From a virus (taxonomy: Duplodnaviria; Caudoviricetes): a stretch of DNA of 64,000 nt. The notes beneath the pieces were generated by a model. It was not told the DNA's origin, did not search any database, and worked only from the letters and a program-made list of their open reading frames with translations. Of this stretch, positions 1 through 64,000 are shown piece by piece; positions within the stretch are counted from its first letter, which is position 1, and the number at the start of each line of letters is the position of its first letter. A program made the position numbers and the translations under genes. Location of the stretch: the IMG/VR virus record IMGVR_UViG_3300020365_000001, one strand, 5' to 3'.

Positions 1-99
1 AGATTCGCAGTATTGCCTAACAATCGTGGCATCAATAGCATTGCCATAAGTGTCACGCAGTTGCTGAATGTGGTGGTCACCGTTGATAGTCCGTGGCAT
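1..99 (-). CDS. CobS-like/MoxR-type AAA+ ATPase, N-terminal 33 codons (gene runs off the window)
   Basis: Hand translation MPRTINGDHHIQQLRDTYGNAIDATIVRQYCES; follows a promoter motif; position directly downstream of the peptidase-VWA gene matches cyanophage cobS. The ATPase motifs lie outside the window. Confidence 0.6.
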   Translation of the reverse strand, partial: MPRTINGDHHIQQLRDTYGNAIDATIVRQYCES

Positions 100-170
100 T
101 GCTTTGTTTGAACTGAAGTTAGTATAAGGGATGAATGGGTGGGGTGAGGTGGCGATTGTGCCACCTCTAT
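100..170 (-). promoter_or_regulatory. Putative phage early promoter: TATACT -10 box, conserved leader, upstream inverted repeat
   Basis: Minus strand TATACTAACTTCAGTTCAAAC (126-106), 19/21 identical to 2315-2295; inverted repeat GAGGTGGC/GCCACCTC at 146-167. Confidence 0.7.
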
Positions 171-176
171 AAGTGG

Positions 177-2288
177 TCAGGCGACCATTTCTACAAACTG
201 TTTGGTGATATACTTGTTACTTTTCTTGTTTTTGAACATTTTACGAAATGCTTTACTAACATCTTTCTTCTCACTGCTAGTAACATCTAGTGTGTCATCT
301 TCGCACAAGTTCCTGTTAGGAATACCAAACCACTTGTCGAAACCATTAGATGTGAAAGATACACTGCCATGCTTCTTCAATTCAGAACGCATTTGATCGT
401 AGTTCTCATAACTATCTGTTGCATACCAACGATAGAAGTTACTCATCTCAGATCCGTGCAAGATTCTGAATGAAACTATGTTGCAGTTGTTGTTATCACG
501 CTTTATTGCGCGAACGAGCGCGTCGGTAACGGACGGACCCATGCCATCGATATTGAAAGTCTTGCTTTTGTGGCGAATAACAGTATTATGGCGCACGGGA
601 ATGTGACACTTACGCTCGCGATCATCGTATCCCATACGAATCACATTGTATCCCAATTCATTACCCTCACCATCAGTCAGGTACACAACATTACATTTCT
701 GAGTCTTAGTCTGCTGTTGGAACTTCTTCACAATTTGATTCATACACACCAGGGACTCATTGATAGGTGTGCCAGACAATTCCATGCCCAAAGGTGACAA
801 CATGTTCCTCAAAGTATGCACAACCTTCCATACATTCAGCAGTTGATCTTCAAAGTCTTTTGTCTTCATATTGCTGCTGATAAGATTCATCAACCGGAAG
901 GTATCTTGAATCTTGATGTCATGCAACTTCCATTCTTTTACTGGTTTGCGTGACTCATAATCTTCCTGCATCTTCCATGCTTCATTAGTGAAAGCATAAA
1001 CTTCAAAGGGAATGTTTACCTTACGGCAGAACCACACCAGTTGAAACAGTTGTTTGATAGTAGGCAACATTTCATCTGCCATAGATCCACTCCAGTCAAG
1101 TACAAACAACAGGGAGTGATTCTTACCATCAGTAGTTGTTGCTACTTTACGGAACACATCTTCATTGTATTTGTATGAATGAAGTTTACCAGTGTCAAGT
1201 ACACCAGTGCGAGAGACTGTGGTCCTTGCATATGCATCAGCAGACTTACGCATTTCAAACTCTTTTACCAACAAATTCACATCACGTTGTGCACTTGTCT
1301 TGAATTGTTTGAACTCAGTGCGCTTCTGCTCATTCCACTGTTGGATAACATCCTCGCGATCACTATACTTTTGTCCGAGAACTCTACCAAAATGGTCCTC
1401 TACATGCGCCTTGATCTTATCAACAGGAACGATAACATTCTCAAGCACAACATCAGGCATCGTCACATAAACAGGACGCTTGGCATGTTGATTGCGAAGA
1501 TCTTCTAGGTTCTTATCATATGCTTTCTGGGTTGCAGATTCATCATCATTCTCCTCAACGTTGCCATCATTACATGCTTCAGTATCATCGTCATCATATT
1601 CTTCAGACTCAACATCACTGAAGGCATCACTATCACCAGGTTCCTGCTCATCTTCAGGAGACTGATCCATAGTTGTTTCACCATCACCAGGTGCACTGTT
1701 CTGTGGTGGTTGTGGCATAGGTGTAGATTCTTGCTGCTGTTCCTTACTCAGCAGATAACATGCTAGGGAGAGATCAAGAACTTCTTCAAATGTTTCAGCG
1801 TTGCTGATACTGGTGACCAGTTCATTCTCACGATCATTGAAATCAATGTCATAGAATGTACCGACCTTGAAGTATAGATTCACACGGTCGATGAATGACA
1901 GTTGATTCACATCTTTCTGTGAAATCTCGAAGAAGTCCTTATCATTCAGATAACGGTATCCTTTGAAGAAATCCCTGTTCATGCCAGGATACCGCTTCTT
2001 CATCAACTTCTCGATGCGAGCATCTTCTACCACGTTGACATAATCACCAGGAACTTTCCTGTATTTGTCTTCACGTTTCCAGTCACGCAATTCTGTAAAC
2101 AATGCATGTCCTACCTCATGAGCAACCAGCATGTCATAAACATATGCTGGAACATTGTCCCAAATAGGTAGAGTCAAGACGCGACCATCAATGTCAAAAG
2201 ATGCTGTTGACACCTGGCGGTGTTCTACGATAAGATTCTCAGTTGCCAGGAGTCTGGCAAGCATCCCTTGAATTTCAGTGGTCGCCAT
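177..2288 (-). CDS. Zincin metallopeptidase-like + VWA (CobT-like) protein
   Basis: HEVGH zincin motif with downstream NVVEDARIE; acidic linker; MIDAS DWSGS and LTDGE motifs. Confidence 0.85.
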   Translation of the reverse strand: MATTEIQGMLARLLATENLIVEHRQVSTASFDIDGRVLTLPIWDNVPAYVYDMLVAHEVGHALFTELRDWKREDKYRKVPGDYVNVVEDARIEKLMKKRYPGMNRDFFKGYRYLNDKDFFEISQKDVNQLSFIDRVNLYFKVGTFYDIDFNDRENELVTSISNAETFEEVLDLSLACYLLSKEQQQESTPMPQPPQNSAPGDGETTMDQSPEDEQEPGDSDAFSDVESEEYDDDDTEACNDGNVEENDDESATQKAYDKNLEDLRNQHAKRPVYVTMPDVVLENVIVPVDKIKAHVEDHFGRVLGQKYSDREDVIQQWNEQKRTEFKQFKTSAQRDVNLLVKEFEMRKSADAYARTTVSRTGVLDTGKLHSYKYNEDVFRKVATTTDGKNHSLLFVLDWSGSMADEMLPTIKQLFQLVWFCRKVNIPFEVYAFTNEAWKMQEDYESRKPVKEWKLHDIKIQDTFRLMNLISSNMKTKDFEDQLLNVWKVVHTLRNMLSPLGMELSGTPINESLVCMNQIVKKFQQQTKTQKCNVVYLTDGEGNELGYNVIRMGYDDRERKCHIPVRHNTVIRHKSKTFNIDGMGPSVTDALVRAIKRDNNNCNIVSFRILHGSEMSNFYRWYATDSYENYDQMRSELKKHGSVSFTSNGFDKWFGIPNRNLCEDDTLDVTSSEKKDVSKAFRKMFKNKKSNKYITKQFVEMVA

Positions 2289-2370
2289 GTCTGTGTTTCA
2301 ACTGAAGTCAGTATAGTCCTCAGGGTGCCGGATGCTCTCCCGGCGATGACGCTTCTGAAACTGGTACACG
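2289..2370 (-). promoter_or_regulatory. Putative phage early promoter (second copy of the motif)
   Basis: Minus strand TATACTGACTTCAGTTGAAAC (2315-2295) just before the ATG at 2288; GCCGG/CCGGC inverted repeat upstream. Confidence 0.7.
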
Positions 2371-2694
2371 CTTGACGATCTGTTTAGAGATGTTGGTGTA
2401 GGGTGCTGGGGTGAGTTCGATTGATCCGGTTCTAATGGATTCTTTAGATTCTTTCTTGAGTGATGCTGCCAGTTTGGAACCATCATGCGGCAATACCTCC
2501 TGATCTACTCTCACACATATATTTACATCTCTCACAGGTGGCACTGTGCCAGTACCTCTACATACACACACTGTCATGCCATATGTTGAGAAGAATGTAA
2601 CAATGCCATAGTGTCCACCAACCTGCACTACATCACCAACACTCCATTCATTTTCTTCATAGATTTCTTTGATAGAGTTCCACTCAGGCATCAA
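2320..2694 (-). CDS. Hypothetical protein (SH3/KOW-like N-terminus)
   Basis: 124-aa ORF with ATGA overlap on the upstream gene; VGDVVQVGGHYGIV resembles small beta-barrel phage proteins. Confidence 0.55.
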   Translation of the reverse strand: MMPEWNSIKEIYEENEWSVGDVVQVGGHYGIVTFFSTYGMTVCVCRGTGTVPPVRDVNICVRVDQEVLPHDGSKLAASLKKESKESIRTGSIELTPAPYTNISKQIVKRVPVSEASSPGEHPAP

Positions 2695-3206
2695 TCTCTT
2701 CTCCGTATTTGATCAAGTTTCTGTGCATGAATTTCCTCTGGATAGGAATAGTATTTGAACTCAATCCAATTATCCCATGGATCTTTTATTGTGGTGCGAT
2801 GACACCTAACATTTTGCCCATGTAAATGTGCCTCACTTGGATCTATCTTTTTAGGTACCAAGAAGTTGTACTTACTATCAATTACATTGATCTCAGGATG
2901 ATCCTTGCAATGATTCACAACCTCAAAGTATTCTTTCTTATCCAAGAAGACAGGACCATTATGTCTTGGCAACCTTGAATGTTGCTGAGGTACAGATGTT
3001 TCTCCTTGCAGTACACTTATGTGGTGACCAGCAAATGAAAAGATGAACCCAGGATTGTGTGACCCATCTTCAACATTGATAGCAAATCTTTGACAGAATC
3101 TACAACCAAGCACATCACAATACCATCTGATTCCTTCCTCAATGTCAGGAATAGTGAACGCCATGTGCCATATCGTTTTGGTATGACTGTCAGCGAGGAT
3201 TGTCAT
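2691..3206 (-). CDS. VOC/glyoxalase-bleomycin resistance-dioxygenase family protein
   Basis: WHMAFTIPDIEEGIRWYCDVLGC, RHNG and IKDPWDNWIEFK motifs typical of the VOC fold. Confidence 0.75.
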   Translation of the reverse strand: MTILADSHTKTIWHMAFTIPDIEEGIRWYCDVLGCRFCQRFAINVEDGSHNPGFIFSFAGHHISVLQGETSVPQQHSRLPRHNGPVFLDKKEYFEVVNHCKDHPEINVIDSKYNFLVPKKIDPSEAHLHGQNVRCHRTTIKDPWDNWIEFKYYSYPEEIHAQKLDQIRRRD

Positions 3207-3240
3207 CGACTAACTACATCTGTCACTAATTTATTATATC

Positions 3241-3954
3241 ATGTATAAGGGAAAAAGCACGTTATGTGTCATTCCGGCACGGATGTCGTCAGGTAGATTC
3301 CCTGGCAAACCCATGGCGCTCATCAATGGCACCCAGATGGTCCTGAGAGTGGCAGAAATTGCATCTAGGTCAAAGTATGTTGACAACGTTGTAATCGCCA
3401 CTGAGGACGATTCTATCGTAGATCTGTGCTGGGAGGCAGGTTATGATGCTTTGCTGACAAGTAAGCACTATACATGCACACATCGTGTTGCTGAGGTAGC
3501 AGCACATCAACCATACGATTACATCTTCAATCTACAGGGTGATGAACCACTCACTAAACCTGAGTGGATAGACGAAATGATTGCCTATGGTATTGATAAC
3601 GATGTTGATGTATTGCAGAGTTCACGAAGATTAGAGGATGGAGAGATCGAAGACGAAGATGTTGTCAAAATGATAGAGAATAACGGTAAGGTTATTCATA
3701 TGCAACGCTCACCTGATGTGGTGTGTGATAATATCACGGTGCAATTAGGATTATATTTTTATAGACGAAGTGTTATTGTTGATTTCCCTAATTGTGACAT
3801 GACCTTTGTCAAGTATTGGAAGGGTCTTGATACTATTGGATTTATTGGTAAATATGATGTAATACCATACGATCTAAAGTGTGGTAAAATCAGAGCAGTT
3901 GACCGTGCCTGGCACATCCAAGAGGTAGAATGGTTGTTGAACCTGAAGAACTAA
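3241..3954 (+). CDS. kdsB: CMP-Kdo synthetase-like cytidylyltransferase
   Basis: VIPARMSSGRFPGKPM, IATEDD, THRVAE and NLQGDEP motifs. Confidence 0.8.
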   Translation: MYKGKSTLCVIPARMSSGRFPGKPMALINGTQMVLRVAEIASRSKYVDNVVIATEDDSIVDLCWEAGYDALLTSKHYTCTHRVAEVAAHQPYDYIFNLQGDEPLTKPEWIDEMIAYGIDNDVDVLQSSRRLEDGEIEDEDVVKMIENNGKVIHMQRSPDVVCDNITVQLGLYFYRRSVIVDFPNCDMTFVKYWKGLDTIGFIGKYDVIPYDLKCGKIRAVDRAWHIQEVEWLLNLKN

Positions 3955-4793
3955 GAGTTGCAGCAGATATGCTCAGCAGTGCTACCAACGTGGCATTGCT
4001 GGGCACTGGTGGTAATCTTGCCATTGCACAACACATGGCAAGTGACATTTACCGTCACATGAATAAGTTCTGCTTTGCACCAGACAGTGTGAATCAGACT
4101 GCACTGGGTGGTGATTATGATTGGAAGATTCCCTGGTTAGATTATGCTGCTAAGTCAGCAGATCTCATCATTCTTATCACTTGCAGGATACAATCACCTG
4201 CTGTATATGCTGTTGAAGCACTAGAAAAAGAATGGCGTAGATCACCACCATTCAGAACTCATGTGCTTATTATTGCACCAGAGAAACACGAATATCTTCC
4301 TACATTGGTGGTTGAATCTAATTTCTATCACGAATTTGAAGTATTTGCAATGATGTCCATCTATAACATGATGGAAGAGTGTGGTGTTGAGTTACCAGCA
4401 CTACCACGTCATGCACCTACAAAAGATATTAGTTCACGATGTGATGTATATTGTGTTGATATTGATGGCACACTGACTGAACCACATGATGGTGATCCAT
4501 GGAACGCAGTACCACGAATGGATCGCATTGATAAGATCAATAAAATGTATGATAACGGTGCTACGATATATCTACAAACTGCACGTGGATTTATCGTTAG
4601 TGCACAGAGATACCCTGATGACCCACAAGCACAGCAACGTAATGCTGACTACCTTTGTCGCAGCAGGACTGAAGCACAGTTGAAAGAATGGGGAGTAAAG
4701 TATCACAAACTATTCTTTGGTAAACCACGAGCATCAGTTTATGTTGACGATCGTGGATCACATGATAGTGAGTTCTTTGCTTTACTAGAGTAA
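3930..4793 (+). CDS. SIS-domain (GmhA-like) sugar-phosphate isomerase fused to a HAD phosphatase
   Basis: GTGGNLAIAQHMASD resembles GmhA GNGGSAADAQH; C-terminal HAD motifs CVDIDGT, TARG, GKP and YVDDR. Confidence 0.7.
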   Translation: MVVEPEELRVAADMLSSATNVALLGTGGNLAIAQHMASDIYRHMNKFCFAPDSVNQTALGGDYDWKIPWLDYAAKSADLIILITCRIQSPAVYAVEALEKEWRRSPPFRTHVLIIAPEKHEYLPTLVVESNFYHEFEVFAMMSIYNMMEECGVELPALPRHAPTKDISSRCDVYCVDIDGTLTEPHDGDPWNAVPRMDRIDKINKMYDNGATIYLQTARGFIVSAQRYPDDPQAQQRNADYLCRSRTEAQLKEWGVKYHKLFFGKPRASVYVDDRGSHDSEFFALLE

Positions 4794-5762
4794 ACTAAAC
4801 TTCTTATAACCCTCTGATGTAGGTGTTGCCTCTAACATCTGATGATCAATCCACTCATATGCATCATAGTATTTCTTGATTGGTGTGAACATCTGCAAAT
4901 GATGTAAGTATCCCTTCTCCAACATATCCTTATGCAATTCATGTGGAGGTTTGAGTGCATCTAAACCTAAGAAGTTATTGACTAACCATGCTCTATCATG
5001 GATGTCAATATCATTCCATCGTTCTGTCCAGTGGAAGAATGTCTTTTGTTTATCTGTGAGGAAATCATATCCCCACTTGAGATGAAATAATACACGCTCA
5101 TAAGTGCGTTCCATCTCATTAGCATTCTTGGTTCTATAGTTTATAATCTTATCGTACAGATGAATCTCTTTACCTAAGAAAGCAGCGTAATATAAATCTG
5201 TTCCAGGCCATGGAATATAAATGTGCTCATGTTGATGTAACAATCGTGCCAGAGTATATTGTCTCATCTCTGGATCTGTTAGTGATACTAACCTTGATCC
5301 TTCCGGTATTCTGAGTTTAGTCCAGTCTTTCCATACATCACACGACCTGAAAGGTACAAGGAAAGTGATAGGTTTAGGTGCAGCATCAATAGCATCCTGC
5401 ACATTACTATATTCAGCGTCTCTAATTGTAACTTGATCATCGCGGGGTAGATAGAATAAAGAACCCTTAGGATCAAACTCCTCTGTAACAGCAATTACAC
5501 CAAGTTCCCACATAAATGGGCATGTTCCATAGTATGGTTTGACAGTAGCAAATTTGTTACGACGAATCTTATCATAATGAAATCTAGACCAGGAATACAT
5601 TAGATCACTGTCAAATGTATCCTTCTTAGTATATAATAAATCTGTTCTTCCTATTGCTTCTCGACACACACCCGGTTGAATTCCAAACATAAAAAAAGTA
5701 TCTGGGCGTTGACCCAGATACCGTGCCATACTATGATGCCACTTATCAGACTGTTGTGCCAT
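4785..5762 (-). CDS. Hypothetical protein (possibly GT-B-like or glycan-modifying)
   Basis: 325-aa ORF; GTDLYYAAFLGKEI resembles the C-terminal motif of GT-B/capsule-modifying proteins (weak). Confidence 0.6.
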   Translation of the reverse strand: MAQQSDKWHHSMARYLGQRPDTFFMFGIQPGVCREAIGRTDLLYTKKDTFDSDLMYSWSRFHYDKIRRNKFATVKPYYGTCPFMWELGVIAVTEEFDPKGSLFYLPRDDQVTIRDAEYSNVQDAIDAAPKPITFLVPFRSCDVWKDWTKLRIPEGSRLVSLTDPEMRQYTLARLLHQHEHIYIPWPGTDLYYAAFLGKEIHLYDKIINYRTKNANEMERTYERVLFHLKWGYDFLTDKQKTFFHWTERWNDIDIHDRAWLVNNFLGLDALKPPHELHKDMLEKGYLHHLQMFTPIKKYYDAYEWIDHQMLEATPTSEGYKKFSLL

Positions 5763-5767
5763 TTAGA

Positions 5768-6172
5768 CTATGCCATTCCACCACCGAACTGTCGGTCAAC
5801 ACCATCTGTAGTAGAACGATAATAACCAACGTGCTCAGTCTTTTCAATCAGGATAGAGTCAACTTCATCATCAGTCAACATACCTTTCTCAAGCAACAAC
5901 TGAACAAGACCTTCAGTTGATACTTCAATGGAGTCACTATAATATGGTGACCACAGTTCATGGTGAGCATATTCTTCAACTACACCAAATTCTCCGGCAA
6001 GTGCACGGTTATAAAGAAGACGTGAGTGCTCTACAACATCAGTAGGAGAGCAAGTATAGGGCAACCATTCTTCATCAAGAGGAGTAAAATCAACCTCAAG
6101 GTTGATCATATTCTTCTCAGGATTTGCCCACTTGGGATTGCGTGCTGCTGCGACTTCGTAATTAGTAGCCAT
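5768..6172 (-). CDS. Tail fibre assembly chaperone-like protein
   Basis: NPKWAN...INLEVDF...WLPYTCSPTD...ALAGEFG pattern of phage Tfa-like proteins; directly follows the fibre-tip gene. Confidence 0.65.
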   Translation of the reverse strand: MATNYEVAAARNPKWANPEKNMINLEVDFTPLDEEWLPYTCSPTDVVEHSRLLYNRALAGEFGVVEEYAHHELWSPYYSDSIEVSTEGLVQLLLEKGMLTDDEVDSILIEKTEHVGYYRSTTDGVDRQFGGGMA

Positions 6173-6197
6173 GTCTTTGTGTATCTCCTATGATTGA

Positions 6198-7007
6198 TCA
6201 GGAATAGCGCAACCATAGAGTTGCAGAGTATGCAACCGTAGTGTTTACGGTCACAGAGTTCACAGTAACGTTGACTGATGCTGTGCCGTTGATAGTCATA
6301 TTATCAGTCGGGATGTTACCAGCAACGCTCAGGTTATCAGTAGGAACGTTACCTGCAACGCCAGTGTTATCTCCACCCACGTTGACAGAACCACCAACAC
6401 TCAAGTTATCAGTAGGAACACCTCGGTTCACGTTATAGGATCCACCTTTACCACCTTGAATGTTACCAGAAACATTCACGTTGGTGTTACCCTGGATGTT
6501 ACCACCTGAAAGGTTACCACTCAAGTTACCCTGGATGTTACCGCCAGACAATGAAGTATTGCCTTGAACATTACCACCAGACAGTGACAGGTTACCACTT
6601 GGGTTTGCCTGGACGTTACCAGAACCACTACCGGAACCAGTACCACTACCAGAGTTGACTAGGGCAGCACCCGAGTCATAACCCATACACCGCCAAGAAC
6701 CAGACGGTGTTGTGTTAGATACTCGACCAGTGGCGTCGGAATAACGTAACGAGGAACCTGCCAGTGTATCACCAGGATCATATTGTGTATTACCTGACGA
6801 CTGCTGCATGAAGGCATATGTGCCAACATCACCAACAGAAGCGTTAGCGTTGATAGCAGCAGTCAGAGTAATTGATGCCGTGTTGATGGCACTAATCCTC
6901 TTATCAGAGTCAACCGTAATAACGGGGACAGCAGATGATCCACCGTATGTACCAGCAGATACGTCTGTTGTTTGGTTTACGTTTGACCCAGTACCGTATA
7001 GAGCCAT
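6198..7007 (-). CDS. Tail fibre tip/adhesin-like protein with Gly/Asn-rich insert
   Basis: VGTYAF...AGSSLRYS...SGSWRCMG...TLWLRYS fibre C-terminal motif; SGGNIQGN and PTDNLSV repeats. Confidence 0.65.
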   Translation of the reverse strand: MALYGTGSNVNQTTDVSAGTYGGSSAVPVITVDSDKRISAINTASITLTAAINANASVGDVGTYAFMQQSSGNTQYDPGDTLAGSSLRYSDATGRVSNTTPSGSWRCMGYDSGAALVNSGSGTGSGSGSGNVQANPSGNLSLSGGNVQGNTSLSGGNIQGNLSGNLSGGNIQGNTNVNVSGNIQGGKGGSYNVNRGVPTDNLSVGGSVNVGGDNTGVAGNVPTDNLSVAGNIPTDNMTINGTASVNVTVNSVTVNTTVAYSATLWLRYS

Positions 7008-7067
7008 TGATTTATCGGTCTCCTATCGTAAAGTTATTTAGGTGAACAGAGGAATGAGCAATAAGAA

Positions 7068-10000
7068 TTAGACTTCTTCCATCAGGAATCGGAATTTCTT
7101 GCCACTGCGACGGTTAGTAATATATAGATGCTCTTCACCTTCTTCAATCAAGTAAGAACCCCAAGTGCCATCAATGCTGTTAGGACCTTTTGCTTCGTTG
7201 CTCAGATCCAAGTCAGAACTGTAGACATTTGCCCAACGGGTGCTGGATGAACCCAGATCCCTAGTGCCATTTGCATTAGGAATAATGTTCCCGGACATTG
7301 TTAGTGTGCCGGAGAATGTGTCAGATGTATTAGACCTCAAGAAATTACCAGAAGTAATACCATCCAAAGTGTCAGCATCCAGACCTGAACCAGCACCATC
7401 AACTGTCTTGAGAAGTGTCAAGATTTCACTAGCAGTCTGATCAGCAGTAGCACCAGACTCAATACCATCTAGTTTAGAACCATCAGATGCAACATCACGA
7501 CCATCAACAGTTCCAGAGACCGCGATATTACCTGATACTGAAACACCACTGGTTGTGGTTTCAAATTTCTTGCTTCCATTTTCATACAATTCTACCGAAC
7601 CACCAGAAATAAACTTAGCAGAGTAAGAGAATGAATGGTTTGATATTGTTGTTGTGTTGTTATTGAGAATTTGAATATCATTACCATTAGAACTATCAAT
7701 CTCAACTTTTAGATTGCCAGTGTCATTATGAAGGATTGAATTTGATCCATCATGGTACACATGGAGATCGCCACCTGAACCAAACCTTGCCTTTACGTCG
7801 TCATTGAATGTGAGATTACCAGAGGTCTTTGTGTCTCCAGTATCACTACGCAAGAATGAACCGCTAGAAACGCCATCAAGCGTATCAGCATCCAGACCTG
7901 AACCAGAACCATCCACGGTCTTGATCAGTGTCAGGATCTCGGCAGCACTTTGATCGGCAGTAGCACCAGACTCAATACCATCTAGTTTAGCACCATCAAC
8001 CGAAACATCACGCCCATCGACAGTCTGAGAACCAGACATGACGATGTTACCAGTCATCGTACCACCAGCAAGAGGCAGTTTGGTAGCAATGCTGCTGGTG
8101 ATAGTGGTAGAGAAATCACTATCATCACCCAGTGCCGCTGCCAACTCATTCAGAGTGTCAAGTGCACCAGGAGCACCGTTGACAAGGTTATTGATAGAAG
8201 TATCAACGTATGCTTTGACCGACTGTTGAGTAGGAACCTTGGTGGAACTGTTACCAGACATATTGTCTTGATCGGTAACAAAACTCATCGAAGCAGTGCT
8301 AGTATCACTGTTCATCACAGCGCCAGCAGCATTCACATTGGTAGCATCGGTTACATCAGCACCAGATTCAATACTATCCAGTTTGGAACCGTCAGATGCA
8401 ACATCGCGACCATCAACTGTACCACTTACGGTGATATTGCCAGTAACATCAAATCCACTCCCAAGGAAGGAAGAAACTATGCTGTTATCAATAGTAACAT
8501 CAACAGTTGAACCACTGCTGCCAGCATCACTTGCGGTAACACTAGTATCACCATCCGCAATCGAAGTAGTATCAATAGAGGTGGTACTTGCACTAGTAAC
8601 AATACCACGGTTGTTTACCGTGATGATGGGAATAGCAGAACTAGAACCATAAGTACCAGCACTTACACCAGAGGTGGCAAGTTTGCTGTTAGCAATACTA
8701 CCTGCCAACTGAGCATTGGTAATCGTACCAGACAGTGAACTAGTAGGATAGTTAGTAGCATCCGACAGATCAAATGCTGGGGTAGCATCAGAAGCACCCA
8801 AAGCAAGACTTACACCACCATAAGATACGGTGCTGTTTGACAGCAAAGAGTTGCCAATACTACCAGCAAGTTTAGAGGCAGCAATACCTCCTGCCAACTG
8901 TGCGTTAGTAATAGTACCAACCAGACTGCTAGTGGGGTAATCAGTAGCATCCGAAAGATCAAATGCCGGAGTAGCGTTAGAACCACCCAAAGAAACAGAA
9001 ACACCGCCAAGGGAGATGCTGCTGTTAGACAGCAAAGAGTTACCAATACTACCAGCAAGTTTACTAGCAGCAATACTGCCTGCCAGTTGAGCATTAGTGA
9101 TGGTACCAACCAGACTGCTGGTGGGGTAGTTAGTGGCATCAGCAAGGTTGAATGCTGGGGTCAGATCAGATGCACCCAGTGCCAGTTCAACACCACCATA
9201 AGATACGCTATTGTTAGCAAGTTTGCTGTTGACAATACTACCTGCCAACATGGCATTGGTGATACCCAGTGATTTGACACTGAGTTCATCACTTGAAAGT
9301 TGGATAGAAGAATCATCAACGTTGATGGCAAGAGATACTGAACCACCCAAAGATGCAGTACCACCACCACTCAAACCATTACCAGCAGTAACACTAACGG
9401 TGCTGTTAGACAGTTTGCTGTTAGCAATACTACCTGCCAACTGGGCATTAGTAATAGTACCAACCAGACTGCTGGTGGGATAATCAGTAGCGTCTGACAG
9501 ATCAAACGCAGGAGTAGCGTTAGAACCACCCAAAGAAATAGAAACACCGCCAAGGGAGATGCTGCTGTTTGCAATGTAAGCATTAGCAATAGCAGTACCC
9601 TGCCACACACCAGAGGCGATCGTGCCAACAGATGTCAGGGAAGAGTTGACAACACCAGAACCAAGTGTGGTAGCACTCAGAACAGAAGCATCAGCAATCT
9701 GGAATGTCTTACCACTTACAAGATTGACGTTCTCGGAGAACTCCCACTGATCGTTATCGTTTTGCCACAGAATAGTGTGGTCAGAGTCTCCCTTCAGGAT
9801 AACACCACCACCATTGGCAGAAGTATCAGAAGGAGAAGAAGTAGCACCCAGTTCAAGGTGCTTGTCATCGACCGAAATTGTGGTCGAATTGATGGTAGTT
9901 GTGGTACCATTGACTACGAGGTTACCACTGACCGTCAGACCAGCACCAACCACAACACCACCACTCAGGGTGATGTCATCCATCGTAGCACGACCAGTTA

Positions 10001-10865
10001 CATCTGGAGTTGCAATGGTAGGACTCGTACCAAAGACCAGAGCACCAGAACCAGTCTCGTCAGTTACGACAGAACGGAAGTTGGAACTAGAAGGAGTTGC
10101 CAGGAAGGTGGCGACGTTGTTAGCAAGACCAGCAACACCGGTGCTGATCGGAAGACCAGTGGCATCAGCAAGGTTGAATGCTGGGGTAGCATCTGAACTA
10201 CCGAGATCAACAGAAACACCACCAAAGGAGACGCTATCGTTGATCAGTTTGCTGTTAGCAATACTACCTGCCAACTGAGCATTGGTAATAGTACCAACCA
10301 GACTGCTAGTGGGGTAATCAGTAGCATCGGAAAGGTTGAATGCTGGTGTTGCATCAGAAGCACCAAGATCAACAGAGACACCACCAAAGGAAACGCTATC
10401 GTTTACCAGTTTGGAGTTGGCAATATTGCCTGCCAACTGGGCATTGGTGATCGTACCAGTCAGGTCACTGGTTGGTAGATTACCACTAAAAGTTGTTGCG
10501 GAAAGTGTGCCGCCACTGAAAGTCAGTGCAGAATCATCTTGAAGTTCACCACCAGTACCAGCAATCACCACACGACCAGAAGTCAGGTCGCCAATCTGTG
10601 CACTAGCAGCAGTAAGACCCGCCGACACATTTACGGTGGTTGCTTTGAGGAAGGTAAGAGTAGAGATCCCAGTGATTCTCTGGTTCGATGCTGTTACCTC
10701 ATCATAAGAAAGATCACCAGTGACTGCAAGATCGCCCAGGACCGAAAGGTCTCCGAACATGCTAACATCAGCGGCGAACGTAGACACGCCAACGTGGGAT
10801 GAAAGACCAGCAATAACCTGCTGATTCTTTCCACCAACCTTAGCTAGTTCCCTGGCTCTTGACAT
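7068..10865 (-). CDS. Long tail fibre protein
   Basis: 1265 aa, Ser/Gly/Thr-rich; internal repeats; GSGLDADTLDG motifs; C-terminal GSYLIEEGEEHLYITNRRSGKKF domain shared with the 686-aa fibre. Confidence 0.85.
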   Translation of the reverse strand: MSRARELAKVGGKNQQVIAGLSSHVGVSTFAADVSMFGDLSVLGDLAVTGDLSYDEVTASNQRITGISTLTFLKATTVNVSAGLTAASAQIGDLTSGRVVIAGTGGELQDDSALTFSGGTLSATTFSGNLPTSDLTGTITNAQLAGNIANSKLVNDSVSFGGVSVDLGASDATPAFNLSDATDYPTSSLVGTITNAQLAGSIANSKLINDSVSFGGVSVDLGSSDATPAFNLADATGLPISTGVAGLANNVATFLATPSSSNFRSVVTDETGSGALVFGTSPTIATPDVTGRATMDDITLSGGVVVGAGLTVSGNLVVNGTTTTINSTTISVDDKHLELGATSSPSDTSANGGGVILKGDSDHTILWQNDNDQWEFSENVNLVSGKTFQIADASVLSATTLGSGVVNSSLTSVGTIASGVWQGTAIANAYIANSSISLGGVSISLGGSNATPAFDLSDATDYPTSSLVGTITNAQLAGSIANSKLSNSTVSVTAGNGLSGGGTASLGGSVSLAINVDDSSIQLSSDELSVKSLGITNAMLAGSIVNSKLANNSVSYGGVELALGASDLTPAFNLADATNYPTSSLVGTITNAQLAGSIAASKLAGSIGNSLLSNSSISLGGVSVSLGGSNATPAFDLSDATDYPTSSLVGTITNAQLAGGIAASKLAGSIGNSLLSNSTVSYGGVSLALGASDATPAFDLSDATNYPTSSLSGTITNAQLAGSIANSKLATSGVSAGTYGSSSAIPIITVNNRGIVTSASTTSIDTTSIADGDTSVTASDAGSSGSTVDVTIDNSIVSSFLGSGFDVTGNITVSGTVDGRDVASDGSKLDSIESGADVTDATNVNAAGAVMNSDTSTASMSFVTDQDNMSGNSSTKVPTQQSVKAYVDTSINNLVNGAPGALDTLNELAAALGDDSDFSTTITSSIATKLPLAGGTMTGNIVMSGSQTVDGRDVSVDGAKLDGIESGATADQSAAEILTLIKTVDGSGSGLDADTLDGVSSGSFLRSDTGDTKTSGNLTFNDDVKARFGSGGDLHVYHDGSNSILHNDTGNLKVEIDSSNGNDIQILNNNTTTISNHSFSYSAKFISGGSVELYENGSKKFETTTSGVSVSGNIAVSGTVDGRDVASDGSKLDGIESGATADQTASEILTLLKTVDGAGSGLDADTLDGITSGNFLRSNTSDTFSGTLTMSGNIIPNANGTRDLGSSSTRWANVYSSDLDLSNEAKGPNSIDGTWGSYLIEEGEEHLYITNRRSGKKFRFLMEEV
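7370..8430 (-). repeat. Three copies of a DGRDVxxDGxKLDxIESGA fibre repeat
   Basis: Near-identical DNA blocks at about 7370-7520, 7880-8025 and 8350-8425. Confidence 0.85.
8680..10460 (-). repeat. About 6-7 copies of a ~54-aa coding repeat (GGVSxxLGxSxATPAFxLxDATxYPTSSLVGTITNAQLAGSIAxSKL)
   Basis: Visible in both protein and DNA (recurring gcaatactacctgccaactg and accagactgctagtgggg). Confidence 0.9.
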
Positions 10866-10907
10866 GGCGTATTATCGTACAAGTAATTCGATAATATTAT
10901 TTATCTT

Positions 10908-11738
10908 CTATTTCATCCTGACTCGGAAAGCGATACGTTGAGTCATTTCACCAGCATCTGCTTTTGGTGGTAATGTCATGTGAGTCTGATGATGTGGGTA
11001 AACAATCACCCTACCAGGTCGATTACCTATGATTTGAGAAGGCCACCCGATGTCATAGTTGTGCTTCCAATGCTTGGCACCAGTTACAGTGTCATCATAA
11101 TATAAGAAATCACCACCCCAATCGGGTCGCCATTGTCTATTACTAACATACAATACTGTATAATATCTATCAGACTTGGGATCAACATCTGCACTGGAGT
11201 CCTTGTGCATTTGTCCAATTCGATTACCAATCGGTTGTGATGAAATTGGTTCAGCACATCTCGCGTTGAGATATACTCTCCAACCTTTCTTCATCTCATC
11301 AGCACTGACATTATATTTGTCAGCAAACTTTGTATTATTCTTGAAGTCTTTGGGATGACCACCCAGACCAGCAATATTTTCTGGCAATCCTTCTACTTCA
11401 GCACCATTATCAAATACTTTATCGTTGATAATAGTCCACAATTCATAGATGTTAGGATATCTGATTTGTAGTGATTGCTCACCCCATGCCATTGGGAACC
11501 TGTACATCGAGAACCTTAGTAGTTCCAATATACCCATAGGTCCCATTGCCTTTGGTATGAAGTGCCGACCAGCATGAACCCCATCTTCTGCTGGAATATA
11601 TTCGGACATTGATTCACCTGCCCTCATTAGAGCAGTACGACCAACCCATTCTTGATACCATGAAAGGGTTTGGCAGTAATTGTAAATGTTATCTGATAAA
11701 GTATGGGGAACTATGTCGTCATAGTACTTAGCGTACAT
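10908..11738 (-). CDS. 2OG-Fe(II) oxygenase
   Basis: HKD facial-triad motif, WRPDWGGD, PGRVIVY, distal H and terminal R-x-A. Confidence 0.85.
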   Translation of the reverse strand: MYAKYYDDIVPHTLSDNIYNYCQTLSWYQEWVGRTALMRAGESMSEYIPAEDGVHAGRHFIPKAMGPMGILELLRFSMYRFPMAWGEQSLQIRYPNIYELWTIINDKVFDNGAEVEGLPENIAGLGGHPKDFKNNTKFADKYNVSADEMKKGWRVYLNARCAEPISSQPIGNRIGQMHKDSSADVDPKSDRYYTVLYVSNRQWRPDWGGDFLYYDDTVTGAKHWKHNYDIGWPSQIIGNRPGRVIVYPHHQTHMTLPPKADAGEMTQRIAFRVRMK

Positions 11739-11818
11739 TATAATCTGTTGCGAGGAACAACAGGGACATTATTCAGTTAGAGCACCACTATTGGGAGTTG
11801 CGCCATGTCCCTTTATTA

Positions 11819-13879
11819 TTAGACCTCAGTCAAAGCAATCTTGTACTTCTTGCCTGTAATATTGTTGATCATATAGATGTTTTCATCACCTTCTTGCAAC
11901 GTCCAGTTGCCTTCAGTTCCATCTACATCATTACCACCTGAACCAACATTACTGAAGTGCATGTCAGAAGTGTAGACATTTGCCCAGCGAGAACCAGTTG
12001 CACCCAGATCACGTGTGCCATTAGCATCTGGCAGCATGTTACCATTCAAGGTAATATCACCAACTGAGATGCTAGGAGTACCAGTCAATCCAGTAGCATC
12101 ACCGGCGAATGTACCAGCAGTCAGAACATTTGTTCCGGGGTTGTATGTAAGGTCAGTATCAGTTCTAAGTGCCTCACTACCAGTTGCAGTATCTACAAAG
12201 GTAAAGTAGTGAACAGCATTTGTAGTATTGGTAGGAACCAACACACTGACAGCAGATGGAAGATTGGTTAGATTGGAACCATCACCATGAAATTCAAAAG
12301 CAGTTACAATACCACTAGTATGGAGGTTCTGTGTGATGGCACCAGCAGTGTCACCAACAATAATGTCACCATCCTTGACAGGGAGGATAGTAGTTACATT
12401 ACCACTATACTCAGAGTGTGGTGCTGCCTGGACTCTAGTATAATGAGCGTTACTAACCTCACAGTAGTAATCAATACGACCAGGAGTGCTATCACTACTA
12501 CGAATCTCAAGCAGATTAGTTACGGTAGAGACACCCGCAGCATTGATAGTACCAGTTACGTTACCAGTCAGAGGACCAATAAACTCGTCCGCAGTAGCAG
12601 TTCCGTCAACATCAATACCATTAGTGGTAGTTTCAAATTTCTTCAGAGAATTATGATACAGTTCTACACCGCCATTCTGCACAAAACTAGCAGAAGATTC
12701 GGTGCCATTTGCCTGAATATAGACCGATTTACCTTTTAGATAGATGTCCTCAGAATTACCACCATCAAGGATATTATCACTTCCATCATGATAGATCTCT
12801 AAATCATCAGTTCCAAAGATAAGTTTATTAGTTCCGCTAACTTCAACATTACCATTGAATGTAGAGATACCACTAATAAGTAAGTTGGTGCTATTCAGAT
12901 ATGTTGCAGTAGAAACACCTGGTGCATTCAGGTTACCATCAAATCCAAATGATCCAGCAGGTGCTACGAAACCTGAGTTTGTGGTAACAATACCAGTGAT
13001 CATCAGGGTTGTTCCCATCAACTGGGAAATCGTAGAGACACCACTAGAATTGAGGTTACCATCAACAGATTTGGTGGCAGTAACAAAACCAGCATTTACA
13101 TCACCAGTTACATCACCGGTGAGGTTACCATCTACATCACCCTCCAGATCACCATAGAAATTGGTGGCAGTTACTGCTGTACCTGCTAAGTTACCCTTGA
13201 ACTGTACACCAGCAGTAACAATACCAGTAGCATTTACATGCTCAAACCGTCCTGTTACACCAATAGAAGCAATACCAACTGTTACCTGACTTACAGTAAG
13301 ACCAGCACCAATGCGGAAGGTAGAAACATTTCCAAATGCTTCGGTACCATCAGCATTCTGCATCGTAGAACGTGCATCTGCTGCTGAGAATATAGTTACA
13401 ACACCCGCTCTACCAGGTTCAGGGTAGAATGACAGACCAGCACCCACCTTGATAGTGGTAATACCAGTTGCACGTACAAATTCGTCAGCGTCTGCAATCG
13501 ATAGAGTTGATTTCTCTACAAATACAGTGGCAACACCAACCTCAACACCACCAAAAGTTTGTTTGGTTTGTTCAACGTTGATACCATTACCAACAAAGTT
13601 GAATCTAGTAACAGATCCAGCATATCCCGTTGGAGTAATACCCTCATCGGATACTGTCAATCCTGAGGCAGTACCAGAAGGAGATCCACTCGGTTCTGCC
13701 CAATATCTTTCGCCAGTAACAGTACCATAAAGGACATGGTTATTGTCCGAAGGCAAACCCAGGTTAGGTTCCGCCTCCTCGATTCCAAGGAAGGATGGAA
13801 ACCCAGGAGTTTGTTGACGTTCTGTGGAAAGTCCCGCGTAGGAAGTAACACCTACACGTCCAGACAATAATCTTGGCAT
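11819..13879 (-). CDS. Tail fibre / virion structural protein
   Basis: GVST/GIVT repeats, DLEIYHDGS and VELYHN..KKFETT motifs; C-terminal GNWTLQEG domain. Confidence 0.8.
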   Translation of the reverse strand: MPRLLSGRVGVTSYAGLSTERQQTPGFPSFLGIEEAEPNLGLPSDNNHVLYGTVTGERYWAEPSGSPSGTASGLTVSDEGITPTGYAGSVTRFNFVGNGINVEQTKQTFGGVEVGVATVFVEKSTLSIADADEFVRATGITTIKVGAGLSFYPEPGRAGVVTIFSAADARSTMQNADGTEAFGNVSTFRIGAGLTVSQVTVGIASIGVTGRFEHVNATGIVTAGVQFKGNLAGTAVTATNFYGDLEGDVDGNLTGDVTGDVNAGFVTATKSVDGNLNSSGVSTISQLMGTTLMITGIVTTNSGFVAPAGSFGFDGNLNAPGVSTATYLNSTNLLISGISTFNGNVEVSGTNKLIFGTDDLEIYHDGSDNILDGGNSEDIYLKGKSVYIQANGTESSASFVQNGGVELYHNSLKKFETTTNGIDVDGTATADEFIGPLTGNVTGTINAAGVSTVTNLLEIRSSDSTPGRIDYYCEVSNAHYTRVQAAPHSEYSGNVTTILPVKDGDIIVGDTAGAITQNLHTSGIVTAFEFHGDGSNLTNLPSAVSVLVPTNTTNAVHYFTFVDTATGSEALRTDTDLTYNPGTNVLTAGTFAGDATGLTGTPSISVGDITLNGNMLPDANGTRDLGATGSRWANVYTSDMHFSNVGSGGNDVDGTEGNWTLQEGDENIYMINNITGKKYKIALTEV

Positions 13880-13880
13880 C

Positions 13881-14219
13881 TTACTTAGCGTTTTCTAGAA
13901 TAGAAATAATACACTTCATAGTGTTATTTTGATCTCCCTCAATTTTGAGGATGTCACCCGTCTCCATAACAAGACGACCGTCAATAAATGACATAGCGTC
14001 CTGATGGGGAACACGTGCAGAACGTACCAGTTCAGTATCAACGGAGTCTCTGCTGTGCTTTACAGTAAAAGAAGTAACAGAAGATCCTTGGCCGACGTTA
14101 GCAACGTTGCCATAAATCACCAGAGCAGCAACACCAGGAGGGCAAGTATAAATGCCAACAGCTGCATCAGTGATAGTATGCGTGATCGTTCTAAATTTAT
14201 TGAGTGGGATTGCAGCCAT
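13881..14219 (-). CDS. Conserved cyanophage virion structural protein
   Basis: IYTCPPGVAALV...GRLVMETGD...SILENAK pattern; located in the tail module. Confidence 0.7.
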   Translation of the reverse strand: MAAIPLNKFRTITHTITDAAVGIYTCPPGVAALVIYGNVANVGQGSSVTSFTVKHSRDSVDTELVRSARVPHQDAMSFIDGRLVMETGDILKIEGDQNNTMKCIISILENAK

Positions 14220-14220
14220 T

Positions 14221-16878
14221 TTACATCTGTCCTCCTAAGGAAATAATCAGCGGCGTGAGTGTTGCTTGGATACTCTTATTGAAAGCGTCTCCAGTAATGG
14301 TACCTGTTTGTTGATTGATAGTAAAACCATCACCGACTTTCAGGTTACCTCTTTCGTCAGTGGACGTGTAAACAACTCTACCTCCACCCTCAGAAACAGT
14401 TTCGTTTTCCGGAATCGTAACACCACCATTTCTAGGTAGTGCATTGGCGATAGTAAGACCAGCACCAACAAATTCAAAGGTGTACGATGATGCGAGAATC
14501 AATGATTGTCGCTGGAACGGAACTGCTGACCCAAGACCGACCGTTGCCGGTAGATTCTGGTCAATAGTAATCGTCGAAACGCCAGCAGTTACCGGCGTAG
14601 CAGTATTTATGGTAAAATAAGCAGGTCCAATCTCAGAATTAGCAGCAGCAGTCGTTCCTGAGTTAGGAGATGCAATCTGCACAGATGGTGTGCTGCGATA
14701 TTGATTACCTGTTGCAAAGATATTGACAGCAGTAACCTGTCCAAATCCATTGACAACTGCCACACCCTCAGCAGTTGCACCGTTCGGTCCAGTAGGAGGT
14801 GCAATGGTAACTTTTGGAGGATTGGAAGAAGTATAACCACTACCAGCGTTGGTTACATTGATCTTGATAACTTCATTGAACAACTCTCCCAGGTAAAGCA
14901 CCTGACCAGAGTAAGGACGTTCAGTAAGACCAGATACCACAATAGTATTGTCTTCCTCAACCGCATCTTCTGCCAGCGTGCCAGAGTTGGTGACAGTACC
15001 CACACCGGATGCTACGATACCAAAGGTACCGAACGATGCGTTAGAGTTGTTCAGGTCACACTGACCACCACTGACGCAGGAGATAGCATACTCATCACAC
15101 ACGGTGAAGATAGACACCAACTGTGCATAACCATCGTTGGAGATCGTAACACCGATACCACCCTGATTATATTGTGTGTATGAGTCAACCACCATGGACT
15201 TGGTGCCATCAGCATGGTCACCATTGATCCTCATACCAATACTATCAGGAACAAAGTTCGTGCAGTTCCTTACATATGGGGACTGAGTGATGATACCAGC
15301 AATTCTTGCATGACTACCAGCATCACCCACGTTGATCGTGAAGGTGTCAGTGGTAACAGCAGTGATCGCAGTCATGATGCCAGCAACATGATCACTAGCA
15401 CGGGGATACTTGTGGTCAGTTGCAAAATTGTCCGCCTCACACTGGAATGTCAGACTAGATGTGACAATACCTACACTGTCACTGACGCTGAGACCATGAC
15501 CTGCTACTGTAACAGTGCTAACACCACTGATAGGATCATACAAGAACGCAGTAGGTGTCAAGGATGAACCAGTGTGCCAGTTAGGTCCAATCTTGATACT
15601 GTTGACACTCTTGACAACACCGACGCTCAATGTGATAGTATCGGTGGTGACAGAATCAATGTCTACAAAAGTATTATATGCGGGGTCACCTGATCTAGGA
15701 TATGCTACCTGCTTGTTATGGTTGTCAGAGTCGCAAGTAAAGGTCAGTGCACCGTTAGCGATCTTGATCCGATCAGTGTCGGCAACACCGTGACCAGCAC
15801 TGGTAAGGACTAGTGCACCAGAAATAGGATTGTATGTAGCGGCAGTTACAGTTTTCTGAGCACTATTAGACTCTACTGTAAATGCATTAGAAACAGTGCC
15901 ACCAACGTAGGTGTGAGTACCATTGTCTCGGTTGAATCTATGACGGTTTGGTACACCTTCCGGCGGGAAGGTGATCATGGCACCAGTGTTAGCAGCACCC
16001 ACAAATGACATGTTCTGAATCAGAACACCATTGTGAACTTGGAAAAGATCTTGACTGACATTGTTAGGGATAACCTGAGTGTTGCGAAGGTCATCGCCGT
16101 CGATTGAAACATTACGAGGAACAAAGATAGGATTGTCCTCGCGGTATATACCACCAGCGACACGGATCACATCACCAGCACCCACAATCGCAGTGGTTGC
16201 TTTGATGGTACGCTTGGCAGTGCTCAGAGTTTTGCCATCATTAGCATCATCACCATCTTCTGCAACGTAGAATACGTTCAGGGTGGAAGCACCAGCGCCA
16301 ACCCATTGCAGTTTGCCAGAAGAGGTTGCTGCAAGGACAGAAGCAGCAGCACCAACAGTGCTGTTAGAGTCACGCCACACACCACTGGCGCGAGTCTCCA
16401 GAGTGATGTCTAACGCATACTCTGGTTGCGTGCTACCAATACCGACCCGCTGATTATCCTCTCGGTAGGTAAGTTTCGGGGAACCACCAAACTTACCGTT
16501 CGTTTTCTTATACTGTACATCATAAATGTTGCCAGCAGCATCTGTCTCAATCTCAGCGAGATCAGTCCAAGATACAGCAGTTCCCACACTAATCAGTGCT
16601 TGACCGTTATTACCAGCACTTTCATTAGCATCATATAATCGTTTTCGTACGATTACATCTTTATTGAAATCAACATCCTTACCAGGTTGAGTTGAACCGA
16701 TGCCAACTTGACCAGCGGCAACAATGCCATCGAAGTTTGCTGTAGGTTGAACATCTAAACCGTAAGCGGGATTGGTTTTACCAATACCCGTACGGTTATT
16801 ATCAGCATCAACAACTAGTGCGTCGTCTCCAACCTCAAGTCCCTTCTCAATGCCAAATTTCTTGTTTACCGCTGCCAT
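14221..16878 (-). CDS. Virion structural protein (baseplate/fibre-associated, beta-helix domain)
   Basis: YVAEDGDDANDGKTLSTAKRTI, SPYVRNCT and SMVVDSYTQYNQGGIG motifs of cyanophage structural proteins. Confidence 0.8.
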   Translation of the reverse strand: MAAVNKKFGIEKGLEVGDDALVVDADNNRTGIGKTNPAYGLDVQPTANFDGIVAAGQVGIGSTQPGKDVDFNKDVIVRKRLYDANESAGNNGQALISVGTAVSWTDLAEIETDAAGNIYDVQYKKTNGKFGGSPKLTYREDNQRVGIGSTQPEYALDITLETRASGVWRDSNSTVGAAASVLAATSSGKLQWVGAGASTLNVFYVAEDGDDANDGKTLSTAKRTIKATTAIVGAGDVIRVAGGIYREDNPIFVPRNVSIDGDDLRNTQVIPNNVSQDLFQVHNGVLIQNMSFVGAANTGAMITFPPEGVPNRHRFNRDNGTHTYVGGTVSNAFTVESNSAQKTVTAATYNPISGALVLTSAGHGVADTDRIKIANGALTFTCDSDNHNKQVAYPRSGDPAYNTFVDIDSVTTDTITLSVGVVKSVNSIKIGPNWHTGSSLTPTAFLYDPISGVSTVTVAGHGLSVSDSVGIVTSSLTFQCEADNFATDHKYPRASDHVAGIMTAITAVTTDTFTINVGDAGSHARIAGIITQSPYVRNCTNFVPDSIGMRINGDHADGTKSMVVDSYTQYNQGGIGVTISNDGYAQLVSIFTVCDEYAISCVSGGQCDLNNSNASFGTFGIVASGVGTVTNSGTLAEDAVEEDNTIVVSGLTERPYSGQVLYLGELFNEVIKINVTNAGSGYTSSNPPKVTIAPPTGPNGATAEGVAVVNGFGQVTAVNIFATGNQYRSTPSVQIASPNSGTTAAANSEIGPAYFTINTATPVTAGVSTITIDQNLPATVGLGSAVPFQRQSLILASSYTFEFVGAGLTIANALPRNGGVTIPENETVSEGGGRVVYTSTDERGNLKVGDGFTINQQTGTITGDAFNKSIQATLTPLIISLGGQM

Positions 16879-16909
16879 TTACAACAAGACTCCTGTATAA
16901 GGTTATTTA

Positions 16910-19900
16910 TCAAGCAGTACGCATAATGAAAGCGAGAACATAATATGGGGGCATGTTTGCACCAGACCCACTTACACCTTCATTAGCAATCGCAGTAGTC
17001 GTAGCGGTGGCAACTGTGATACCAGTGGTCTCGGTGCTAGATGTCATCGTCCGCGTGTTTGGGTTGTCTGATCTATCATTCAAGGTGTTACCATCATTAT
17101 TATCATCATTATGAGAATCGAAGGTGTGTGCGTGACCGGGATCAGTAACTGTAGATGTAGAGGTCGATGTTGCGGTGTGATCGTGTTGAACAACCACAGC
17201 ATCAGCACTACCACCAGTTGTACCAGCGGTGTATGTGTCACCCGAAGACAACACAAATCGATCCTTCAGGTTAGGAGTATTGTTGTTGCCATCACAGAGT
17301 GCCCATCCAGAAGGAACACTACCTCCACTCCACATGATGATACCACCAATAGGAGTAATACCATTACCAGAGAAGGTGTCAGCAGTACATGTACCACCCA
17401 CAGTAGCATTATTGGTAACAGAAAGAGTATTAGCAGTCAGAGTGTTACCACTGAATGTAAGACCACTATTGTCTTCCAGTTCTCCAGATGCACCAACAAT
17501 AACAACGCGAGATGTCGTCAGATCGCTGACCTTTGCACTACCAACAACAGCAGTATTAGATGTAAAGTCAGCACTAACAGACAGATCACCAGTCAGTGCA
17601 CTGTCACCGGTGACTGCGAGTGCGTTAGAACCAGCAGATGCAGCACCCAGGGCAAGTTTGTCGAAGGCGAAATGATCTGTTTGATCAACAGTGATAGGAC
17701 CAAATCGCTTCCAAGGTTGAGAAGAATCAGTGGTACGAACCCAACCGATGTATCCTCCCTTTTCAAATGTGGTGTTCAGAATGATCTGATCCGTGCTGGA
17801 TGTGGGAGCAGTTTGATTGCTACCATTGATACCAACAAATACGCTGGTGCCAACATCACCACTACGATTACCCTTCAGTTGAATATCAACCAAAGAACTA
17901 TTGCCAAGACTGTAGAAGTTTTGCTTGACAGTCAGGTCATTGAAGTCAACCGCAGGAGGAATCTCCGTTGCCAGAGTGGTATCAAAAGCATTGATAGTGA
18001 ACTTCTCTTCACCAGTCAGAGCATCAATCTTCTTACGACCGATGAAGTATTCGCCCCGGTCATTCATACCAGAGTAAACAACACTACCACCGCGAGAAGA
18101 TACAGACTGGGCAAGCAGTTGCTGCTTATCATCCAGGACACGATCTTGCGTCTGGGGCAAGGCAGTGCTATAGTTACCAGGTCCGTAACCAACATACTCA
18201 AAGGTGTGTCCAGAAGCGCGGATCACACTGTGACGACGCTGCTCAACAGGCAGAACTTTGATCTTGACAGCGGCAGAATACTGGTTGTGTGCTTCTGGGT
18301 TGGTGCCCAAACAACCACGGATGATTCCATTCTTCGCGTTGTTTGAGATACGAACAATCTCATTCTCAATCTGAAGATAATCACCGCGACGGATCTTATT
18401 GTTATCTTGCAGAGTAATACTAGTGGAACTAGTTGTAAGACCAGAACTAATCTCAGTCGTTACACCACCATAGATGGAGATCGTTTGTCCTTTAGAACGG
18501 TTGCTGATACCAGCACTGTGTGCAATACAGTTAGGACCGTTGAAGTTAGGTGATGTCGCTGACGGGATAGAAACTGTCAGAGAAGAACCATAACCGATGC
18601 GATCCAGGACAGCAAACTGACCATTGTAGACACTGTTAGCACCACTGATAACAATCTCATCACCACGACGCAGACCGATGTCACGGTTCATCGTGATCGT
18701 TGCGATTCCGCTAGAAGAATCGTGGACAATGTTGGAGACCGCAGTGGCAATACCCACGTGGTAAACAAAACCACCAGTGGATGCAGCAGACACGGTGCCT
18801 TCATACATCAGGATCTTAGGATCCGTTACATTGGTAATTCTTTGCAGACCATTGTACGCAGTGCTAGTAACACCGACCACCTGAATAACATCACCAACGT
18901 TGTTATCAATCTCAGTGACTGTAACAGTTGCATCAGTTCCAGATGCAGAGAAAGGAACACCTTTGACTGTCAGAACATCGTTGACACTGTATCCAGAACC
19001 AAAGTCAACAACATCGAGCGAGGAGATAACACCGGCAGCAGCAACAGTAACATCAGCAGTTGCACCTTTACCAGTACCACCCTCAAGGTTGACACTGAAG
19101 TAGAACTCAGCGTTACCTGATCCGGTACCCAGGTTGCTACCACCAGTCAGACTTCCTACAGTCTTGATGCTGTTGAAACCGTGCTCAACTGTAAAGTTAG
19201 CACTGATGTCAGTACCAGAGACAGTTGCTTCAGTGACACCAATACCGATACCAGTGTCTTCAATAATTGCTAGAGTTGACTCACGGGTGATGCTGTTAGC
19301 ACGGTCGTTAGACTGCACAAATCCGATGTCATCACGCACAGCATAAGATACTGTAGGTTCTGGATCATCTACAGGGTTGTCAACGTCAACGTCAGGACGC
19401 AAGTCATTGATGTTCTGAGCAAACCTATTTTTACCAATGTCATATGGTGACACCTCAGGGATGTTACCATACTCAAGCATCGTCAGGTTGTAAATGCCAT
19501 CCTGAACACCAGACTTGTACTCTTGTACCGTCTGGTGGTTGAAGACCTGATATGCATTACCATAGTCCTTACGAACAAAGTAAGGTGAGAAAGTACGACC
19601 AGATCCAACAACACTCTCATCATGGCGAGTGTATGGAGTTCCTGTGGTAATCGTGCTAATGCCACCGGGGTTGGTGTTCAGTCCAACTCTAAAGGTTTTC
19701 TTGTCATCAATTTGAAGAACTTCAAACAGACCGTTGAAACCAGAGTTATCTGTTCCGTCAGTATTGTTAGTAGATTGCAGACGGTTGATCTCAATGATCT
19801 GTCCACGACGCAGGTTGTGGGAGAACTTAGAGGTGATAACACCAACATTAGAAGACCAGGAAGCGTCAATGATGCTAGTGCCTTGACGCAGATCAATGTC

Positions 19901-22345
19901 ACTAGTCAGGTCAGTGTTATCATTTTTGAATTTATCATCATCAATAACACTGCTAGTATCTTCTAAGGAGTAACCATTTTGTGGAGGTCCAGCAATAGAA
20001 CTACCATCAGGCAGAACATAGCGCAGTTGATAGATTTTTTGGATGTCCTTACGACCGTCACGCTTTCTCTCAATGTAAGACCTAGTAGTCTCAGGTGTGA
20101 TTGCCGTCTGGTTTGCTACAATAGCAGCATGGAGGTTGTTGCCAGTCTTGACAGTGATATACCAACCATTGCTATCATACTGGATAGGATGTCCAGGTTC
20201 TCCAGGTGTCTTATAGCGAACTTCAGAAGTAACAGTGAGACCACCACCCAGGTTGTTGATACCTGTGATGGGGTTGTTTGCAGCAGCATTCTCAGGAGTT
20301 GTGGCGATCCGGATCTGATCGTTTGCTAGAGAGTCTGTAACAACATAGTAGTTGGTATCATACTCAATACCATCAGGAAGAGAACCAGTATCAGAGAAGA
20401 ATCTTACACTTTCCCCAGGGATGAATGTGTGGTTCTCTTGCAGGGTGATGATATTGCTGCTGATGCTACTGATACCTGCATTGGTACCAACCCGGTGCAC
20501 TTTCTTACCAGAAGGTCCAGCACCAGTCAGCACAGTCATCAACACCTCAGCGGTGCGGACAGTACCGTCGATGTTGACCTTCAACAGTTCACCAACTCTC
20601 TGTCCAACGGTGTATACACCGGTGGTTGCTGGAGGAATGCTGTCCCGCTGATTGTAGTCTCTCAGATATAGTTTGGTATCACCGGCAGCAGCAGTTTTAT
20701 CAACATCCAGTTTCAACCAGTTGCTGCTGGTCTCTTGGGTAAAGTCTCTCTGTGCAGGGAGAATACCAGTAATATAACCTTTGTCGTCCTTATTGAAAGC
20801 GTTCTGTTTGAAACCATCTGCCTTCAGAGCTTGTGCCCCGAAGTTAGAGTTAGAGTTAGTAATTGATGCGTCAGAACCTGAGTCACAAATAAAGTGAACA
20901 CCGCAACCCACCGCAAAGGTAGACACCAACTGAAGTTGTGCGCTGTTAGACGCCTTGATGTGAAAACTTTCGTAGGTTGGTTTATGCCGTGCTAAACCGT
21001 CTGTGTGCAGCAGAGTACTAGAACCCAGTGCTGACTGATCTTGGTATGTGCCAGTTGTGGGATTGTATTTTACAAATGCATTATCATCCTTGTTCAAGGA
21101 AACCCCAGTAAACTGGGCAAGCACCATAGATTTGAATCCAGTTGCCTTGGCACCATCAGCATGGAGACCATTGACACCAAACACCGACCGCACAGAGCAG
21201 TTGAAAATGTATGGGGAGGCACTTGTTACAGTGTCACTCTCAACGGTGACCGTAGGAGACAACCCACTAAGGTTAGGTGTAGCAGTGGTAGCAGGTGCAG
21301 TGGTAACACTGTAGGTAAACAGAGTGTCACTCAGAACCTGAGACACAATATGGACACCATCGTACTCGGTGCCATTGACATTGCTATTGCCAGCAACACC
21401 AACAATACTGATGGGAGTACCTACAGAGAGACCATGACTGTCACTGGTAACCACAGAAACTACAGTGGTTGCAGTCGCAGAAGAAGGATTGACACCAGAA
21501 TAGATGTCAGCAATCTCAATAGCACCAACCTGAGAGATAGCACCAACAATACGAGATTCATCAATGACTTTCTCAAAGTCACTGTTAGTGGGATATGATG
21601 GGATTGCCCGACCACTATTGTTACCATATGCCAGACTCAACTTGGCATAGTACATGTCCAGGTCGGTAAGACCCTTACCATCTACCAGGTTCGCACCATC
21701 AGCATACTCAAAGCAAGTGAGTTTGTGGTGGGAGAAGTTTGGAGTATATACGTTTGTTGTATAATCTTTGAAGATCCTATCTGCCGGGTCACCATCAAAC
21801 AGGGTGAACTCTCGGAAGTAGCAACCACCAGTTACTCGGAACAGAGCAGTAGCAGGGATGCTATTGTTAGCAGGATCTGGTACGTATTTCGGTCTAATCT
21901 TAGTCTTACGCAGGTCTGAACCCACGATAGACGTGCCCCGAGGCATGATGACACCACCATGAATCGAGTTGAACTGATAAAGAACGTTGTCGGAACTCTG
22001 GATATTGAAGTTAGAACCAACGGAAAATTCGTTGATACTAACACTACCGCCACTCACATTGGTGGTGCTACCAGAGGTGTCGATCTGGTAACCAGGACGG
22101 TTATCAATATAGTGTACACCAGGTGATACGACAATAGTTGTCTTATCAAACTTATCGTTATCCTTTCCAAGTTGGAATGAGAACCTAGCAGATTCTAGCA
22201 ATGCTCTTTGGATCGTCCTAAACGGGCGAGTCCGTGAGTTGCCAGTATTACTTACGTCATCTGTTGCATCCAGTTCCTCTGGATTGACGTATATAACATT
22301 ACCCTGAATGTTCTTCAGGAAATTTTCAAGTCTACTTAGGGGCAT
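16910..22345 (-). CDS. Large virion structural protein with C-terminal tail-collar-like domain
   Basis: MPLSRLENFLKN start; PFRTIQRAL; C-terminal PIGGIIMWSG...PSGWALCDG...NMPPYYVLAFIMR collar motif. Confidence 0.85.
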   Translation of the reverse strand: MPLSRLENFLKNIQGNVIYVNPEELDATDDVSNTGNSRTRPFRTIQRALLESARFSFQLGKDNDKFDKTTIVVSPGVHYIDNRPGYQIDTSGSTTNVSGGSVSINEFSVGSNFNIQSSDNVLYQFNSIHGGVIMPRGTSIVGSDLRKTKIRPKYVPDPANNSIPATALFRVTGGCYFREFTLFDGDPADRIFKDYTTNVYTPNFSHHKLTCFEYADGANLVDGKGLTDLDMYYAKLSLAYGNNSGRAIPSYPTNSDFEKVIDESRIVGAISQVGAIEIADIYSGVNPSSATATTVVSVVTSDSHGLSVGTPISIVGVAGNSNVNGTEYDGVHIVSQVLSDTLFTYSVTTAPATTATPNLSGLSPTVTVESDTVTSASPYIFNCSVRSVFGVNGLHADGAKATGFKSMVLAQFTGVSLNKDDNAFVKYNPTTGTYQDQSALGSSTLLHTDGLARHKPTYESFHIKASNSAQLQLVSTFAVGCGVHFICDSGSDASITNSNSNFGAQALKADGFKQNAFNKDDKGYITGILPAQRDFTQETSSNWLKLDVDKTAAAGDTKLYLRDYNQRDSIPPATTGVYTVGQRVGELLKVNIDGTVRTAEVLMTVLTGAGPSGKKVHRVGTNAGISSISSNIITLQENHTFIPGESVRFFSDTGSLPDGIEYDTNYYVVTDSLANDQIRIATTPENAAANNPITGINNLGGGLTVTSEVRYKTPGEPGHPIQYDSNGWYITVKTGNNLHAAIVANQTAITPETTRSYIERKRDGRKDIQKIYQLRYVLPDGSSIAGPPQNGYSLEDTSSVIDDDKFKNDNTDLTSDIDLRQGTSIIDASWSSNVGVITSKFSHNLRRGQIIEINRLQSTNNTDGTDNSGFNGLFEVLQIDDKKTFRVGLNTNPGGISTITTGTPYTRHDESVVGSGRTFSPYFVRKDYGNAYQVFNHQTVQEYKSGVQDGIYNLTMLEYGNIPEVSPYDIGKNRFAQNINDLRPDVDVDNPVDDPEPTVSYAVRDDIGFVQSNDRANSITRESTLAIIEDTGIGIGVTEATVSGTDISANFTVEHGFNSIKTVGSLTGGSNLGTGSGNAEFYFSVNLEGGTGKGATADVTVAAAGVISSLDVVDFGSGYSVNDVLTVKGVPFSASGTDATVTVTEIDNNVGDVIQVVGVTSTAYNGLQRITNVTDPKILMYEGTVSAASTGGFVYHVGIATAVSNIVHDSSSGIATITMNRDIGLRRGDEIVISGANSVYNGQFAVLDRIGYGSSLTVSIPSATSPNFNGPNCIAHSAGISNRSKGQTISIYGGVTTEISSGLTTSSTSITLQDNNKIRRGDYLQIENEIVRISNNAKNGIIRGCLGTNPEAHNQYSAAVKIKVLPVEQRRHSVIRASGHTFEYVGYGPGNYSTALPQTQDRVLDDKQQLLAQSVSSRGGSVVYSGMNDRGEYFIGRKKIDALTGEEKFTINAFDTTLATEIPPAVDFNDLTVKQNFYSLGNSSLVDIQLKGNRSGDVGTSVFVGINGSNQTAPTSSTDQIILNTTFEKGGYIGWVRTTDSSQPWKRFGPITVDQTDHFAFDKLALGAASAGSNALAVTGDSALTGDLSVSADFTSNTAVVGSAKVSDLTTSRVVIVGASGELEDNSGLTFSGNTLTANTLSVTNNATVGGTCTADTFSGNGITPIGGIIMWSGGSVPSGWALCDGNNNTPNLKDRFVLSSGDTYTAGTTGGSADAVVVQHDHTATSTSTSTVTDPGHAHTFDSHNDDNNDGNTLNDRSDNPNTRTMTSSTETTGITVATATTTAIANEGVSGSGANMPPYYVLAFIMRTA

Positions 22346-22377
22346 TACCTATTCCAGACACCATTCCTTCAGACTAT

Positions 22378-22488
22378 TTAGGGACCGTCATTATTATGTT
22401 TTCGGTAAAGGAGATCCCAAATATCGGTGTCTTCCTCAGGTGGTTCCGGAGGTTTGGGTTCTTCTGCTTTTTTGTCCTCTTCTGGCAT
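22378..22488 (-). CDS. Small hypothetical protein (36 aa)
   Basis: Hand translation MPEEDKKAEEPKPPEPPEEDTDIWDLLYRKHNNDGP; TGATG stop/start coupling to the upstream ORF. Confidence 0.45.
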   Translation of the reverse strand: MPEEDKKAEEPKPPEPPEEDTDIWDLLYRKHNNDGP

Positions 22489-22739
22489 CAGGAATAAACT
22501 AGTTCAATTTCCTCGTCAAGTTGGAGTGCAGTGTTAGTCAGTGTCCAAACGCTCATGAACTGATCTACGGTTTCGCATTCAAGTTCTTGAACTCCTCCGG
22601 CAGAACCATAGATGGTAAAGTATCGTCCGGGGATGTTGATTTCAACTTTGGTGACGTGCTGGTCATCTGTCCAGGTATCAACGTCGAAAGTCATGTGTTG
22701 GATGCGATTGAAACCATTATACCCTACCAGGCGTCTCAA
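22488..22739 (-). CDS. Conserved cyanophage hypothetical protein
   Basis: 83-aa ORF with ECETVDQFMSV motif; true start may be an internal Met. Confidence 0.6.
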   Translation of the reverse strand: MRRLVGYNGFNRIQHMTFDVDTWTDDQHVTKVEINIPGRYFTIYGSAGGVQELECETVDQFMSVWTLTNTALQLDEEIELVYS

Positions 22740-22966
22740 AGCAAGTCTGCTGTGACAGTAAAGTAAGCGTTTATGACGCCACCACCGCTATTGCGGATTA
22801 CGACAGACTTACCGTAAGGCATGGCATGCACAAACAGTTCTTGGAAAACAGTTCTGGGGGTGAGTTGAACGTGGATAGTGTCTACGTCAATCTTACCGCT
22901 CCAGTCTTCAGGGAGATCAATAATCCCATCAACGGTCACTGTGCCGCGAAATTCAACGTTGTTCAT
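22736..22966 (-). CDS. Hypothetical protein, paralogous to the C-terminal domain of 23001-23822
   Basis: IDLPEDWSGKIDVDTIHVQLT versus ITLPEYWVNLVYEDSITVSLT. Confidence 0.65.
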   Translation of the reverse strand: MNNVEFRGTVTVDGIIDLPEDWSGKIDVDTIHVQLTPRTVFQELFVHAMPYGKSVVIRNSGGGVINAYFTVTADLL

Positions 22967-23000
22967 AATAAAGACTCCGTGTACTATGTATTATAGCACG

Positions 23001-23822
23001 TTACTTGGTAATAGTGTTACGAGGACCTCGATATCGCTCGTCTAGAATGTTACGTTCTTCATCATCTGGTGCCATGAATACGTTGGGGTCAGGATAGTCT
23101 TCCCAAGTTTTGCCTTCATAGTCAATGATAAGAGGGTTGATGTCCTTCCTCTCACCATACACATGGTAGAAACAGTCGATGTCTGCTCCAGAAGCATTGC
23201 CACCAACATGCTGCAACACAATCTTGGTGTTGTCAAACTCCTTGACAATGATGTCCTGTTGTGCTCCAATAGCAGTAAGAGACACAGTGATACTGTCCTC
23301 ATACACCAGGTTTACCCAGTATTCAGGCAGAGTGATCTCATTGGTGCCAGTCAGTCTGCCACGGTGATACACAGCAACTTCCGGTCCCTCAATACATGCA
23401 TAGCGCAGTCGATGTCCTTCCTTTGTAGGGTGCTGGATATCGAATGACTTACCCAGAGCATCTGCTGTAGCAAATCTACTAGCAAGTCTACCCTTGTTCA
23501 GGCAGTCAACTTTGCCAGTGACATACACATCCCCATCAATATAAACAGCATTTACTGCCTCTTCCCCAATAACCTCAACGTCACCATCAACTTGCAGTGC
23601 CCTGCCTTTGACACCAGACTTGAACTTATCAATGTCCGTGCCAATGTTGACAGTTGCCTTAGCAAATCCACTGTGCTTACCTGCAATGACAGGTCCCGTA
23701 GCAACTAGTGTGCCATTGAAGGGTTTATCACCGTCTAAAGTCTCTTTAGCGGTGTCAAGTTTTGCTGGTTGTTCTCTACCAATATAGACTTTACCAGTCT
23801 CAATGTCCCTAATTCCTGCCAT
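23001..23822 (-). CDS. Baseplate/spike-associated structural protein
   Basis: KSFDIQHPTKEGHRLRYACIEGPE domain typical of cyanophage gp5-adjacent proteins. Confidence 0.7.
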   Translation of the reverse strand: MAGIRDIETGKVYIGREQPAKLDTAKETLDGDKPFNGTLVATGPVIAGKHSGFAKATVNIGTDIDKFKSGVKGRALQVDGDVEVIGEEAVNAVYIDGDVYVTGKVDCLNKGRLASRFATADALGKSFDIQHPTKEGHRLRYACIEGPEVAVYHRGRLTGTNEITLPEYWVNLVYEDSITVSLTAIGAQQDIIVKEFDNTKIVLQHVGGNASGADIDCFYHVYGERKDINPLIIDYEGKTWEDYPDPNVFMAPDDEERNILDERYRGPRNTITK

Positions 23823-24352
23823 TATTCTACAAGAGAGTTGATGTAATCGCCCAAGGCGGGCGGGATGAGTTTAGATTGTGGTTCATGGATGCGAACCATG
23901 TCCCCAATAATAATGTTGAATCCTTTTGAGTTAGACAGCAATTTGTCCGCAGCATTGATAGTTACGTTATGTCCTATCAACTTAGTGAAGTTCTTTCCTT
24001 CAAAGTGAACATCATGTTCTGCATGTAAGTAGATGTCACCCGTGCTGGGATCCGTCGCCTTCATGATGATGTCTTTTGCCATCACATTGAAGGTTCCCTT
24101 ACAATCAATATTGATGTCACCCTCAGACTTGATATTGATCGGACCCGCACCTTTTTGGATGAGGTTAGAACCCTTGTCATTTTCAGTGGCACGGAGTTCC
24201 CATCCACCATCTTCAAAGATTCGCAAAGATGCAGCAGATCCAGCAGCGCAAGCGATCTGGGATCGGCGAACTGCTTTTCCTTCCTCTTCCTTGCCGATTC
24301 TAAATGAACCATCCTCAGGATGATTTACAATATATGGTGGGATTTTTGACAT
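23822..24352 (-). CDS. gp5 C-terminal-like beta-helix spike protein
   Basis: Repetitive beta-strand pattern (INIKSEGDINIDCKG); coupled directly downstream of gp5. Confidence 0.6.
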   Translation of the reverse strand: MSKIPPYIVNHPEDGSFRIGKEEEGKAVRRSQIACAAGSAASLRIFEDGGWELRATENDKGSNLIQKGAGPINIKSEGDINIDCKGTFNVMAKDIIMKATDPSTGDIYLHAEHDVHFEGKNFTKLIGHNVTINAADKLLSNSKGFNIIIGDMVRIHEPQSKLIPPALGDYINSLVE

Positions 24353-26538
24353 TAGTACCCTTTAGGACAATCAATAACAGTGATAAGTTTTGCGCTAGGA
24401 ATGATAGGATCTGTATACTCTTTGTAAGGTGTGAACTTGGTGATTGGTTTGATAAATGCACCGAAACCAGTCTTTGTTTTGATTCTCAGTGAAGGAGGTT
24501 CAGACAATCCAAGGTCAGCTTTACCTGTTGCCCCAACAATTCTACCATTTTCAATAACTGGTGTCAATACACCACCATTAGAGGTCTCAATAATATCACC
24601 CTCCTGGTAATTATTTCCAGTATTGAGGACTACAATACCATCAATTTCACCAATAACTTGGTTACCCTCAGATTCATTAGTAATTTCGTCACTTACATCC
24701 AAGGTTCCTCCAGGGAGATAACCATCACCAGGATTAGTAATCACAACATTGACAACCTTGTCGCCATCCATGATAGCGATACCAGTTGCTCCCTTACCAT
24801 TCCTACATTTGTCAACAATACTGACAGCAGGTGTACTATCAAAACCAAGACCAAAGTCTTCCATTGAAGCACCAATAACCTTACCAGTAGAACTGACGAC
24901 TGCTTTAGCAACTGCGCCAAGTCCACCACCACCAAAGAACTCAATGCTTGGCGGTCCACACTCTAGGATGTTAGTCTTACAATTACCAGTAACTTCAGTA
25001 ATACCATCAACAACACTTGACACACCACCAACAATGCTAGCGGTGCTACCACCAAGTGCTGCCAGTTGCTCAGTAGTTCCCTTCAATGTATTGAACTTAG
25101 TCGCCGACTTGCCGAGGTCTCCCAAGAATGGGAACGCATTCTTCAGCAAGTTTGTCGGCGCATCAGCAATATCATCAACACCATCGATACCAATGTTAGA
25201 CAGAAGACCACTGATTGCTTTAGTTCTATCAAAATCAAGAATCTTCTTCGCTTCTGGTCCAATATTGATATTGAAATCAAAGGGTTGAGGTTCACACTCA
25301 GAACCTTCGCAAGACAGCAGTTTCAGAGCAGTTTGTGCTGCACCGGTTGCCTTGTTCATGATGCTGCTAAAATCAGGGATAGAAATCCCACCAATCAGAC
25401 CATTCAGTGCTGCCATCGCAGGACCAATAAGACCCTGAATCTTATTAGTGATACTGCTCATCAATGAACCAATCAACTGCTCAGCAGCACAAAGTGGTAC
25501 GTTGATAATATTACCCAACAATCCTTTCATGAATCCACCAATCATGTCTCTCAGACCGTTGATGACATTCTCCATCAAACAATAGATAATATCTTTCTGC
25601 TTCTTCAGTTCTAACTTCTTGATTAGGTTATCAGGTTCCAAGAAAGTTAGAACATTACCTACCTTCTCATCAATCTCTTTGAATAGGTCTGCACGTGCTC
25701 TACGAACAAGACCGGAGAAGTTGCCCGCCATTCTGAGAGATGTATCATCAATCAGATTCTCAATGTTGAACGGTTTATTCAGGTTCTTATCAATCCACCC
25801 GGTTGCGGTTTGCTCCAACCCACCAACAACATCAACAAAGGTCGCCAATGCCTTTGCGACATCACCCATGGCAGACTTAGGAACGTCGCACTTTACAGGT
25901 CTACGAATTTCAACCGGTTGATCAGCAATATATCGAGAAACACTTTCACCTAGTTGCTCATCCCCTTTTGGATTAGGTTCACCTTTAGGTTCAATAGGAA
26001 CTTTTTCATCATTAGTTGGAATTCCACCTGCCCGCAAAGGTTCAGAATCACCAGTTGGTTTAGATGTTGAACCCAACTCAGACTCTGATCCACCTTTTGT
26101 AAGAGACGGGTCAACTGTAATTGGTGAGAATCCAGAAGTACCTTCGGAAAGAACATCGTCCCAATCCTTCACATCCTTGATAAAAGAGTGCTGATATAAA
26201 GCACCCATAACCACTGGTTGTTGACCATCTTCCCCATCAAGGAAGAAACCAAAAACAGTTTCTCCACCTTGTAAGAAATTACTTACACCAGCATAGTTTA
26301 CACCGGCACCTGAGGTAGGTGGAACAAGGATATGTGCCCATGGAAGTTCTTCATCCTTTACATCATTTGATGCAGGATGCTTCCCAAGAATTCTTACTTT
26401 AGTACGATAACCAAATTTCCTAGATTGTTTATCCGCAGGAAATGAACGCCAGGCAGGATCTGTAGTTACCTGCCCGACAAACCAATGGAAACCATCGCGT
26501 CCAAGTCTTTTGGATTCAATCAGTTTATTCTCAAGCAT
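24352..26538 (-). CDS. gp5: Baseplate hub subunit gp5-like (OB-fold)
   Basis: GRDGFHWFVGQV...RTKVRILGKH...LPWA...VFGFFLDG OB-fold motifs. Confidence 0.85.
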   Translation of the reverse strand: MLENKLIESKRLGRDGFHWFVGQVTTDPAWRSFPADKQSRKFGYRTKVRILGKHPASNDVKDEELPWAHILVPPTSGAGVNYAGVSNFLQGGETVFGFFLDGEDGQQPVVMGALYQHSFIKDVKDWDDVLSEGTSGFSPITVDPSLTKGGSESELGSTSKPTGDSEPLRAGGIPTNDEKVPIEPKGEPNPKGDEQLGESVSRYIADQPVEIRRPVKCDVPKSAMGDVAKALATFVDVVGGLEQTATGWIDKNLNKPFNIENLIDDTSLRMAGNFSGLVRRARADLFKEIDEKVGNVLTFLEPDNLIKKLELKKQKDIIYCLMENVINGLRDMIGGFMKGLLGNIINVPLCAAEQLIGSLMSSITNKIQGLIGPAMAALNGLIGGISIPDFSSIMNKATGAAQTALKLLSCEGSECEPQPFDFNINIGPEAKKILDFDRTKAISGLLSNIGIDGVDDIADAPTNLLKNAFPFLGDLGKSATKFNTLKGTTEQLAALGGSTASIVGGVSSVVDGITEVTGNCKTNILECGPPSIEFFGGGGLGAVAKAVVSSTGKVIGASMEDFGLGFDSTPAVSIVDKCRNGKGATGIAIMDGDKVVNVVITNPGDGYLPGGTLDVSDEITNESEGNQVIGEIDGIVVLNTGNNYQEGDIIETSNGGVLTPVIENGRIVGATGKADLGLSEPPSLRIKTKTGFGAFIKPITKFTPYKEYTDPIIPSAKLITVIDCPKGY

Positions 26539-26750
26539 TACTCGTCATACACACGACATTCCAGGGCATCTGGATGATTGTCACAATATTCTTCAAGAAC
26601 TTTGTCTGAATGGCGTTGCTTCCATCCATCATCATCTTCCCCTTCATGCTTGTCCATAAAACCATGCATCTTGAGGTCTTCTTCGGAATATTCCAGCATG
26701 CCATGATTGACGTGCTCTTTACCGTCTTTGTCAATGAATGCGTTACTCAT
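26538..26750 (-). CDS. cp12: CP12 Calvin-cycle inhibitor-like protein
   Basis: C-terminal LEEYCDNHPDALECRVYDE is the CP12 signature; start set at Met 26750. Confidence 0.8.
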   Translation of the reverse strand: MSNAFIDKDGKEHVNHGMLEYSEEDLKMHGFMDKHEGEDDDGWKQRHSDKVLEEYCDNHPDALECRVYDE

Positions 26751-28023
26751 TAGAATAGAATGCGAATGAATCTCTAACAATGTAAAGTCCAGTAAAAGCA
26801 CCTTGTGGTCCACCCATCTCGTGTGCGAGTGAGAATACCATGTAGTTACCAGAGGACGGGTTTACACCTTCCTTATTCTTCTCAGTATTTAGGTTCGGGA
26901 ATTTGAAGTTCAACATGCTCCCAACTTGAATACTAAGATTCAAAGGTATTGTAACCTTTACAAATTCAGACATCAAAGACTGATACCTAGCAGATGCATG
27001 TGCTTGTCTCCAAGACACAGTTTCTGCTATAGTTTTCAGATCAGGAGTGTCTGACATTGCCCCCACGTCCAGAGCAGTTGTATATATCCTAGAAAACTTC
27101 TCATCAATTTTGTTTGGAACATACTGATCTTCGTTTGCACTAGGCAGTTTACTATCTTTGTAACTGTACTCTACAAAGTGTGGGGTTCGGTCAAGTATAT
27201 TATAGTACCAGTTTGCCGATTTGTATTGTCCCTCCATGAGTTTTTTGATGATATCATGACTTGTTATGAACTCAGGCGAACTAACCAGGGAAAAATTATT
27301 GACTTCAGCAGCAGACTTAGCAGCTGCCTTTATATACGACTCCTCCACCTCTCTCTTGAGTGCTTTGTCAACTGAGAAAAACCTATATCCACTGCGTTCA
27401 GTCTCTGCTAAGAAATAACCAGCACTACCTTTTTCAGGAGAAGTTTTTCCTTCAACATCTCCAACAGTCTTTGCAGATAACCTACTGATACACTCAAGAG
27501 GTCTCATGTAATTACCCATGAAATCATAGGTATTTGAACTTTCATCTACAATATCAATTCGATCGCTCTTTACCTCCAAAACTTCTTTGAAGATTTTTTC
27601 GACACTATCAGAAATCTTACCTTTATATTTCTTGAAGACACGTGTTGTCTGATTACTCAGTGTAGTTTGAGTAACACATTCAAAACCAAATAGTTCTCTT
27701 TTCGCATCAGAGAATGTAGAAATTATATTACTGATTATCAGTTCATTATTTTTACTCTTAGAAAACTCAAATGGTTCATCAATACTGGGGTGTTCAATAA
27801 CAAGCTCTACCTCTTGACCGCTACGGAGGGGTGCTGACGCTCGGAATCCTATCGCATCAGCAAACACAAAAGATACTGTCAGAGTGTTACCTGCACTCTC
27901 CTCATATCTGATTGCTAGAGATTGTCCCACCAAAGACTGAAGAGACCTAGCTCCATCGTCCGTAACAACGTTCAGTTTCTTGATGACAAAATCTTTAGAC
28001 CAACGCTTGTTCCTATTCTTCAT
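26743..28023 (-). CDS. Baseplate hub/tail protein (gp27-like)
   Basis: 426 aa; YKGKISDSVEKI, AGYFLAET..GYRFFSVD and SGNYMV motifs of phage hub proteins; synteny. Confidence 0.65.
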   Translation of the reverse strand: MKNRNKRWSKDFVIKKLNVVTDDGARSLQSLVGQSLAIRYEESAGNTLTVSFVFADAIGFRASAPLRSGQEVELVIEHPSIDEPFEFSKSKNNELIISNIISTFSDAKRELFGFECVTQTTLSNQTTRVFKKYKGKISDSVEKIFKEVLEVKSDRIDIVDESSNTYDFMGNYMRPLECISRLSAKTVGDVEGKTSPEKGSAGYFLAETERSGYRFFSVDKALKREVEESYIKAAAKSAAEVNNFSLVSSPEFITSHDIIKKLMEGQYKSANWYYNILDRTPHFVEYSYKDSKLPSANEDQYVPNKIDEKFSRIYTTALDVGAMSDTPDLKTIAETVSWRQAHASARYQSLMSEFVKVTIPLNLSIQVGSMLNFKFPNLNTEKNKEGVNPSSGNYMVFSLAHEMGGPQGAFTGLYIVRDSFAFYSNE

Positions 28024-29987
28024 TAGTTTAGAATATCCAGATAAGAATAGGTGTCTATTCCATATTTATTGGCACCAAAAGCACCAAAGGGAAGAACTGC
28101 TGAATCGTCAGATGATTCAGATGCCTGATTCTGTTCTCCACCTTGATCTACCATCTCTTGGGGTTTGAATAGCAGTTCTGGCAACAAAAATAATGGTGCA
28201 AGTATACTATTCATATCATTACCACCACCAGTTTTAGACTTTGAAAAAGGATTGATGCGGTCTAAGAAGTTTCTCATCAACCCACTTCCAGATTGTTGTG
28301 CTTCTTCTGCCCTACGTTGAGAAAGGGGTCCTTGAATGTCCCTTCTTAGTTGATCCGCAGCTCTTTGAGATCTGATATTATCAACTCCCCGTCCTTTGTC
28401 AAGGAGTGAATCTCTTATTGCATCAAGTCTGCCTCGGAATCTATTGAACATATCTCTCACTGTTTCCCTTTTACCCATCGGTGCATCATCTATCGCTCTG
28501 AAAAGATCATTCACTCCACTAGGTTTCTCAGGAACTTGAGGTTGAGTTGTTTTTGTTGGTTTTCGTGGTTTACCAAAAATTGTGTCCATAGTGCGCTGAG
28601 TTTGGGCAGATGGCACTTGGAATTGTGATGGTTTTATTTTAGGATCAACTATTCTAGTGTTGACAGACGTATTTCCTCTGACATTACCTCCTCGTCGAGT
28701 CATCCCCCGAATCATACTACCAGTAATAGGTAACTGATTGAGTACGTCTTGTGCGACAAGGAAACCACCTATGAATGGATTATCAAGGGTCTTCTGTGTA
28801 TATTCCCTACGAAGTGCAGTTTCTTCATTAGAGATAAATCGAAACCTAGGAAGAGACCTATTGGGATCAAATATTCCCGGACGCCGGGACATAATCAACC
28901 GACCATAAGGAGTATCTACCGTTTGAGTCTCCCCACCACTATCAACAAATGCTTTTCTCATGTCAGGAATAAAATTCCCAACTTCTGCCGGAATTGCTTT
29001 CCTTTGTATTGCTGCTAACTGCTCCTGAAAAGAAGGTGGTGTCTCGGGTGTTGGTTTTGATGCAGTCTGTCCACTAGGATCCGCAGGGGGTTCTCCTTTA
29101 GGTTCTGGTTTATTCAACATCTCGAAGATCAGGGGAAGACCAGTAACATCACCAGTTCTATCATCATCCCCAAACAGAAGATTTTCTAATTTAGTAACTG
29201 CTTCATCATAATCCTTATTTGACCCTTTCATTTTAGTGGGTCCAGATAGTCTAGCTTTTTGAATCTCTAATTGTCTACGTTTATCTGCACTCTGCCCGAC
29301 ACCAGTAAGACTATCTGAAATGTTGGCACCTAGAGATGCTCCAGTAAAACTACCAAGCAGACCACCCAGAACACCACCAATAGCAGCACCAGGAACAGCA
29401 CCAACTCCACCAAAAAGTGCGCCAATAGATCCACCAAGTAAAGCACCACCTTTGGCACCAGCAGCCATACCTGCCAAACCACCTGCTGTTGTGCTAAGTG
29501 CACCACTAACTGCCTGTGTTTGTGTCTGACCCTCTGACAGTCTCATTCCATAATCAACACCCGTCAATGCTGTAGTGGCAACAGCGTTGAATCTGCCCAT
29601 TCGCAGACCACCACGCAAACCACCCCTACCAGGAACTCTGCTCCTAGGTCCAGGAACAATTCTGTTTCCAGGTTTTACTCTACCACCACCAGGACCAGGA
29701 CGACCACCGCGACCAGGACGACCACCAGGACCACCACGACCACCCCTAATTTTACGAAGAAGACCAGCACCCGCAGCACCCAGTCCAAGAGTGCCTAATA
29801 AAGAACCAGGAGAAAATGGATTCTTCTGATCTTCCTGTGCTTTTTTTAGATCTTTCCTAAAACTTTTATAAACTTCTTCTCTTTTTTTAGAAAGTTTTTC
29901 TCTCGCTGCAAGGTTCCTCTGCTCACCTTGGTGAACAACTTGATTGCGGCGAATTATTAGTTGAGATACTGCTACAATATTCTGCAT
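28023..29987 (-). CDS. Tape-measure/baseplate hub-like tail protein
   Basis: N-terminal coiled coil, Gly/Arg-rich tract, glycine zipper GALLGGSIGALFGGVGAVPGAAIGG; synteny with gp51/gp26. Confidence 0.6.
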   Translation of the reverse strand: MQNIVAVSQLIIRRNQVVHQGEQRNLAAREKLSKKREEVYKSFRKDLKKAQEDQKNPFSPGSLLGTLGLGAAGAGLLRKIRGGRGGPGGRPGRGGRPGPGGGRVKPGNRIVPGPRSRVPGRGGLRGGLRMGRFNAVATTALTGVDYGMRLSEGQTQTQAVSGALSTTAGGLAGMAAGAKGGALLGGSIGALFGGVGAVPGAAIGGVLGGLLGSFTGASLGANISDSLTGVGQSADKRRQLEIQKARLSGPTKMKGSNKDYDEAVTKLENLLFGDDDRTGDVTGLPLIFEMLNKPEPKGEPPADPSGQTASKPTPETPPSFQEQLAAIQRKAIPAEVGNFIPDMRKAFVDSGGETQTVDTPYGRLIMSRRPGIFDPNRSLPRFRFISNEETALRREYTQKTLDNPFIGGFLVAQDVLNQLPITGSMIRGMTRRGGNVRGNTSVNTRIVDPKIKPSQFQVPSAQTQRTMDTIFGKPRKPTKTTQPQVPEKPSGVNDLFRAIDDAPMGKRETVRDMFNRFRGRLDAIRDSLLDKGRGVDNIRSQRAADQLRRDIQGPLSQRRAEEAQQSGSGLMRNFLDRINPFSKSKTGGGNDMNSILAPLFLLPELLFKPQEMVDQGGEQNQASESSDDSAVLPFGAFGANKYGIDTYSYLDILN

Positions 29988-29988
29988 A

Positions 29989-31740
29989 TTACGTTACCAA
30001 CAAAGATGGGGAATTGTAATTAGACAGAAGACTCAAATTCGCGATAGCATTACCAGTACCAGTAAAAGAAACTGCCTCTACTTTTACATCACCATTACTT
30101 GGTGGAGGAGCAGCACCTTGAATGGGTGTTGGTGGAGGAATTGCCGATGCCACATCCCCACTCGGAAGGATTGGCAATGATGATTGTAAATCCTCTTCTG
30201 TTGGAGCTTGTTCAGTCTCTAATGCTGGGGGGTCAATATTAGCAGGAGAATAATTCTCCGGTCGAACATCATCGACTTGCTGCGAACGAGGTTCTAATGA
30301 TGTAGGAGAAATATCAAAAACAAGACCGCCCAATGGCATGTCGAACTTTCTATCATCACCATGTCCAGTTTTAGTGAGTATCTTACCACTAGCATCTCTA
30401 GTTTGAACAGATGCACCATAACCTGAACTCTCATTATATACTAAGGATCTTCCTCCTAAAGTTGGCACCAATATTTCAGCATTTTCAGCACTGTCACCAA
30501 AACGATCCTCATTCGCTTTATTGATATAGTAATCAATACTATTGAAGTCACTGTGTAAACTATGTGAGTGAGCAGCAAAACTATCGTTTAGCAGTTTTAC
30601 TTTCTCATCATAAGTCATATCACTACTATATCTTCTACCTGCTACTGCCGTATTTGACATCTCCATTGTTCTACCTTGCGCTTCATATCCTGCTGCAAGT
30701 TGATCCATCATTTTGACAACATCTTCCATCGGAAGATCTTTATTGAATTTCGTATCCACATGATATGAATTTCTACCATCAGGGGTAGGTAACATACCAA
30801 TAGATTCCTCAGGTCCAGTAAGTAATCCAGACCTGAACGCTTTGGTTTCACTAGCATTACCATATATTTTGGTTCCATCCGGATCCTGATAAGGATCTCT
30901 TTCTCCTTTCTTGGTAGATTTATCTTCCCCTTTACCGTCTACTAATTCTTCTCCTTTCTTAGAAGATTTATCTTTTTCATCTTCTCCCAGAGTCAATCCA
31001 GCAAGTCTATCTAAAGCTCTACTAAATCTTCTAGATATTGATCCAAATCTTTCAACATCACCTTGATTGATAATATTCTCGCCTGCAATTCCTTCTCTCA
31101 AGAATTGCCCACGTTTTTGATCAGCTGGTTGCTGTCCACCGGACATGGAACCAAGTGCCATTGCTCCTAGAGCAAGTAGTGCCATGATACCACCGGCACG
31201 TCCTCCTCCACCCATTCTACCTCCACGAGGAATTCCCCCTCCGGCTCTTACACCACCTTGTGGTACCCTTCCTCCACCTCTGTTACCACCAGAAACCGCC
31301 CTGATGCCGAGTATAGTGGCAACCCCTCCTGCTATCTCTGGGAGATAAGAAAGTGCGGCAGTGCCAGCATCAACAGCAGCATTACCAAAATCACCCTTGG
31401 TAAGGTTGAGGATTGCAGAAACAAATGATACTTTGCCAATAAAATCCCTGATACCAAAGAAACTAGTCTTCAGTAGTTCTAGGTTTTTTTGATCTTTTTT
31501 GACAATTTTAGCTTCTCTATTCAGTTCTCTTCGTCTTAGTCTAATATCTTTCTGAAGTTCCCTACGGGTAGCTTTCATGCTGGCATCCATTCTCTCCATA
31601 TCCAGGAGAATGCTACCAAGTCTTCTAGTTACCTTAGTCTGATTATCAACAACCGAATCAGCAGTTTCTTGTGCACGACTTACCTCGCTCTGTATAGGAG
31701 CAAGTAAGGGTGTTACTGCTGTGACGGTGTTGCTATCCAT
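29989..31740 (-). CDS. Tail-associated protein with putative (permuted) M23-like peptidoglycan hydrolase domain
   Basis: Coiled coil and Gly-rich N-terminal half; YHVD, H..SIDY, GYGA and TGHG motifs. Confidence 0.6.
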   Translation of the reverse strand: MDSNTVTAVTPLLAPIQSEVSRAQETADSVVDNQTKVTRRLGSILLDMERMDASMKATRRELQKDIRLRRRELNREAKIVKKDQKNLELLKTSFFGIRDFIGKVSFVSAILNLTKGDFGNAAVDAGTAALSYLPEIAGGVATILGIRAVSGGNRGGGRVPQGGVRAGGGIPRGGRMGGGGRAGGIMALLALGAMALGSMSGGQQPADQKRGQFLREGIAGENIINQGDVERFGSISRRFSRALDRLAGLTLGEDEKDKSSKKGEELVDGKGEDKSTKKGERDPYQDPDGTKIYGNASETKAFRSGLLTGPEESIGMLPTPDGRNSYHVDTKFNKDLPMEDVVKMMDQLAAGYEAQGRTMEMSNTAVAGRRYSSDMTYDEKVKLLNDSFAAHSHSLHSDFNSIDYYINKANEDRFGDSAENAEILVPTLGGRSLVYNESSGYGASVQTRDASGKILTKTGHGDDRKFDMPLGGLVFDISPTSLEPRSQQVDDVRPENYSPANIDPPALETEQAPTEEDLQSSLPILPSGDVASAIPPPTPIQGAAPPPSNGDVKVEAVSFTGTGNAIANLSLLSNYNSPSLLVT

Positions 31741-31912
31741 TAGCGTTTTGTATCTCTAACTTTTGCTTTTCTAAGAAGTTTGACAGGTATTTTACATATA
31801 CCTCTCGTTCCCATGGTATAAGACTTTCAATATCACTTAGCGACCAATGATGATGCTGCAACAATGCAAAGTTTACTTCCATATGTGCATCAATCGTCGT
31901 ATGGTACATCAT
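31733..31912 (-). CDS. gp51: Baseplate hub assembly catalyst gp51
   Basis: Hand translation MMYHTTIDAHMEVNFALLQHHHWSLSDIESLIPWEREVYV...; TAATG coupling to gp26. Confidence 0.85.
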   Translation of the reverse strand: MMYHTTIDAHMEVNFALLQHHHWSLSDIESLIPWEREVYVKYLSNFLEKQKLEIQNANG

Positions 31913-32634
31913 TATCCGAAAAAATTTGCCATACCCTCAATAACAACTTTAGTTTCTACTCCTGTGTTAGGATTTTTGACACTACCCTCATATTTCAAAC
32001 GAGGCATTGTCTCAAAGTACTCTTCAATTTTTTTGAATTGCTGAGAACTAAGTTGCTCAATAAACTTGACAATTTCAGACTGGGTACAATCTGATGATGT
32101 CCACGCTTCGTCTTCTGTGTAGATAGTATCTACACACTTTGCAACTGCTTTGAAAGCATCATCAATCTTTGCTTTTTCTGTAGTATCAACAGTAAAGTTC
32201 TGTTCCATAAACTCATGCATGGAAGGATACTTTAGTTGAATACCGATTCCTCCACCAAGATCAATTTTATCTGTGTGGTTATCAGGTACATCAAGACCAA
32301 TGTCTGACATATGAATCTGCAAAGGAACCTGAGTCTCAGGATCATCATCACAAGTAATCAACAGATCAACAGTCTCTCCAACAGATTTGCCCCGAATATT
32401 CAAAAACAAATATTCAAGATCAAAACTAGGCAAAGTTTCAATTTTGACACGTGAGAGTACACATGCTTTCAAAACTTCCTTTACTGTAGAAATAATGTCT
32501 TTTTGATTACCACTTTCTAGAGCAATCAAAAGTGCTTTTTCTTCCTTGACAAGAAACGGACGATATTTGACTGGTTTGCCGGTGGAAAGCAGAGTAACTT
32601 CAAAAGTAGGCGCTACGACCTTTGGTAATGGCAT
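31912..32634 (-). CDS. gp26: Baseplate hub subunit gp26
   Basis: MPLPK...KYRPFLVKEEK...FDLEYLFLNIRGKSVGE. Confidence 0.92.
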   Translation of the reverse strand: MPLPKVVAPTFEVTLLSTGKPVKYRPFLVKEEKALLIALESGNQKDIISTVKEVLKACVLSRVKIETLPSFDLEYLFLNIRGKSVGETVDLLITCDDDPETQVPLQIHMSDIGLDVPDNHTDKIDLGGGIGIQLKYPSMHEFMEQNFTVDTTEKAKIDDAFKAVAKCVDTIYTEDEAWTSSDCTQSEIVKFIEQLSSQQFKKIEEYFETMPRLKYEGSVKNPNTGVETKVVIEGMANFFG

Positions 32635-32658
32635 AATTATTCAATTCAGTAACTTTAT

Positions 32659-33501
32659 TTAGAAGAGATTTTGACCAGTTAGAAACCGAGATCCAAGGTT
32701 TGCAATCGCTCCTACTGGATCTCGTAGAGCATCTGATACAAGTTCAATGGCACTACCATCACGTTCAGGCGGTGATTCTTCGCCAGGTGGTTCTTCCCCT
32801 GTTGATGGAATAGGAGATTCTTTGACAGTTCCAACTCCACGAGTTTCAATAAAGTAATTTTCGTATTTGAAGGTTACTGTAGTCTTGATTAGTTCTGCCT
32901 TGCCATATGCAAGAGGAGCGGCGATAATATTGGTTGGGAATGCTCTTTCAATATGGTAAGTAATAAACTGATTACCACCATCCCTTGACATAGAAGTAAT
33001 CTGCATACCACACTTGTAACTGTTGGGGTATTGCAATCTACGACCAGCATTTCTTGCACTTTGCCGACTTTTCTTATCTGCTTTGGGTTTTGTTCCGATT
33101 TGAATAGGGGAAATAAACTCCATCCAAGCATTGAAAACATCATTAGTAAAATAATCTTGGGTTGTATACCAAGTCAAGTTGATATCTGGATATCTACGAT
33201 ACATTGCATAGTCTTGGGACAATCCTTGGCGGAGTCCATCAACTTTAGAAGTTTGAATCTGAGAACCTGGCAACAATGCCTCAGAACAATGCATTGCTAA
33301 GAATTGACCAGGATCACCTCGTCCATTCCTATCATATTTTTTGACATATGACAACAACGCTCCACCTTCACCATCTCCAAAATTGATAGAGACATCATAT
33401 TGATTGTTGAACGCAGGATTCAACGCTCCATTTTTTGAGGAACCACTGATAATATCATTGGTCGTCAAAATTGCTCTGTCTAATCCGCTGGGCTTTGCCA
33501 T
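32659..33501 (-). CDS. Tail tube/baseplate tail tube initiator (gp19/gp54-like)
   Basis: CSEALLPG, FNAWMEFI, YPNSYK and AFPTNI motifs; synteny. Confidence 0.75.
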   Translation of the reverse strand: MAKPSGLDRAILTTNDIISGSSKNGALNPAFNNQYDVSINFGDGEGGALLSYVKKYDRNGRGDPGQFLAMHCSEALLPGSQIQTSKVDGLRQGLSQDYAMYRRYPDINLTWYTTQDYFTNDVFNAWMEFISPIQIGTKPKADKKSRQSARNAGRRLQYPNSYKCGMQITSMSRDGGNQFITYHIERAFPTNIIAAPLAYGKAELIKTTVTFKYENYFIETRGVGTVKESPIPSTGEEPPGEESPPERDGSAIELVSDALRDPVGAIANLGSRFLTGQNLF

Positions 33502-33536
33502 CCCTATCTAAATATACTATGGTCGTTATACTATGT

Positions 33537-33968
33537 ATGTCCTATCAAGGTCGCTATAGACCATCAAATCCCAAAAAGTATAAAGGGGATTCTAGGAACA
33601 TAATCTATCGCTCATTGTGGGAGCGTAAGTTTATGGTATATTGTGACAGAAAGGAGTCAATCCTACAATGGGCATCTGAAGAATTTCATATCCCATACTT
33701 TGATCCGACCACAAGAAAAGTTCGCAGATATTTTCCAGACTTCTACATCAAATATAAAAATGTGCATGGTCAGATAGTAGAGAAGGTTATTGAAGTAAAA
33801 CCTGCTAAACAATGTGCTCCTCCAACCACAAAAAGGAGAACCAAGAAGCACATCTACGAATCTCTAGAATATGCCAAGAATTTAGCAAAATGGAAAGCAG
33901 CAGAAGAATTTTGTGCTGACCGAAAGTGGGAATTTCAAGTCATGACGGAGAAGGAACTTGGAATATAG
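33537..33968 (+). CDS. gp4: Head completion nuclease gp4
   Basis: YRPSNPKKYKGD, YRSLWERKFM, RYFPDF, IEVKP, AKWKAA. Confidence 0.93.
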   Translation: MSYQGRYRPSNPKKYKGDSRNIIYRSLWERKFMVYCDRKESILQWASEEFHIPYFDPTTRKVRRYFPDFYIKYKNVHGQIVEKVIEVKPAKQCAPPTTKRRTKKHIYESLEYAKNLAKWKAAEEFCADRKWEFQVMTEKELGI

Positions 33969-34383
33969 AGATGAATTCCCAAATTCTACTTTAGTGAGTG
34001 AACCTGCCCCAGGATCTATTTCATTGTTTCACTATACGGCAAAAACTGCCTTGAAACTACCATACTACGACAGAAATCCTCTGTGCTATGTGGTGGCAAG
34101 AGAAGGTAGAAATATTTTCTACGGAATCAACTTACATTATCATCCACCAGCAAGTAGAGAGTCGTTGATACGATATATTGATTCAGGCAGTGACTTTACA
34201 CGTCTCAGGGGTTATCATAAATACCTAAAATCATATGTAAATAGTCCATTTCTTCAAATTTCGATGGAAGAGTGGGGTAAAGCAGTAGCACTCGACTCTG
34301 AGCAATTTGTTAGAGACCTTGGTGCTATTGAGATTGATATTAGTCCCTCCACGGTGTATCGAAAAGGATTTTATAAGGATTAG
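33958..34383 (+). CDS. gp2: DNA end protector gp2-like
   Basis: LPYYDRNPL and GINLHY motifs. Confidence 0.8.
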   Translation: MEYRDEFPNSTLVSEPAPGSISLFHYTAKTALKLPYYDRNPLCYVVAREGRNIFYGINLHYHPPASRESLIRYIDSGSDFTRLRGYHKYLKSYVNSPFLQISMEEWGKAVALDSEQFVRDLGAIEIDISPSTVYRKGFYKD

Positions 34384-34386
34384 AAT

Positions 34387-36066
34387 ATGACATCATCAGC
34401 ACCACGCAATCCAATACTAAATCCTTCTGGTAACGCTCCTCGACAGGTTTCTACTTGCATTTATAAGAGTAAATGTACTGCAACCAATGGAAAGAAGCGA
34501 AAAGTTACCGTAAATGGCAACGAATATCGAATGCTGCTATCTGCGGACATGAACGATAACAATTTTGCACAGGTCTTGAGTCTGCAAAATATAACTAATA
34601 ATACAGTTTTAGGCAAAACTGATGCAGAGTTTACAAAGGTCATGGCGACCAATTCTGCAAAGAATGGATATATTGCTGCCATTGACAGCATGGCGCAAGC
34701 AGCAGATGAGAGTAAAAGATTACCGGAACTCAAACAAGCATTAGATAGAGTAGGTTTTGGCAATCTCTTGCAATTAGATGCATCAGGAAGACCTATACAA
34801 AATCTAAAAAGATTTGCAGGATCTTTGGCGGATCCAGCAACCCCTTTCTATGGAGATCAACTCGTAAACTCACTGCTGGGGTCAACCCCCATTCCAATCG
34901 GCAGTAGAGCAAAGACAACAGCTCAACTCAATACAACCGAAGTTGAAGATGCACCCGCTACGCCAATTCCAGCAGCTAAAGCTGATAAAATCGTAAACCT
35001 TTCATATCCAGTAGATGCTCTATACAGTAACAGCGAAGATGGTGCAATAAAAGAAGGTAACGACTATATTAGAATTGAAAGGTTTACATATAAACCACCT
35101 CAAGCAGATTTCCTGAATAGTCCTAATAATGCGATCGGGAACGTTCTAGCAGGAGGACTGAAAAGAGGTAGCAATCTATCCAAATTTATTGGTCTTGTCA
35201 AACTACCAATCCCAAATGATTTGAATGTTAGTAATGGTGTTGACTGGGGTGGTGCTAATGCAAACCCAGTTGAGGCAGCAGCATTTTTTGCAGCAAGAAA
35301 TAAAATCAAAGAAACTCTGAATAGTCCTAATAATGCCATACAAAACATTCTTAGTGCTATCGCAACAGGAGTTGGTGGTCTCAAGTCTCTAACACAAGTA
35401 TCAACTAAGAATGTAAACGCCCAAACTGCATTATCTGCTGCTATCGCTAAATTTGCTCTTTCTACAGTAAATATCAATGTTGATCCAGCACAATTTATCA
35501 CTAGAGAAACTGGACAAACATTGAATCCCAATTTAGAACTACTGTTTGCTGGTCCTAAGTTGAGAAATTTTGCTTTCCGGTTTGATTTTGCCCCCAACTC
35601 GGAAAGTGATGCGAGTGCTGCTCGCAAAATTCAACGATTCTTTAGAGAAGGTATGTTGCCCCAAGCAACCACTCCTGTTGGAGGATCAGGTGGTAGTGGT
35701 CCTGAGGATGCTCTCTTCTTAGGATCTCCAGATGTTTTCAGGGTTTCTTACTTCAATGGAGACAGGAGAATTAGAGGTCTTCCCATACATAAAATATGTG
35801 CACTGACGCAGTGTGCAATCAACTTTACTGATCAAGGTGTTTATCAATCATATCATGATTCTAAGGCAGGATCACAACCAGTAAGATCTCAAATGATTTT
35901 GTCGTTTACTGAGTTGACTCCTATATTCCGTGAAGATTACACTGGAGATGGACCAGACAACAAGCAACTGTTTGGTGCTCAAGATGCCAGAAGGAGTACA
36001 TCTTCTGGTATCAAAGGTCCACTTATGGGTGAGAATGACATCACTGAGGAGGACATCGGATTCTAA
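34387..36066 (+). CDS. gp48: Baseplate tail tube cap gp48
   Basis: LPIPN, NPNLELLFAGPKLRNFAFRF and LSFTELTPI motifs. Confidence 0.88.
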   Translation: MTSSAPRNPILNPSGNAPRQVSTCIYKSKCTATNGKKRKVTVNGNEYRMLLSADMNDNNFAQVLSLQNITNNTVLGKTDAEFTKVMATNSAKNGYIAAIDSMAQAADESKRLPELKQALDRVGFGNLLQLDASGRPIQNLKRFAGSLADPATPFYGDQLVNSLLGSTPIPIGSRAKTTAQLNTTEVEDAPATPIPAAKADKIVNLSYPVDALYSNSEDGAIKEGNDYIRIERFTYKPPQADFLNSPNNAIGNVLAGGLKRGSNLSKFIGLVKLPIPNDLNVSNGVDWGGANANPVEAAAFFAARNKIKETLNSPNNAIQNILSAIATGVGGLKSLTQVSTKNVNAQTALSAAIAKFALSTVNINVDPAQFITRETGQTLNPNLELLFAGPKLRNFAFRFDFAPNSESDASAARKIQRFFREGMLPQATTPVGGSGGSGPEDALFLGSPDVFRVSYFNGDRRIRGLPIHKICALTQCAINFTDQGVYQSYHDSKAGSQPVRSQMILSFTELTPIFREDYTGDGPDNKQLFGAQDARRSTSSGIKGPLMGENDITEEDIGF

Positions 36067-36725
36067 TGCCTTACTTTACAAATTTCCCCAAGGTTTTACT
36101 ACCTTCATTTTCAGACAACAGGACATCTAGTTTTGACTACGTTGAGACAACAAACATCTTCAAACGAGGTAAAATTCGTGATGATATTTTTGGAAGTCTC
36201 ACCGCATTCAAAAAATTTGTTATTGAGGGAGATGATCGTCCCGACAACGTAGCAAACACCTTATACGGTTCTCCAGATCTTGATTGGATTGTTCTCCTGT
36301 CCAACAACATTATCAACGTCAGGGATGAATGGCCCATGAATGGGTATGATTTCAAACGCTACCTCGACAATAAGTATGGTGGTCCAGAAAATCTAAACAA
36401 TATTCATCACTACGAAACTATTGAACGTAGAAACTCTGAAAATGTCGTAATTCAGACTGCTGGTCTAGAGTGTGATGCAAACCATACTTTTTCATACTCG
36501 GAGAAAGGTATAAACTACACAGAAACTGGATGTGTGTCTGTGTCGAACTTAGAATATGAAGAGAAGAAAAATGATGAAAAACGTCAAATTTTTGCTCTTC
36601 TCCCACAATATATTGGCGTCATCAAAGAAGATATGCGTGAAATTTTGACATATACTGATTCTAGTCAATTTGTCAACCGTAAACTCAAGAAAGGCGATAA
36701 TTTACGTATTGCTAGTCCTCGATAA
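36066..36725 (+). CDS. gp53: Baseplate wedge subunit gp53
   Basis: DRPDNVA...YGSPDLDWIVLLSNNI...EWP; IHHYET. Confidence 0.9.
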   Translation: MPYFTNFPKVLLPSFSDNRTSSFDYVETTNIFKRGKIRDDIFGSLTAFKKFVIEGDDRPDNVANTLYGSPDLDWIVLLSNNIINVRDEWPMNGYDFKRYLDNKYGGPENLNNIHHYETIERRNSENVVIQTAGLECDANHTFSYSEKGINYTETGCVSVSNLEYEEKKNDEKRQIFALLPQYIGVIKEDMREILTYTDSSQFVNRKLKKGDNLRIASPR

Positions 36726-37265
36726 ATGTTGAGGATTGTTGGGACTATGCGGAACGTCCCAAACTAGAGAATACCTATCAACAGGCCCTACGTTCTTTGC
36801 AGCGTGGGGTAATTTATTATGGAACCAGAAAAAAGTGCCCGGTGGGACTAACATTTGCTCATCACCGACTCTATACAAATAAGTCCCCTGTAGGGACAAA
36901 TGGTATCTGTCCTTTTTCTTATAATACTCTCCTCGGTCAATATGCTCTCCTACACTGCCTCCGGGCAATAATCGGAAAAATGCTGCTCTGCCCGTTTCGG
37001 TAATATTGTACTTTTTCCAAAATTCATGCACTTTTGGATATAAGTCGTATAATGGGGTTTTTGCTTGTCCCATGGCATCATGAGGATCTTCACCTCTCTT
37101 GACTTGTGCCCAAACAAGGGGTAAGAACCCATATGGGTTTTTGTCGCCACCAATCTTTCTTTGAGTTTGCGTTGCCACCCAATCCCAGTGTTTTGGATCT
37201 ATTTCATCCAAAAACGGTTTTACATCAATATTCTTCTCGATGATAACAATGTTTTTGTATGCCAT
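36702..37265 (-). CDS. Aspartyl/asparaginyl beta-hydroxylase-like 2OG-Fe(II) oxygenase
   Basis: LLPGGSVGEHIDRG..RYHLSL..WFHNKLPHAAKN..DRYSLVWD. Confidence 0.8.
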   Translation of the reverse strand: MAYKNIVIIEKNIDVKPFLDEIDPKHWDWVATQTQRKIGGDKNPYGFLPLVWAQVKRGEDPHDAMGQAKTPLYDLYPKVHEFWKKYNITETGRAAFFRLLPGGSVGEHIDRGEYYKKKDRYHLSLQGTYLYRVGDEQMLVPPGTFFWFHNKLPHAAKNVGPVDRYSLVWDVPHSPNNPQHLSRTSNT

Positions 37266-37290
37266 AAAAATCTATAGGGGCAAAAAATAC

Positions 37291-37334
37291 CCGGAGTTTT
37301 TTTTGCCCTTTTCGGTAAATAAAAAGTCGTTTTT
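37291..37334. repeat. 44-bp A/T-tract element, copy 1 (overlaps a GGGCAAAAAA...TTTTTTGCCC inverted repeat)
   Basis: 35/44 ungapped identity to 44895-44938. Confidence 0.7.
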
Positions 37335-37896
37335 AGTCCAGGATACGAAGATGACATGCTACAGATACCCTGTCCCTATCCGATCTATTCACGTCCACAT
37401 AATGAACCAGGTTACTGTTGAAAAACACCCCATGGTTTGCCTTGGGAGTCAGAACAAGAGCATTCCGATCAGTCTTAGGTCTGACTGATGTATTCCAATG
37501 CTGCTGAGGATATGGGTTCATGATAATCAAATCACCCGACTTCCTAGGTGCTTTCAACCAGAATACTCCACTAATCTCTCCAAAATTATGATGATGCATA
37601 CAGTTTGATGCACCAGGACCATTGACATTTGCAAAGAATGAGGTAAACTCTAATGCATTGACTTTCTCATGCATATTGCAATATTCTAACGCTCTCTGAT
37701 AGATCAAGACCTTCAGGTTCTGAAGTTGGTCTCGACCATTCATCAGTTTCTGCCACCCATCTACGTTAGAAAACCCATCAGATTCAGGTTTCTCATCCCG
37801 AGTCTTATAGATCTCACTAAGAGAAGAGTCCAGGAGGGGGAGTTTATCCCCTTCCCAGACTCCAATCAATTCAGAAAATCTGAATGTCTGCATCAT
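37333..37896 (-). CDS. 2OG-Fe(II) oxygenase (TIGR02466-like)
   Basis: FANVNGPGASNCMHHH..ISGVFWL..FNSNLVHYV..DRVSVA. Confidence 0.85.
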   Translation of the reverse strand: MMQTFRFSELIGVWEGDKLPLLDSSLSEIYKTRDEKPESDGFSNVDGWQKLMNGRDQLQNLKVLIYQRALEYCNMHEKVNALEFTSFFANVNGPGASNCMHHHNFGEISGVFWLKAPRKSGDLIIMNPYPQQHWNTSVRPKTDRNALVLTPKANHGVFFNSNLVHYVDVNRSDRDRVSVACHLRILD

Positions 37897-38798
37897 GCAT
37901 CAGCAAGACGTTGGAAGTAAGACAGAGCATCATCACTGTCGTCTTCAGAAGCAGGAGCACTAGCAGCGGCAGCAACTGTTGCTTTCAACTCAGATTCTGG
38001 TTTCGTGGTGATCTCCTGTTCCTCATCAAAGGTCTCTGGATCCACACGCTTCGGACGTGAGTTGTTCAGCACAGAGTTGAGACGAGTCTCAAGTTCATCA
38101 TAAGACTTGAACTGATCTGGATTGGTGAACTCTTGCAGAGAATACTGCTTCTTCCACAGTGCTTCCAGTGCATCATCATCGTCCAGAAGAGGAGAAGATG
38201 CAGCGAACTCAGAAGAATCGTAGTTACGATAACCTGCAACGTTCTTTGCTTTCAGTTTGAAGTGAGCACCACCCCAGAAATCAAAGGGATCGATTGCTTC
38301 TTCATCTTCAAACTCAGGTTGCATGGCAGCAGAGAGTTTGTCAAAGATCTTCTTACCAAACTTATACAGGAAGACTTTGCCTTCGTTGTGAGGATTAGCA
38401 GGGTCCTTGACAACGTAGATGTTAGCAGTGTAACTGAGTTTACGCTTCTGCTTACGTGCAAGATCCTTGTCAGAATCAGTGCCACTGTTCCACAGCAGGC
38501 GATTGTATTCAGAGACAGGATCTTTCTTACCCAGAGTGGTCAGAGAGTTCTCAATGTACCAACCTCCAGGACCTTGGAAAGCGTGAGACCACACCTTTGC
38601 CCAAGGAAGTTCTTCCCCTTCGGGAGCAGGAAGGAAACGGATAACAGCATAACCGTTGCCTGCTTTGTCAACCTCCAGTTTCCACAAGCGATCATCTGCG
38701 TTGTTGGAACCGGTGGTATTCATTTTTTCAATCTCTTTGGTCAGTTTGGAAGTCAAACTACCAAGTTTGGATTGCTTCTTGAGGTCTGCGAAAGACAT
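37893..38798 (-). CDS. gp32: Single-stranded DNA-binding protein gp32
   Basis: DKAGNGYAVIRFLP, GGWYIENSLTT, FGKKIFDK, acidic tail; start at MSFADLKK. Confidence 0.97.
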   Translation of the reverse strand: MSFADLKKQSKLGSLTSKLTKEIEKMNTTGSNNADDRLWKLEVDKAGNGYAVIRFLPAPEGEELPWAKVWSHAFQGPGGWYIENSLTTLGKKDPVSEYNRLLWNSGTDSDKDLARKQKRKLSYTANIYVVKDPANPHNEGKVFLYKFGKKIFDKLSAAMQPEFEDEEAIDPFDFWGGAHFKLKAKNVAGYRNYDSSEFAASSPLLDDDDALEALWKKQYSLQEFTNPDQFKSYDELETRLNSVLNNSRPKRVDPETFDEEQEITTKPESELKATVAAAASAPASEDDSDDALSYFQRLADA

Positions 38799-38845
38799 AG
38801 GATTTGTTAGATTCGGTGGATTGTTTGGATTGTCACCGGACACAT

Positions 38846-38874
38846 AGTATAGCGTCCTATTTAGATCCTGTCAA
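38846..38874 (-). promoter_or_regulatory. Sigma70-type promoter for gp32 with an embedded late-promoter-like CTAAATA
   Basis: TTGACA-17 nt-TATACT on the minus strand; the spacer contains TCTAAATA. Confidence 0.8.
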
Positions 38875-39210
38875 GGAGGAGTCGATCATGCGGTCAATGC
38901 TCCGAGACATGTTGTTGAAAGAATATCCCATGTAGATCTGACCGAAGAGTACAAACAACAGACCAGTACAAGCGATCACATTCATGCGCTTACGATCTTC
39001 GATTGCTCGGTGCTCACGTGGGTTCACAACATTTCCCTTGGAGTCGCGAGCGATATGTGCGTTGTTCAAAATTCCTTCAGTTTTAGGTGGTGTACAATCT
39101 GCTTTTGTCAGAGTAGTTGGTTTGAGATTTGACAGTTTGTTGAAACCTTTAGGCATCAGATACCACATATGATACAAGTGCATTCTAACTTCTCCAGGTT
39201 TATGTGTCAA
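38857..39210 (-). CDS. Hypothetical membrane protein
   Basis: 117 aa with one hydrophobic segment ending GQIYMG. Confidence 0.55.
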   Translation of the reverse strand: MTHKPGEVRMHLYHMWYLMPKGFNKLSNLKPTTLTKADCTPPKTEGILNNAHIARDSKGNVVNPREHRAIEDRKRMNVIACTGLLFVLFGQIYMGYSFNNMSRSIDRMIDSSLTGSK

Positions 39211-39427
39211 GCATGTCGAAAGAATGCTGCATCAACATAGCAGACAGTTTTATTTTTAGAAACTGCAAGAACTCCTGCTCCTCTGGTGGACGAGCAGGTG
39301 ATCCTGGCCAAGTTTTTATCGCATAACAGATGTGATCATGTAGTAATCGAATTTCTTCGATGGACAACCCGAATGAGGCGTACCAATCACTCTCAAACTC
39401 CTCGCTATATTCTGAGTGGAGATCCAT
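39200..39427 (-). CDS. Conserved cyanophage hypothetical protein
   Basis: WPGSPARPPEEQE motif. Confidence 0.7.
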   Translation of the reverse strand: MDLHSEYSEEFESDWYASFGLSIEEIRLLHDHICYAIKTWPGSPARPPEEQEFLQFLKIKLSAMLMQHSFDMLDT

Positions 39428-39433
39428 GGTGGA

Positions 39434-39763
39434 TCATTTTCTTAGTTGGGTTTGCATTTGCACTAACACATTATGCATGTTGCGGAAGATGGTACCCATG
39501 TCTGCGTTGCCAAATCCCATATCCTTCGACGCTTCCATGAGTTTTTCTTTCATCTCAATCGCTTCAGGATCATCCGACAAGGACATTCTGGTCCACATAA
39601 TCTGCTGTTTTTCTAACAATTCTTTCAAGGTCTCGATGTGTTCCCACTTCGCATCGGAACTCATGTAGGGAAACTTCTGGATAACACCGTACAATTCTTT
39701 TTGTAATTCGTAGATGGTAGTCATCTCACGCATTACATTTTCACTCTCAAAAAAATTGGTCAT
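39434..39763 (-). CDS. Conserved cyanophage protein (DUF1825-like)
   Basis: FFESENV...LLEKQQIMWTRMSLSDDPEA. Confidence 0.8.
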   Translation of the reverse strand: MTNFFESENVMREMTTIYELQKELYGVIQKFPYMSSDAKWEHIETLKELLEKQQIMWTRMSLSDDPEAIEMKEKLMEASKDMGFGNADMGTIFRNMHNVLVQMQTQLRK

Positions 39764-40346
39764 TTAGTTCGGTGATTACCTGGTGCTTGTATTTTTCCTT
39801 GTCGATATTTAGGAAGGGTAGGTACTTGCGAATTTTCATACCGATAGTATGCCAGACAGGATCATCTAGTTTCTTATCATAATCTTTGCAGTATCCAAAC
39901 AGTTGTTCATAGATAACTGCCTCTTCAATACTAAGATTACCTGCTAGATATTCTTTGAGTAGTGGTGGGTGTCCATCCTTTGGTTCAAGGAATACTTGCA
40001 GACCATACTGCTCCATCATATTTTTGTTCGTACCTTTGAAGTTGTAGAACAAACTTTGTTGGCGGCGCTGCCATTCTTTGAAGACACCTTCACCACTACG
40101 GATGATGTTACCAATCCACATACCTGATGGGTTGTCAGTGCTGATGAAGTTAGCAAGGAAGAAGTTCCTGATGTCCTCATCTTTATACTTCCTTGAGGTC
40201 TTCTCAAAAAAGTATCTGTCCTTCCTCTTGTAGAAAGAGTCAAGACTTGCTCTAGACTTACCAGCATACCTAAAGTAATCATACTTCTCCTTAGAGAAGT
40301 GATTTTTGTACGCCAGATACTCCTTGTAAGTATCAAACGGTGTCAT
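39747..40346 (-). CDS. gp59: Helicase loader gp59
   Basis: YLAYKNHF..YDYFRY..FYKRKDRYFFEK. Confidence 0.9.
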   Translation of the reverse strand: MTPFDTYKEYLAYKNHFSKEKYDYFRYAGKSRASLDSFYKRKDRYFFEKTSRKYKDEDIRNFFLANFISTDNPSGMWIGNIIRSGEGVFKEWQRRQQSLFYNFKGTNKNMMEQYGLQVFLEPKDGHPPLLKEYLAGNLSIEEAVIYEQLFGYCKDYDKKLDDPVWHTIGMKIRKYLPFLNIDKEKYKHQVITELNDQFF

Positions 40347-41409
40347 AGGTTGCTTCATCATGCATAGCGACGTTCTTTTTCAATTTCGCATCCAACTGTT
40401 TAGTTGCCGTGAACCATACAGGGTTGCGAGGACACATGGAACAGATCCAATGTGGTTTTGTTACCTCATCAAAGGATTGTTGAATCTCTTCTTGGGATGA
40501 GTGTATGCTAGTGGGTTTGTAGGCCAAATACTTCTGCCATTCTGGATCGTCCATCTGATTGGTTGCATCAAGGGACTCTCTCAGGTAGGAGATCATGGGA
40601 CACTTCCAAAGGTGACCGTTATACAGTTGACTGTTCGGGCACGTACAATGAGTGAAACTTTCCTCAGGATCTCCCTCCTCAAAGGGATAGTATTTGATCT
40701 GGTCATCTTTGATATCGTACTTGACAATATCAAACCACTGTCTAGGTTTTCCATCAAGCAGACGGAATGCCTCACTAAATTCTAACAGGTTTTCTGTGTC
40801 AGCGCCACGTTCTTTACAATATCTTATGAATTTTGCTGCGTTCTCCCAGTTTACCGATCCCTGCTTGGTATACCAGGGTTTGTGAAAGGTTACTCGGAAG
40901 TTCACACCCTTCAGCATTTCATCAACGATCCACTCCTTCTCCTGTAAGAGGCGTGAACCGTTGCTAAACAGTTTTATGTTACAGGTCTGCCCAGTTGCTT
41001 CTGCGACCTCTCTGGTGACCTTTACGACCTCTCTCGTGCGGGGTTCTAGTAAAGGTTCGCCACCGATGATACTAATATGACTCCAGACATATACTTTTGG
41101 CAGAAAAGATTTGATGTCATCTATCAACGCATCGATGTCAACACCACTCTTTACACCAAGAAGACTGCTGTTGTGATTACATGCACGACAGGCGAGATTG
41201 CACCCGTTGATAACATGAATACTCAGCAGTCTTGTGGTAGGTCTCTCCGCTTCCAGAGATGCTATCTCTTCAGGAGTAACCTGCTTGAAGTTAGAAATCC
41301 AGAATCCTCTTTGCTCTCTCACATAGTCAACGCTTTTACTAACCTCCAACAATCTTTCTTCCGAAAGATGTTTACACATTTTAGCAAGCGTCCACTCTTT
41401 GAGTTGCAT
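40333..41409 (-). CDS. Radical SAM protein (paralog A)
   Basis: CNLACRAC, GGEPLL, SNG; auxiliary CTCPN...WKCP...CSMC. Confidence 0.9.
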   Translation of the reverse strand: MQLKEWTLAKMCKHLSEERLLEVSKSVDYVREQRGFWISNFKQVTPEEIASLEAERPTTRLLSIHVINGCNLACRACNHNSSLLGVKSGVDIDALIDDIKSFLPKVYVWSHISIIGGEPLLEPRTREVVKVTREVAEATGQTCNIKLFSNGSRLLQEKEWIVDEMLKGVNFRVTFHKPWYTKQGSVNWENAAKFIRYCKERGADTENLLEFSEAFRLLDGKPRQWFDIVKYDIKDDQIKYYPFEEGDPEESFTHCTCPNSQLYNGHLWKCPMISYLRESLDATNQMDDPEWQKYLAYKPTSIHSSQEEIQQSFDEVTKPHWICSMCPRNPVWFTATKQLDAKLKKNVAMHDEATYDTV

Positions 41410-41675
41410 TAGATACTAAAAAACTTTGCTTTAGATGTCCTCTTCAAGTAATTTAGGTTTGTTGCATTCCCTTTGAGTTTTTCTTTCAAAGGTTTGGTGA
41501 TGAGTTTTGATACTGATTCGATCTCAATGTTGTTGGTCTCACAGTAATGGCAGATCGCTTCGATGTAGTTCATCTCGGCGTTGTCCTTCACCAAATTTTC
41601 AATGTCATTTGTGAATTTGTCCTGACACAGGAACTTTTGCTTCAAAATAGATCGCATTTCAGTTTTGGAACTCAT
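41409..41675 (-). CDS. gp33: Late promoter transcription coactivator gp33
   Basis: MNYIEAICHYCE...SKLITKPLKEKLK..A..LNYLK. Confidence 0.9.
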   Translation of the reverse strand: MSSKTEMRSILKQKFLCQDKFTNDIENLVKDNAEMNYIEAICHYCETNNIEIESVSKLITKPLKEKLKGNATNLNYLKRTSKAKFFSI

Positions 41676-42339
41676 TGATTTTTTCTTCGACAAATTTCTG
41701 AATGTATTGGATAAGTAGTTTCATGTATTTCATTTTATCATACTCTTCGTACACTTCCACCTCCCCGTTCTGACATGTCATGATGATGACAAGTTTCTTT
41801 ACAGGGATACCAGTACGTTCATAGAACATACATGCATAGGCAGATGCTTGTACGAAATAGTTTTCAATCCAATCCCGTGGTTTGGGTTTTTCTGCTGTCT
41901 TGAAATCAATGATTGCTAACTCAGGTTCGCCGTTCTCACCTGTGTATTCGGCAATACAGTCTACCGTTCCGGCGACCCCAAGTTCTTCACTATACAAGCT
42001 CTTTTCCAGAGCGTATATATTATTTATGTTTTGCAGGGTCTTTTTTGCCTGCTGAAACAACATCTTAGGACCAGGTTCCTTGAACTCAACCTCTTTGTTC
42101 AAGAGAAATGTTTCGATCAAGGTATGAGTTTTTGTGCCACGACTAGTGGCACGTTTAGTGATGCGGTTTGCCTCCGCTTCACCGACTTTCTTCCTCCACT
42201 TGACAAAGACTTCTTTGTTGTAGTGGGAAGTGACCGAGGTGATGGACACCATCGGTCTATCATTGACTGTGTAAAATCGAATCCCTTCAATATTCTTCCG
42301 GGCAAGTGCCGGAAGATCACATTCTACATGCTGAAACAT
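41659..42339 (-). CDS. PD-(D/E)XK exonuclease (Cas4/RecB-like)
   Basis: SITSV, RGTKTH, AGTVDCIAEY, IIDFKT, YFVQ. Confidence 0.9.
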   Translation of the reverse strand: MFQHVECDLPALARKNIEGIRFYTVNDRPMVSITSVTSHYNKEVFVKWRKKVGEAEANRITKRATSRGTKTHTLIETFLLNKEVEFKEPGPKMLFQQAKKTLQNINNIYALEKSLYSEELGVAGTVDCIAEYTGENGEPELAIIDFKTAEKPKPRDWIENYFVQASAYACMFYERTGIPVKKLVIIMTCQNGEVEVYEEYDKMKYMKLLIQYIQKFVEEKINEFQN

Positions 42340-43094
42340 TACATACCAAGTTCAATTTTACTTGTGAGATAAGACTTGACCAGACCAGAGCGAACGATAT
42401 CGTTGATACCAAACTCAGTTAGTACGAACTCAGGCATACGCTGAACGATCTTCATGAAATCTAGGATCCCATTCTTCTCGTTAGTCTTGACCAAATCAGT
42501 TTGTGCTACGTCACCACAGAACATAATCTTACAGTTCTCACCAACCCTAGTAATAATACTATCGAGTTCGTGGAAGTTCAAGTTTTGAGACTCGTCCACA
42601 ATAATGATGGAGTCGTCAAGTGTAGTACCACGGATAAAACTAGTGGACCAGAAGGTGACGGACTCTTGTGTCTTCAGGTTACCCCAAAGCATTTCAAACT
42701 CATTGTCAGTAGGGAGTTCAAACATATACTTTACCATATTCTTATAAGGAATTTGGTAAAGAGCAGACTTATCTTCATGGTCTCCTGGCAGGAAACCAAT
42801 CTCGCGTGTAGAAACTAGTGAGCGAACCAGCACCACCTTATTGTAAGGAGTGAATGGATCCAATACCTCACGCAAAGCAAGATAAAGAGTGATGAATGTT
42901 TTGCCAGTGCCAGCAGCACCGTAAAGAAACAAGTTTTTACCCTCATTGTATGCATCAAAGACAACCTTCTGATTGTCAGTGATTGCATCGATAGGGACCA
43001 TCGCCTCTGAGTTGATGGGTTTCTTTCTTCGCATCTGTTTCGCTGTCATTCCAGCGCCGACTGATGACATGATCTTCTTACGACGTGCAGGCAT
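42339..43094 (-). CDS. phoH: PhoH-family ATPase
   Basis: GAAGTGKT, IGFLPG, RGTTL, VDESQN, GDVAQTDL, DIVRSGLV. Confidence 0.96.
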   Translation of the reverse strand: MPARRKKIMSSVGAGMTAKQMRRKKPINSEAMVPIDAITDNQKVVFDAYNEGKNLFLYGAAGTGKTFITLYLALREVLDPFTPYNKVVLVRSLVSTREIGFLPGDHEDKSALYQIPYKNMVKYMFELPTDNEFEMLWGNLKTQESVTFWSTSFIRGTTLDDSIIIVDESQNLNFHELDSIITRVGENCKIMFCGDVAQTDLVKTNEKNGILDFMKIVQRMPEFVLTEFGINDIVRSGLVKSYLTSKIELGM

Positions 43095-43345
43095 TAGGCG
43101 TGTGTGGTTTTCTGGGGTTTGACTTTGGATCCGGGAACTTGTGCGACTTTAGACAGAACTTCGTTCCATCCACCATCTGTTCTGCTATAGACATCGCCAC
43201 ACCCACTAACGGCTGATGCGACGCCTTTAGACCAGTCTTTGTCCCAACCAGGATTGTCTTTCTTCCACTGATCATACTCAGCGACAGTCATGGACAATTC
43301 CTTTGTCTCACCAGTTTCTAAATTTTTTACAGGATAAATGGGCAT
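43094..43345 (-). CDS. Conserved T4-like cyanophage protein (FmdB-like)
   Basis: MPIYPVKN..TGE..WKKDNP..GWNEVLSKV..PGS; usual position beside phoH. Confidence 0.75.
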   Translation of the reverse strand: MPIYPVKNLETGETKELSMTVAEYDQWKKDNPGWDKDWSKGVASAVSGCGDVYSRTDGGWNEVLSKVAQVPGSKVKPQKTTHA

Positions 43346-44136
43346 TAGGTTGTAATTGCCTTGCGTTTGGTTTTCTCTTGCAGTGCGGCACTGAACTTGA
43401 GTGGTCTAGCAGTACACATATTGCATACGCTTTCTGGAATTTTACTATTATTACAGAAATTTGTCAATTCATTGTCAGTGCAGTCAACTGGTAGTCCATC
43501 GACGAGATACTCTTGCCAATCTCTATCATCAGATTGTTCAGTCACATACAATAGTTCTTTTAGGAATGCCGTGTTAGGACACTTCCATAACTTACCATTG
43601 TATAGTTGTGTATTAGGACAGGAACATGCTTTGAAACTCTTATCAGGTTTGCCATGGTTGTAAGGATGTACCTTACCACCACTCTTCCTGATTGAGTTGA
43701 ACCAACGGTCCTTGCCAGTGTGATGTTCAGTTACAAGCACCTTAGGGTGATTGAATTTCTTGATCACATCTTCAACTAGATCAACATGGATACTGATTCT
43801 TAGATAAACCCGTGGGTTTTCTAAGCTTTCTTTGATCCACGCTTCATTCTGTAGGAGCAATAGACCATTGCTGTAGAGATAGACAGGAGAATTAGAGTGT
43901 GTTGTACATGCATCGAGGATCTCTTTGCAACGGGGATTCAATAGCGGTTCTCCACCAATGATAGAGATCCGATTTACATCTAACCGTGGAAGTATTGTAG
44001 CAATGTCTTGGAGTAATTGATCCGTATCTATTCTACTGCTAGGAGCAAAATAATTACTGAAATGATTACAACCTTTACACTGCAAGTTACATCCTATTGA
44101 AGCACTTACATCTAAGATGTCAAGTTTTGGTTTCAT
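43345..44136 (-). CDS. Radical SAM protein (paralog B)
   Basis: CNLQCKGC, GGEPLL, SNG; CSCPN...WKCP...CNMC. Confidence 0.9.
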   Translation of the reverse strand: MKPKLDILDVSASIGCNLQCKGCNHFSNYFAPSSRIDTDQLLQDIATILPRLDVNRISIIGGEPLLNPRCKEILDACTTHSNSPVYLYSNGLLLLQNEAWIKESLENPRVYLRISIHVDLVEDVIKKFNHPKVLVTEHHTGKDRWFNSIRKSGGKVHPYNHGKPDKSFKACSCPNTQLYNGKLWKCPNTAFLKELLYVTEQSDDRDWQEYLVDGLPVDCTDNELTNFCNNSKIPESVCNMCTARPLKFSAALQEKTKRKAITT

Positions 44137-44935
44137 AGTATGCTAGATACGCTGCTCCAATAGCGGTGCCTCCATCATGAGCAATGGGTTCCACATATAG
44201 ATTTATATGAGGGAACTTCTTCTTCATTTTGTAATTGGCAACACAGTTTAGAAAACACCCACCAGAAACTACTACATTATCTGATGTCCGCATCTCCAAA
44301 AGTTCTTCGTATCGTTGCTCCCACTGTAGTTGTGTGCTGAATGCAGGTTCATCATTGTATGCACTCATACCCATAACTTTACCAGCATCTCGGTGATCCC
44401 ACCCATAGACCAGAGCAGTCTCCTCAAACTGACGCCCACAACCTATACTATCCGGACCAAAGATCCTCTTGTGAGTGGTAGTAAAATTAGGTGCAGAGAA
44501 TATAGATTCTATCTCAAGTCCTTCGCTGGTCTTAGAACCATTGGAGTCCACTACAATACAGGATGCCTTACGAAACCCTGAGTTGTAGTATGCACAGGCA
44601 GCATGAGTCAGGTGATGATGCTTTCTATAATCATGGATCTTTGCATCAGGAAATTGTTTCTTGAACTTCATCAGGTCTTTGATGTTGTCCACCTTCTTAT
44701 TGCCACGCACCCAATGAGAGTCTGCTAATGCAATGTGACTTGCCTGTGGTAAGTATTTGATCAGGGTCTTGACCCGATGATCCCATTTCTTTCGCGTAAG
44801 TCTTTCTGCTTCCAGGTAAAATATTAGCTTGCCCTCATACAATGCACAGATAGATCCATTGTTAGATAGGTTGACCCCTATGACCAAATTTTTGCCGGAG
44901 TTTTTTTTCCGGTTCTCGGGAAATGAAAAGTTCAT
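44120..44935 (-). CDS. Carbamoyltransferase N-terminal (Kae1-like) domain, copy 2
   Basis: EAERLTRKK, HHLTHAACAYY, GKVMGMSAY, SGGCFLNCVAN, DGGTAIGAA. Confidence 0.88.
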   Translation of the reverse strand: MNFSFPENRKKNSGKNLVIGVNLSNNGSICALYEGKLIFYLEAERLTRKKWDHRVKTLIKYLPQASHIALADSHWVRGNKKVDNIKDLMKFKKQFPDAKIHDYRKHHHLTHAACAYYNSGFRKASCIVVDSNGSKTSEGLEIESIFSAPNFTTTHKRIFGPDSIGCGRQFEETALVYGWDHRDAGKVMGMSAYNDEPAFSTQLQWEQRYEELLEMRTSDNVVVSGGCFLNCVANYKMKKKFPHINLYVEPIAHDGGTAIGAAYLAYYETKT

Positions 44936-44938
44936 TTT
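44895..44938. repeat. 44-bp A/T-tract element, copy 2
   Basis: 35/44 identity to 37291-37334; supplies the start codon region of 44120-44935. Confidence 0.7.
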
Positions 44939-45528
44939 GAAATGAGTCGCCCGATCTCAGGGAAATAAAGATAAGGTATCTCTGACCCATGGAAGGTTTC
45001 CATTGCATCCTCAGGTGACTCGACTAGAGGTTGACCTGCTAGGTTGAATGAAGTATTGAATAGCATAGGCACACCGGTACTCTTATGGAATGCCTGAATT
45101 AGATCGTAGTAGTGACGATTCTGCCGACCAGTTACCGTCTGGATGCGACAGGTCTTGTCTACGTGCAGCACACCTGGTATCTTATCCCATTGATGAGGCC
45201 AACAGTCCATGGCATACATCATGTGCGGAGACTCCTTCAGTCCTGCCATGTCAAACCAATCGTTTGCATGCTCAAGCATCACACTTGCAGCAAAGGGTCT
45301 GAAATGTTCCCGCTTCTTTATCGTATTGATCTTTGCCTTGGCGTTAGGGTCACGTGGATCATAGAGTAATGATCTGTTGCCAAGTGCACGTGGTCCTGCC
45401 TCAGACCTACCCTGAAAGATTGCAACAGGGTTCTGATTCATCAGCAGGTCTACAACATCTTGCAGACTTACTTCATCACCCTTGATGTGGTTCAGAGTAT
45501 AAACAGGTCCCAAATAGAGTGTCTTCAT
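44932..45528 (-). CDS. Carbamoyltransferase C-terminal (YrdC-like) domain
   Basis: GRSEAGPRALGNRS, KKREHFRPFA, HVDKTCRIQTV, NTSFNLAGQPLVE. Confidence 0.92.
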   Translation of the reverse strand: MKTLYLGPVYTLNHIKGDEVSLQDVVDLLMNQNPVAIFQGRSEAGPRALGNRSLLYDPRDPNAKAKINTIKKREHFRPFAASVMLEHANDWFDMAGLKESPHMMYAMDCWPHQWDKIPGVLHVDKTCRIQTVTGRQNRHYYDLIQAFHKSTGVPMLFNTSFNLAGQPLVESPEDAMETFHGSEIPYLYFPEIGRLISK

Positions 45529-46504
45529 GATGTTCTAGTAACGCTGAACCAATGGAGAGACCTCCATCATAAGAAAGAGGATCGACATAAAGATTTATGT
45601 CTAGTTCTTTCATGATTTTGTAGTTAGCAACACAGTTGAGGAAAAATCCTCCACTAACTACGACGTTTGTTTTTCCGGTTGCAGTGACTGCTTTCTGAAT
45701 GATGCGTAGAGCATGTTGTTCAGCAGATATCTGTAACCGATGTGCCAATTCTATTTTAGTACATTCTGGACCGGTGTATGCGGTACTGTGTGCTTCTGCA
45801 TACAACTCCTTGCTGCATACACTATGGTTGTACTCGACGTTGAATAGATCAGGTTCCTGTTTGGTCTCACAGTATGGTGCCAGACCCATAGTCTTACCTG
45901 CCTCTCGTTCATCAAACCCACAGAAGCGTGACACCCTACGGTACGCTTGACCCACACTGGTGCGGTCACTATAGAAATGATTACCCTCCCAGTAGGGTTC
46001 CTTCAGTTTTGCACACTCATCTTCACTCCAGAAAGTTGAGTAGTGTTTGAAGACAGGAATGAATCCTTGCTTGTCATGCACAAAGATACTCTCAACCTCA
46101 CAGAAGTTCAGTCCATCTTTGACTACATTGGATCCCTTCCCATCCATCACCACACATACAGCATCATCAAACCCTGAGTTGTAAAAAGCACTGGCAGCAT
46201 GACACTCATGATGCCTAGTGCGGTAGTCTACGATGGGGATGCCTAGATCCTTTACAATTCTAGTCAGATTATTTTTCTGCTTGAGTCGTAGGATAAACTT
46301 CTCTGGATAGTATCTGGTATAGCAGTCACAGATAGTAACCTTGTCAATGCTAGAGTCCAGATACTTTTTTGCTACTTGAATAGCAGATCGATCACGTTTG
46401 ATCTTACTCAGTCTTTCTTCTTCCAGATAGAAGAGAACCTCACCGTCTTCTACGATAGCAAGTGATCCATTGTGTGATAAATTTATTCCACAGATTCTTG
46501 CCAT
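45476..46504 (-). CDS. Carbamoyltransferase N-terminal (Kae1-like) domain, copy 1
   Basis: EEERLSKIK, HHECHAASAFY, VMDGKG, GKTMGLAPY, SGGFFLNCVAN, DGGLSIG. Confidence 0.9.
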   Translation of the reverse strand: MARICGINLSHNGSLAIVEDGEVLFYLEEERLSKIKRDRSAIQVAKKYLDSSIDKVTICDCYTRYYPEKFILRLKQKNNLTRIVKDLGIPIVDYRTRHHECHAASAFYNSGFDDAVCVVMDGKGSNVVKDGLNFCEVESIFVHDKQGFIPVFKHYSTFWSEDECAKLKEPYWEGNHFYSDRTSVGQAYRRVSRFCGFDEREAGKTMGLAPYCETKQEPDLFNVEYNHSVCSKELYAEAHSTAYTGPECTKIELAHRLQISAEQHALRIIQKAVTATGKTNVVVSGGFFLNCVANYKIMKELDINLYVDPLSYDGGLSIGSALLEHHEDTLFGTCLYSEPHQG

Positions 46505-47163
46505 TCCAATGCTTCACTCACCGATGGATACTGTTCAATGAAGATCTCCTTACATGCTTCGGCAACCTCCATGTGTTCTTTCTGTGTGCCGTTGGCAGTT
46601 CTCAAATTGATGTAGTGGATCCACGACCTACATGAACCTGTCATGTAGATTCTGGTGGGCGTGCATAATGGGAGCACATTTCTTGCACACTCCTTTGCCA
46701 CACCACGCTCAAGCATCTGTTGATACAGTGCCATGGAAGAATCAAACAGAGTTTGCATCTGCAACTCTAGATTCTGGACTACGAATGGATCAAGATCATC
46801 AATAGAATTCTGACGATTCTTGTCATCCTGACGACGCAGTTCAGGAATAGGAATAGAATCTCTCAGCAGACTAGAGTCTGCATAGCGTTGTGAAAACTCT
46901 TGGAAAGTAAAACTACGATGCCTCAGTATTTGAGCTGCGATAGCACGGGTAGTATTGATTTCCAGAGTCATAGTGGATTGCTCAAACACAGACCAGTGGT
47001 TGTGCTTGATACAGTAGCGGAGCAACCCAGCATACTTTTCGTTCTCTTGATTAGAAGGGTTGCTCACGCGAGCAATGTACGCCATCATCTGCTCAGCGTC
47101 AGGCGTATTGCTTACCAGTTTTACAGTTGGTTTCATAGATCTTCGTACTGCCAGCGGCGTCAT
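46483..47163 (-). CDS. thyX: Flavin-dependent thymidylate synthase
   Basis: RHRSFTFQEFSQRY ThyX motif; alternative start at 47136. Confidence 0.97.
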   Translation of the reverse strand: MTPLAVRRSMKPTVKLVSNTPDAEQMMAYIARVSNPSNQENEKYAGLLRYCIKHNHWSVFEQSTMTLEINTTRAIAAQILRHRSFTFQEFSQRYADSSLLRDSIPIPELRRQDDKNRQNSIDDLDPFVVQNLELQMQTLFDSSMALYQQMLERGVAKECARNVLPLCTPTRIYMTGSCRSWIHYINLRTANGTQKEHMEVAEACKEIFIEQYPSVSEALEWQESVE

Positions 47164-47312
47164 GGACCTTCGTAGGTTTCGTCGTAGTCTAACTCAACAG
47201 GGTCGCATTCGTCAAATCGATACGACTCAACGTCGGAGTAGACTTCTGCTTTCAATGCACTAAGCAGCATCTCTAGGTCAGAGATAATAATCTTTAGTTT
47301 GTCTCGTTCCAT
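47160..47312 (-). CDS. Conserved cyanophage hypothetical protein (50 aa)
   Basis: Hand translation MERDKLKIIISDLEMLLSALKAEVYSDVESY... Confidence 0.75.
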   Translation of the reverse strand: MERDKLKIIISDLEMLLSALKAEVYSDVESYRFDECDPVELDYDETYEGP

Positions 47313-47328
47313 ACGTATAGCATAAGAT

Positions 47329-47357
47329 AAAAAAAGAGAGGTGTCAAGACCTCTCTT
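47329..47357 (-). terminator. Rho-independent terminator with overlapping promoter
   Basis: AAGAGAGGT-CTTGAC-ACCTCTCTT followed by a T-run; TTGACA-17 nt-TATGCT overlaps it. Confidence 0.8.
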
Positions 47358-47365
47358 AGTATGAC

Positions 47366-47509
47366 TCAGGATTGAGAAGCGAACTTGCGTTCTACCTTGA
47401 CTCCACGATACATGAGGTCATGGTTGTTACGCTGGTCACGTTCTTGAAGAACCTTTGCCTTGTAACCTTCAGCGTCATACTTGACGCCGCGATAAGTGAT
47501 GGTAGTCAT
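47366..47509 (-). CDS. DUF4278-like small protein
   Basis: Hand translation MTTITYRGVKYDAEG...LMYRGVKV with two YRGV motifs; AGGAG Shine-Dalgarno. Confidence 0.8.
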   Translation of the reverse strand: MTTITYRGVKYDAEGYKAKVLQERDQRNNHDLMYRGVKVERKFASQS

Positions 47510-47542
47510 CAGTCTTACTCCTAAAGTAATTGGATTTTTAGG

Positions 47543-47784
47543 CCCGTTCCTTTAGTCGTTTGCGTCCCAAGGACATTCAGGAGTTGCATCCTGAATAGTC
47601 TCGACTAACTCAACTTTGATTTCATTCTTCAGGTACATATCTTTTTGAACTCTGAGGATGATAGCATCCGCATCTTCGCAAAGTATACCCGAGTAAAGTA
47701 GTAGTTCCGCCATGGGATGAACGGCTCCGTTCCGCGACTTACTTGCGTCCAGGCATGGGATATGAAGTCCCTTCTGGATGAACG
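47543..47784 (-). ncRNA. Tandem glutamine riboswitch-like element (glnA / Downstream-peptide type)
   Basis: Two CGUUCAUCC...GGACGCAA...GGAACGG units upstream of a DUF4278 gene, the usual target of these RNAs. Confidence 0.75.
47552..47713 (-). CDS. 53-aa hypothetical protein nested in the riboswitch loop
   Basis: MAELLLYSGILCEDADAIILRVQ...TPECPWDAND; GGAG upstream. Confidence 0.65.
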   Translation of the reverse strand: MAELLLYSGILCEDADAIILRVQKDMYLKNEIKVELVETIQDATPECPWDAND

Positions 47785-47791
47785 TATGGTA

Positions 47792-47819
47792 ATTATACCA
47801 CACTATGTATGTCTGTCAA
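47792..47819 (-). promoter_or_regulatory. Consensus sigma70 promoter for the riboswitch leader
   Basis: TTGACA-16 nt-TATAAT with extended -10 TG; the aptamer begins about 8 nt downstream. Confidence 0.85.
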
Positions 47820-48928
47820 CTTCTACACCGCTTAGTACCACAGTAGTCTGCACAGATATGGGGTTTCTTATCCCATGAATCCACTAGAGTATGCTGGAAG
47901 AAAGGAGTCTGCAATACTTCTTCCAGACTGTGGTGCTGTAAGCATATAGATTTGATACCACCCTGGTTTTCGATCAGTGGTATAACATTATCCCAGAATA
48001 CTTTCTGCATATACTCAGCACCCACACCTTTGTTTGGGTTCTTGATGTCCCTGAACTCTGCGGGAGCATCGATGTCATCATGGACATAGAACTGTGGGTA
48101 GAAGAACCTTAGACGTGACTGGTGGAAGCAGCAGGCATGAACCACACCCCGACTATCAATCCTCAGTTGTCCTGGTTTACCACGCTGGTGTTTATATCTA
48201 CAGTCAACAGGACTGTCATCAGCAACAGGATTGTTTTTGAATACGTGAGCAGGATCAGAAACTACTTCTAGTTTTCTGACTGTGCCTTTGTATTCGTAAG
48301 TGAACGTACCATCTCCCTTACCACTAGCATCATACATATCATTGACCTTCGTGTGTTGAAAGTCTTTGAACTTCATCAACCTACTGAGTGTTCTGCAACG
48401 TTTAGTCTGATGCTCATTGTGTTTGAAGACTAGCATCCTCCACACAGCAGGTCCACCAGCGGCAATGAATGCTCTAGCACTACTGATTACTTTGTTGTAG
48501 TCTACACCTACCCTATACTGTTGTATGGTATCTTCTAACCCATCGATAGAGAAGATAAGAAAAGAATCTTTATGCGATGCTCCCATGAGGGCACCAAGTT
48601 TACCCCAAAACTCTTGGTCTCGGGTGCCTCCATTAGTACTCATCTGGAAAATGATATTCCTATTCACATTCAGAGTGTAGGAATATATTTCTAGCAGGTC
48701 CTCACACAATGTTGGTTCACCAAAAGACCCTTGGAAGTACATCATCTCTGTCTTCCTAAGGGTCTCTGGTGGGAACCACTCCTTCCACTGCTCAATGCTA
48801 ATGGAAGAACGATTCATTGATGGGTCCGGTTTCAACACCGCTACCTCATCGTTATAAGATGTCTTGTGCCTGGCACACAGAGGACACTTGGAGTTACAAT
48901 GATCAGTTAGATCAATGAGAAACTTCAC
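47816..48928 (-). CDS. Radical SAM protein with SPASM/twitch-like C-terminus
   Basis: CNSKCPLC, GEP, TNGG, FSIDGL; C..IDSRGVVHACC..CADYC. Confidence 0.9.
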   Translation of the reverse strand: MKFLIDLTDHCNSKCPLCARHKTSYNDEVAVLKPDPSMNRSSISIEQWKEWFPPETLRKTEMMYFQGSFGEPTLCEDLLEIYSYTLNVNRNIIFQMSTNGGTRDQEFWGKLGALMGASHKDSFLIFSIDGLEDTIQQYRVGVDYNKVISSARAFIAAGGPAVWRMLVFKHNEHQTKRCRTLSRLMKFKDFQHTKVNDMYDASGKGDGTFTYEYKGTVRKLEVVSDPAHVFKNNPVADDSPVDCRYKHQRGKPGQLRIDSRGVVHACCFHQSRLRFFYPQFYVHDDIDAPAEFRDIKNPNKGVGAEYMQKVFWDNVIPLIENQGGIKSICLQHHSLEEVLQTPFFQHTLVDSWDKKPHICADYCGTKRCRS

Positions 48929-49374
48929 TTATCACGCCAGTGGATCTCAGGGTATGCTTTCTCTACAACACTGCGGGTGATGCGATACTTGCTTTGCAGC
49001 ATACCGTCCTTGACCAGACAGATAATCTCTGCCTCATCAGCATGAAGACTCTCCAGGAGTTGGACTAGCATAGTCTCACGCTTCATCTGTGACAGGCGAT
49101 CGTTGCCACCACGGATGAAGTTATAAAGGGTGCGCCACTCACTGACGAGACGTGTGTGACCCACTGCATTAGCAGGAGTATCGTTTACCTTGTAAGGTAC
49201 AGGTCCTTCTGGGATAGCACTGAAGATCTTCTTATCAAAGTTCCAGATCAACACTGCCTTTACATCATCCCGCTTATTGTTTGACAGGATCTCTACCTTT
49301 TTGTCAACCGTCTTAGCACCGTGAACTGCTTTGAACAACTCAGATACAAGAGGATTATCAGGAAGTTTTGCCAT
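48925..49374 (-). CDS. Conserved T4-like hypothetical protein (DUF6433-like)
   Basis: LIWNFD..PEGPVPY..KRETMLVQLLESLH. Confidence 0.8.
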   Translation of the reverse strand: MAKLPDNPLVSELFKAVHGAKTVDKKVEILSNNKRDDVKAVLIWNFDKKIFSAIPEGPVPYKVNDTPANAVGHTRLVSEWRTLYNFIRGGNDRLSQMKRETMLVQLLESLHADEAEIICLVKDGMLQSKYRITRSVVEKAYPEIHWRDK

Positions 49375-49376
49375 AG

Positions 49377-49607
49377 TTAGTCTTCAAATTCATCTAAATG
49401 TGGAGTGTCACCCTCAAATCGAAAGGAGATAAGTGACTCAGCAATCGGATTGCCGTTCTCGTCAAACATCTCGGGGTGTGTGTACTGTGGGGTTACATCA
49501 TGGATGTATGCCCGAACTAGGTAACCAATTACTAGTCCTAAACCAACGGTCTGTAGTAGGATGACGACACCCATGACTACAAAAACGACTGTGGAATCAA
49601 GAGACAT
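49377..49607 (-). CDS. Small membrane protein
   Basis: Transmembrane segment followed by HPEMFDENGN, a motif common in cyanophages. Confidence 0.75.
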   Translation of the reverse strand: MSLDSTVVFVVMGVVILLQTVGLGLVIGYLVRAYIHDVTPQYTHPEMFDENGNPIAESLISFRFEGDTPHLDEFED

Positions 49608-49782
49608 GATTGTTTCTCTCTCTTTCTATATGTAGGGAATATTTTACCCCAAACAATTTGAACAGAGGAATAATTCTTGCGAAGTTTGGTTTCCTTTTGC
49701 GGTTGCGAAGAAGGAGTTCAAACCCCTTGTTCATGGTCAGATCATCTCTCGATCCTGAAGATACTTCAAAGTTTCTTTGCAT
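49597..49782 (-). CDS. Hypothetical protein
   Basis: NKGFELLLRNR motif; true start probably at an internal Met. Confidence 0.55.
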   Translation of the reverse strand: MQRNFEVSSGSRDDLTMNKGFELLLRNRKRKPNFARIIPLFKLFGVKYSLHIERERNNHVS

Positions 49783-49973
49783 CCACCTATCGCTTTGTTG
49801 TTGATGGATACTTGAGGAAACGTTGCTGCCTCCTCAAATTCCAGAATGAATTGTTCTCGTGTGAAATCTTTGTCTAGTTTATACTCGATATAATCGATGT
49901 CAACAGAGGCGAAGAGTTGCTTGACCCTATCACACCACTGACAATTATCGCGGGAGTAAACTACTGCCTTCAT
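49737..49973 (-). CDS. nrdC: Glutaredoxin
   Basis: CQWC active site, TFPQV, IGG. Confidence 0.92.
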   Translation of the reverse strand: MKAVVYSRDNCQWCDRVKQLFASVDIDYIEYKLDKDFTREQFILEFEEAATFPQVSINNKAIGGCKETLKYLQDREMI

Positions 49974-50151
49974 AAGTCGGTATGCTTTTTATGTAATCGG
50001 AAAATAAATCGGCACCTTCCGTTAGAGAAGATGCCATTTGTCGGAATCCAGTTCCAACATAAATTTGCCCCGCCACCACTGAGACAGTTGCGATGCCCCA
50101 GAAGATGTAATACCATTTAGATTTGACTTGGTGTCGTCTAATCTTTTTCAT
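49945..50151 (-). CDS. Small membrane hypothetical protein
   Basis: KSKWYYIFWGIATVSVVAGQIYVG; promoter immediately upstream. Confidence 0.7.
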   Translation of the reverse strand: MKKIRRHQVKSKWYYIFWGIATVSVVAGQIYVGTGFRQMASSLTEGADLFSDYIKSIPTYEGSSLLPR

Positions 50152-50171
50152 AATAAGGAGGTCACTCAGGT

Positions 50172-50200
50172 ATTATATCATCTTATTGCCTAGTGGTCAA
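50172..50200 (-). promoter_or_regulatory. Sigma70-type promoter
   Basis: TTGACC-17 nt-TATAAT. Confidence 0.75.
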
Positions 50201-50478
50201 TAAGAACCAGTGCGTGCTTTTTTCTTTTCGAGTTCAGCAACTTCCATCATCACTGCCTTCTTAGCCAATTCTTGATTGCGCCAGTAGTTCACAGTATCAG
50301 CATGAGCATCTTGCGAAAGTCGTTTCCAGCAACGTTCCCGGAAGCGCCACATAGGAGATGCATTCTCCGGAGGAGTAACATCTTTAGTGCCATCACTATC
50401 CAAAACTTGCTTTGTATGTTTCAGATCAGTACCAGTGTCAGATAGTGTAAGTCTCCTTGATAGTGACATTGATAACAC
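50197..50478 (-). CDS. Hypothetical protein
   Basis: 93-aa ORF filling the gap downstream of petF. Confidence 0.55.
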   Translation of the reverse strand: MLSMSLSRRLTLSDTGTDLKHTKQVLDSDGTKDVTPPENASPMWRFRERCWKRLSQDAHADTVNYWRNQELAKKAVMMEVAELEKKKARTGSY

Positions 50479-50500
50479 AACTATACTACATCAACTTTAT

Positions 50501-50791
50501 TTAGTACAGACTATCCTCTTGAGAGGACAAAATTGTGCAGTCGGAAGTGGGATAGGCAACGCAGGTGAGGACAAACCCTGCTTCAATTTGATCGTCGTCT
50601 AAGAATGATTGGTCGTCTTGATTTACTGTGCCCTCTACCACCTTGCCAGCACATGTAGAACATGCACCAGAGCGGCAGGAGTAATCAAGATCGATGCCTG
50701 CTTCTTCAGCAGCATCGAGCACGTAGGAGTCTTCAGGACAGTCGAAGGTTGTGTCTTCGCCTTCGGGGTTGCGGATTGTGATTTTGAACAT
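50501..50791 (-). CDS. petF: [2Fe-2S] ferredoxin
   Basis: [13 protein letters not shown]...LTCVAYP. Confidence 0.97.
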
Positions 50792-50796
50792 TGAAA

Positions 50797-51120
50797 TTAT
50801 TGAACGTGAACTGTACCAATCATGCCAGCGCCTTTGTGAGGAGCACACCAGTAGGTGTAGTCACCAACTTCAGGGAAGGTGACATCAAACTCTTCACCAG
50901 GGAGCATTGCAAGTGATTCGTGGGCAAGGTCAGGGCGACCCTCCACAATCACATTGTGAGGTGGTAGCATGTTGTTTACAAAGTGGACTGATTCCCCGGC
51001 AGAGATGGTAACCTCTGCGGGATCAAATACTAGGTTGCCATTGGCACCCATTTGAACGTCCACTGCCCAAACAGGTGCAGCGAGAAAGAGTGTAGCGAAT
51101 AGAGCAATCAGAAGCTTCAT
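50797..51120 (-). CDS. petE: Plastocyanin
   Basis: Signal peptide, [16 protein letters not shown] copper ligands. Confidence 0.97.
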
Positions 51121-51148
51121 TTGTGATTCGCGGTCCCATTATATAGAC

Positions 51149-51189
51149 AAAAAAAGTAGGGGAGTCCTGGGTTTTGCCAGGATCCCCTA
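51149..51189 (-). terminator. Rho-independent terminator
   Basis: AGGGGATCCTGG...CCAGGACTCCCCT stem followed by a T-run. Confidence 0.65.
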
Positions 51190-51393
51190 ACGCGGCGACG
51201 ATATGTCACTATTTAGGAATTCCTTTTCATTTTGGTAGGGTGTGGTCTCGCCTGTCCAAAGTCTATAACCTTGTATAACTTCAGGAACTAACCATTCATC
51301 AACTCGGTAACAATATTTCCAGTTAGCGGGTTGAATGCAATTCATTACAACTACATTCCAGAACGCTACCAGATGTATCACTAGTGTTTGCAT
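51187..51393 (-). CDS. Conserved cyanophage hypothetical protein
   Basis: FWNVVVMNCIQPANWKYCYRVDEWL. Confidence 0.65.
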   Translation of the reverse strand: MQTLVIHLVAFWNVVVMNCIQPANWKYCYRVDEWLVPEVIQGYRLWTGETTPYQNEKEFLNSDISSPR

Positions 51394-51547
51394 TCCAGTG
51401 CCTCACCACTCCAGATACGATAAAAGCGTTAGTGACCATGTAACTAACAAAAATAATGGTGCGTACGATAGCAACGTAATCATCATAAGGAGCTGTCTTG
51501 TCGTCACTAAAACTGCCTAGACTATACTTCCAGATTTTGTAAAGCAT
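51323..51547 (-). CDS. Conserved cyanophage small membrane protein
   Basis: IWKYSLGSFSDDKT..YD..VAIVRT..GVVRHW. Confidence 0.7.
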   Translation of the reverse strand: MLYKIWKYSLGSFSDDKTAPYDDYVAIVRTIIFVSYMVTNAFIVSGVVRHWNANTSDTSGSVLECSCNELHSTR

Positions 51548-51552
51548 CCATG

Positions 51553-51575
51553 AAAAAAGGGGGTCGAGACCCCCT
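51553..51575 (-). terminator. Terminator after psbD
   Basis: AGGGGGTC-TC-GACCCCCT followed by T6. Confidence 0.8.
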
Positions 51576-51582
51576 CAGTATA

Positions 51583-52638
51583 TCACAGAGCGTTGCCTCT
51601 TGGCAATACTTCTTCTGGGAAGATGAAGTTCTCATGTGGTTGGTCGGCAGGTGCCATCCAAGCACGGAGACCTTCGTTCAGAAGGATGTTCTTGGTGTAG
51701 AACGTCTCGAACTCTGGGTCTTCTGCTGCTCTGATCTCTTGGGATACAAAGTCGTAAGCCCTAAGGTTGAGAGCAAGACCAATAATACCGATGGAACTTG
51801 TCCAAAGACCCATAACAGGAACAAAGAGCATAAAGAAATGCAACCAACGCTTATTGCTAAATGCAATACCGAAGATCTGAGACCAGAAACGATTGGCAGT
51901 AACCATCGAATAGGTTTCCTCTTCTTGGGTTGGTTCAAATGCTTTGAACGTGTTTGCCTGTTCACCATCTTCAAACAGTGTGTTCTCTACAGTCGCACCA
52001 TGAATGGCACAGAGCAGTGCTCCACCTAGGATACCTGCTACGCCCATCATGTGGAAGGGGTTCAGGGTCCAGTTGTGAAATCCTTGGAGGAACAACAGAA
52101 ATCTGAAGATTGCTGCGACACCGAAGGATGGAGCAAAGAACCAACTGCTTTGCCCCAAAGGATAGATGAGGAAAACAGAAACAAAGACAGCAATGGGACC
52201 AGAGAAAGCAATCGCATTGTAAGGACGGATACCGATGAGACGTGCCAATTCAAATTGGCGAAGCATGAAACCTATGAGAGCAAAGGCTCCGTGGAGCGCC
52301 ACAAAAGCCCAGAGTCCCCCAAGCTGGCACCACCTGATGAAATCCCCCTGAGACTCAGGACCCCAAAGTAGAAGAAGAGAATGACCCATAGCATCAGCAG
52401 GCGTTGACACAGCCGCTGTAAGGAAATTAGCACCCTCAAGGTAACTACTTGCGAGTCCGTGGGTGTACCAGCTCGTAACAAACGTTGTGCCAGTAAGCCA
52501 GCCACCAATTGCAAGATAAGCAGTGGGAAAAAGAAGTAGTCCAGACCAACCCACAAAGACAAAGCGATCTCGTTTAAGCCAGTCATCCAGGACATCGAAC
52601 CACCCCCTTGTTGGTTGTTGTAGTGTTGATGCTACCAT
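51583..52638 (-). CDS. psbD: Photosystem II D2 protein
   Basis: [14 protein letters not shown]...[10 protein letters not shown]. Confidence 0.99.
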
Positions 52639-52640
52639 TA

Positions 52641-52901
52641 CTATTTAAAACCTCCATTTGATTTTTTCTTGTTTTGTTTCCTATCCAAGACATTTACTTT
52701 GCAGTTGCCCCAGTTACGAACAGATTCAAACCAATATAACCTGAGTTGATCGTAATCATCAAAGATAATTGATTGTCCGTTGCATTCTAACTGGTATTGA
52801 TGTCTATCGTAGGGTTCATCAGAGGTTTGTTCAAACCATGCAGGCAATTCTTTAGGTCCTGCAGATAGAACTCTTTCCTCTGGATCGAGTTTTCCAATCA
52901 T
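52641..52901 (-). CDS. Conserved cyanophage hypothetical protein
   Basis: [23 protein letters not shown]. Confidence 0.7.
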
Positions 52902-52934
52902 GAGAATAAGTAATATTACTTAACATTTGAAGAG

Positions 52935-52960
52935 AAAAAGAAAGGGTCCCGAAGGACCCT
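52935..52960 (-). terminator. Terminator after psbA
   Basis: AGGGTCC-TTCG-GGACCCT followed by a T-rich tail. Confidence 0.85.
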
Positions 52961-52981
52961 CCCTTAACTATTCAGTTTGTA

Positions 52982-54058
52982 TCAACCGATAGAAGGAGCG
53001 GTGAGTGCTACAGGAGTAGACTCTGCTGCTGCCAGGTCGAGAGGGAAGTTGTGAGCATTACGCTCATGCATAACTTCCATACCCAGACCAGCGCGGTTGA
53101 GTACATCTGCCCAGGTGTTCAGAACACGACCTTGACCATCAATAATGGATTGATTGAAGTTGAAGCCGTTGAGGTTGAACGCCATGGTGGAGACGCCGAG
53201 GGCGGTAAACCAGATTCCCACGACGGGCCATGCTGCGAGGAAGAAGTGCAGCGAACGGGAGTTGTTGAACGATGCATATTGGAAGATAAGACGACCGAAA
53301 TATCCATGAGCAGCAACGATGTTATAGGTCTCTTCTTCTTGACCGAACTTGTAACCATAGTTCTGGGACTCAGACTCAGTGGTTTCGCGAACCAAGGAGG
53401 AGGTCACAAGACTACCGTGCATAGCACTGAACAGTGAACCACCGAACACACCGGCAACGCCGAGCATGTGGAAGGGGTGCATCAGGATGTTATGCTCCGC
53501 CTGGAAAACCAACATGTAGTTGAATGTACCAGAAATACCAAGAGGCATAGCATCACTAAACGAACCCTGCCCAAAAGGATAGACAAGGAAGACTGCTGAT
53601 GCGGCAGCGACGGGAGCGGAGTAAGCAACACAGATCCAAGGGCGCATGCCCAGACGATAGGAAAGTTCCCACTCACGACCCATGTAGGCATAGATGCCGA
53701 TGAGGAAGTGGAAGATGACAAGTTGGAAAGGACCACCATTATACAGCCACTCGTCGAGTGATGCTGCTTCCCAGATGGGATAGAAGTGGAGACCGATTGC
53801 ATTGCTAGAAGGAACAACAGCACCAGAGATGATGTTGTTGCCATACATCAGAGAACCAGCGACGGGTTCCCGGATACCGTCGATATCGACGGGGGGTGCT
53901 GCCACGAAGGCAACGATGAAGCAGACAGTTGCTGCCAACAGAGTAGGGATCATCAGTACACCAAACCAACCGACATACAGACGGTTGTTAGTGGACGTAA
54001 CCCACTCGCAGAAATTCTCCCAGGATGATTGTTGGGAGCGTGAAAGAGTAGCGGACAT
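52982..54058 (-). CDS. psbA: Photosystem II D1 protein
   Basis: [14 protein letters not shown]...[13 protein letters not shown]; no intron. Confidence 0.99.
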
Positions 54059-54073
54059 TGAAAAAAGGGTTAG

Positions 54074-54142
54074 GTATGAGTGCGGGGAACACTAGGTAAG
54101 ATATTCCTTCCTCACCCTCAGAGGAAGGTATTAGAGACTGTT
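54074..54142 (-). ncRNA. PhotoRC-II-like structured psbA leader RNA
   Basis: CAGUCUCUAAUA-CCUUCCUC-UGAGGGU-GAGGAAGG and AGUG-UUCCCCG-CACU-CAUAC hairpins immediately 5' of psbA. Confidence 0.75.
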
Positions 54143-54204
54143 GTTTAGTGTCGCTGTTTAGTCCCGGTGAGGCGACAAGTAGGTGAGGAAAACCTCACAC
54201 GAGT

Positions 54205-55086
54205 TTATTTATCGTTACAATTATTAGACTCTTGTAACGGCATTGTGGGTCGTACTACATTACGCAGTACAAACTCTGAGAAATCAAACCGAGCATAAAT
54301 CTGATGCATGCCCGTAATATTTCTCAACTCCTTGAGTATAGCAGATCTTTGCTTATATTGCAAGGGGTGTCCCGCTTGAGGATGACGCTTGCGTCGATAC
54401 TGCTTGCCGCGAGACCCAAAAAGTATACCACAACTACCAGGCATGTGCTTGATCGTGCCGTCTGGTTGCTTCTCCCTTGAGATCCAACCATCTTCTATAA
54501 TATTCAGTTCCATCTTAGTCAACTGCCTAGCAGTATCAAAGGAGATCTGATCTCTGTTAGGACCTATCAATGAATACTTCCACCAAAGGTCACCAAACTC
54601 TTCGTACTCATCGTTCATGGTCCTCCAGATGGATGCCAACACTGGACTACAATACTGTTTGAAGTTGTATCCCAGTTCTTTGATGGTCTTTGTGATAAGT
54701 ATCTGATCATCCCAGGTATTCATGGATGCCATGAACCCCTCCAACACTTCATCTAGGTAAGAAAACTTCTCACAGTGCCTCATGATGGTGAATGGTGCCT
54801 GCTCAAAGTAGTTCTTACATTGCTCAGCGTACCTCTCAGTCATCACATAGCATCCATCCAACCACACAGTCTGCTCCCCCTTAGGAAAGACCTTATGTGG
54901 ATTGATCTTGACAAACGCTGACCGTCTACGGTGACATGGATGGTCACAAGGTATCTCCCTGAACTCCCACGGTCCTTTCTTTTCAACAGTCCCGTCAGTA
55001 AACATTACATACTGGATGTCAGGATCGTAGTAATGCTCATCAGGAATCTCATCATACCCATTGGTGATGCAACTGTATATTATCAT
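54205..55086 (-). CDS. DUF616 (TOD1/MUCI70-like) glycosyltransferase-fold protein
   Basis: YSCITNGYD, KINPH, WLDG, RH, RDQISF. Confidence 0.75.
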   Translation of the reverse strand: MIIYSCITNGYDEIPDEHYYDPDIQYVMFTDGTVEKKGPWEFREIPCDHPCHRRRSAFVKINPHKVFPKGEQTVWLDGCYVMTERYAEQCKNYFEQAPFTIMRHCEKFSYLDEVLEGFMASMNTWDDQILITKTIKELGYNFKQYCSPVLASIWRTMNDEYEEFGDLWWKYSLIGPNRDQISFDTARQLTKMELNIIEDGWISREKQPDGTIKHMPGSCGILFGSRGKQYRRKRHPQAGHPLQYKQRSAILKELRNITGMHQIYARFDFSEFVLRNVVRPTMPLQESNNCNDK

Positions 55087-55916
55087 CCGTGATGCTTCTC
55101 TATCCATTCGTATAGAAACTCTTTGTTTCTCCAGTGTTTATTGTATAGTATATGGTTCATACCCACAATCTCTTTGACCTGTAGTAACATATCATTCATA
55201 GTCTTCCATTGATCTTTTGATCCTGCTTTTGGATGCTTCTTTCTTCTACCCACATTACCTTCTCTTCCCCTACCCTTACCATCAACACCTCTAAAGTTTA
55301 CTCCTGACTCTAACCAGTCAATAGTATGCCACTCTAGTCCTGTGATTTGTTTTGCTACCACAAATGCTATCTGATCACACCTTGTAGATACCTGTGACAG
55401 ATGCCACCATAGTTCATTGAACTCAGCATTACCAACAGTGTTCCAGAATGATGCCAAGATAGGGTTAGTATATTTTCTAAAGTCGAATCCTATATTGTCA
55501 GCAGATTTTGTGATATTTACTATATCTTCCACAGTATTATATGATGCTATGTAACTCTCTGCTATCTCCTCGTAGTATGTGAAACTCATGGGGTGTCTCA
55601 TGTGTACTCTAGTATGGTTCTCAAATAATTTTTTAGTGTACTGTACATACTCTTCAGTCATAACATAACAACCATCTATCCACACTACCCTATCTCCTTC
55701 AGAGAATAGTTTGTGCTGCATTATCTTAGGATAGAGTGATAACCTTAGAGGACAGTCATGTTTGATTGGTATATCTCTGAACTCCCATGCTCCCTTGTGT
55801 TCAATTGATCCATCTGTGAACATAACATACCTAATGTCTGGATCATAGTAATGATCGTCAGGTATCTCATCATATCCATTAGTAATACATGAGTAGATTG
55901 TTATCCTAGAATCCAT
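55083..55916 (-). CDS. DUF616-like glycosyltransferase-fold protein
   Basis: YSCITNGYD, KIMQH, WIDG, RHP, CDQIAF. Confidence 0.75.
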   Translation of the reverse strand: MDSRITIYSCITNGYDEIPDDHYYDPDIRYVMFTDGSIEHKGAWEFRDIPIKHDCPLRLSLYPKIMQHKLFSEGDRVVWIDGCYVMTEEYVQYTKKLFENHTRVHMRHPMSFTYYEEIAESYIASYNTVEDIVNITKSADNIGFDFRKYTNPILASFWNTVGNAEFNELWWHLSQVSTRCDQIAFVVAKQITGLEWHTIDWLESGVNFRGVDGKGRGREGNVGRRKKHPKAGSKDQWKTMNDMLLQVKEIVGMNHILYNKHWRNKEFLYEWIEKHHG

Positions 55917-56733
55917 TTACTATCACCAAGTTCTTATCATTTCTATTCCAATACCCTGATCTATTTCCAAACAACCAGTCACCTGTCTCCTTCATAATAG
56001 CAGCACGGTATCTCATTTGCATACTGAGTCCTGTAATCTTTGCTAGTTGATCTATGTATGGAGTAGGATCTACTTTTTCTCCCGCATACCTACCACCCTT
56101 GTTCTTCCACCAGGCACCATCGATAGGGTTAGAGTCAGACCACCTATTGATAAACTCACGGGACGCTGACCATCCGTATGGCACGTCAGCAAGTTGCAAT
56201 GCTACCGCAAGAGACAACTGGTCTCTCCTACCACCTTGCATATACCACTCCCACCAAAGACTATCAATACTACTGGGTCCGTTACGCCAGATGACAGTTC
56301 CTAATGGCGAGAAGAATTTAGCAAAGTTATATCCTGAGGTAGAAACCTTGCTGGTAAAATCAATGATTGTCTCAGAGTCAACCAGTCCTCTGTGTATATG
56401 CTCTGCACACTCCTCAAGATAGTAATACTTATGTGGGTGCTGCATCAAAAAGAAGTCATGATTACTCAGGACTTCTTCACTCACCTCTATAAACTTATCA
56501 TTGACAGTGTGTAATTTAGATGCATCAATATAAACACTCTTACCTTCTATAGGACATAATATTTTTGGATGACGTGACAGTCTAACAGGATCATCATGAG
56601 AATACTTTATCTCTCTTAGTTCCCAACCCTCTTGCTCTTCTACAGTGCCATCATGGTAACATATAAAGTGTTCGCCTGATTTGTTAGGTGGTAGTTGGAA
56701 GTATGCATTTGTGATTGCTGTATAGTAAATCAT
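55906..56733 (-). CDS. DUF616-like glycosyltransferase-fold protein
   Basis: YTAITN, SRHPKIL, YIDA, QHP, RDQLSL. Confidence 0.75.
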   Translation of the reverse strand: MIYYTAITNAYFQLPPNKSGEHFICYHDGTVEEQEGWELREIKYSHDDPVRLSRHPKILCPIEGKSVYIDASKLHTVNDKFIEVSEEVLSNHDFFLMQHPHKYYYLEECAEHIHRGLVDSETIIDFTSKVSTSGYNFAKFFSPLGTVIWRNGPSSIDSLWWEWYMQGGRRDQLSLAVALQLADVPYGWSASREFINRWSDSNPIDGAWWKNKGGRYAGEKVDPTPYIDQLAKITGLSMQMRYRAAIMKETGDWLFGNRSGYWNRNDKNLVIVNGF

Positions 56734-58313
56734 ATCACTCCATAGTGTTTCATATAGAACCAGTGCTTATCATACTTGGCATACAGTCTGGGATTTAGTT
56801 TAGTAATTGGTTGCAACTTCTTCAGCAAATTATTTGCTGTCATGTATTGATCAAACTTACCCCGCTGAGTATGCTTACCTCTGCGTCCTACTTTATTGAA
56901 GAACCCAAGTTCAATACCACAATCATCTCTGTTGTCATAGAACTCTGGTTCGATACCAGTCAGTTGTCTAGCAACATCAAAAGGAATTGTATCCCTGTTG
57001 AACTTACCACTACCCCACTTATACCATGCCTGATCAAACTCACGTTGCTCGTCAGTCAGTGTTCTCCAAATGATTGTGCACTGAGGACTAGCATATTTTT
57101 TGAAGTCGTAGTCAGTCTCCCCCAATTTTTCCATGAAGTTCATGACACACTGCCTACTATAGAAAGCACATGTGTATCCTTCTAGGAGTTCATCGAGGAA
57201 AGAGAACTTACTACCATGCCTCAGCACTGAGAATGGGAATGACGTTCTACTATTTTCAATAAAGTCCTTTGTGAGTTTGAAGCACCCATCAATCCATACT
57301 GTGTGCGTTCCTTTAGGAAAGAACTCATGCGGGTTTGCCTTTACATAGAAAGCAAAGTCCCTAGGATCTTCTATATCTAAATCCAATTCCACATATTCCC
57401 ATGCTCCTACAGTGGTATCCATCTTCCCATCATGGAAACACACATACCTAACGTCAGGATCATAGTAACTGTCTTCAGGGAACTCGTCGTAGTTATTAGT
57501 GACGCAAGTAAAGACAACCAGATCTTTTACAGCATCACCATACTCATGTGGGATGTTGTCAACAGTCTTGTCGATGATATTCTTTACGAGATCTTTGAAC
57601 CCAAAGATCTGGTGCAGACTGTTCTGCAAGTCAACGATGTCTTTGTTCTTTGGTTTGGTAATAGGATATGATTGAATGTATTCTTTCTTCCTACCACTGT
57701 TGCTCAGATCTATCTGTAAGGGAATCCTATTGATCTTACACTCAGGTACCAGATACTCTGCCATAGAACTAGAGACCTGATCTCTATTCACACCACCCAT
57801 GTACCAGTCACGCCAGGTATTACACCACTTGATTACCTCAGGAGTCAATCTCCTCCACAGAACACAGTTGATAGTCTGCTTATAATATTCACCACGATAT
57901 CCTCTAGAGTGCATTAGTTTTGCCATCTCTATGATCTCAGAATGATCAGAGAAACCATAGGTACATAACTTATTGAATTCTGCGAACAGAGTTCTTTCCT
58001 CAGGATGAATCTGAATCGTAAAGTCAAACTCCTCCATCTTTCTAGAGAACTCTACAAACTCTTTCGTAATAGGATAGGAGGCGTCTATCCATACCGTAAA
58101 CTCACCCTCATCAAAGTAATGATGGGGCAAGTGTTTTGGGTGATAAGATTTTCTTACGAAGCACTCTTCAGTTTCTTCTAAAAGAACGTACTCCCAGGGT
58201 GCTTTCTGAGTTTCGATTGATCCATCATGAAAACAAACATACCTACAACTGGGGTCATAGTATGCATCAGGAACCCAGTCGTAGTCGTTTGTAATACAAG
58301 TATAGAATATCAA
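56730..58313 (-). CDS. Tandem two-domain DUF616-like glycosyltransferase
   Basis: YTCITNDYD...WIDA...RDQVS, then FTCVTNNYD...WIDG...RDTIPF. Confidence 0.75.
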   Translation of the reverse strand: MIFYTCITNDYDWVPDAYYDPSCRYVCFHDGSIETQKAPWEYVLLEETEECFVRKSYHPKHLPHHYFDEGEFTVWIDASYPITKEFVEFSRKMEEFDFTIQIHPEERTLFAEFNKLCTYGFSDHSEIIEMAKLMHSRGYRGEYYKQTINCVLWRRLTPEVIKWCNTWRDWYMGGVNRDQVSSSMAEYLVPECKINRIPLQIDLSNSGRKKEYIQSYPITKPKNKDIVDLQNSLHQIFGFKDLVKNIIDKTVDNIPHEYGDAVKDLVVFTCVTNNYDEFPEDSYYDPDVRYVCFHDGKMDTTVGAWEYVELDLDIEDPRDFAFYVKANPHEFFPKGTHTVWIDGCFKLTKDFIENSRTSFPFSVLRHGSKFSFLDELLEGYTCAFYSRQCVMNFMEKLGETDYDFKKYASPQCTIIWRTLTDEQREFDQAWYKWGSGKFNRDTIPFDVARQLTGIEPEFYDNRDDCGIELGFFNKVGRRGKHTQRGKFDQYMTANNLLKKLQPITKLNPRLYAKYDKHWFYMKHYGVI

Positions 58314-59047
58314 TTCAGGTTCTCCCGTGCTTGCTGTTGCTGACCCATTGCCTCACTGATAGTACGCTCAGTCACGTTACCAGGTTCCCTGATAAACCAA
58401 CCAGTGGCAATGTACTTAGACTGTTCGCCAGTCAAGAAAGCACCACGGTGCATGTGGGTGTACGTAGCAGGCCACATAACAATAGTTCCCTTCTTAGGAT
58501 GGAACGTTTTCTCCTGGTGATAGAAGTCAGTACCTCCACCATTCTCCGGGGGGATGTCATTCAGATAGATCATCCACGTCAGCACACGGTCACGGTACAA
58601 GAAGTTACCGTTCTCACAATGCCATACATGGTATCCACCACCAGGATCTGTGCGTTGGATCTTACATGTCCAGGAAGAAATCGGATCACAAGAGTCAACC
58701 AGACCCTTGTACTTCTCCACATAGATCTCAAATGCTTGACCAATACACTGGTTGATTTGTGCAGTGATAGTCTGGTCAGCAAGTTCCAGATACAACTGGT
58801 GATCCTTGCGACCCATACCACCCTTGGCAAACTGACTGTTACCTTTGTTGAAATGATCTAGAGAAAACTCATGACCATCCAACTCAGTTACAGGGTGACG
58901 AGACTCTTCCCCAACAAAATACTTTTTGTTATACCAGAACTCAAATACATCAACAATGCTATCACAGAAGTCCCACTTCACAAAGTTCTCAAAGACACCA
59001 ATGTGTCCGTAGTCCTGCATTTCTGTAAATTGTGGTTGCTCTGTCAT
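58310..59047 (-). CDS. 2OG-Fe(II) oxygenase (prolyl-hydroxylase-like)
   Basis: YHVWHCE, WMIYLND, GGGTDF, THMHRG, KYIATGW. Confidence 0.9.
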   Translation of the reverse strand: MTEQPQFTEMQDYGHIGVFENFVKWDFCDSIVDVFEFWYNKKYFVGEESRHPVTELDGHEFSLDHFNKGNSQFAKGGMGRKDHQLYLELADQTITAQINQCIGQAFEIYVEKYKGLVDSCDPISSWTCKIQRTDPGGGYHVWHCENGNFLYRDRVLTWMIYLNDIPPENGGGTDFYHQEKTFHPKKGTIVMWPATYTHMHRGAFLTGEQSKYIATGWFIREPGNVTERTISEAMGQQQQARENLN

Positions 59048-59850
59048 TGTTCTTTTGCTTGGTTTAGATATACAGATGGTGGTATTCTACCACAATACTC
59101 ATCGAGTTCCATGATGTCATCGACAGTGTGTTCGACTGCATCACGTTGCCAAAATTCTGCTAATGCATTCTTACTACCTTTGTGGAAGATGTCAATGTGT
59201 TCTTCATGAATAGCAGAACCCATATCAATTCGGTAGTTGAACAGTGGAGTGGAGTATGACTTACCACTGTCGAGGATCAGATCCTCTGACACTGAACGTG
59301 GTTTGATGTTCTGATCAATCTTCCACAGACTACCACGTTGATGCATCCTCAGTATCTTAGTTGCATGGTGCCTTGTGATCAGGTAACAAGCAGCAGAGAA
59401 ATCATTGATGAATCTATGGTGCAGTTTTAGAGTGATACCATTTGGATTGATGATGGTCAGTTGTAGACAATCAAAGTTGATTGGCACACGACGACGTACA
59501 TCTTTCCAGTTGAACGTCCAATGTTTGGCAGTGCTCAGGTCAACATCATCTTCCATGATGAAGACCTCATCCAGGTCAGTCTCTTCGACAAAGTATTTGA
59601 TTGCCGACAAGTGACTCAACACACAACCAATCTCACCAGAGTTCATGTTGTGTGGGATTGTTCCCTTCAAATATGATGCTGGGTCATCCTCCTTACCATC
59701 AATGCCAACGATGCGGTGATGCTTTTCGATTCCCCAGTAGGAGAACTGCTTCTCCATGTACTCACGACGGTCGGGATAGCGATCAAGGTTTACCCAGAGA
59801 ACAAAAGGAAACCCTTCCAGTTTTTTGAGTGCTTTATTCTTGTCCGGCAT
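59044..59850 (-). CDS. Glycosyltransferase family 25
   Basis: VNLDRYPDRR, GEIGCVLSH, IMEDDV, AACYLI. Confidence 0.88.
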   Translation of the reverse strand: MPDKNKALKKLEGFPFVLWVNLDRYPDRREYMEKQFSYWGIEKHHRIVGIDGKEDDPASYLKGTIPHNMNSGEIGCVLSHLSAIKYFVEETDLDEVFIMEDDVDLSTAKHWTFNWKDVRRRVPINFDCLQLTIINPNGITLKLHHRFINDFSAACYLITRHHATKILRMHQRGSLWKIDQNIKPRSVSEDLILDSGKSYSTPLFNYRIDMGSAIHEEHIDIFHKGSKNALAEFWQRDAVEHTVDDIMELDEYCGRIPPSVYLNQAKEQ

Positions 59851-60787
59851 CGTTCTTCACCCCGCGAGCGGTCATGTAATCAATATTAGTGTAGTAAGAA
59901 ACTAATTGTTTTCTTGTTTTGATTTTCAACTCTTCCCATAGACTACGGTTCTGTTCAATGTATGGGTTATGGAACCATGAGTTCTCTGATCTGATATGTT
60001 CCATGTGGAACACCAGTTCATTCAACCGCATCACATGGGAACAAGTATTGAATCTATGATACCTCTCATCATCCTCATAACCATAAGCAACAAACCCTTC
60101 GTTCTCTCCACCAAGTTTGATGTACTCTTCAGTGTCAAAGAACTGACAGAATCCAAACTTAGCATCATAAACTTTTGCCTTACCATTGAAGGCATTGAAG
60201 TTGAAGTTTGAATTGATGAACCGAGTCACGTCATTATCATCGATCGTCAACTGACGTTGATAGTCACCATACCCATAAGGATAGATGCACTTGACAGGTT
60301 CAGGTTCACCAACATCATCAGGAGCATATCCATTGATGATAGTATTCTGTGCCAGGATGTAAGTGTTGACTGGTAGTAGGATGTCACAGTCATAGTTGAC
60401 AACTACTGGAGTCTTCACCAACATCAACATGTCATTGAGGAGACGTGTCCTATGAAACGCTGTGTTGTTAGGGTCTGCCTTCTCAAAGATGTGATGAATC
60501 TTCGTCATCTTATCAGGAGGCAGTGCCATGTCCAACATGGGCACCACCTTCGTCAAAAATACTGACTCTAGATCATGCTCTTTGATAATGATCTGAGTGT
60601 CAAAGTTGCGGAGCAGATAGATCAGACACGTTGTGATGTTACGCATCCTATCAGCACTCTCAATCCTCAACGGAATGATGAAGGTAGTCTTGGATAGATC
60701 CCAGGAGTTTACTGGTTGGATTTGAAGATCCTCATACATTCCAAGGTCTTCAATTTCAATTCCTTCCTGTTCAATAGTCTTAGACAC
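59834..60787 (-). CDS. GT2/GT7-like galactosyltransferase
   Basis: DRMRN, FHRTRLLN, YDCD (DxD), GGENEGFVAYGYEDDE. Confidence 0.8.
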   Translation of the reverse strand: MSKTIEQEGIEIEDLGMYEDLQIQPVNSWDLSKTTFIIPLRIESADRMRNITTCLIYLLRNFDTQIIIKEHDLESVFLTKVVPMLDMALPPDKMTKIHHIFEKADPNNTAFHRTRLLNDMLMLVKTPVVVNYDCDILLPVNTYILAQNTIINGYAPDDVGEPEPVKCIYPYGYGDYQRQLTIDDNDVTRFINSNFNFNAFNGKAKVYDAKFGFCQFFDTEEYIKLGGENEGFVAYGYEDDERYHRFNTCSHVMRLNELVFHMEHIRSENSWFHNPYIEQNRSLWEELKIKTRKQLVSYYTNIDYMTARGVKNDAGQE

Positions 60788-61568
60788 TTACAACCTCCCA
60801 GTTGTCACAGTATAGATCTGATGTGTTGTGATTCTTTGTGTATCCTGTACCAAACCACCTTTCAGGTGCCAGGATTCTTTTGTTTGGATTCTTACTCAAC
60901 CAGGATCCCCACCAAGAGAATGAAGAGTTTGCAATGATGAAGTCATCACAGAGACTCATCATGCAAAGGTCTGCCACATTGTCTCCGCCTTCCGAAATTA
61001 GAAACCGATCATCTGTAAATTGCTCGTGACACCACACAGGATCGTCACTAAAAACAATACAATTCCGGTCACTATCAAAGTGCGAAAGACACGCATCATA
61101 ATACTCCTTGGTGCAGGGAGGATGGTTGTCACAGTTAGTTAGGTAATCACCGCGACGCACATGTAAAGCGATAGGTCGGTCAACCGAACTAATCATTTCC
61201 ACACAAGGATCATGGATGTCATTCTTGAATTCAAAGTCCTGACGGATCTCAGATTCAATATGCTTGAACCATTTCTCACTCTGCAAATACCCATAGACAT
61301 TGTGTCCGTCAGGAGTATTGTCAAACAGATTCTTGTCAAAGTGAAAGTGTGCCTCTTGAACATAAGGTCCAGGACACACCGCAATATTTGTCAACCCTAC
61401 TAGTTTGAAGCACTCAAACAGTTGGTGGTCATGCCACTCATCCTCAAACTTACTAGGAGGGATACAGAAATCATATCCTTTATGTGCTGCTATGCCACGC
61501 AGTCCAGCATACTGGAACATCTGGTTTCCCAGACGCCCATGTCTGCCGAGGTGGTTGAATCCAATCAT
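60780..61568 (-). CDS. Alpha-1,2-fucosyltransferase (GT11)
   Basis: GRLGNQMFQYA, GYLQSEKWF, HVRRGDY, FSDD, IIANSSFSWWG. Confidence 0.92.
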   Translation of the reverse strand: MIGFNHLGRHGRLGNQMFQYAGLRGIAAHKGYDFCIPPSKFEDEWHDHQLFECFKLVGLTNIAVCPGPYVQEAHFHFDKNLFDNTPDGHNVYGYLQSEKWFKHIESEIRQDFEFKNDIHDPCVEMISSVDRPIALHVRRGDYLTNCDNHPPCTKEYYDACLSHFDSDRNCIVFSDDPVWCHEQFTDDRFLISEGGDNVADLCMMSLCDDFIIANSSFSWWGSWLSKNPNKRILAPERWFGTGYTKNHNTSDLYCDNWEVVSV

Positions 61569-61954
61569 GATTGCCAGTGATAGTGAAAGAAGTTACCTCT
61601 GTGATGACACATAGGGTCTTGGGATGGAACTCGATATCGGAGCATGGTCTGCCCCTTGAAATCAGTTCGGTCCCCAATAATATTGTATGCCTTCTGCATT
61701 GCTGTAACGTTTTGCAGTCGCTTGACCACTCGTGGATCAGCAGTAGGTCTTCGTCTCAAGAATCCTTCATACTGTCCACGTTGATATACAACGTTGGCAA
61801 CCGTGTTGGGAAAGTGAGGTGACCTGACACGGTTCAAGATTGAAACAGCAACACACAACTCATCTTGAGTGTTACGTGCCGCTTCAACCTGCACTGCTCG
61901 TGCAAGATGATCAAAGTCAAGAGGAGTCAGTGCTAGAAGTGCCTCAAGAAACAT
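61565..61954 (-). CDS. SleB/CwlJ-like cell wall hydrolase
   Basis: VQVEA catalytic Glu, ILNRVRSPHFPNTV..VVYQRGQYE. Confidence 0.85.
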   Translation of the reverse strand: MFLEALLALTPLDFDHLARAVQVEAARNTQDELCVAVSILNRVRSPHFPNTVANVVYQRGQYEGFLRRRPTADPRVVKRLQNVTAMQKAYNIIGDRTDFKGQTMLRYRVPSQDPMCHHRGNFFHYHWQS

Positions 61955-62636
61955 TGTGTTTTTCCTTTAGATAATCAATTTCCTTGGGAAGGAGATGCTC
62001 GTGCAGTCTTTGAGTCTGACTGGGGTGTTCTCGGTTAGAGATGTGGTAGTGGGGGAGCAGTGCCGGTTTCCCGTGGTCCTTGTACAACCTATAGAACATA
62101 TCACAATCCATGAGCATAGTCAACTCCTCATCAAAGTAGATGCCCAGGTTGTTACGGACGGCAAGGATGGAAGGGGAACTCAGGGTGTTGACACCTTCCA
62201 ACAATTTGCTGTTCCACACAGGAGTCTTAGGATTGTAATGAGTCTTACCATCATCCAGAGTATGAGCAAATCCTGTGACTGCCCACTCAACTTTAGGTTC
62301 TAGAAAAGCATTGATCAACTCTGCATTGAGATTCCTAGTAAGAATCATATCGTCAGAGAAGATGATCTTTAGAATGCCTCGGTCTGCCAACCGCATAGCA
62401 GAGTTGGTATTGGCAGAAATATTTCCTCGGTCATCTTCATTGCGAACGTAATTGATCTCAAAAAGATCATCATACTCTTCGCATGCCTGCAAGACTTTGT
62501 TAGAGGAACCATGATCAGACACCCACACATTGAAATCCATGTCTGTCTGTAGAGACAGGGCATGAAAAATATCAAACAAATACTGCTGGCACTTTGGATT
62601 TTTATCGTGCGTCGGGATGCAATAACTTACAGACAT
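61944..62636 (-). CDS. Glycosyltransferase family 2
   Basis: YCIPT, VSDHGS, NTNSA, FSDD, DCDMFYRL. Confidence 0.85.
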   Translation of the reverse strand: MSVSYCIPTHDKNPKCQQYLFDIFHALSLQTDMDFNVWVSDHGSSNKVLQACEEYDDLFEINYVRNEDDRGNISANTNSAMRLADRGILKIIFSDDMILTRNLNAELINAFLEPKVEWAVTGFAHTLDDGKTHYNPKTPVWNSKLLEGVNTLSSPSILAVRNNLGIYFDEELTMLMDCDMFYRLYKDHGKPALLPHYHISNREHPSQTQRLHEHLLPKEIDYLKEKHNVS

Positions 62637-63424
62637 TAGCGAAGATCGCTCATAATTTTTCTAGTGAGGCGTGGAACCACATCGTTGTCACTATGGAATT
62701 GCTTTGCAATCTCATAGTTCTCTTCGATAGCATCCTTTCTCCAATCATACTTGTCTGCATCCAGATGTTTTAGGATCAGTTCAAGTTCTTCCATATCATG
62801 GAAGACAATTACTCCGTCCATATTGAACCAGTCTCCTAGGTTAGGACAACCATAGTAGATGGGAACCGTCTTTGATGCAAAGCAATCAATGACCTTCTCA
62901 GTAAAGTAGTTTCTCTGTCGAGAGTTCTCTACTGCGATATGGAACTTAGCATTCTCGAAGAAATCATTTCTCCTCTCATGGAAGGGAGGAGATTTATGTG
63001 CATAATACTGGAGTCCATTTGAAACGTCAACATTTTTGAGCATTTCAAAAATTTCCAACCGCATACGGTGACCCACAGTCTGATTCTTTTCACTGGTCAC
63101 AAAGGTAACGTTGTTACCCTTGTCAAGAATCAAATCCTTGAAGTCCAACCAACTAGATCCCCACTCAAAGAGTTCGGCCTGTGGATATTTCTCTAGGATT
63201 TTTTCAGTGAACGTGTAGATCTTGTCGAACTGATACGCACTACGGAGTGCACCCTCAGTCACTGTAGGTAAGATAGAATATGGTTCTGCCAGGAACAGGA
63301 TTTTATAATCCGCCCGCACATCATAATCTAAGTTATCGATCGAGATGCTTACACTTTTATCACCCAGGTCAAGATTCTTATCTTGCCATGGGTTCCACCA
63401 CAGAGGATAATATTTTACTGTCAT
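62636..63424 (-). CDS. GT10-like (alpha-1,3-fucosyltransferase-like) protein
   Basis: FHIAVENS..NYFTEKVIDCF..TVPIYYG. Confidence 0.8.
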   Translation of the reverse strand: MTVKYYPLWWNPWQDKNLDLGDKSVSISIDNLDYDVRADYKILFLAEPYSILPTVTEGALRSAYQFDKIYTFTEKILEKYPQAELFEWGSSWLDFKDLILDKGNNVTFVTSEKNQTVGHRMRLEIFEMLKNVDVSNGLQYYAHKSPPFHERRNDFFENAKFHIAVENSRQRNYFTEKVIDCFASKTVPIYYGCPNLGDWFNMDGVIVFHDMEELELILKHLDADKYDWRKDAIEENYEIAKQFHSDNDVVPRLTRKIMSDLR

Positions 63425-63999
63425 CGTATGTCTTGGAAATGATAATGAAAACCGAAGGTCTCAATACCTTCATGCTCTGGGCACTCTACCTCTTTAGAGA
63501 ACCTAGCGGCAACTTCCACTGGTGCAAAGACGCATCCTTGCTCCTCAAAAATATGCCGGTTGTGGACACAAATGTTGCCGTCCTCATTATATAGTCCGGC
63601 ATTCATATGCTTATAGAAGTCTCCCTGATTGACTTCCCAGGGTACAGTTACACGCGAGGGGACCTGTAGTAACTTTCTGGAACGTAAGGAAAATCCCCCA
63701 TTCCCAACCCGTTGGTTCTTACCCCAGGGGTCGAGGAAGGCATTTGGATCGTCTCTCCAGGGGGCACCGATGTAGTCGTACTGTAACCACGAACTATCCC
63801 AAAGCCAAGGTCGAATAACAAAACCGTCAGGATGGATAAGGAGGCAATGCGTGGACTGAATATGATTGATAAGGTTATATATACAATAAAAATTGAAATC
63901 ATTGATGCTTTGAATTGGATAGGTTTCCTCATACTGTGCTTGGTCGCAGAGACCTTCTGGTCTCCCCTTGCTGCCAAGAAATTTGACAGCACCCCATTC
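63421..63999 (-). CDS. DUF5672-family glycosyltransferase-like protein (5' end outside the window)
   Basis: Hand translation: IHPDGFV..YDYIGAPW..VGNGGFSLRSRKL..NEDG..FGFH. Confidence 0.8.
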   Translation of the reverse strand, partial: EWGAVKFLGSKGRPEGLCDQAQYEETYPIQSINDFNFYCIYNLINHIQSTHCLLIHPDGFVIRPWLWDSSWLQYDYIGAPWRDDPNAFLDPWGKNQRVGNGGFSLRSRKLLQVPSRVTVPWEVNQGDFYKHMNAGLYNEDGNICVHNRHIFEEQGCVFAPVEVAARFSKEVECPEHEGIETFGFHYHFQDIR

Positions 64000-64000
64000 A

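Follow-up and report, generated by a model that had tools for sequence, protein, structure and literature searches.

A predicted carbamoyltransferase of a marine T4-like cyanophage, split over three conserved genes for an activating subunit and two distinct transfer subunits

The window analysed here is a stretch of 64,000 nucleotides from a virus of the Caudoviricetes (IMG/VR record IMGVR_UViG_3300020365_000001), a marine T4-like cyanophage in which a carbamoyl-adding enzyme is split over three conserved genes. One of them encodes the activating half (C), and the other two encode transfer halves that differ from each other (N1 and N2). On the minus strand, the genes are arranged in the order thyX, N1, C, N2 and a radical SAM gene (rSAM), all overlapping, and are followed by a gene of 83 aa (p83) and phoH:

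46483-47163, minus strand: thyX, flavin-dependent thymidylate synthase (Pfam Thy1, 5.6e-49)
45476-46504, minus strand: N1, stand-alone Kae1-like transfer subunit, 342 aa (Pfam Carbam_trans_N, 3.7e-22)
45476-45528, minus strand: N1/C overlap of 53 nt, with the C start codon within the 3' end of N1
44932-45528, minus strand: C, stand-alone YrdC-like carbamoyl-AMP-forming subunit, 198 aa (Pfam Carbam_trans_C, 4.4e-60)
44120-44935, minus strand: N2, compact stand-alone Kae1-like subunit, 271 aa (Pfam Carbam_trans_N, 2.3e-18)
43345-44136, minus strand: rSAM, twitch-type radical SAM enzyme, 263 aa (Pfam Radical_SAM, 2.5e-10)

The remaining overlaps measure 22 nt (thyX/N1), 4 nt (C/N2), 17 nt (N2/rSAM) and 1 nt (rSAM/p83). 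The initial annotation had described three overlapping pieces of these lengths and a radical SAM gene downstream of thyX, a layout borne out by the ORF coordinates and Pfam assignments. Across cyanomyophages, thyX and phoH form a conserved backbone, while the content between them varies and includes Pyr_excise-like, PsbN-like and sulfotransferase-like genes; thyX is the upstream core gene marking this insertion hotspot and is judged to lie outside the pathway.

Both transfer subunits retain the HHxxH, metal Asp and DGG motifs and terminate soon after the last of these, as had been noted earlier: N1 carries H98-H99-x-x-H102, D121 and D313-G-G (metal ligands H98, H102, D121 and D313) and ends 27 aa past DGG, while N2 carries H107-H108-x-x-H111, D130 and D254-G-G (metal ligands H107, H111, D130 and D254) and ends 15 aa past it. 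All four ligands are invariant in the N1 and N2 alignments (A4, A6). The catalytic-base residue of N1 is His11 (46472-46474), equivalent to TobZ H14 and GdmN H27, and this position is His in 7 and Lys in 12 of the 19 members of the N1 clade. Sequence matches of N1 in the PDB are NovN, GdmN and TobZ. The activating subunit opens with LYLGPxY, the motif of the interdomain linker. Its Pfam Carbam_trans_C score is 202.6 bits (cut-off 27), the family motifs are invariant (alignment A5), and in the PDB it matches VtdB residues 413-589 (6.3e-38), followed by GdmN and TobZ.

The proposal that the three pieces are deliberate modules is supported, the split cassette being neither decay nor an assembly error. 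The cassette was found on more than 50 distinct viral contigs, and the same reading frames recur, with no indel, in DNA contigs of two further studies (runs X15 and X17). The dN/dS values against the relative L007 (N1 0.078, C 0.127, N2 0.106 and rSAM 0.124, compared with 0.089 for thyX and 0.053 for phoH) indicate purifying selection; N2, for which relaxed selection or absence from relatives would have spoken against the proposal, shows neither. Contigs from RNA libraries (X18, X20) partially cover rSAM, N2 and N1; these may contain DNA and are not evidence of expression, and no meaning attaches to the gaps in their coverage. At the N1/C junction, the ATG of C lies in the +1 frame of N1, with a C-frame TAG three codons 5' of it; the final 17 residues of N1 are thus overprinted, sharing their DNA with the beginning of C. 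This TAG-NNNNNN-ATG arrangement is kept between lineages whose N1 identity is only 62% (window, L007 and L011 compared), while the length of the overprinted tail varies and the overlap ranges from 26 to 56 nt among the compared lineages; in fused relatives, 21 nt stand at the position of the window's 7 nt. N1 and C could be regarded as really one protein, interrupted by a sequencing frameshift or joined by programmed +1 ribosomal frameshifting, with the split an artefact or recent decay, for which the +1 frame, the 53-nt overlap and the fusion of N1 and C in a sister lineage might speak. This is highly improbable, as the reads keep N1 and C apart, the identical frames are shared by independent studies and by lineages whose dS runs from 0.6 to above 3 (saturated synonymous sites), the in-frame TAG before the ATG of C is conserved, the variable overlap holds no slippery site common to all, both genes are under purifying selection, and at least 13 distinct cassettes have other genes, 0.5-1 kb in all, between N1 and C. 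A programmed frameshift joining them was rejected on the junction comparison and these interrupted cassettes.

The pairing of N1 with C, claimed earlier together with a suggestion to model the complex, is supported on two grounds, namely the natural fusion in the sister lineage and a controlled model in which N1 is predicted to dock on C. In three runs, the N1+C model reached an ipSAE of 0.93, against 0.00 for the best of three controls (among solved complexes, 58 of 80 attain the mark used, as do 2 of 110 pairs that are mismatched), with contacts agreeing to at least 93% between runs and partner pLDDT of at least 87. The modelled interface resembles the interdomain packing of known class III enzymes; since solved fused homologues exist (TobZ, GdmN and VtdB), the pass may rest on likeness to them.

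Related phages provide a natural series of variants of the cassette. N1 and C are fused into one 530-aa ORF, followed by N2 and rSAM, in the sister lineage L260-L276, while the split order N1, C, N2 and rSAM is found in the window and many others. Further variants place Pyr_excise-like and PsbN-like genes between N1 and a C-N2-rSAM block, lack N1 (C-N2-rSAM or C-N2), lack rSAM (N1-C-N2) or consist of fused N1-C alone (L267), and in L302/L303 a sulfotransferase-like gene, whose Pfam sulfotransferase match reaches only E 0.05, occupies the N1 slot. In L142/L148, a 209-aa ORF stands in place of rSAM; its GDSL-like motif was recognised by eye, with Pfam giving only E 0.067, and it is a lead only. 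All N1-clade genes with enough downstream DNA on the contig are followed by C or fused to it, and N1 and N2 form sister clades (support 98, rooted on other viral N domains and subject to a long-branch caveat). The pairing of N2 with C had also been anticipated, and is supported at the level of gene content by C-N2 cassettes without N1 in at least two lineages. C is the only piece present in every cassette variant, and both transfer subunits are therefore probably supplied by a single carbamoyl-AMP generator; the existence of fused, split and partly deleted versions in related phages suggests that the activating half is shared. Nevertheless, the genome of the nearest relatives also encodes a self-sufficient fused carbamoyltransferase of 460 aa, so that C is not the sole possible source of carbamoyl-AMP. 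Of the earlier idea of one generator and two acceptor-specific subunits, the shared C is thus probable, whereas acceptor specificity of two transferases is an inference, N2 bearing the His-to-Asn change that inactivates GdmN.

This substitution, a point missed in the initial annotation, places Asn25 (44861-44863) of N2 at the catalytic-base position. Within the N2 clade, the position is Asn in 22 and Glu in 2 of 24 members, whereas 142 of 150 best representatives have His; outside the N1 and N2 clades, all viral N domains examined have His, save the distant pair L063/L064, where the alignment is ambiguous. N2 further lacks about 40 residues of the acceptor-loop insertion, carries a short basic N-terminal extension and has DSNGS for the DGxGS loop, while its model (pLDDT 87.8) finds its best fold match in TobZ (TMq 0.72). 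The surface by which N1 docks in the model is kept in N2, which has the N1 residue at 25 of 38 interface positions, as against 73 of 218 elsewhere, although some of this agreement may stem from nucleotide-binding motifs, which coincide with the interface and are under constraint of their own. The GdmN H27N variant is inactive (PMC9633730), and a crystal structure of TobZ H14N contains the bound intermediate, carbamoyl adenylate (title of PDB 3VEX); hence, N2 may be incapable of transfer to a hydroxyl, and its chemistry may, by analogy, differ or be absent. Moreover, since C is tethered to N1 in the fused lineage, docking of N2 in the same manner would require the two domains to come apart there, the alternative being an intermediate that diffuses. 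These losses (the general base throughout the clade, part of the acceptor-binding insertion and the DGxGS loop) would suit a catalytically silent N2 that acts as a scaffold or regulator, as TsaB does beside TsaD, and stabilises or gates C, the real transferase being N1 or, where N1 is missing, another enzyme. We regard such a silent role as unlikely: a pure scaffold has no need of the metal ligands and nucleotide-binding motifs that N2 strictly keeps, C-N2 persists where N1 is gone, the low dN/dS of N2 argues for constraint, and the presence of Glu-His at the catalytic-base site in two N2 sub-lineages suggests a maintained but altered catalytic site. A catalytically competent N2 is accordingly retained as the preferred reading, with the qualification that its nucleophile may not be a hydroxyl.

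The nature of the acceptor is approached through the radical SAM enzyme and the genomic context. rSAM carries CxxxCxxC as C16/C20/C23 and further invariant cysteines at C171, C186, C238 and C241 (alignment A3); its model (pLDDT 88.6) has SpeY as best PDB fold (Foldseek E 2.4e-11, TMq 0.65), with BtrN also matched (TMq 0.54). The likeness to SpeY (7WZV) and BtrN (4M7T), a compact radical SAM core with a C-terminal Cys-rich auxiliary-cluster domain, is one of fold only, the phage protein being only about 20% identical and reaching the cut-off of no curated family HMM; in the Protein Atlas, it falls in generic radical SAM clusters only. Within 6 kb of its cellular relatives (80 loci, mostly Pirellulaceae; 25-33% identity), no carbamoyltransferase was found, so that they offer no functional context. 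On every viral contig found with rSAM where upstream DNA is present, the gene directly follows N2, and yet its presence changes at least four times on the C+N2 tree; the proposed coupling therefore stands as frequent neighbourhood and falls as an obligatory one. Alternatively, the cassette might hypermodify phage DNA, by carbamoylating a 5-hydroxymethyl-pyrimidine as the MetaGPA 5hmC enzyme does, with rSAM acting as in thymidine hypermodification. It adjoins thyX amid nucleotide-metabolism and replication genes, 5hmC in DNA is the substrate of a phage carbamoyltransferase that has the same Pfam pair and is encoded near a thymidylate-synthase-type gene (Yang et al., 2021, eLife, PMC8670742), and pathways of thymidine hypermodification include radical SAM enzymes (PMC8989533). 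The 'differential' residues of the MetaGPA study (TobZ W408/G421/R423) are left aside here, as its text does not pair each residue with a phenotype. The known 5hmC enzyme is, however, fused (63 kDa) and accompanied by a dCMP hydroxymethylase of the ThyA family (PMC8670742), whereas the present cassette consists of three genes, and its neighbour ThyX is a core cyanomyophage gene on the conserved thyX-phoH backbone with variable inserts. No match to PF00303 (ThyA-type hydroxymethylase) was obtained in G003 (192 kb, CheckV 100%), which carries the cassette, or in G001 and G004, while control genomes did match; a search of G001 and G003 for Tet_JBP (PF12851) also gave no match but is uninformative, control genomes being equally silent. 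The rSAM fold, moreover, is nearest to sugar and aminocyclitol dehydrogenases. DNA hypermodification is thus less probable still than a silent N2, and the 5-hydroxymethylcytosine analogy initially drawn is weak. As no ThyA-type hydroxymethylase was found in the complete relative, a sugar-like acceptor is likelier than DNA; the sugar reading is based on the rSAM fold likeness (20% identity) and on one gene swap.

Class III carbamoyltransferases consist of two domains, and their unstable carbamoyl-AMP presumably travels via an internal chamber. TobZ (3VEN), GdmN (7VYJ), NovN (9S2T), VtdB (7XB6) and NodU/CmcH share with the cassette the Kae1-like (HxxxH/D/D ligands) and YrdC-like modules, but each unites one N with one C in a single chain, unlike the three ORFs and two N domains per C of the phage. 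Relative to them, N2 is without the general-base His and is shortened in the acceptor-binding insertion, and a GdmN-type dimerisation domain is absent from the cassette. In t6A synthesis, a free YrdC-like protein (TsaC/Sua5) makes an acyl-adenylate that is consumed by a separate Kae1-like protein (TsaD/Kae1), and TsaB is a degenerate Kae1 paralogue accompanying active TsaD. The cassette is similar in having separate YrdC-like and Kae1-like proteins with a second Kae1 paralogue alongside, though N2 keeps its metal site; membership of the t6A family was rejected on NCBIfam gcp_kae1 (TsaD; 16.8 bits, cut-off 207.8) and Pfam Sua5_yciO_yrdC (22.5, cut-off 25.1), and C is assigned to Carbam_trans_C, unlike Sua5/YrdC proper. 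Closer at hand, the two-gene 'Nol-like carbamoyltransferase' pairs of the cultured cyanophages S-RIM44 (NC_047734) and Sf-CH3 (PV340851) belong to the same thyX ... phoH locus and family, but have the C gene before the N gene, lack rSAM and match each C with a single N of the His type; these N domains branch apart as a clade of their own, and the linker lies on the C-terminus of N, as opposed to the N-terminus of C in the present cassette. Cyanophage papers label such genes as pyrimidine-synthesis helpers (PMC9146016), which is unsupported because they are of the TobZ/NodU type and not aspartate or ornithine carbamoyltransferases. No paper was found that describes phage carbamoyltransferases in split form, or a carbamoyltransferase paired with an rSAM; new here are the clade-wide Asn (rarely Glu) of N2 at the catalytic His and the modelled SpeY/BtrN-like fold of rSAM.

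Built on the gene structure, conservation, selection, the fusion/split/loss series, the motif states and the N1+C model, the explanation we consider reasonably probable is a class III (TobZ/NodU/CmcH-type) carbamoyltransferase that has been taken apart, in which C feeds the paralogous N1 and N2 and rSAM tailors the same sugar-like acceptor. C would convert carbamoyl phosphate and ATP to carbamoyl-AMP, to be used by N1 and N2 (Kae1-like paralogues), which would either take turns at one and the same docking face of C or capture the released intermediate as TsaD does with the TsaC product. N1 (His here, Lys in many relatives) would be the partner that C had first, and its probable reaction is O-carbamoylation of a hydroxyl, while N2, a trimmed paralogue in which Asn replaces the general base and the acceptor site is more open, would probably serve a different nucleophile or position; rSAM, resembling SpeY/BtrN-type alcohol dehydrogenases, would probably act on the same sugar-like acceptor. 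A bolder version, which is possible but doubtful, is a phage pathway tailoring a sugar-like metabolite or glycan during infection, with a free carbamoyl-AMP synthase, two diverged transferases, transfer by N2 without a His base (for example, onto an amine or a group made by the SpeY-like rSAM) and sister phages swapping the N1 step for sulfation. If true, this would give viruses their own equivalent of the decoration seen in Nod factors (NodU/NodH). The exact sequence recurs in marine metagenomes of six studies, and the product is therefore probably made at large scale in infected Synechococcus or Prochlorococcus. Furthermore, the series of fused, split, separated and partly deleted enzymes in abundant ocean phages allows the hand-over of an intermediate between proteins to be tested, and makes the evolution of acceptor specificity after duplication, as well as the role of a transfer domain without the general-base His, approachable.

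The cassette is real and conserved. The window derives from a T4-like cyanomyophage whose nearest named relatives are S-RIM44, Sf-CH3 and syn9, and the block of carbamoyltransferase and radical SAM genes described downstream of thyX in the initial annotation is borne out by the open reading frames and Pfam matches. Five genes follow thyX without gaps, and the region is laid out as follows:

46483-47163, minus strand: thyX, upstream of the block
45476-46504, minus strand: N1, Kae1-like transfer subunit, 342 aa (Carbam_trans_N, 3.7e-22)
44932-45528, minus strand: C, YrdC-like carbamoyl-AMP-forming subunit, 198 aa (Carbam_trans_C, 4.4e-60)
44120-44935, minus strand: N2, second Kae1-like transfer subunit, 271 aa (Carbam_trans_N, 2.3e-18)
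43345-44136, minus strand: rSAM, radical SAM enzyme, 263 aa
downstream of rSAM, minus strand: an 83-aa gene, then phoH

Both N1 and N2 keep the HHxxH, Asp and DGG metal/nucleotide motifs and end soon after DGG, as had been claimed. A site search of the window found no terminator-like sites inside the block, while one terminator-like and one promoter-like site (consensus matches only) lie just upstream of thyX. At its N-terminus (44880-44935, minus strand), N2 is extended by a short basic stretch with the consensus MTFxxxxxGKKxxAK, whose coding DNA contains an A8 run; the stretch is conserved at the protein level in most N2 genes and missing in the related loci L110, L116, L117, L131, L162 and L049.

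Relative to N1, C is read in the +1 frame; its ATG falls within the N1 gene, at the 3' end, and an in-frame TAG stands three codons before it. Relatives with N1 identities of 91% and 62% to the window share this junction. The N1 tail past this ATG measures 17, 18 and 8 residues at the three junctions compared, as is typical of an overprinted, unselected tail. Over 43300-46600, DNA contigs of two other studies differ from the window by a single substitution, lack indels and show the same frames. The exact 3.3-kb sequence of this interval occurs in DNA runs of six studies (17 runs, 2014-2021; one labelled air metagenome), which points to a widespread and very conserved phage genotype. Pairwise dN/dS against the relative L007 (N1 0.078, C 0.127, N2 0.106, rSAM 0.124) falls in the range of thyX (0.089) and phoH (0.053), so none of the four genes is decaying and selection on N2 is not relaxed. 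The earlier view of modules rather than decay is upheld by these ratios (0.078-0.127) and by the shared split junction.

IMG/VR was scanned with C, rSAM, N1, N2 and one fused relative as queries, and the ORFs of relatives were assigned by BLAST against the window proteins. Every variant is placed between thyX and the 83-aa gene/phoH:

Fused N1-C (530-aa ORF), N2 (283 aa), rSAM: 16 contigs, one of 172 kb (L260-L276)
Same order as the window (N1, C, N2, rSAM): 11 distinct cassettes
N1, Pyr_excise-like gene (Pfam), often a PsbN-like gene (Pfam), C-N2-rSAM: 12 distinct cassettes
C-N2-rSAM without N1: AG-345-D19 type, L110-L113, L116, L118, L306
C-N2 only: L049
N1-C-N2 without rSAM: L142, L148, L168
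Fused N1-C only: L267
Sulfotransferase-like gene in the N1 slot, then C-N2-rSAM: L302, L303

C is the sole piece present in all variants. All N1-clade genes with sufficient downstream DNA on the contig have C after them or fused to them; in the representative fused protein (P0112; 52% identity to N1 and 66% to C), the Met of C is kept at the joint. A C+N2 tree implies at least two changes in the presence of N1 and at least four in that of rSAM. Fusion in relatives indicates that N1 works with C, and the occurrence of C and N2 in cassettes without N1 indicates the same for N2; together, these provide the strongest support for the inferred role of C as one activating subunit common to N1 and N2.

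The site is an insertion hotspot. The Pyr_excise-like gene (pyrimidine dimer glycosylase; L105:1737-2234) and the gene for a small PsbN-like membrane protein (L105:2377-2613) lie between N1 and C, and this insertion is common in sister cassettes (also L103-L109, L126, L152-L164). The N1 slot of L302 (2338-3168, plus strand) and L303 holds a 276-aa sulfotransferase-like ORF (Atlas feature score 0.97, structure TM 0.84 to Sulfotransfer_1 clusters; Pfam E 0.05 only), and the rSAM slot of L148 (6812-7441, plus strand) and L142 holds a 209-aa ORF whose N-terminus has a GDSL/SGNH-like motif (Pfam Lipase_GDSL E 0.067 only). At L114:727-2600, neither thyX nor N1 was detected in the interval that separates the p149 homologue from the Pyr_excise-like gene preceding C-N2-rSAM, so the thyX side of the hotspot is variable too.

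The multimer model of N1 with C proposed in the initial annotation docks (ipSAE 0.93 in all three runs, against 0.00 for the best of three controls). Of 80 solved complexes, 58 attain this mark, as do 2 of 110 mismatched pairs. Contact agreement between runs is at least 93% and partner pLDDT at least 87, and the N-terminal linker of C (residues 1-8) is modelled as pairing with an N1 hairpin (22-28). As this pass may rest on likeness to solved fused homologues, it supports rather than shows binding of N1 to C. N2 shares the residue of N1 at 25 of 38 positions in the modelled interface (no gaps), compared with 73 of 218 elsewhere; the nucleotide-binding motifs explain part of this conservation.

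The two transfer subunits differ at the general-base site (TobZ H14, GdmN H27), a divergence absent from the initial annotation. This position is His in the window N1, His (7/19) or Lys (12/19) in the wider N1 clade, and Asn (22/24) or Glu (2/24), never His (0/24), in the N2 clade; all other viral N domains examined have His, save L063/L064, two distant domains that align ambiguously here. When 1.84 billion representatives were searched with a profile, the N2 clade came out as three clusters (437-340 bits; next match 228 bits). Among the best 150 matches, 102 are stand-alone N domains and 142 have His, the Asn/Glu cases being the N2 clade and the single Lys a fused N1-C. GdmN H27N is inactive (PMC9633730), and, according to the title of PDB 3VEX, the crystal structure of TobZ H14N contains the carbamoyl adenylate intermediate. 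In N2, furthermore, the DGxGS loop has become DSNGS and about 40 residues matching the acceptor-binding loops of GdmN are missing; its model is a compact Kae1-like domain (pLDDT 87.8; TMq 0.72 to TobZ). This leaves two readings of N2, a transferase whose chemistry has changed and a silent partner. Silence would accord with the loss of a His whose equivalent change inactivates GdmN; nevertheless, the metal site is intact, the gene is under selection (dN/dS 0.106) and it persists in cassettes without N1, and a transferase with altered chemistry is favoured.

With other viral N domains as root, N1 and N2 come out as sister clades (SH-aLRT 98, subject to a long-branch warning), the fused-N1 lineage is sister to all split N1 in the N-domain tree, and N fused to C is the usual state of the family. 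From these relationships, the simplest history would begin with a fused N1-C ancestor whose N half was duplicated downstream as N2; a linker indel (the site has 7 nt in the window and 21 nt in the fused form) would then have split the fused gene into N1 and C, and insertions or N1 loss would have come later. The loci L038, L040 and L062, from a phage group unrelated to this one, have an N-C-N order of their own (329, 201 and 391 aa; both N with the His base, linker on the upstream N); the two N genes there are mutual closest relatives (99-100), so the layout has two or more origins. In cultured cyanophages such as S-RIM44, a simpler pair, C then N, occupies this site, with another split point and N domains of a separate His-type clade.

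No curated family assignment of rSAM reaches its cut-off; the best fold match of its model (pLDDT 88.6) is SpeY, a twitch dehydrogenase (E 2.4e-11, TMq 0.65), and BtrN matches too. In every viral contig where rSAM was found with its upstream DNA present, it lies directly downstream of N2; some cassettes lack it, and no carbamoyltransferase was found near its cellular relatives. The coupling claimed earlier is facultative: frequent and phage-specific, yet not obligatory. The cassette rSAM is a paralogue of p358, a 358-aa radical SAM protein matched by the same cellular relatives, and the region has a further twitch-like radical SAM gene on either side (p358 at 40333-41409 and another at 47816-48928; both minus strand). 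Among the loci seen, p358 is present wherever N1 is present and missing in four N1-less loci, which may reflect relatedness only. L039:3762-6422 combines a fused carbamoyltransferase of 595 aa with a radical SAM gene of 290 aa immediately after it, a distant relative of the window rSAM (28% identical); glycine-rich and tail-assembly-chaperone-like genes lie upstream of the pair, and a tryptophan halogenase gene is nearby.

Regarding the acceptor, the analogy drawn earlier with DNA carbamoylation fares poorly. The DNA route of the 5hmC carbamoyltransferase needs a ThyA-type hydroxymethylase (PMC8670742), none was found in a complete 192-kb relative carrying the cassette, and thyX is a backbone gene at the hotspot, making DNA an unlikely target. 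A hydroxyl-rich, sugar-like acceptor is weakly suggested: sugars or aminocyclitols are tailored by the nearest solved relatives of the two enzyme types, one lineage has a sulfotransferase-like gene in the N1 slot and, as a weak pointer, an SGNH-like ORF may occupy the rSAM slot in another.

Outside the window, the nearest genome records carry a second, compact fused carbamoyltransferase (L086:1501-2886, minus strand, in G001; 8.3-9.7 kb in G003) of 460-461 aa, 27% identical to N1 and 42% to C and two genes from the gp25 baseplate gene; with the cassette, such a genome has three N and two C domains in total. L180 (PAQA01000006.1, from a Rhodospirillaceae MAG bin) combines a cyanophage phoH, an exonuclease gene 77% identical to that of the window, a C-like domain and a p358-like rSAM, and is probably of phage origin and wrongly assigned to the bacterial MAG.

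No published description of split phage carbamoyltransferases was found in the literature searched. The core idea of one C serving two transfer subunits holds, but rSAM has to be taken as facultative, N2 as non-canonical and DNA as an improbable target. The cassette is best read as a class III carbamoyltransferase (TobZ/NodU/CmcH/GdmN type, normally one polypeptide) that has been dismantled into a hub C and two diverged transfer subunits, accompanied by an optional SpeY-like radical SAM enzyme.

Follow-up and report, generated by a model that had tools for sequence, protein, structure and literature searches.

A putative two-core glutamine riboswitch with a nested gene precedes a DUF4278 gene in a marine cyanophage

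The minus strand of the window (the whole stretch of 64,000 nucleotides analysed, IMG/VR record IMGVR_UViG_3300020365_000001), which comes from a T4-like cyanomyovirus, carries a stand-alone phage cassette of about 470 nt that consists of a promoter, a leader RNA, two small genes and an intrinsic terminator. Judged from its sequence the leader is a relative of the glutamine riboswitches. We read the cassette, with a probability of about 0.7, as a glutamine riboswitch in which two cores share the helix P3, a cargo gene is nested inside the sensor and a downstream DUF4278 gene is under control. Glutamine riboswitches located before DUF4278/IF17 genes are translational ON switches (PMC6212724), and the most likely function of the cassette, for which we infer both glutamine binding and the ON direction, is that of a glutamine ON switch for an IF17-like peptide. 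The same layout was found in seven named cyanomyoviruses from several genera and in at least 152 IMG/VR viral contigs (at least 119 from an exact-pattern scan and a further 33 from a variant scan). This recurrence, together with the covariation of the helices described below, shows that the arrangement is not a chance match.

The cassette is flanked by a radical-SAM gene, with thyX further downstream, and the coordinates of its parts are given in Table 1. The 601 bases around the element match 386 phage records, all of them Synechococcus, Prochlorococcus, cyanophage or marine entries. A pattern scan of cellular genomes gave 13 matches, which is about the chance expectation, and no copy of the exact pattern in a host chromosome; the true matches belonged either to phage-like contigs or to contigs, probably mis-binned, of genomes classified as non-cyanobacterial. 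All sequence features listed in an earlier reading of the DNA made from its letters (the sequence-only reading) were found where it had placed them on the minus strand, including the consensus promoter. Transcription is predicted to start a few bases 5' of the first CGUUCA, and in relatives the -10 element lies 7–9 nt before CGUUCA. No NtcA box (GTA-N8-TAC) is found at an activating position within the window. The sole match of the window in the Rfam scan at gathering thresholds is a PhotoRC-II RNA at 54093–54190.

Table 1. Features of the cassette, with the cores named according to the nested register.
Feature	Position	Strand	Support
Sigma-70-type promoter, TTGACA-16-TGnTATAAT	47792..47819	-	12/12 consensus positions plus TG extension
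Outer core CGUUC (5' strand of P1) and junction A	47779..47784	-	Invariant in 51/51 aligned leaders
Outer core P2 hairpin UCCAG/CUGGA (47778-47774 with 47752-47748)	47748..47778	-	Covarying stem in relatives
Outer core CGC (strand lining the ligand pocket) and AAGUA (E-loop half), CGCAAGUA	47740..47747	-	Invariant
Shared helix P3, 5' strand AGUCG	47735..47739	-	Compensatory partner changes
Inner core GGAACGG (47733-47727) and linker AGC	47724..47733	-	Linker linked to ORF presence
Inner core CGUUCA	47718..47723	-	Invariant though non-coding
Inner P2 stem, 5' arm UCCCA; its A is the first base of the ORF AUG	47713..47717	-	Pairs with 47565-47569 across the ORF
Nested gene, 53 codons, phrog_504 (T4-like gene cluster 430)	47552..47713	-	Profile match, codon pattern
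Inner P2 stem, 3' arm UGGGA, within codons W-D	47565..47569	-	Covariation; third codon positions invariant
Inner core CGC and AAA, within codons D-A-N	47559..47564	-	Third codon positions invariant
P3, 3' strand CGACU; last U opens the ORF UAA stop	47554..47558	-	Covariation
AAAG (second E-loop half), GAACG (outer P1 3' strand) and closing G	47544..47553	-	Rfam alignment of relatives
Anti-Shine-Dalgarno helix, 5' strand CUAAAG	47550..47555	-	Overlaps P3 and E-loop, contains the ORF stop codon
Anti-Shine-Dalgarno helix, 3' strand CUUUAG (47526-47521), overlapping the DUF4278 AGGAG (47522-47518)	47518..47526	-	Covariation, fold
DUF4278 gene, 47 codons, IF17-like peptide with two YRGV motifs	47366..47509	-	PF14105, 26.8 bits (cut-off 25.3)
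Intrinsic terminator closing the cassette (47357-47334)	47325..47357	-	9-bp stem followed by a T run

Two sets of glutamine-riboswitch parts follow each other along the leader. Core 1 spans 47784–47727 and is made up of CGUUCA, the UCCAG/CUGGA hairpin, the strand CGCAAGUA, AGUCG, a single C and GGAACGG; core 2, which ends at 47544, is made up of CGUUCA, UCCCA(UG), 53 codons, UGGGA, CGCAAA, CGACU, AAAG and GAACGG, with its GGAACGG at 47550–47544. The nucleotides forming the ligand pocket, i.e., C1, G2, the CGN strand and the closing long-range pair, whose roles are known from the crystal structure paper (PMC6698751), are present and invariant in both cores. The CGC-AAGUA strand of core 1 agrees with the Rfam consensus CGGAAGUA except for a type-II-style C, and the AAAG-GAACG-G stretch is aligned with the Rfam consensus GAAGGAACG in relatives. 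Within the CGCAAA strand of core 2 all bases are invariant except the middle A, which can be replaced by C or U. Of the two E-loop halves AAGUA is invariant, and opposite it the window has AAA where most relatives have the consensus GAA; the variable base also serves as second base in the stop codon of the ORF. The conservation of GGAACGG was preset, as the motif was fixed in the search patterns.

The glnA (RF01739) and Downstream-peptide (RF01704) covariance models, which had been suggested as a check, did not reach threshold on the ORF-bearing leader. At the Rfam gathering thresholds no glutamine family matched in the window, and a scan of the whole window gave no glutamine match at an E-value of 0.5 or better. 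In a scan of a small region core 1 alone scored 20.6 bits on RF01739 (threshold 35) and 19.4 bits on RF01704 (threshold 33), and the P2 pairs in the RF01704 alignment of the window were non-canonical. The seven named relatives with short first hairpins gave similar values, as their single cores scored 18–29 bits and remained below the thresholds. A different result was obtained with relatives that have no ORF in the leader. Five of six such leaders pass RF01739, with 38.4–42.9 bits against 35, in alignments that span both cores. These alignments run from the first CGUUC to the last GGAACG, which the type-I model pairs with each other, have 39–48 nt inserted in P3 and use the only register that passes. 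The second core of one ORF-less relative just exceeded the type-II threshold on its own (34 versus 33 bits) and in another such relative the type-I model aligned to the second core only, but single cores were below threshold in nearly all cases. The element of the window is homologous to type-I glutamine riboswitches, in agreement with the relationship proposed from its sequence, and is invisible to the type-I scan; its insert of about 210 nt in P3 exceeds what the scan aligns.

Covariation across cyanophages, another suggested check, supports each of the variable helices. The comparative set comprised about 160 related phage loci and the formal count was made on 51 aligned leaders. The helix P3 is open-ended, not a hairpin, and sits between AAGUA and GAAG. 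Its pairing AGUCG/CGACU is replaced by AAUCG/CGAUU in 26 loci from several lineages and by AUUCG/CGAAU in three, and three further AGUCG loci have G.U-compatible partners, so that three Watson-Crick pair types occur at one position together with G.U intermediates. When IMG/VR was scanned for P3 variants, with one base of AGUCG negated at a time, 33 loci varied at the second position and the compensating change was present in all 29 with a readable partner strand; no locus varied at the third or fourth position. The complementarity of AGUCG and CGACU, from which an interlock of the two units had been suspected, is therefore a real and fully compensatory helix flanked by type-I E-loop halves. 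In the outer P2 of the short-hairpin relatives positions 1–5 are 86–100% paired with many pair types. The inner P2, previously proposed as a stem around the ORF, likewise covaries and has the start and the end of the ORF in its arms. It pairs across about 150 nt, and its positions 1–5 are 87–100% paired in a set of 94 different arm pairs, in which U-A is exchanged for C-G and C-G for U-A. In four loci its closing pair changes from U-A to C-G despite the resulting codon change from Asp to Gly. It has just five reliable base pairs to close a loop of this length.

The alternative pairing that had been noted between CUAAAG and CUUUAG, over the AGGAG of the DUF4278 gene, is supported by the same kind of evidence. 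In the 51 leaders 1020 of 1020 cells are paired in the ON fold, and 306 of 306 in the anti-Shine-Dalgarno helix of the OFF fold, the latter with 19 double changes (A-U to G-C); slid controls reach 18–75% pairing, and both folds are far above this. CUAAAG stands opposite CUUUAG in 36 of 36 distinct tails, whereas CUGAAG is found opposite C or U and an A is never found opposite C. The OFF pairing excludes the shared helix P3. Helices that share bases in the ON and the OFF fold are the expected mark of a switch.

It is probable that the two cores are nested, with the first CGUUC paired to the last GGAACG, and not arranged side by side. The outer core would then be an ordinary type-I (glnA) aptamer with P1, the P2 hairpin, CGC-AAGUA, P3 and AAAG, and the inner core would occupy the place of the P3 loop and in effect be circularly permuted; its P1 would be the GGAACG(G)-AGC-CGUUC hairpin and its P2, UCCCA/UGGGA, would close around the 53-codon gene. 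In every sequence compared the two copies of CGUUC are the same, and so are the two of GGAACGG, and as the paired strands are duplicated and invariant, covariation cannot choose between the registers; that of P3 fits both equally well. The arrangement with side-by-side cores, in which each core closes its own P1 and AGUCG/CGACU forms a pseudoknot-like bridge between internal loops, was the layout of the sequence-only reading, of which the junction of the two units through AGUCG/CGACU has held up and the layout itself has lost ground. Local pairing would form first during transcription, and the type-II model gives the second core of ORF-less relatives 31–34 bits by itself, in one case more than the threshold, which speaks for separate cores and against nesting. 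The minimum-energy fold of the window leader is also an OFF-like state without the outer P1 (z-score -1.7). We nevertheless consider side-by-side cores unlikely. They would split AAGUA and (G/A)AAG, which flank P3, between the cores, unlike any solved glutamine aptamer, while in the nested register both fall in one core, as the two E-loop halves do in the known type-I structure (PMC6698751). Among the Rfam alignments, the one that scores best and alone passes consistently, that of the ORF-less relatives on RF01739, is in the nested register, and the nested fold has three hairpin loops, which are exactly where the large inserts of relatives sit. This fold is free of pseudoknots and 7–9 kcal/mol better than two separate cores computed without the pseudoknot. 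In compact forms of the element it has energies of -23 to -26.5 kcal/mol, i.e., within 2–4 kcal/mol of the OFF fold (-19 to -23.6 kcal/mol), with the inner hairpins kept in both, and two side-by-side cores would need more rearrangement to reach the OFF state. The GGAACG-CGUUC inner hairpin is present in both the minimum-energy and the centroid folds. An explanation of another kind is that the cores no longer sense glutamine and that the RNA binds a protein or another ligand, or acts only as a fixed structure. The scores of the window are below threshold and CGC/GGAACGG together with AAGUA mixes features of types I and II, but the pocket nucleotides defined by the crystal structure (PMC6698751) have all stayed invariant in both cores, the ORF-less relatives pass a curated threshold and the downstream gene is a typical glutamine-riboswitch target (PMC6212724), all of which makes a loss of glutamine sensing improbable.

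The open reading frame enclosed by the inner P2 begins with AUG at 47713–47711 and ends with W-D-A-N-D and UAA at 47554–47552. Its coding nature, already proposed from the sequence, is borne out by a full-length match to phrog_504 (E 3e-22, residues 1–53 to 53 profile positions) and by the codon-position pattern, as the mean pairwise differences among 52 family members are 0.40, 0.19 and 0.52 at codon positions 1, 2 and 3, respectively. It is annotated as a CDS (hypothetical protein, T4-like gene cluster 430) in seven phages. Cys12, Glu35 and Cys47 are invariant and the third codon positions of all three vary. The last five codons, on the other hand, are fixed at all three positions, from which it follows that they are constrained by the RNA motif and not by the protein. 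In an AlphaFold2 model (pLDDT 84) two helices form a hairpin and the two Cys regions come to lie at one end of it; the product is a small protein with two conserved Cys and a predicted helical hairpin. It belongs to no Pfam family, has no PDB fold match at an E-value of 0.001 or better and hits unnamed phage clusters only in a search of a protein atlas. The GGAG at 47728–47725, located 10 nt before the AUG, is likely the Shine-Dalgarno sequence of the ORF. Among the matches listed, 120 of 130 distinct leaders with an ORF have a linker that begins with AG, which makes GGAG, as against none of 9 without an ORF; these counts are not phylogenetically independent.

In the proposed mechanism, which is modelled on that put forward for the Synechocystis gifB leader, where a segment beside P1 is proposed to mask the ribosome site (PMC6212724), binding of glutamine would make P3, the E-loop and the outer P1 hold CUAAAG, so that AGGAG is free and translation of DUF4278 is ON. 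Without glutamine CUAAAG would pair with CUUUAG, and the ribosome site of DUF4278 would be hidden. The DUF4278 product also matches phrog_5049 (E 4e-24). The control signals of the nested ORF lie in the same structure: the inner P1 hairpin contains its GGAG, the P2 arm contains its AUG, and its stop codon is part of the switching segment CUAAAG. The last five codons, together with the stop, extend across the CGC strand, P3 and the E-loop. With this placement, translation of the ORF and folding of the sensor are mutually exclusive, and a ribosome on the ORF would have to unfold both cores as well as the masking helix. This competition between ribosome and RNA fold may be put to regulatory use.

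The leaders of relatives are informative in this respect. Nine distinct ORF-less leaders among the matches listed have a short second hairpin with the same cores, P3 and expression platform, and also precede a DUF4278-type gene. The ORF is by this comparison optional cargo and not a required tier, so that of the two-tier switch initially envisaged the gating of DUF4278 by anti-Shine-Dalgarno pairing is retained and the nested ORF as a necessary element is not. Other ORF families occupy the same second hairpin in relatives, and in about 30 loci among the matches listed the first hairpin, too, holds an ORF, of 65–75 codons and belonging to phrog_6471. These first-hairpin ORFs mostly have their AUG in the 5' arm and their stop codon in the 3' arm, and all three types of stop codon are matched by the 5' arm (UCUUAUG/CAUAAGA, UCUCAUG/CAUGAGA and UCCUAUG/CAUAGGA).

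How the nested gene and the sensor are related can be viewed in several ways. It is conceivable, if rather doubtful, that one RNA has two opposite outputs, the two-Cys protein at low and the IF17-like peptide at high glutamine. With little glutamine present the inner core would be loose, ribosomes would load at the buried GGAG and AUG, and the two-Cys protein would be made; at high glutamine the two ligand sites, coupled through P3, would lock both cores, and the nested gene would be shut and the IF17-like gene open. It may also be, though we hold this tentatively, that the riboswitch controls DUF4278 alone, that the hairpin loop merely tolerates the insertion of a gene and that the overlaps reflect genome compaction. 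The unchanged switch and platform of the ORF-less relatives fit this, as do the occupation of either hairpin by several unrelated-looking ORF families and the existence of one insert type, between the cores, without a long ORF. Simple cargo would not account for the fact that, across ORF families and in both hairpins, the AUG is always in the 5' arm, 4–7 nt after CGUUCA, that either the 3' arm or P3 contains the stop codon and that the linker forming the Shine-Dalgarno sequence co-occurs with the ORF, placements from which it follows that translation must physically disrupt the sensor. The location of the AUG in a stem and the rather long Shine-Dalgarno spacing (10 nt) could further be taken to mean that the ORF is not translated and that the insert is only a long structured RNA loop. 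This is very improbable, as the codon positions differ in the manner of coding sequence, the codons of the invariant Cys still vary at the third position, the insert lengths in the hairpin are mostly multiples of three and change accordingly, the sequence belongs to the phrog_504 family and modelling from the family alignment yields a helical structure with confidence. As far as its sequence can tell, the nested ORF is a true gene.

The cassette combines properties of several known systems. With glutamine-I riboswitches (glnA, RF01739), as in the Synechocystis gifB/IF17 leader (PMC6212724), it shares the CGUUC and GAACG strands of P1, which would pair first with last in the probable nested register, and a P2 hairpin after CGUUCA. 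Also shared are the pocket strand, after which come AAGUA, P3 and an E-loop strand of the GAA type, and the location upstream of a DUF4278 gene; in the gifB leader, too, the ribosome site is an alternative partner for a segment adjacent to P1, from which a translational ON switch is predicted. It differs from them in that P3 opens onto a second complete core and not a hairpin, that the pocket strand and the closing pair are of the type-II kind (CGC...GGAACGG) and that one stem closes around a protein-coding gene. CGUUCA, a hairpin, CGCA, GGAACGG and the C:G closing pair are found likewise in glutamine-II (Downstream-peptide, RF01704) of marine picocyanobacteria (PMC6698751), and so are the marine Synechococcus/Prochlorococcus setting and the downstream DUF4278-type peptide. 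However, the phage element is without the coaxial P2 hairpin that holds GGAACGG in its loop, and single cores, those of relatives included, score 18–34 bits against the threshold of 33. In tandem riboswitches, of which the glycine riboswitch and tandem arrangements of glnA RNA (Weinberg et al., 2010; PMC2864571) are examples, two cores for the same ligand also serve one expression platform, but in the phage the cores are joined by a shared helix, are most likely nested with the inner one permuted, and have genes inside the sensor hairpins. Finally, the cassette resembles leader-peptide attenuators and translationally coupled small ORFs in that translation of a short upstream ORF would rearrange the RNA by which a downstream gene is controlled; unlike in these, the phage ORF encodes a conserved protein family and not a sensing peptide, lies inside a metabolite aptamer and is dispensable for the switch.

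No published description of the gene-in-aptamer layout was found, although the compact nested form may already be included in the work of Ames and Breaker (2011). The literature found on glutamine riboswitches in cyanophages consists of general mentions, and the words nested, interleaved and permuted are absent from the supplements of Weinberg et al. (2010). Only two glutamine aptamers in cyanophage genomes were reported by McCown et al. (2017; PMC5473149), who judged phage riboswitches to be rare, and a similar remark was made by Buchholz et al. (2022). This rarity is a conclusion of covariance-model surveys. As the DNA with this gene-interrupted sensor matches 386 cyanophage records and at least 152 viral contigs, and a standard scan of the window misses the sensor, the use of riboswitches by ocean cyanophages is probably much underestimated. 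The switch would link the nitrogen status of the host to a phage peptide resembling an inhibitor of glutamine synthetase. The layout also offers a simple test system for the cooperation of two aptamers joined by one helix, for a natural aptamer in circularly permuted form and for the competition of a translating ribosome with a metabolite sensor on one RNA. If the two opposite outputs were true, the inner core would represent a case of circular permutation of a riboswitch aptamer in nature, and genes inside aptamer stems would be a general route by which phages bring cargo under riboswitch control. A profile comparison of the phrog_504-type family with the family of first-hairpin ORFs gave a weak Cys-to-Cys link (probability 65%, E 6e-5).

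The leader, with its paired glutamine-aptamer cores, was also found on contigs that are filed as cellular, namely those of loci L162, L163, L166, L168, L169, and L172 from the pattern scan of cellular genome assemblies. The filings are Synechococcus, Verrucomicrobiales, Nonlabens xiamenensis, Euryarchaeota TMED129, and an unclassified bacterial assembly, and two of the contigs are 188–194 kb in size. These contigs are probably cyanophage DNA that was mis-binned into, or contaminates, cellular assemblies. Flavobacterium sp. 14A (L161, L167) gave five matches to the loose pattern, all within repeated coding sequence; these are not riboswitches but chance matches in a gene for a tandem-repeat protein.

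Immediately upstream of the leader, an inverted repeat spans the -10 hexamer of the promoter. Relatives such as L002, L010, L011, and L021 carry GGTCTATAATAGACC at the same position, the arms covary, and in some relatives the repeat is replaced by perfect GTA-N8-TAC (NtcA-type) palindromes located 3' of a TATAAATA late-type box. The repeat could be an operator or, alternatively, the 5' hairpin of a longer transcript.

Two further variations were observed among the related loci. L065 and L093 have a nested ORF of a different kind, with the stem GAUUAUGG/CCAUAAUC; the putative frame from the AUG in the 5' arm meets no stop in the stem or in P3, the helix shared by both cores, and stays open over 92 codons, extending into sequence downstream. 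In L082 and L122 an additional insert of 60–110 nt, devoid of a long ORF, separates the inner GGAACGG from CGUUCA; in the nested fold this site is the loop of the third hairpin. One reading frame of the L122 insert ends in ...SIRRWKKSL and looks like a gene remnant.

Within the window, PhotoRC-II RNA was the sole Rfam family scoring above threshold, and a second promoter-like site lies upstream of the next small gene.

Coordinates of features in and around the leader cassette and of the Rfam match
Feature	Window position	Strand	Remarks
Inverted repeat across -10 hexamer	47790-47803	-	GGTA-TAAT-TACC; immediately 5' of leader
Promoter-like site	47319-47347	-	TTGACA-17-TATGCT; overlaps cassette terminator
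Small gene phrog_878	47312-47160	-	next after cassette
PhotoRC-II RNA	54093-54190	-	Rfam, 52 bits (threshold 39)
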